Numbered from the stretch's first letter, positions 1 through 45,662 are shown. The stretch: 45,662 nucleotides of DNA from Gammaproteobacteria bacterium (GCA_020050845.1 JAGVJZ010000030.1:1-45662); one strand, 5' to 3'. A program made the numbers and translations. The notes: generated by a model not told the origin, from the sequence alone.

Positions 1-19933: not shown

Positions 19934-20473
19934 TCAGCATCCATCATCGGCACTAACTCGATATAAAACATATTCACTCAACCCCTTCGCATGCGCAAAA
20001 TCAGGATGAATAAAATTTTCAGCAACTGAATGTATCATTCCAAGCTTTTCCATTATCCTTCTAGATGGAAGATTATTAGCAGAACAAAATGCAACAATCT
20101 CTTTAATGCCATGCCTCTTAAACGCCTCATGCAAAACAGCATCAGCAGCTTCAGTAGCATAACCATTGCCCCAATGTTTAGCAGCCAAACGCCAACCAAT
20201 GCTCACACTAGGAATAAAATGAGCCTTAAAAATAGGATTATAAATACCGGTATAACCGATAAATTCTTTAGTGTCTTTTAGAGTAACAGCATATAATCCA
20301 TAACCATAACTTCTGTAGTGAGCTGCAATTAAATTTAATAATTTTTGAGTGCCCTCTAGATTTAAACATTCTGGAAAATATTGCATCACTCTAGCATCCT
20401 GATTTAATGCTGCAAATGGCAACAAATCTTCTTCCTGCCACGTTCGCAACATCAGACGATTGGTAATTAACAT
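19934..20473 (-). CDS. GNAT acetyltransferase, RimJ/RimL-like
   Basis: Start re-called at ATG 20473 after GAGGAAGAGG; TNRLMLR, IGWRL..WGNGYATEAA, NLPSRRIMEKLGM. Confidence 0.88.
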   Translation of the reverse strand: MLITNRLMLRTWQEEDLLPFAALNQDARVMQYFPECLNLEGTQKLLNLIAAHYRSYGYGLYAVTLKDTKEFIGYTGIYNPIFKAHFIPSVSIGWRLAAKHWGNGYATEAADAVLHEAFKRHGIKEIVAFCSANNLPSRRIMEKLGMIHSVAENFIHPDFAHAKGLSEYVLYRVSADDGC

Positions 20474-20498
20474 GATCCTCTTCCTCTTATACTCGAAA

Positions 20499-21707
20499 TT
20501 AAAAACTAAGCGCCAATCTCTCAAACCCAGAAAAAGCTAAACTATGATGTTTTCTGACTGGCGCAATATTTATATCAATGGAAAGTTTTGGAAAATTCTG
20601 TATTAATTCTAGAAAGCATAGCCTCATTTCTTGCTTAGCTAATTTAGCCCCTAGACAATAATGTCCACCATACCCATAGCTAATTTGTTTATTATTTGTT
20701 CGCGTTAAAATGCATTCATCAGGATGATCAAATTGTTTAGGATCGCGATTTACCGCATGAGTCGAAATAAACACCACGTCTCCTGCTTTGATTGTTTCAA
20801 GTCCAACTTTAGCATCTTCTTTTGCAACCCGAAAAATAAATGTTACCGCAGGATCAAGCCTATTAAGTTCATCTAATGCGTTATCAATGTAGCCAGGCTC
20901 TTGCCACAATTTAGCTTTTACTTCTTGATGACACATCAAGGTATACAAGTTATTACACATCTGATCAGTAGTTGTCACTTGACCAGCAACTAACATCATA
21001 ATTGCTTGTGAAATTATTTCTTCCTCATTCAACCCAAAAGCATCTTTGTGCTGGATTAGGATTGATAAAAAATCATTTTGAGGCAAATTTTTTCTTTGTT
21101 CGATTAACCCTCGAAAGTAATTTTTAAGTTTAGATGCACTATTATTAACTTCTACTCCATCCTCATTAGTGTAAGAAGATGCACCACCAAAAAACTGAGT
21201 CATATTATTGGACCAGCAATAGAAATCTTCTCTTTCATTTCCTGGGATACTAAAGAATTCAGCCAAAGTAATTGACGGAATCATTTTGGCAAAATCAGCA
21301 ACAAATTCAATTTGATTAACTTTCTTACAGCGAGCCAGCTGATTTTGAATAGTTGTTTTAATAAGTGGCACGAGTTTATCTAAGCTTTGATTGCTAAAAC
21401 CATCGTAACAAATACGTCTTCGATTTGTAAATTCTGGATAGTCGCTCATGACCATCATTTTGCTGACAACTGCAAAAAAATCTTGTATTAATTCCAAATT
21501 CAGATTTGGCATACGACTTACAAAAAATGGTGTTCGATCACAGCTAAAATTTGGATTAGTCAATATATCTTTTGCAACATCATAGGCCGTAATTACCCAG
21601 AAATTTCCCGCTGGCCACCAGAATATGTTACCCATATCTTGAAGCAAATGAGCGAAATCTTCAGGCGTATTATTTATTTTCATTTCCATCAAACTTGGTT
21701 GCGTCAT
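20499..21707 (-). CDS. Cytochrome P450
   Basis: Heme motif YGYGGHYCLG; ExxR (ELNR); I-helix AGQVTT; NRDP. Confidence 0.95.
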   Translation of the reverse strand: MTQPSLMEMKINNTPEDFAHLLQDMGNIFWWPAGNFWVITAYDVAKDILTNPNFSCDRTPFFVSRMPNLNLELIQDFFAVVSKMMVMSDYPEFTNRRRICYDGFSNQSLDKLVPLIKTTIQNQLARCKKVNQIEFVADFAKMIPSITLAEFFSIPGNEREDFYCWSNNMTQFFGGASSYTNEDGVEVNNSASKLKNYFRGLIEQRKNLPQNDFLSILIQHKDAFGLNEEEIISQAIMMLVAGQVTTTDQMCNNLYTLMCHQEVKAKLWQEPGYIDNALDELNRLDPAVTFIFRVAKEDAKVGLETIKAGDVVFISTHAVNRDPKQFDHPDECILTRTNNKQISYGYGGHYCLGAKLAKQEMRLCFLELIQNFPKLSIDINIAPVRKHHSLAFSGFERLALSF

Positions 21708-21726
21708 TTAAAGCCTCTTATTTTGA

Positions 21727-22521
21727 TTAATTTAATATTTGAATTCGACGAAGATGTCGTGGAGAAATTTTCGCAAAAGCATTACGAGCATGGAGCAAGG
21801 AAAAATTATCAGCAAGTAATAAATCATCATCTTGCCACCTATGCACATAACAAAATTGTTGATCATAACAGCGAGCCGCTAGATTCGAAATTAACTCATC
21901 AGAAGTTCGCCTATCAAATCCAACAACGCTGACTTCTACCGGATTTAATAGATCTTTAGCAACAGGTTCAGCAAAGCGCAAAATAGGTACCGCTTTATCG
22001 GGATGTTGCTGTATAAGTGGAACCTCGATATTGCCACCATAATGAACAATTTTTTCAGTTTTATATTTAAGTGTTAATTTTCCCCAGAACATTTGTTGAT
22101 CGAGAGCTAGAGTTTTACAAATCGATTCGGTATCCGCAAACAAGGTCTCGCCACCTGAATTAGGTAGTGGTGGTTCAATACAATTGAACAATAAATACTG
22201 AGGCTCTTTGTGAAATGCGCCATCCCAATGAAAAGGCACATGGGCTTCAGTGAAAAGATAGTTCTTGGGATTCTCGCTTACTTTCATCTCCATTACTGCT
22301 CCGAACTCCCATTCAAGAAGCTGCCCTAAAGTATTTGCATATTGACGAAACTCAATTTTTGAAAAGCTGTTAAATCCTCTAAATAGCACGATTTTATGAG
22401 CTCTAACTAAGTACAAAATGATGTCTCTACTTAGTGATAATTTTGTATTGACAGCAATTGGCATGATGCATATACCAAATGGTTGTAATGGTAAAGTGCT
22501 ATACTCTGATAGATTAAGCAT
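21727..22521 (-). CDS. pvcB: PvcB/IsnB-type Fe(II)/2-oxoglutarate dioxygenase (TauD family)
   Basis: LFRGF; HWD and DN..LLHAR facial-triad motifs; adjacent to isonitrile synthase; ATG 22521 preceded by GGAGG. Confidence 0.88.
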   Translation of the reverse strand: MLNLSEYSTLPLQPFGICIMPIAVNTKLSLSRDIILYLVRAHKIVLFRGFNSFSKIEFRQYANTLGQLLEWEFGAVMEMKVSENPKNYLFTEAHVPFHWDGAFHKEPQYLLFNCIEPPLPNSGGETLFADTESICKTLALDQQMFWGKLTLKYKTEKIVHYGGNIEVPLIQQHPDKAVPILRFAEPVAKDLLNPVEVSVVGFDRRTSDELISNLAARCYDQQFCYVHRWQDDDLLLADNFSLLHARNAFAKISPRHLRRIQILN

Positions 22522-22542
22522 GTATCGATCCTCCACCAGTTG

Positions 22543-23496
22543 TTAGTCTTTGTATAAGGTAGTGAAAAAACGTTCATTAACGAAAACGGGTTTGGCACCC
22601 AAGGCTTTAGCAACTTTATGCTTTACTAATCGATAATCGTTGCCGATCTGTAGAACCACCGAGTGCCAAGGAGTTACCCAAACGTTATCGCTTTGCAGTA
22701 GCATGATTCCAAATTTTTCTGAGCCGCACATTTGAGGATGTATTGATAAACGAATAGCACCTTTAAATGTGTTACTAATTAAGTTACTCCAGGCATTACT
22801 TCGCTGGATAACCTGATAGGCTATTGTTTTAGAAGCTATTCTTAATTTATTTTTAGAAAGCAAAGTGTTTGTATATCGTAAATCTTCATAGATAAATCGA
22901 TGTATACCATTAAATAGTCGGAGATCTTTTTCGTGTGCTTTAATATTACTAGCAATGATTTCAATACTATCGCCAAAATGCTGCTGCAAATCGCTACGCA
23001 TTTCGTCGTAGGAATCCTTCTGATAGAAATCTTCTAGATTATAAGTTAATAGATTAGTTAATTGCCGTGATTTAATGATGTGCGCAATGTCCTGAATGTA
23101 TGCGGTTACTTTTTCATCACTGATATTCAATAAGTCATTAAAGACTCTACCATCTGAACAAATAATAATTTGTGCGCCAGGCGGGTAAATTGATTTAATT
23201 TCATTACATATTTTATTTAGGTGATATAAAGACAGTTTTTCGCCAAAATCAGGCAAATATCCTGCTGTTTTTTCAGCATTAGTAGATTTGGCTGGAAAAG
23301 CAGGAAGAATAAAAATTATTTTATCGTACCCTTGAATGAAATTTTTAACTTTCTTTTCTAATGAAATAGAACAATCGCAAAAGTGGTCATAATTGCACTG
23401 GTCTTGATCAAGAAATTTTCTACGGTTTTCTAACAGGAGACATGTAATTTGTTCAACTGTAGCATGGATCATATCTTCTCTTATTCTACTTTTCAT
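22543..23496 (-). CDS. pvcA: Isonitrile (isocyanide) synthase, PvcA/IsnA/Dit1 family
   Basis: LPAFPAKS.N..K..G.LPD.GE; ICSDGRVFND; RSNAWS; IRLSIHPQ; TPWH. Confidence 0.92.
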   Translation of the reverse strand: MKSRIREDMIHATVEQITCLLLENRRKFLDQDQCNYDHFCDCSISLEKKVKNFIQGYDKIIFILPAFPAKSTNAEKTAGYLPDFGEKLSLYHLNKICNEIKSIYPPGAQIIICSDGRVFNDLLNISDEKVTAYIQDIAHIIKSRQLTNLLTYNLEDFYQKDSYDEMRSDLQQHFGDSIEIIASNIKAHEKDLRLFNGIHRFIYEDLRYTNTLLSKNKLRIASKTIAYQVIQRSNAWSNLISNTFKGAIRLSIHPQMCGSEKFGIMLLQSDNVWVTPWHSVVLQIGNDYRLVKHKVAKALGAKPVFVNERFFTTLYKD

Positions 23497-23560
23497 ATAT
23501 CACCCTTGGTATTTGCTAAAAATATTTTAGTTGCCAGGTAGATATATGTAAAATATAATA

Positions 23561-23581
23561 AAACTATGTTTGTCATAGTTT
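23561..23581. promoter_or_regulatory. Putative LysR binding site (T-N11-A palindrome)
   Basis: AAACTATG-TTTGT-CATAGTTT, about 65 bp upstream of the synthase start in the divergent intergenic region. Confidence 0.7.
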
Positions 23582-23607
23582 AAATTTATAATAGCTTAGA
23601 GCTTTTT

Positions 23608-24456
23608 ATGTTGCCTTCTTCCACTGATTTAACTTATTTTATAGAAGTTGCGAATACTCTAAACCTTTCACGAGCGTCGGAAAGGCTGGGGATTAGTCAA
23701 CCATCATTATCATTGTCAATTAAACGGCTTGAAGATATTTTAGGTGCCATCTTATTAATTCGGCATAAAAGAGGGGTTAATCTAACGCAATCCGGGAAGC
23801 AATTATTAAACCATACGCGACAACTACTGCAGCAATGGGAGGACATGAAAACTCAAACCCTTGCATCTCAAAAAGACATTCAAGGCTACTACACACTTGG
23901 TTGTCATCCTTCGCTAGGAAAATACATCCTGCCATTTTTCCTGCCGCAGCTTATTCGCAATTATCCGAAATTAGAAATTCACTTAAAACATGATCTGTCT
24001 CGAAAGATAACTGAAGAAGTGATTAGCTTGAATATCGATATTGCAATAGTCGTTAATCCAGTGCGCCACCCTGATTTAATTATTTATAAGTTATTTAATG
24101 ATAAAGTTATGCTATGGCAAAACAAAAAACTGGTAAAGATGAAAAATCCACCTCTCATTTGTGACCCAGAATTACTGCAATCTCAATCAATTTTGAAACA
24201 GCTGAAGACGAAACAACTTTCCTACGAACGAATGATAACTTGTAATAATCTTGAAATCATTGCAACGCTGGCTGCTAAGGGTTGCGGCGCTGGAATTTTG
24301 CCAGAAAGGGTAGTGAAATCAACCTACCCGACATTATTAAATCCAGTTAGTGATTCACCTATCTTTAACGATAATATCTGCCTCATTTATCGACACGAAA
24401 ACAGGAATGTCCTTGCTATTCAAACTATTATTGCGGCTATAAAAAAATATTGCTAA
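23608..24456 (+). CDS. LysR-family transcriptional regulator
   Basis: N-terminal HTH LTYFIEVA...SRASERLGISQPSLS..IKRLE; 282 aa; divergent from the isonitrile genes. Confidence 0.95.
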   Translation: MLPSSTDLTYFIEVANTLNLSRASERLGISQPSLSLSIKRLEDILGAILLIRHKRGVNLTQSGKQLLNHTRQLLQQWEDMKTQTLASQKDIQGYYTLGCHPSLGKYILPFFLPQLIRNYPKLEIHLKHDLSRKITEEVISLNIDIAIVVNPVRHPDLIIYKLFNDKVMLWQNKKLVKMKNPPLICDPELLQSQSILKQLKTKQLSYERMITCNNLEIIATLAAKGCGAGILPERVVKSTYPTLLNPVSDSPIFNDNICLIYRHENRNVLAIQTIIAAIKKYC

Positions 24457-24530
24457 TTATTTTAATTACTGAAAAAAGGACATATATAAAATTATGCAAT
24501 TTTATTGATTTATTTGCTATTTTCGAGCTC

Positions 24531-24559
24531 TTGAATATGGTACTAAAAAATAGTACTAT
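24531..24559 (+). promoter_or_regulatory. Putative hicAB promoter with operator palindrome
   Basis: TTGAAT-17-TACTAT; GTACTA-N5-TAGTAC palindrome (24540-24556) in the spacer/-10. Confidence 0.55.
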
Positions 24560-24567
24560 ACTGTATT

Positions 24568-24828
24568 ATGAAGATTCAAAGCAAACATAAAAAAGTCTTG
24601 GAGGATATATTTCATAACCCTATAAAATCTGGGGTTATCTGGATAGAAATAGAAACTACGCTATTAGCTTTGGGTGCTGAGATATCAGAAGGGCGCGGCT
24701 CAAGGGTACGGATAGCTTTAAATGGTGTCAGGGCAGTTTTTCATAGACCACACCCTAAAAAAGAAACTGATAAGGGAGCTTTGAAATCTATGAGACGATT
24801 CTTAACTGAAGCAGGTATAAAAAAATGA
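24568..24828 (+). CDS. hicA: HicA-family toxin
   Basis: 86 aa; W.EIE..L..LGA...EGRGSRVR...FHRPHP; overlaps hicB by ATGA. Confidence 0.9.
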   Translation: MKIQSKHKKVLEDIFHNPIKSGVIWIEIETTLLALGAEISEGRGSRVRIALNGVRAVFHRPHPKKETDKGALKSMRRFLTEAGIKK

Positions 24829-25160
24829 TGACTTATGAAAATTATATAGCTCACGTTGAATTTGATGATGAAGCTGAAATTTTCCATGGTGAAGTGATAA
24901 ATACACGAGACGTCATTACGTTTCAGGGCAAGAGTGTAAAAGAGCTGAAAAAGGCTTTTATCGATTCTATAGAAGATTATTTGCAGTTTTGCGCTGAGCG
25001 TGGAGAAGATCCTGACAAACCCTTCTCAGGGAAATTTAACCTTCGGCTTGACCCTGAGCTACATCGTGAGGCAGTTATTGCTGCAAAAGAAGATGGATTG
25101 AGCTTAAATCAATGGGTAGCAGAAGCAATAACGCATATGTTACATGAAAAACATATGTAG
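24825..25160 (+). CDS. hicB: HicB-family antitoxin (RHH C-terminus)
   Basis: FHGEV....DVITFQG.SV.EL..AF..SIEDYL; PFSGKFNLRLDPELH...SLNQW. Confidence 0.92.
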   Translation: MMTYENYIAHVEFDDEAEIFHGEVINTRDVITFQGKSVKELKKAFIDSIEDYLQFCAERGEDPDKPFSGKFNLRLDPELHREAVIAAKEDGLSLNQWVAEAITHMLHEKHM

Positions 25161-25192
25161 GAAGAGAAAATCGATTTAAATAAGCTTCATAC

Positions 25193-26656
25193 TTAACCTC
25201 TCGTTCGTGTCCGATCAACCGCTATTAACCATTGTTGATACAACTTCTCAGCTTCTTTCGGAGCCATATTTGGCCTAAATGTCTCCACAATCGAGGCTAA
25301 AGCCGACACATCCGATAGCTTTTTAATATGACCGGTTGCCAGAAGTGTCAAATAGGCAGCTCCTAATGAGGTCGCTTCTTTATTGGCGCTCACTCGAATT
25401 GGGATTTGCAACAAGTTCGAGATAAATTGCATTAACCAACGATTCGCAGTAACCCCACCATCGAGCTTTAATGATTCTAATTTGCAAACTGTCGCTAAGG
25501 GTTGTATTAGATCTTTAATCTGGTAGGCAATCGCTTCTAAACCAGCGCGAGCTAAATGCGCACATTCAGTCTCACGGGTTAAACCAAATATTGCTGCCCG
25601 TGCCTGCGGATCCCAATAAGGTGCACCTAAACCGGTAAAAGCTGGGACCAGATAAACACCACCGTTATCTTTAAGATTCGCAGCGAGTTGTTCAGTTTCT
25701 GATGAGGAACTAATGATCTTTAGTTGGTCTTGCAACCACGTAATAATTGTCCCAGCAGAGAAAATACTTCCCTCCAGTGCATAGCAAACTGTATGGTCCA
25801 CCTCATAAGCGATCGTGTTTAATAAATCCGTTACATTCTGGAGCTCTCCCCCGGTATTGATCATCAAGAAAGAACCTGTACCAATGGTACATTTGGAATC
25901 AAATGGATTCACACATCCTTGACCAATCAAAGCGGATTGTTGATCGCCAACCATTGCTACAATGGGGATAGCATCGCCAAATAACTCTTTTGTGGTGTAG
26001 CCAAATTCTGCACAATTTGACTTAACTTCAGGAAGCATTGATTCGGGAATATCAAACAGCTGCAGTAATTCAAGATCCCATTTTTTTTCTCGAATGTTAA
26101 ATAACATTGTCCTTGAGGCATTGGTGATATCGGTGACGTGGACTTTTCCTGCCGTCAAGCGCCACAACAGATAGCTATCAATCGTCCCAAATAATAACTG
26201 CCCTTGCTGTGCTTCGGACTGCGCAGAATAGTGGTTTAAGATCCAATGAATTTTGGCTGCGGAGAAATAGGGATCTAATAACAAGCCTGTTTTGTAACGA
26301 ACCTGTGCTTCGTGCTGGTCTTTTTGTAGATCTAAACAAAACTGTGCCGTGCGTCGATCTTGCCAAACAATGGCATTACCTAAACTTTTACCGGTTGTTT
26401 TATCCCAAACGACTGTTGTTTCGCGTTGGTTGGTAATACCGATCGCAATAATCGCAGCGGGTGAGTATGTTAAAACTTTTTGACAACAAAGTCGTACAGC
26501 TGTCCAAATTTCATCAGGATCGTGCTCAACCCAGCCAGGCTCGGGAAGAATTTGAGTGAATTCTAGCTGTTCTGTCGCTTTCACTTGTCCACGCAGATCA
26601 AACAACATTGCTCGAACGCTGGTCGTCCCTGCATCGATGATAAGTATCCTTTCCAT
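25193..26656 (-). CDS. glpK: Glycerol kinase (FGGY family)
   Basis: IDAGTTS; GITNQRET; VWQDRRT; DPYFSA; GDQQSAL; PAFTGLGAPYW. Confidence 0.93.
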   Translation of the reverse strand: MERILIIDAGTTSVRAMLFDLRGQVKATEQLEFTQILPEPGWVEHDPDEIWTAVRLCCQKVLTYSPAAIIAIGITNQRETTVVWDKTTGKSLGNAIVWQDRRTAQFCLDLQKDQHEAQVRYKTGLLLDPYFSAAKIHWILNHYSAQSEAQQGQLLFGTIDSYLLWRLTAGKVHVTDITNASRTMLFNIREKKWDLELLQLFDIPESMLPEVKSNCAEFGYTTKELFGDAIPIVAMVGDQQSALIGQGCVNPFDSKCTIGTGSFLMINTGGELQNVTDLLNTIAYEVDHTVCYALEGSIFSAGTIITWLQDQLKIISSSSETEQLAANLKDNGGVYLVPAFTGLGAPYWDPQARAAIFGLTRETECAHLARAGLEAIAYQIKDLIQPLATVCKLESLKLDGGVTANRWLMQFISNLLQIPIRVSANKEATSLGAAYLTLLATGHIKKLSDVSALASIVETFRPNMAPKEAEKLYQQWLIAVDRTRTRG

Positions 26657-26663
26657 AGATCCC

Positions 26664-28334
26664 TCAAGTTAATTTGAATAACCCGTGTTCCTTTTCATAC
26701 CATACACCACCAGATTCAGAATATATTGAATCCTGATATAGATCATCTGAAAAATCGATCTTAAAAAAGTCGCCATCTGCAGCAACAGGCAATAGTCTTC
26801 TACCAATAGAAACAGATAGCTCTTTTAGAGACTTTAAAAAGGACCAAAGATTTGTAATGGAAGATTTTGGTATCAAAATACCAGTAAACCCATCATCGCC
26901 ACCGAAGTCACTATAGAATTCTACATCTTTGATTGGCACTTCTTTGGTTAAAAGCATTCGAATTAACTTATCACCATCTGACATACCAAGTCTCTTTTTG
27001 ATTCTGTTTACAACATTTTTCTCAGAAGAATCAAAAAAATCAGTTCTTGGCACATTATTTTGTATTAATAATGCTCTTTCCTCATCCGTAAGTTCGGACA
27101 GTGCCCTGGCAAATGCCGCAGGGCCACTGTCTTGGTCTGAGCCATGAATGAAACGCTCTGCTGCTGGAAAAAAATTATCTGGTCTACTCTCGTCCATTTC
27201 GTCGTTTGAGAAATCGTTATTAATTATTGATCCTTGGAAAAGTGAAAATGTTGTCGAACAAACCCATTCAACAAAAATAGTAAGGTTCATTAAAGATCGG
27301 TAAAAAAAGCCACCTCTTTCATTGTTGTCTCTTGGTTCGATTCCATGGTTCATAGCTTGTAAACGCACAAAATTTAGGAGGCCCTCAGAATTAGATGCTC
27401 TACTCGAACGTTCAAAGTGTTCAGGCAGACAATATAAGATAGTAGACGAAAACAATAAGAACCATAGTAATAACGCGTGCTCGTCTAGTTGTGCGTTACT
27501 GTTTGAATTTGAATCAGAGAAGCAAATTGCTTTTGGTTTTGAGTAGGCGGAACCAAGACGATATTTTTGTAGATCATAACGAAGTCTCTTTTGGGAATCA
27601 CCGAGTACTTCGAAAGCTGCTGCAATCTTTATAAAGTTAGAGAGCGCCTCAGGACTGCTGTTCTTGTCAGGATGAAATCTAAGTGCAAGTTGTTTATATG
27701 CGGTTTTTATATCCGCAGTACTTGCAGACGGCAAGACATTTAATACTTGGTAATGATCTTGACTATATGGGTTTGTCGAAAGGCTACTAGCCAGGTCACT
27801 TTTACTAGGATCGACCACCGCAACATCTAATCGTCTAATAGGGTGTTCAAAGAAAACTCTTTGCTGATTTTTCTCTTTTTCAGCTTTTTTCCTTTCTTCA
27901 ACGGCAAGCTTGGGAACGGGAACTTCAATTTTATTACCAAACTTTGACTCAATTTCTGCATACAATTCTTTCATTTTTTCTGGAGATTTAGAGATTTTTT
28001 TTAAATCTCTATTTGCTAGTTCTTTTGCAAATCTTGCTATCTCGGGAAACATCTCTTTTAAATATAACTGCGCTTTTTCAGCACGGGGCCTTACATTGCC
28101 GTAAAAACCCTCAACTATACCATCGTCAGAAATATGAGGCTGACAGAACTCGCGTCCCTCACCTGAGCAGTGACAAGCTAGTTCCACAAGCCCTAGGGAT
28201 CCAGAAGGAGAATAGATGGCAAAATCTAATCTTAAGGCCGTAATAATATCTCCTGGATGAAAAATATTACGTGTTTCTTCACTCCAGCCAGTTGTTTTCT
28301 TTGTAGTTTTTGCTTCGCTAGGTGCATGCATCAT
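26664..28334 (-). CDS. Orphan protein with internal DnaJ (J) domain
   Basis: DHYQVLNV...IKTAYKQLALRFHPDKN...F..I..AFEVLGD..KR.RYD in mid-protein; flanks unrecognised; no G/F or zinc-finger region. Confidence 0.85.
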   Translation of the reverse strand: MMHAPSEAKTTKKTTGWSEETRNIFHPGDIITALRLDFAIYSPSGSLGLVELACHCSGEGREFCQPHISDDGIVEGFYGNVRPRAEKAQLYLKEMFPEIARFAKELANRDLKKISKSPEKMKELYAEIESKFGNKIEVPVPKLAVEERKKAEKEKNQQRVFFEHPIRRLDVAVVDPSKSDLASSLSTNPYSQDHYQVLNVLPSASTADIKTAYKQLALRFHPDKNSSPEALSNFIKIAAAFEVLGDSQKRLRYDLQKYRLGSAYSKPKAICFSDSNSNSNAQLDEHALLLWFLLFSSTILYCLPEHFERSSRASNSEGLLNFVRLQAMNHGIEPRDNNERGGFFYRSLMNLTIFVEWVCSTTFSLFQGSIINNDFSNDEMDESRPDNFFPAAERFIHGSDQDSGPAAFARALSELTDEERALLIQNNVPRTDFFDSSEKNVVNRIKKRLGMSDGDKLIRMLLTKEVPIKDVEFYSDFGGDDGFTGILIPKSSITNLWSFLKSLKELSVSIGRRLLPVAADGDFFKIDFSDDLYQDSIYSESGGVWYEKEHGLFKLT

Positions 28335-28373
28335 GAAGACTCCGGTTAATCAACTCATATCAAATAGCCCCAC

Positions 28374-28506
28374 TGCCATTCCAGCGCAAGCTCATCATAG
28401 GGATCAACTTAAGTATTTTTTCCCTTCTCCCACTGTGGGAGAAGGTGGCCGAAGGCCGGATGAGGGATAACCCTGAAGTTGAAGCCTATGAGCAGCTGGA
28501 ATGACA
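28374..28506. mobile_element. Nested miniature element: dRS3-like arms > 18-bp TIR element > BoxC-like repeat
   Basis: Outer TGCCATTCCAGC/GCTGGAATGACA (11/12); TIRs CATAGGGATCAACTTAAG (28396-28413)/CTGAAGTTGAAGCCTATG (28473-28490, 15/18); inner repeat 28421-28467. Confidence 0.65.
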
Positions 28507-28614
28507 CAGTAGCCACGCTAGTACTGCGCAGGATAATGGTCTACTGACTCATGTACATAATATACAAATTGCACTTTATGGCAAATAGAATTATTATTTT
28601 TTACCTAAAAAATA

Positions 28615-29634
28615 ATGGCGGAGCAAATGAAAAAAATTAACAGACTTTATTACTCTATTTGGGATGTCTTGGGCCTTGGGAAAAAAATACAAGATGCACC
28701 AACCGGGTATACTGAAGATGGCTATCATTATCACGATGGCGCCAATGCGGATCGTGTTGTTGTGACCCGTGGGCACGTTGGCTACTACGATGTTTTTCCA
28801 AAGCATCAATTCTTAGGAGCCCTCTATCATTTTGCAAAAATGGGCAAAGCTTTAAGTGAAGCTTTTAAACCCTACCAATCGTCTGGAAAAATTAAACGCG
28901 ATTTGCTCCAGCCCGTAAATGGGGTAATTAACATTGCCAAAGGACTCGTGATCTTAGTATTTAGCCTTCTTGCAGCGGCATTGTGGACTGCAATTTTACC
29001 ATTCGCTTTGCTCTTGAGTTTATGTCTATTACCAATTTGTTTGTTAGCCATGACCGCACCTTTTTTCGTAAAGGCAATTTACCCCATTAGTTGGTTTATC
29101 GAAGGATTGACTACTGTGATCAGAGGTGTGGCTCAAGTAGGCTGCACACCATTGGCTTACCTTTTCGAATTGCCGTTCAGAGGCGCAATGACTTTTTCAG
29201 GTTCACTAGAGGTTGCAGAAGATAAACCTGAAATTCAAAGATTGGTTACCGAGGCAGAAGGAAAAATAAAATCACTAGTTTCTGTTTCAGAGGTTAAGGG
29301 GATGTCCTGGGATGACGTTAATCTTGCTGAACGGGAAGCGGCATCATTGCTATTTGAAATACAGAGAAAATATTCTAAGTCCGTTAATGAGGGTTGGCAT
29401 ACGCGCCATGATTCGCTCGATATTGCAGCTCACTATACGAGCTATTCAAGTTTCTTTCCTGCTTTCAAAGCCGCAGCGGAAAAACCTTATCAGTGGCGTG
29501 CTGAAACTAAATACCCACCTAAAATAGCTAATGAGACACAAAAGGAAGCTCTTGCGTATTTAGAATTTTATAAAGCTTCAGGCCGACGTGACCCAGAAGA
29601 AAGAGACTCACTACTTCGAACTGCTACCCTATAG
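28615..29634 (+). CDS. Hypothetical membrane protein (long central hydrophobic hairpin)
   Basis: 339-aa ORF with about 45 contiguous hydrophobic residues; no family recognised. Confidence 0.75.
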   Translation: MAEQMKKINRLYYSIWDVLGLGKKIQDAPTGYTEDGYHYHDGANADRVVVTRGHVGYYDVFPKHQFLGALYHFAKMGKALSEAFKPYQSSGKIKRDLLQPVNGVINIAKGLVILVFSLLAAALWTAILPFALLLSLCLLPICLLAMTAPFFVKAIYPISWFIEGLTTVIRGVAQVGCTPLAYLFELPFRGAMTFSGSLEVAEDKPEIQRLVTEAEGKIKSLVSVSEVKGMSWDDVNLAEREAASLLFEIQRKYSKSVNEGWHTRHDSLDIAAHYTSYSSFFPAFKAAAEKPYQWRAETKYPPKIANETQKEALAYLEFYKASGRRDPEERDSLLRTATL

Positions 29635-29650
29635 ACCTCCAAACAACTTA

Positions 29651-29688
29651 AGAATTGTGTATGGTTGAAATAACTTATACACAATTCT
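29651..29688. terminator. Hairpin downstream of 28615..29634, containing a DnaA-box-like 9-mer
   Basis: AGAATTGTGTAT...ATACACAATTCT 12-bp IR; TTATACACA at 29675-29683. Confidence 0.45.
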
Positions 29689-29752
29689 AACTTTAAATTT
29701 AACATCCTTCTCTAATTAGTCATTATTCGATTGGTGGTTGAATTTATGCTCA

Positions 29753-29885
29753 TAACTTATTGAAAATAAAATATTTTTACTTCGTGCTTAAAAAATACTC
29801 AATTTGTTATAGCCGAATTAGAACAATGATTTAGGTTCAATCTCGACCTGTTCTCCACAAACTTATCCACAGACTTTGTTGATAA
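29753..29885. promoter_or_regulatory. DnaA-box trio with upstream IHF-like site (DARS-like element)
   Basis: TTCTCCACA-3-TTATCCACA-5-TGTTGATAA (29851-29885); TAACTTATTGAAA (29753-29765) is one mismatch from the IHF consensus on the minus strand. Confidence 0.6.
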
Positions 29886-29972
29886 CTTTTGAGCTTTTTT
29901 GGCTTTTAGCATTTATTCAATGACATAGCGCGATATTGTGTGGAGTTACTTTTATTATGCCTCGTAACTCAG

Positions 29973-30920
29973 TTAAAAATGTCGGTAACCCGTACCTGTT
30001 AAGGGTAATGATTCACCATTCTCCAGAACGCGTAGCTCCCTGCCCTCTTCAATGCGACCAATACAGGTCATAAGGCAGGCTGTCTTTCGACTGATCTCAG
30101 CCAGCGAGTCTAGATCTTTCTGCGCTATCGTAAAGCACAGTTCATAATCATCACCTGAAGTCAGCGCAGATGCTTTTTCTGGCAGGAGCTTTGTAACGGG
30201 TAAGGCATTGACGTCAATGACACCCCCAACCTCACTAGCTTCAAGGATGTGTTGTAAATCAGCAATGAGCCCATCAGAAATATCAATCGCAGCGGTGGCA
30301 ATATCACTCAATAATTTTCCCTCAGCTAAACGAGGAGTAGGCTGCCATAAGTGTTTTAATAACTGCTCTTGTTGACCGGCGTTGATATTTTTGAATCGCT
30401 CTGGATTTTGTAAGAAGGCTAAAGCAAGTCCACCCTCCCCTAACGTTCCGGTCACATAAATTAAGTCCCCTGGTCTTGCACCATGACGAGTAAGATAATG
30501 TTTTGGATCACAAGCACCCAGTAATTGAGTACTTACCGCGAGCGGACCACGCGTCAGGTTACCGCCTACCAGTGCCACCTGGTATCGATCTAAACAGGCA
30601 TACAGTCCTTTGGAGAAATCTTCCAGCCAATCGGCGTGAGGGAGAGGTATGGTCAGCGCTACTGCTGCCCAGAGTGGCTCGCCACCCATTGCCGCAATAT
30701 CGCTTAAACTGACGGCGATTGATTTATAACCAATATCAAACGGGGAAGTAGTAGGAAAAAAATGTACTCCTTCATTTAGAGTATCGACCGTCACTAAAAG
30801 ACGCTTTCCGGGAGGAGGACAAAGCACGGCGCAATCATCACCACTACCTATCGCAACGTCATCTCGAAGATGAGGCCTTTTAAAGTATGTGGCTATAATG
30901 TCAAACTCATTTAGTGGCAT
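29973..30920 (-). CDS. thiL: Thiamine-monophosphate kinase
   Basis: EFDII..YF; GDDCA; SLSDIAAMG; AIDISDGL; GDDYELCFT; GYRHF. Confidence 0.96.
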   Translation of the reverse strand: MPLNEFDIIATYFKRPHLRDDVAIGSGDDCAVLCPPPGKRLLVTVDTLNEGVHFFPTTSPFDIGYKSIAVSLSDIAAMGGEPLWAAVALTIPLPHADWLEDFSKGLYACLDRYQVALVGGNLTRGPLAVSTQLLGACDPKHYLTRHGARPGDLIYVTGTLGEGGLALAFLQNPERFKNINAGQQEQLLKHLWQPTPRLAEGKLLSDIATAAIDISDGLIADLQHILEASEVGGVIDVNALPVTKLLPEKASALTSGDDYELCFTIAQKDLDSLAEISRKTACLMTCIGRIEEGRELRVLENGESLPLTGTGYRHF

Positions 30921-30932
30921 GACTGGCCTTGT

Positions 30933-31403
30933 TTAATCCGATTTTTTTGCAGAATCTTTACTTTGCTGTAACGAAATCTCTAAGCCACGAATATTCTTAG
31001 CTAATGTGTCCAAGACACCATTAACATATTTAAATCCTTCTTGCGCTCCAAAGGTTTTAGTAATCTGGAGGGCTTCATTGATAACCACTTTATAAGGAAT
31101 ATCTTGTCGATACAATAATTCATAAACAGCAATCCGTAGCACCGCTAATTCTACTGGATTAAGATCATGAAATGGTCGATCCAACGCTTTTTCAATGGTG
31201 TTATCGATTTCGGTCAACTTTTTGGGGATTTGATGCAATATTTCGCTGAAATATTCTGTGTCAACTTTAGAAAGATCGTACTCTTCGTGGAATTGAAGCT
31301 CAATATCAGCCGGTGAATCTTGAGTAAATTGCCATTGATAAATAGCTTGTAGTGCGCATTCACGCGCTCTATGTCGTTCGGAATTTTTTTGCTTATTCAT
31401 CAA
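30933..31403 (-). CDS. nusB: Transcription antitermination factor NusB
   Basis: [15 protein letters not shown]; PYKVVINEA; FG....KYVNGVLD. Confidence 0.97.
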
Positions 31404-31863
31404 TCTCTTCTTGGGTAATTTCTAACTGGTCAATTTCTTTGATAAAGGCATTAATGTCTTGAAAACTTCGATAGACCGATGCAAAACGGACATAAGCCAC
31501 TTGGTCCATCGTTAAAAGCTCACGCATTACCAGTTCGCCAATAAATTTTGAATCAACTTCTTTTTCGCCTGTAGTACGCAATTTGTGGATGATATGGCTG
31601 ATCGCCGTATCCACAGCTTCGACACCTACAGGTCGTTTTTCTAAAGCCTTTAACATGCCAATACGCAATTTATTTTCATCAAAAGGACTGCGTCGACCAT
31701 CATTTTTGATAATACGCGGCAAGACTAATTCAGCTGTTTCATAAGTGGTAAAACGTTCTTTACAATCAATACATTCTCTACGACGACGAACCTGATTATT
31801 TTCAGTGACCAAGCGTGAATCAATGACTTTTGAATCAGGCGTATTACAAAATGGACAATGCAT
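31393..31863 (-). CDS. nrdR: Transcriptional repressor NrdR
   Basis: [14 protein letters not shown]; RRRREC..C..RFTTYE; AYVRFASVY. Confidence 0.98.
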
Positions 31864-31894
31864 TTATCACCAGTGTTTTTATTTTATTATAAGG

Positions 31895-33145
31895 TTAAAC
31901 ATAGACAGGAAAACGTTCACATAGATCTGAAACTTGCTGACGCACATCGGCAATTGTCTGCTGATTCTCTATATCTTCCAGAATATCTGAAATCCATTGC
32001 GCTAGCAAAGAACATTCCAGTTCGGTGAAGCCACGGGTTGTGACCGCTGGGGTTCCAATTCGTAAACCACTGGTAATAAATGGTGACCGAGTATCATTGG
32101 GAACTGCGTTTTTGTTCACTGTGATATGCGCTAATCCAAGGGCAGCTTCTGCATCTTTACCGGTAATCTCTTTATTTAAGAGGCTAAGTAAAAATAAATG
32201 ATTTTCAGTGCCACCCGATACGATGTCAAAGCCACGCTCCATGAAGGTTTGCGCCATGATTTTCGCATTAGACAGAACTTGTTCTTGGTAAATTTTGAAT
32301 TCAGGTAATAAAGCTTCTCGTAATGCCACGGCTTTGGCTGCAATGACATGCATCAATGGACCACCTTGTAATCCTGGAAATACTGCTGAGTTTAATCTCT
32401 TTTCGATTTCTGGATTAGCCTTAGCCAGTATCATGCCACCACGTGGCCCGCGTAGAGTTTTATGGGTGGTTGTTGTGGTCACATCTGCAATATTCACCGG
32501 TGAAGGATACAGCCCTGCAGCGACTAACCCGGCAACATGAGCCATATCAGCCACTAAAAATGCACCCGCTTCATCGGCAATCTTGCGAAACCGTTCCCAA
32601 TCTACAATTTGAGAATAAGCTGAAAAACCCGCGATAATAATTTTAGGTGAGTGATCGAGGGCTAAGCGTCTCACCTCGTCATAGTCGATAATTCCAGAGG
32701 AATTTAAGCCATAAGTCACTGAATTATAAATACGACCTGAAAAATTAACCTTGGCACCGTGAGTTAGATGGCCACCATGAGCCAGGCTCATCCCCAATAA
32801 AGTATCACCAGGATTACATAACGCCATATACGCCGCTGCATTAGCTTGCGAACCGGAATGCGGTTGGACGTTAGCATAATCAGCTTCGAACAATTCCTTA
32901 GCACGATCAATGGCAAGTTGTTCGACCACATCGACATATTCACAGCCACCATAGTAGCGTTTCCCGGGATAACCTTCGGCATACTTATTGGTTAGGACTG
33001 AACCTTGGGCTTGAAGTACCCTCATACTAGCGTAATTTTCGGAGGCAATCAGTTCTACATGCTGCTCTTGACGGTGTGCTTCTGCTTCAATGGCATTCCA
33101 TAATTCACTGTCATATTCCGAAATTGAAAGATCATTCTGCAGCAT
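31895..33145 (-). CDS. glyA: Serine hydroxymethyltransferase
   Basis: ELIASEN; [15 protein letters not shown]; [13 protein letters not shown]; start re-called at ATG 33145 after AAGGAG. Confidence 0.98.
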
Positions 33146-33311
33146 AGGTAACTCCTTGGGGGGGTAGAGAAGCATTATAGGTTAATTTCAGAAGTATGCA
33201 AAAAACCGTAACCTGTATATGACTTGACCAAACCCAGCATTAAATTAAAGTTGAATAAAATACTTTAAGATAATAGTCAAAAATGATAAATTTACTGTTA
33301 TAGCGGATTTC

Positions 33312-34829
33312 ATGCAGGTAAGACTACTTATGGCTCTAGATAATACAGAGATAATCGAACAAATTGGGAACAACACTCCTTCTTTAAGTTCTGCATATCT
33401 ACATAAACTGGATGAAGCTCAAAAATCAGCTTTAATAAAAGTTCTTGAAACGAATACCAACCTCAAAACTTTAAATCTCGTATTTAATAACTTCACCGAC
33501 GCCGAAGTAGAAGGATTAGGCAGAGCCAATATCCGTTCACTTATTATTTCGGGCAATAAACTAGGTGATCGAAGCCTAATTTATGTGCTAGCTAATCCTA
33601 ATCTTACCAACCTAGTAATTGAGCATAACCGAATCTCAGCTCTGGGGGTCGAAACTTTAGCTTCATTCTCACAGCTCACTATTTTGGATATCAACCGCAA
33701 TTTTCTTAAAGATGCGGGAGCAAAAATTTTAGCCGGTCATCCATCGCTAACTCACTTAGAGGTATCTGCCAATGCCATAACAGATGACGGCATCATCGCT
33801 CTTGCTACCAACACTCGACTTCGCACCCTTCACGCGAGCGAAAATCTGATTACATCCGATGGAGTTAGAGCTTTAGCTAGCAATACTGGCCTTACTAAAC
33901 TTCATCTGCGTGAAAATAATATTCAAGCTGAAGGAGTTCTAGCATTTGCATACAATACGAGTCTGACTACTCTCAATATTGGGCGCAACAAAATAACAGC
34001 TGTGGGAGCAAGAGCATTAGCTGCAATGGCACGATTGACCACGCTTTTGGTTGATTCCAATGAAATGAATGGATATGGAGCACATCTTCTAGCACAAAGT
34101 ACCTCTCTAACTTCCTTGCACCTTGATAATAATCAAGTAGACGGTTTAGGAGCTAACTCTTTAGCGAACAGTACCAATTTAACCCTACTTTCTCTTTCTA
34201 CCAATCTGATCGAAGATCCAGAAGCTATAGCTTTAGCAAAAAATTCTTCGCTGACCGATCTTAATCTTAATAGTAACTGCGTTGCTCGTGCTGGCGCTAA
34301 AGCTCTCGCTAGAAATACGACGCTGACTAGTCTTGCGCTTTATGAGAATGAAATTGAAGAGGAAGGAGCACAAGCATTTGTTGAGAATAGACACCTTACT
34401 TGTCTTTTTCTAAAAAGTAGCAAGATAACGAAGGAAAGAACACAACAAATTCTGCATATCACGCATTTAAATAAAAAAGCTAATGAATTACGATTTATTG
34501 AACAAGTTGTTGAGATTGCAAAAGGTTGTAGACAATCACAACAATCACACTGGCGACTGCTACCAAGTGATGTAGTGCTTATTATTCTTCTTTATTTAGC
34601 GGGAACTAATTTAAGTCCACGCGAAACGATTACGAAAACATGTTTGTTTTTGCTCACCACAATTAGAACCTCTTCTGAAGGTCAATTAAATTGGAATTCC
34701 AACAGCCAAAAAAGTACATTTTTTAAAGTGTGGGATGTGCAAAAACTTAAAGAGGTTAGAAGTCGCTTTCCTCAAATAGAAACGGCAGGTGCAACATCTT
34801 TAGATAAACACCTGGCCCCGAGCATGTAA
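33312..34829 (+). CDS. LRR protein with C-terminal F-box-like module (start may be ATG 33330)
   Basis: GALA-type repeats; WRLLPSDVVLIILLYL...KTCLFL...GQLNW...STFFKVW. Confidence 0.9.
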   Translation: MQVRLLMALDNTEIIEQIGNNTPSLSSAYLHKLDEAQKSALIKVLETNTNLKTLNLVFNNFTDAEVEGLGRANIRSLIISGNKLGDRSLIYVLANPNLTNLVIEHNRISALGVETLASFSQLTILDINRNFLKDAGAKILAGHPSLTHLEVSANAITDDGIIALATNTRLRTLHASENLITSDGVRALASNTGLTKLHLRENNIQAEGVLAFAYNTSLTTLNIGRNKITAVGARALAAMARLTTLLVDSNEMNGYGAHLLAQSTSLTSLHLDNNQVDGLGANSLANSTNLTLLSLSTNLIEDPEAIALAKNSSLTDLNLNSNCVARAGAKALARNTTLTSLALYENEIEEEGAQAFVENRHLTCLFLKSSKITKERTQQILHITHLNKKANELRFIEQVVEIAKGCRQSQQSHWRLLPSDVVLIILLYLAGTNLSPRETITKTCLFLLTTIRTSSEGQLNWNSNSQKSTFFKVWDVQKLKEVRSRFPQIETAGATSLDKHLAPSM

Positions 34830-34867
34830 ACACTTTTAGCCTGCTATTGCCTTTTGTTATTCCCGTG

Positions 34868-34952
34868 CTTTTTGTCATTCCTGCGAAAGCGGGAATCTAT
34901 GTTATGTGTAGCTAGAAGTATGGATTCCCGCTTTCGCGGGAATGACAAAAAG
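34868..34952. repeat. Inverted doublet of dRS3-like palindromes (REPIN-like) between two LRR genes
   Basis: GTCATTCCTGCGAAAGCGGGAATCT ... GGATTCCCGCTTTCGCGGGAATGAC; second unit fits ATTCCC-N8-GGGAAT exactly. Confidence 0.8.
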
Positions 34953-34985
34953 TGTGAGAAAGACAAATAGTATAAGAGGTATGTA

Positions 34986-36434
34986 GTGTCGAAAAGTAAT
35001 TTAGAAATTATCGCACAAGTTAAGAGCAACGAAGTTCAGTTAACGTCTGTCGACATTCAGAAATTGAACGAGACTGAGATGACATCTCTAGTAGCGGCTC
35101 TTCAAACTAATACTCGACTTAGCTCGTTGAATATCACTTATAGCACCGTCACAGATGCAATTGCGCTAGGATTAGGTCAAGGCAATTTTAGTACCCTTAT
35201 CGCTTGTGATTGTAAAATAAATGATGACGGATTTATCCGTTTACTTAACAATACAAATCTCACGAGCATGACACTCACAAGTAATCGTGTCTCAGAACAA
35301 GGAGTACGAACTTTATCTCAACATACTCAACTCACTTCTTTGGATATTAGTCACAACTTTCTTAAGGATGCAGGATCAAAAATTGTTGCTGATCATCCCT
35401 GCCTTACTCATCTAGAAATAGGTGGTAACATGATTACTGATGAAGGCATAAGAGCACTCGCAAAAAACACCCAACTTTGTAGACTTTATCTCTACGAAAA
35501 TTTATTTACATCGGATGGAATTAAAATGCTGGCGAATAATTCGCAACTAACAACTCTTAATGTTGGCAGTAGCATGCTTAAAGCAAGTGCAGCGCAAATT
35601 TTAGCTACAATGGGAAGTCTTACGTCACTCTCTATTCAAACAAATGAGATCGAAGATTCAGGAGCGTTAGCACTAGCTACAAATAGTAATCTCACTAGAC
35701 TTGATGTCTCCGGTAATGTAATTAGGGACGCAGGAGCCCAAGCTTTAGCTACTCTTAACAATCTCAAAGTTCTTTTGATTGCAGGAAATTACATCGGTAA
35801 TGTTGGCGCCAAAGCTTTAGCAAATAGTACCTGTCTAACACACCTTGATCTGGGCAACAACATCATCACTAATGAGGGTGGGATGGCCCTTGCCAAAAAT
35901 ACCTGCCTAACTCGTCTCCACCTTTCTGGTAATGGTATCAATGATGAGGGGGCAAAATTATTTGTTCAAAATAGGCAGCTCTTTTTTCTTTCTTTATCTA
36001 CCCATAACAGTCAGATTAAAAGAGAAACTACAGAACTAATTACCCGTTGCACTCATTTAAACAAAAAAGTCAAAGAATTACGATTAATTGAGCAAATCAT
36101 TGAGATTGCAAAAGGTTGTAGAATTTCACAAACTTCTCCATGGCGGCTCATACCAAATGATATAGTGATCATTATTTTTCTCTATATAGCTGGAACTAAT
36201 CTGCGTTCAGATAAACAGATTGCTCAAACCTGTTTATTTTTGCTAGCTACAATTAGACCATCGGCTCAAGGTCAATTAAACTGGAATTCAAACCGTCATA
36301 AAAGTACCTTCTTCAAAATGTGGAATGAACAAGAGCTTATAGATGTTAGAAGTCGTGATACTCAACCAGAAATAGTTGGAGCCGTGAAATCCAGTACAAT
36401 TATTTCTGAAACAAATTTTTCACTTAACATGTAA
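34986..36434 (+). CDS. LRR protein with C-terminal F-box-like module (GTG start)
   Basis: GALA-type repeats; WRLIPNDIVIIIFLYI...QTCLFL...GQLNW...STFFKMW; GAGG upstream of GTG. Confidence 0.9.
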   Translation: MSKSNLEIIAQVKSNEVQLTSVDIQKLNETEMTSLVAALQTNTRLSSLNITYSTVTDAIALGLGQGNFSTLIACDCKINDDGFIRLLNNTNLTSMTLTSNRVSEQGVRTLSQHTQLTSLDISHNFLKDAGSKIVADHPCLTHLEIGGNMITDEGIRALAKNTQLCRLYLYENLFTSDGIKMLANNSQLTTLNVGSSMLKASAAQILATMGSLTSLSIQTNEIEDSGALALATNSNLTRLDVSGNVIRDAGAQALATLNNLKVLLIAGNYIGNVGAKALANSTCLTHLDLGNNIITNEGGMALAKNTCLTRLHLSGNGINDEGAKLFVQNRQLFFLSLSTHNSQIKRETTELITRCTHLNKKVKELRLIEQIIEIAKGCRISQTSPWRLIPNDIVIIIFLYIAGTNLRSDKQIAQTCLFLLATIRPSAQGQLNWNSNRHKSTFFKMWNEQELIDVRSRDTQPEIVGAVKSSTIISETNFSLNM

Positions 36435-36466
36435 TCTAAACTAATTAAAAAATAAGAGTCCAAGTC

Positions 36467-37885
36467 ATGTTAAAAGATTCGATCGAAAAACATATTCAAA
36501 ATATTACCACTTTGTCCCACTTAAACTTAGAATCCCACGAAGTTGAAGATGCGGATGTCGCTATATTTGAGGCACTTAGAACAAACACCTTTATTACCTC
36601 TCTTTCTGTCAGCCATAATCAACTCGGGGAAAAGGGTGCAAAGTCGTTGGCGGCTATCCCTCACCTAGTTTTTATTGACCTCGGCGGCAATAGAATTGGT
36701 ACAGAAGGAGCCATCGCTTTCGCAAACCATCCCACCTTAAGATCTTTAAATATTGCCAGTAATGATGTTGCGCCTTCAGGAGTTAGGGTAGTTGCAAGTT
36801 TTACCTCTCTCACGTCTCTTAATGTCGGTGACAACCACCTAGATATTGAAGCGGTCCAAGCTCTAGCTAACCTGTGTCGCGTAAAATTTTTGTGTATTTC
36901 ACGTTGTGATATTAATGATCAAGAGACTTTGATCTTAGCGCAAAACACCCACCTCACAACACTTGATATCGGATTTAACAAAAAGATTACTACTGAGGGA
37001 ATCGCAGCGTTAGCTAACCATCCTAGTTTAACCAAACTTATAATAATGTGTTGTTCAATTAACGATCCAGGGGCCAAAATTTTAGCCACTGCTCTTCGCC
37101 TCACCTATCTCGATGTTAGTCATAATCAAATTAGGAAAGAAGGAGCATTGGCTCTTGCTAAGAATACCAACCTTACCTCCCTTCATATTGGTACGAATCC
37201 TATCCAAAACGCGGGGGTCAAGTTTTTAGCTACTAATACTAATTTAAGGGACCTTTCTGTCTTTGCAACTGAAATAGTAGATGAAGGGGCAATGGCTTTA
37301 GCTAGTAATACCACCCTGACGAAATTGTGTGTTAGTGGCAATCAGATTAGAGATTATGGAGCATGGGCATTTTCGAAAAATAAGACTCTCGTGAGTCTTG
37401 ATGCCAACAGCAACAGAATCGAAGACGAAGGCGCACAGGCGTTAGCATGTAATAACAGTCTTACTTATTTAAATATCTCTAGTAATTTAATTTCACAGGA
37501 AAAAGAGACTTCTGTTCAATTCGCCATCTCGCTAAACAAGAAAGCCAACGAATTACGATTTATTGAACAGGTTATTGAGATAGCAAAGGGTGGTAGGTCT
37601 TCACAACCACTATGTTCCTTTCCAAATGATATCTTAATCCTTATTCTTTCTTTAGTAGCTGGCAGCACTTTAAGAAGCCCACGGTGTGTGGCTGACGTTT
37701 GTCTATTTTTATTAGCAACTATTAGGCCTACCAAGAAAGGTGAGTTAAATTGGGGAACAGCTGCAAATAAAAGTCTATTTTTTAAGAAGTGGGATGATCA
37801 AGCACGTAAAGAAGTTGAGCAGCGTTACACTTTTATAGTACCAAAGCCTCCAACTAAAGGACCTACTTGGTGTGCGACTAGTTAA
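36467..37885 (+). CDS. LRR protein with C-terminal F-box-like module
   Basis: Contains the literal EGALALAKN repeat; FPNDILILILSLV...DVCLFL...GELNW...SLFFKKW. Confidence 0.9.
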   Translation: MLKDSIEKHIQNITTLSHLNLESHEVEDADVAIFEALRTNTFITSLSVSHNQLGEKGAKSLAAIPHLVFIDLGGNRIGTEGAIAFANHPTLRSLNIASNDVAPSGVRVVASFTSLTSLNVGDNHLDIEAVQALANLCRVKFLCISRCDINDQETLILAQNTHLTTLDIGFNKKITTEGIAALANHPSLTKLIIMCCSINDPGAKILATALRLTYLDVSHNQIRKEGALALAKNTNLTSLHIGTNPIQNAGVKFLATNTNLRDLSVFATEIVDEGAMALASNTTLTKLCVSGNQIRDYGAWAFSKNKTLVSLDANSNRIEDEGAQALACNNSLTYLNISSNLISQEKETSVQFAISLNKKANELRFIEQVIEIAKGGRSSQPLCSFPNDILILILSLVAGSTLRSPRCVADVCLFLLATIRPTKKGELNWGTAANKSLFFKKWDDQARKEVEQRYTFIVPKPPTKGPTWCATS

Positions 37886-37903
37886 CTTTTCATAAGCTTT
37901 TTT

Positions 37904-37992
37904 TCCCTCATCCGGCCTTGCGCCACCTTCTCCCACAAGTGGGAGAAGGGAGAAAACTTAAGTTGACACCTATGCGCCTGCGCAGGGAGTGA
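37904..37992. repeat. Composite repeat: inverted BoxC-like unit + TIR end + dRS3-like half
   Basis: TCCCTCATCCGGCC..GCCACCTTCTCCCACAAGTGGGAGAAGGGA, then CTTAAGTTGACACCTATG (37957-37974), then CGCCTGCGCAGGGAGTGA. Confidence 0.7.
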
Positions 37993-37999
37993 TTCCCTA

Positions 38000-45662: not shown

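Follow-up and report, generated by a model that had tools for sequence, protein, structure and literature searches.

The window analysed here, a 45,662-nt stretch of gammaproteobacterial DNA, carries an isonitrile cassette in which, judged from its conservation, a cytochrome P450 is a dedicated partner of the isonitrile synthase IsnA and the oxygenase IsnB. We consider it reasonably probable that these genes form an imported operon under LysR control, in which the isonitrile made by IsnA passes to an atypical IsnB and then to the P450, and that the GNAT acetyltransferase at the end of the operon is a local add-on. IsnA would turn an aromatic amino acid, for which tyrosine is the likeliest candidate, into an alpha-isonitrile, the atypical IsnB-type Fe/2OG oxygenase would oxidise the side chain, and the P450 would carry out oxidative tailoring of the IsnB product, an order that we infer. 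The reactions after IsnA are all predictions, since none of the related cassettes has a known chemistry. For the P450, we favour oxygenation of a monomer, at somewhat less than an even chance; dimerisation through phenol or vinyl coupling comes next as a tentative option, and other chemistry makes up the rest.

A Pfam scan of the window recovered all five genes of the original prediction intact and in place. The LysR-type regulator lies on the plus strand (23608-24456; HTH_1 66 bits, LysR_substrate 83 bits) and is divergent from the operon on the minus strand, which consists of the IsnA/PvcA-family synthase (22543-23496, 317 aa), the IsnB/PvcB-family Fe(II)/2-oxoglutarate oxygenase (21727-22536, 269 aa; TauD, 125 bits), the P450 (20499-21707, 402 aa; PF00067, 105 bits) and a PA3944-like GNAT acetyltransferase (19934-20473; Acetyltransf_3, 126 bits). 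The spacing is as tight as had been claimed, with gaps of 6-25 nt (6 nt between IsnA and IsnB, 19 nt between IsnB and the P450). For the GNAT, the most probable start codon is the ATG at 20473, which gives a protein of 179 aa; this codon is 25 nt past the P450 stop, behind the Shine-Dalgarno-like run GAGGAAGAGGA. If the gene began instead at the TTG at 20524 (ORF 19934-20524), it would share 26 nt with the P450.

Evidence for the role of the P450 comes from its distribution. An alignment of the P450 was used to scan about 185,000 species genomes and retrieved 66 loci, in which IsnA and IsnB were sought by tblastn and found in 57 and 62, respectively. Eight of the nine loci without IsnA were interrupted by a contig end beside the P450 or IsnB, and the three genes occurred together in 57 of the 58 testable loci, with the contiguous order IsnA-IsnB-P450 in 53 of these 57. 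The loci came from Legionellaceae (23), Bdellovibrionota (31) and Coxiellaceae-like or other gammaproteobacterial MAGs (4), and the remainder included Ca. Uabimicrobium and Plesiocystis. When 149 Legionellaceae genomes were scored, every full-length P450 orthologue (21/21) had IsnA 0.8-1 kb away on the same contig and strand. The P450 is therefore co-conserved with the synthase, as the original prediction needed it to be, and its neighbourhoods indicate that it is a dedicated, non-incidental part of the cassette. The window follows the arrangement of the Legionella type, in which IsnA, IsnB and an orthologous P450 are collinear and an HTH regulator lies beside them. In Legionellaceae, the remaining 10 full-length copies of IsnA belonged to a second cluster type, hereafter type 2, with LysR, IsnA and IsnB in all 10. 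One genome (G187) had both types, so the two are probably not redundant.

A LysR-like ORF bordered the cassette in 34 of the 66 loci and was confirmed by Pfam in two representatives. The window LysR had no tblastn match at E <= 1e-5 among the regulators of most Legionella cassette loci and was 40-43% identical to the LysR proteins of the type-2 clusters. The 111-nt divergent control region (23497-23607) does contain the predicted T-N11-A site: its core, T23565 to A23577, lies within a perfect 8-bp inverted repeat, AAACTATG-N5-CATAGTTT, at 23561-23581. However, the element exceeds chance only slightly, as mononucleotide shuffling of the region produced one or more such repeats with a 3-9 nt spacer in 964 of 20000 cases (4.8%). 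A search of the orthologous intergenic regions found no matching inverted repeat. Between 18100 and 25300, the two best sigma-70-like matches form an overlapping divergent pair inside this region, one on the plus strand at 23531-23559 (11/12 positions matching) and one on the minus strand at 23552-23524 (10/12).

IsnA matched PF05141 (DIT1_PvcA) with 252.7 bits, far above the cut-off of 26.4, over profile positions 1-265 of 273, and its best PDB matches were 9DHM/9DH4 (204 bits), with PvcA (3E59) at 189 bits. The score against the NCBIfam model TyIsonSynPvcA (NF045653) was 236 bits, under the 600-bit cut-off; this match thus indicates family membership only, and tyrosine is the most likely, predicted substrate.

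IsnB represents a third sequence type. The protein matched PvcB (3EAT, 170 bits) and PIsnB (7TCL, 167 bits), and its HxD...H metal ligands are intact, since the HWD motif and a distal His align to His101, Asp103 and His250, the iron ligands of PIsnB (PMC9467999). The published signature of vinyl-isonitrile formation by PIsnB is Lys/Arg at PIsnB position 107 with Asn/His at 188 (PMC9467999), and that of isocyanoacrylate formation is Leu 107 with Cys 188, both of which PvcB shows in the alignment that includes the window IsnB. The window IsnB has His and Ala at these positions and thus neither signature. The same was seen across 61 cassette IsnBs: position 107 was His, Tyr or Phe in 56 (H 36, Y 15, F 5, K 2, other 3) and position 188 was Ala in 59 and Gly in 2. 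As a positive control, each of the 10 IsnBs from type-2 clusters carried the PIsnB signature, as Arg with Asn. To cassette IsnBs the window IsnB showed 35-53% identity, with values of 48-53% for most Legionella loci; to type-2 IsnBs it showed 32-34%. In these alignments the IsnB sequence type tracks the presence of the P450, and the finding that P450-linked IsnBs fit neither published signature is new. With both signatures missing, the IsnB product could be a vinyl isonitrile, an isocyanoacrylate or a hydroxylated acid, and the enzyme may even catalyse a reaction that ends differently from the two described.

The P450 retains its catalytic motifs. Its haem cysteine sits in the motif YGGHYCLGA, and Cys351 and the ExxR residues E280 and R283 are invariant across 32 orthologues. 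Orthologues in general are 50-66% identical to the window protein, those of named Legionella species 54-59%. A quick tree placed it in a clade of 26 rows with SH-aLRT support of 100, including 21 Legionellaceae and 4 gammaproteobacterial MAGs. The AF2 model (pLDDT 82.3) has a P450 fold, with TM scores of 0.85-0.90 to BioI. The I-helix is unusual in that the window P450 reads AGQVTT, and its clade AGQ[VI]TT throughout, compared to AG[HLY]ETT in BioI, PksS and 6L39, and the canonical acid-alcohol pair (A/G-G-x-D/E-T-T/S) is absent. In ordinary hydroxylase P450s the I-helix acid serves proton delivery. The lack of this residue in the whole cassette clade is a new observation. It may mean that the enzyme does not hydroxylate but, for instance, couples its substrates, and this would speak for a dimeric product. 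Action on an isonitrile is itself chemically awkward for a P450, because isonitriles ligate haem iron.

A dimer was a possibility raised originally. The P450 would oxidatively join two tyrosine-derived isonitriles into a di-isonitrile that resembles xanthocillin, hazimycin or dityrosine and might, for instance, bind copper or act as an antimicrobial; we regard this as somewhat unlikely. Besides the missing I-helix acid, two matches are in its favour: the best NCBIfam match of the P450 was the cyclodipeptide-synthase-associated subfamily, which includes aryl-coupling enzymes (148 bits, below the 500-bit cut-off), and the phenol-coupling P450 DmlH (8W6Z) was among the fold matches of the model, at rank 49. 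Against it, no orthology is expected to the fungal P450s Dit2 and XanG, and the solved enzymes nearest to the window P450, BioI, PksS and CYP107- or CYP109-like hydroxylases, have 22-29% identity. A ring hydroxylase, moreover, occupies the slot of the P450 in other bacterial isnAB clusters. A macrolide-type glycosyltransferase adjoins the cassette in 8 of the 66 loci, including that of Bdellovibrio bacteriovorus, and this resembles rhabduscin-type glycosylated monomers, although it is compatible with a dimer too. The combination of IsnA, IsnB and P450 does parallel XanB with XanG and Dit1 with Dit2 in composition (PMC5974471), but the dimerising role of XanG is itself only proposed in that source. 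No computed feature specifically favours a dimer over simple oxygenation, and on this point the original prediction, though possible, gained no specific support.

It is also possible, though we think it unlikely, that the pathway is a new variant with four enzymes, in which the GNAT adds an acyl group to N or O of the P450 product or of an intermediate, or else shields the producer through acetylation. The local context allows such a role, because the GNAT has a GC3 (0.25) as low as that of the cluster genes, follows the P450 on the same strand after a short gap with its own Shine-Dalgarno-like run, and is separated from it by no terminator-like site that we could find. No orthologue occurred in four congeners (best identity <= 32%), and the gene may therefore have come with the cluster. 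In the comparison across genomes, however, the GNAT did not co-occur with the cassette. None of the 66 cassette loci had an adjacent GNAT homologue, the same-strand downstream ORFs that were Pfam-scanned at related cassette loci included no GNAT, and none of 23 loci of GNAT relatives (18 metagenome, 5 genome) had a P450, IsnA or IsnB nearby. The nearest relatives of the GNAT were at most 47% identical. Its closest solved relative is PA3944 (137 bits), for which we know of no native substrate. PA3944 is reported as a polymyxin acetylator (PMC8072286), which also argues against a role in the pathway. Finally, HicBA homologues in the congener G002 stand next to an ORF that carries a GNAT domain at its N terminus, and this GNAT-HicAB neighbourhood may be older than the arrival of the cassette, although the G002 domain is only 30% identical to the window GNAT. 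We therefore retain the three-enzyme pathway, to which the GNAT would be a lineage-specific local addition, likely co-transcribed but outside the conserved part.

The cassette was probably acquired within a low-GC segment of about 7 kb (18199-25202), which holds an LRR protein, the GNAT, P450, IsnB, IsnA and LysR genes, and a HicA/HicB toxin-antitoxin pair adjoining LysR (24568-25160, plus strand; HicA_toxin and HicB domains). HicAB homologues sit elsewhere in congeners. The host is an LRR-rich gammaproteobacterium with a reduced genome (1.08 Mb, 78% complete), and the comparison with congeners is based on draft assemblies. In G001, of the same genus and the sole congener with alignable flanks, the gene order runs from the amino-acid permease (its end lies near window 18198) through homologues of window 28554-29569 to GlpK, and the contig contains nothing matching 18199-25202. 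PF05141 was not found in four same-genus genomes (84-97% complete). The GC content of the genes was 34-38% in the cluster segment and 41% in the LRR gene, compared to 43-45% in the flanking permease and GlpK; GC3 was 0.25-0.34 in the cluster genes and 0.38-0.47 in the flanks. The left edge of the segment carries a dispersed repeat of about 51 nt (18202-18252, plus strand), with 30 further matches in the genome, including those at window 28417-28471 and 37898-37955, and with many copies also in G002. The absence of the segment from this site in G001, and of the synthase gene from four congeners, is a new finding.

A siderophore locus, with PvcA/PvcB in pyoverdine biosynthesis and a BioI- or PksS-like P450 of unrelated metabolism, is suggested by homologue names (Pyoverdine biosynthesis protein, Biotin biosynthesis cytochrome P450, P450 PksS) and by the word pyoverdine in the Pfam family name, but it is most improbable, as PvcA/PvcB form and desaturate isonitriles (PMC9467999), the P450 is only 26-29% identical to BioI and PksS (Foldseek), and its near-universal collinearity with IsnA and IsnB speaks against an unrelated role.

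A more speculative possibility, to which we give a modest chance, is that the trio makes a structurally new isonitrile, perhaps a xanthocillin-like di-isonitrile or an isocyano-coumarin or catechol made by a P450 in place of a flavoenzyme, as a shared metal-binding or anti-host/anti-prey molecule. If so, this compound would be common to bacteria that reside within other cells or prey on them, such as Legionellaceae and Bdellovibrionota.

Among known systems, the fungal XanB/XanG and yeast Dit1/Dit2 pairs share with the window a synthase-family enzyme, a P450 and tyrosine-derived chemistry, a likeness of composition only; XanG has been put forward as the dimerising enzyme of its pathway (PMC5974471). 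XanB is a fusion of synthase and dioxygenase, whereas these are separate genes in the window, which also lacks an isocyanide hydratase and a methyltransferase. The isnA-isnB-glycosyltransferase clusters of Xenorhabdus and Photorhabdus (rhabduscin) and byelyankacin-type pathways share the IsnA/IsnB pair, but the window has a P450, its IsnB lacks the PIsnB signature, and no glycosyltransferase was found in the scanned window ORFs of at least 120 aa. Pseudomonas aeruginosa pvcABCD (paerucumarin) has homologous PvcA and PvcB and the same logic of synthase, Fe/2OG oxygenase and then ring oxygenase. It differs in the Leu and Cys signature of PvcB, and no PvcC/PvcD flavin monooxygenase domain was present in the same set of window ORFs.

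The type-2 Legionellaceae clusters are closer, with a related divergent LysR, an IsnA of 37-42% identity and an oxygenase gene right after isnB. There a flavin monooxygenase replaces the P450, and the IsnB is of the PIsnB type. In the two loci scanned, a FAD_binding_3 monooxygenase directly followed IsnB, in the slot of the P450, and an ATP-grasp gene came later; an MFS transporter lay between them in one (L071). This layout presumably matches that of the L. pneumophila cluster of Torring et al. 2017 (ChemBioChem), whose products reportedly are a tyrosine vinyl isocyanide and N-acyl histidines. By analogy of position, the P450 may fill the role of the flavin monooxygenases in the pvc and type-2 clusters, the option that we favour at just short of an even chance.

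The closest counterpart is cluster 'L' of Legionella, for which isnAB with a P450 and an HTH regulator have already been reported, the HTH protein and P450 being 'always associated' (Tobias et al. 2016, PMC5126622). A literature search found no characterised bacterial cluster or product of IsnA-IsnB-P450 composition, and Tobias et al. 2016, PeerJ (PMC5126622) report no product of cluster 'L'. This agrees with the original prediction, which knew of no such characterised cluster, but the composition itself is already in print. Cluster 'L' and the window share the order LysR-type regulator, IsnA, IsnB, P450, and their P450s fall in one clade; the window differs in its non-Legionella host, the added GNAT and a LysR mostly without match there. 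The window operon is a member of this known orphan family of isnAB, P450 and HTH regulator.

The five genes predicted for this cluster were confirmed at their positions by ORF listing and by Pfam/NCBIfam scans, and all of their reading frames are open. They are a LysR regulator on the plus strand (23608-24456) and, on the minus strand, an isonitrile synthase of the IsnA/PvcA family (22543-23496; PF05141, 252.7 bits), a TauD-family Fe/2OG oxygenase (IsnB, 21727-22536), a cytochrome P450 (20499-21707) and an Acetyltransf_3 GNAT (19934-20524). Gaps of 6 nt and 19 nt separate the genes in the IsnA-IsnB-P450 run. Both the haem cysteine and ExxR are intact in the P450. For the GNAT, the most likely start is the ATG at 20473, which lies 25 nt past the P450 stop and follows a purine-rich run resembling a Shine-Dalgarno sequence. 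No redox partner gene was found within the cluster; elsewhere in the genome there are one further P450 and one Fer2-domain match. This second P450 (G000:C16:5235-6371, G000 being the genome of the window organism) scores 283.6 bits with the Pfam model, far above the cluster P450.

Orthologues of the P450 are numerous, at 50-66% identity, and come from Legionella, Fluoribacter and Aquicella species and from uncultured bacteria. We aligned 32 of them (mean column identity 66%) and scanned the alignment against one genome per species, which gave 66 loci. By taxon, 31 loci belong to Bdellovibrionota or Oligoflexia, 23 to Legionellaceae, 4 to Coxiellaceae or other gammaproteobacterial MAGs and 2 to Pseudomonadota MAGs, and the remaining 6 to Ca. 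Uabimicrobium, Plesiocystis, Scytonematopsis, Parachitinimonas, a Kangiellaceae MAG and an unclassified MAG; these tallies are not enrichment statistics, and distant members may be missed by retrieval patterns taken from a Legionella-rich alignment. The P450 is clearly co-conserved with the synthase. In tblastn searches with the window proteins, IsnB was present in 62 of the 66 loci and IsnA in 57, and the order IsnA-IsnB-P450 was contiguous in 53 of those 57. In eight of the nine loci without IsnA, the contig breaks off no more than a few hundred bases from the P450 or IsnB; a single locus (L067) is without both IsnA and IsnB, and its P450 match is partial and lies mid-contig. Among 149 scored Legionellaceae genomes, every full-length P450 orthologue adjoined IsnA (21/21). 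Judged by this gene neighbourhood, the P450 is assigned to the isonitrile pathway. Few of the orphan isonitrile gene sets traced are as widely conserved as this cassette. It occurs in several phyla, and its hosts are for the most part intracellular bacteria of eukaryotes or predators of other bacteria.

The GNAT fared differently from the P450. Its co-occurrence with the cassette, raised in the original prediction, was not borne out, as no GNAT homologue adjoins the cassette in any of the 66 loci, and no P450, IsnA or IsnB was found near its relatives in 23 metagenome and genome loci. The sole match among the cassette loci is 26% identical and lies about 5 kb off, in L067. The closest solved relative is PA3944 (137 bits), the best relatives in four congeners and one related genome reach at most 32% identity, and a scan of metagenome contigs gave distant relatives only (best 47%). 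The GNAT is a local appendage of the window and is probably co-transcribed with the operon. Because a GNAT homologue is absent beside the cassette while a LysR-like regulator stands beside it in 34 of the 66 loci, the unit of inheritance, as read from gene content, is the regulator plus the trio, with the GNAT excluded.

The 111 nt between the divergent LysR and IsnA genes contain the two best sigma-70-like matches of 18.1-25.3 kb, in opposite orientations, together with a perfect inverted repeat of 8 bp at 23561-23581, which has a T-N11-A core. The predicted LysR site is thus present as a sequence, but it is only plausible as a regulatory box, because shuffling the region 20000 times gave comparable repeats 964 times and no match was seen in the 31 orthologous intergenic regions examined. 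Among these regions, another T-N11-A sequence is repeated across the Legionella loci at a similar offset. The GNAT and the LysR box contribute little to the value of the finding.

The genes 3' of the cassette vary between loci. Pfam scans of sampled downstream ORFs gave Bax1-I, DUF924, TerC and MFS proteins and an amine oxidase, among others, and five related Legionella loci have an unrelated GNAT downstream on the opposite strand. A macrolide-type (GT1) glycosyltransferase adjoins the cassette in 8 loci, including one of Bdellovibrio bacteriovorus (L066:10191-11360), which suggests that the products of these predators are glycosylated. In Bdellovibrionota loci of the Bacteriovoracaceae type, two recurrent ORF families of about 230 aa directly follow the P450 on its strand (L044:10167-10868, L048:10158-10865 and relatives; 10 loci). 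Neither family has a Pfam or NCBIfam match, and both are unrelated to the Bax1-I proteins of other loci there. We regard them as candidates for extra pathway or export/immunity genes.

Otherwise the window is ordinary chromosome (sdh, suc, gltA, glyA, hemB, purL) with seven paralogous LRR_6 proteins spread through it, all of a ribonuclease-inhibitor-like, eukaryote type (740-2221, 2517-4151, 4164-5429, 18325-19929, 33312-34829, 34986-36434 and 36467-37885). The draft genome is of 1.08 Mb and 78% complete, and seven such paralogues within 45 kb of a small genome suggest a host-associated lifestyle. In the closest cassette relative, a Coxiellaceae MAG (L002), an LRR gene likewise lies right after the P450.

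PF05141 was absent from four genomes of the same genus (84-97% complete) and from 36 other genomes of the class. On a contig of one congener (G001), the flanks of the cassette align at 74-87% and the order is an amino-acid permease, a homologue of window 28554-29569 and GlpK; window 18199-25202, which carries LRR, GNAT, P450, IsnB, IsnA, LysR and HicAB, has no counterpart on that contig. The genes of this segment have a GC content of 34-38% (LRR 41%), compared to 43-45% for the permease and GlpK. In a quick tree with SH-aLRT support, the window P450 stands at the base of a clade (support 100) with gammaproteobacterial MAGs and Legionellaceae, and there are cross-phylum placements elsewhere, such as Parachitinimonas within Bacteriovoracaceae. 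The simplest reading is that the cassette was acquired by transfer; loss in the congeners, instead of gain by the window organism, is a conceivable alternative. A dispersed repeat of about 51 nt lies at the left edge of the segment (18202-18252). It matches 30 further places in the organism's 1.08-Mb genome, among them 28417-28471 and 37898-37955, and a second congener (G002) has many copies of either orientation. Two copies bracket a stretch that is rearranged relative to G001, and the repeat may mediate such rearrangements. The product of window 26664-28334 is a protein of 556 aa in which nothing but a central DnaJ (J) domain was recognised, and window 28615-29634 is a 339-aa ORF with no Pfam match that lies on GlpK's other side in G001. 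At a locus of the second congener (L080; G002:C14:29666-33103), HicB/HicA homologues (67% and 57% identical) are divergent beside an ORF of 522 aa. The N-terminal domain of this ORF is a GNAT, 30% identical to that of the window, and the resulting GNAT-HicAB pairing looks like the two ends of the cassette insertion.

The most interesting new detail is the signature of IsnB. Aligned to PvcB (3EAT, 170 bits) and PIsnB (7TCL, 167 bits), the window IsnB keeps the iron ligands His-X-Asp...His. These scores could not decide between a PvcB-type and a PIsnB-type assignment, and the published signature positions were used instead. According to Chang and co-workers (PMC9467999), vinyl-isonitrile formers have Lys/Arg107 and Asn/His188 and isocyanoacrylate formers have Leu and Cys, a two-position product rule validated there on only one extra enzyme. 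HMMER alignments gave Leu/Cys for PvcB, Lys/Asn for PIsnB and His/Ala for the window IsnB. Across the window and 60 cassette loci, position 107 is H in 36, Y in 15, F in 5, K in 2 and another residue in 3, and position 188 is Ala in 59 and Gly in 2. By these residues, the cassette IsnB is a third sequence type that fits neither published class, so that its product cannot be forecast.

The P450 has its own signature. By sequence, the solved P450s closest to it are BioI, PksS and 6L39 (about 161-164 bits); they share 22-29% identity with it and are ordinary class I enzymes of bacteria. The AF2 model (pLDDT 82.3) matched structures in the PDB with Foldseek TM scores of 0.85-0.90, but the fold gave only generic bacterial P450s (BioI, CYP107, CYP109, PksS, EryF, OleP; 22-29% identity) and no function. 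The pyoverdine and biotin names on homologues were rejected as inherited annotations. The I-helix motif is AGQ[VI]TT across the cassette clade, whereas BioI, PksS and 6L39 have AG-x-E-TT. The I-helix acid helps proton delivery for O2 activation in P450s, and several P450s with atypical chemistry have lost it.

The Legionellaceae sample contains another ten full-length copies of IsnA that are without a P450, and all ten loci were examined. Each of these type-2 clusters has a divergent LysR (40-43% identical to that of the window), IsnA (37-42%) and IsnB (32-34%). In both of the two loci scanned, an FAD_binding_3 monooxygenase lies directly 3' of IsnB and is followed by an ATP-grasp protein, with an MFS transporter between them in one (L071). 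The L. pneumophila cluster described by Torring in 2017 is said by citing papers to yield tyrosine vinyl isocyanide and acyl histidines, and the type-2 gene content agrees with their account. Arg and Asn occur in the ten type-2 IsnBs without exception. This accords with the vinyl isocyanide, although the link is second-hand and the ten genomes may be of other Legionellaceae than L. pneumophila. One Legionellaceae genome (G187) carries both cluster types, and therefore their products probably differ. A third, divergent PF05141 protein also occurs in the family (144-151 bits, 4 matches; L078, L079) and adjoins a family-2 glycosyltransferase in L078, the one locus scanned; in ORFs of 500-575 aa, the match is confined to the first 110-160 positions of PF05141, at about 60 bits.

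Tobias et al. (2016, PMC5126622) describe an HTH protein and a P450 as "always" associated with Legionella isnAB. This is too strong, because type-2 clusters without a P450 occur in the present sample. The gene composition itself is not new, having been described there in Legionella; our literature search, which covered few subscription journals, found no paper characterising a product of the trio. The window cluster thus joins an orphan family known from Legionella and is not itself of a new kind. It adds a case from another genus, whose genome is small and LRR-rich, as well as the evidence on the unit of inheritance and the features of IsnB and the P450 I-helix.

It is the whole family that gives the finding its value: the family is widespread, has two distinctive sequence signatures and has no product that we could find in the literature. 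From the IsnB signature and the P450 I-helix, we predict a chemistry unlike that of the characterised pvc and isn pathways, and the cassette offers a real chance of a new compound class. Isonitrile natural products bind metals and haem; their roles are those of antibiotics, of chalkophores that carry copper, and of inhibitors that act on host enzymes, insect phenoloxidase for example.

An oxygenase right after isnB is a recurring design, with a flavoenzyme in the type-2 clusters and pvcABCD and a P450 in the window type. Because this arrangement recurs across cluster types, we favour, by analogy, ring or side-chain oxygenation of the monomer as the P450 reaction. The coupling to a dimer put forward in the original prediction is kept alive, because the I-helix acid is missing across the clade. 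The dimerase role of XanG is itself a proposal in the fungal xan work (PMC5974471), and the likeness between that system and the window lies in gene composition only.
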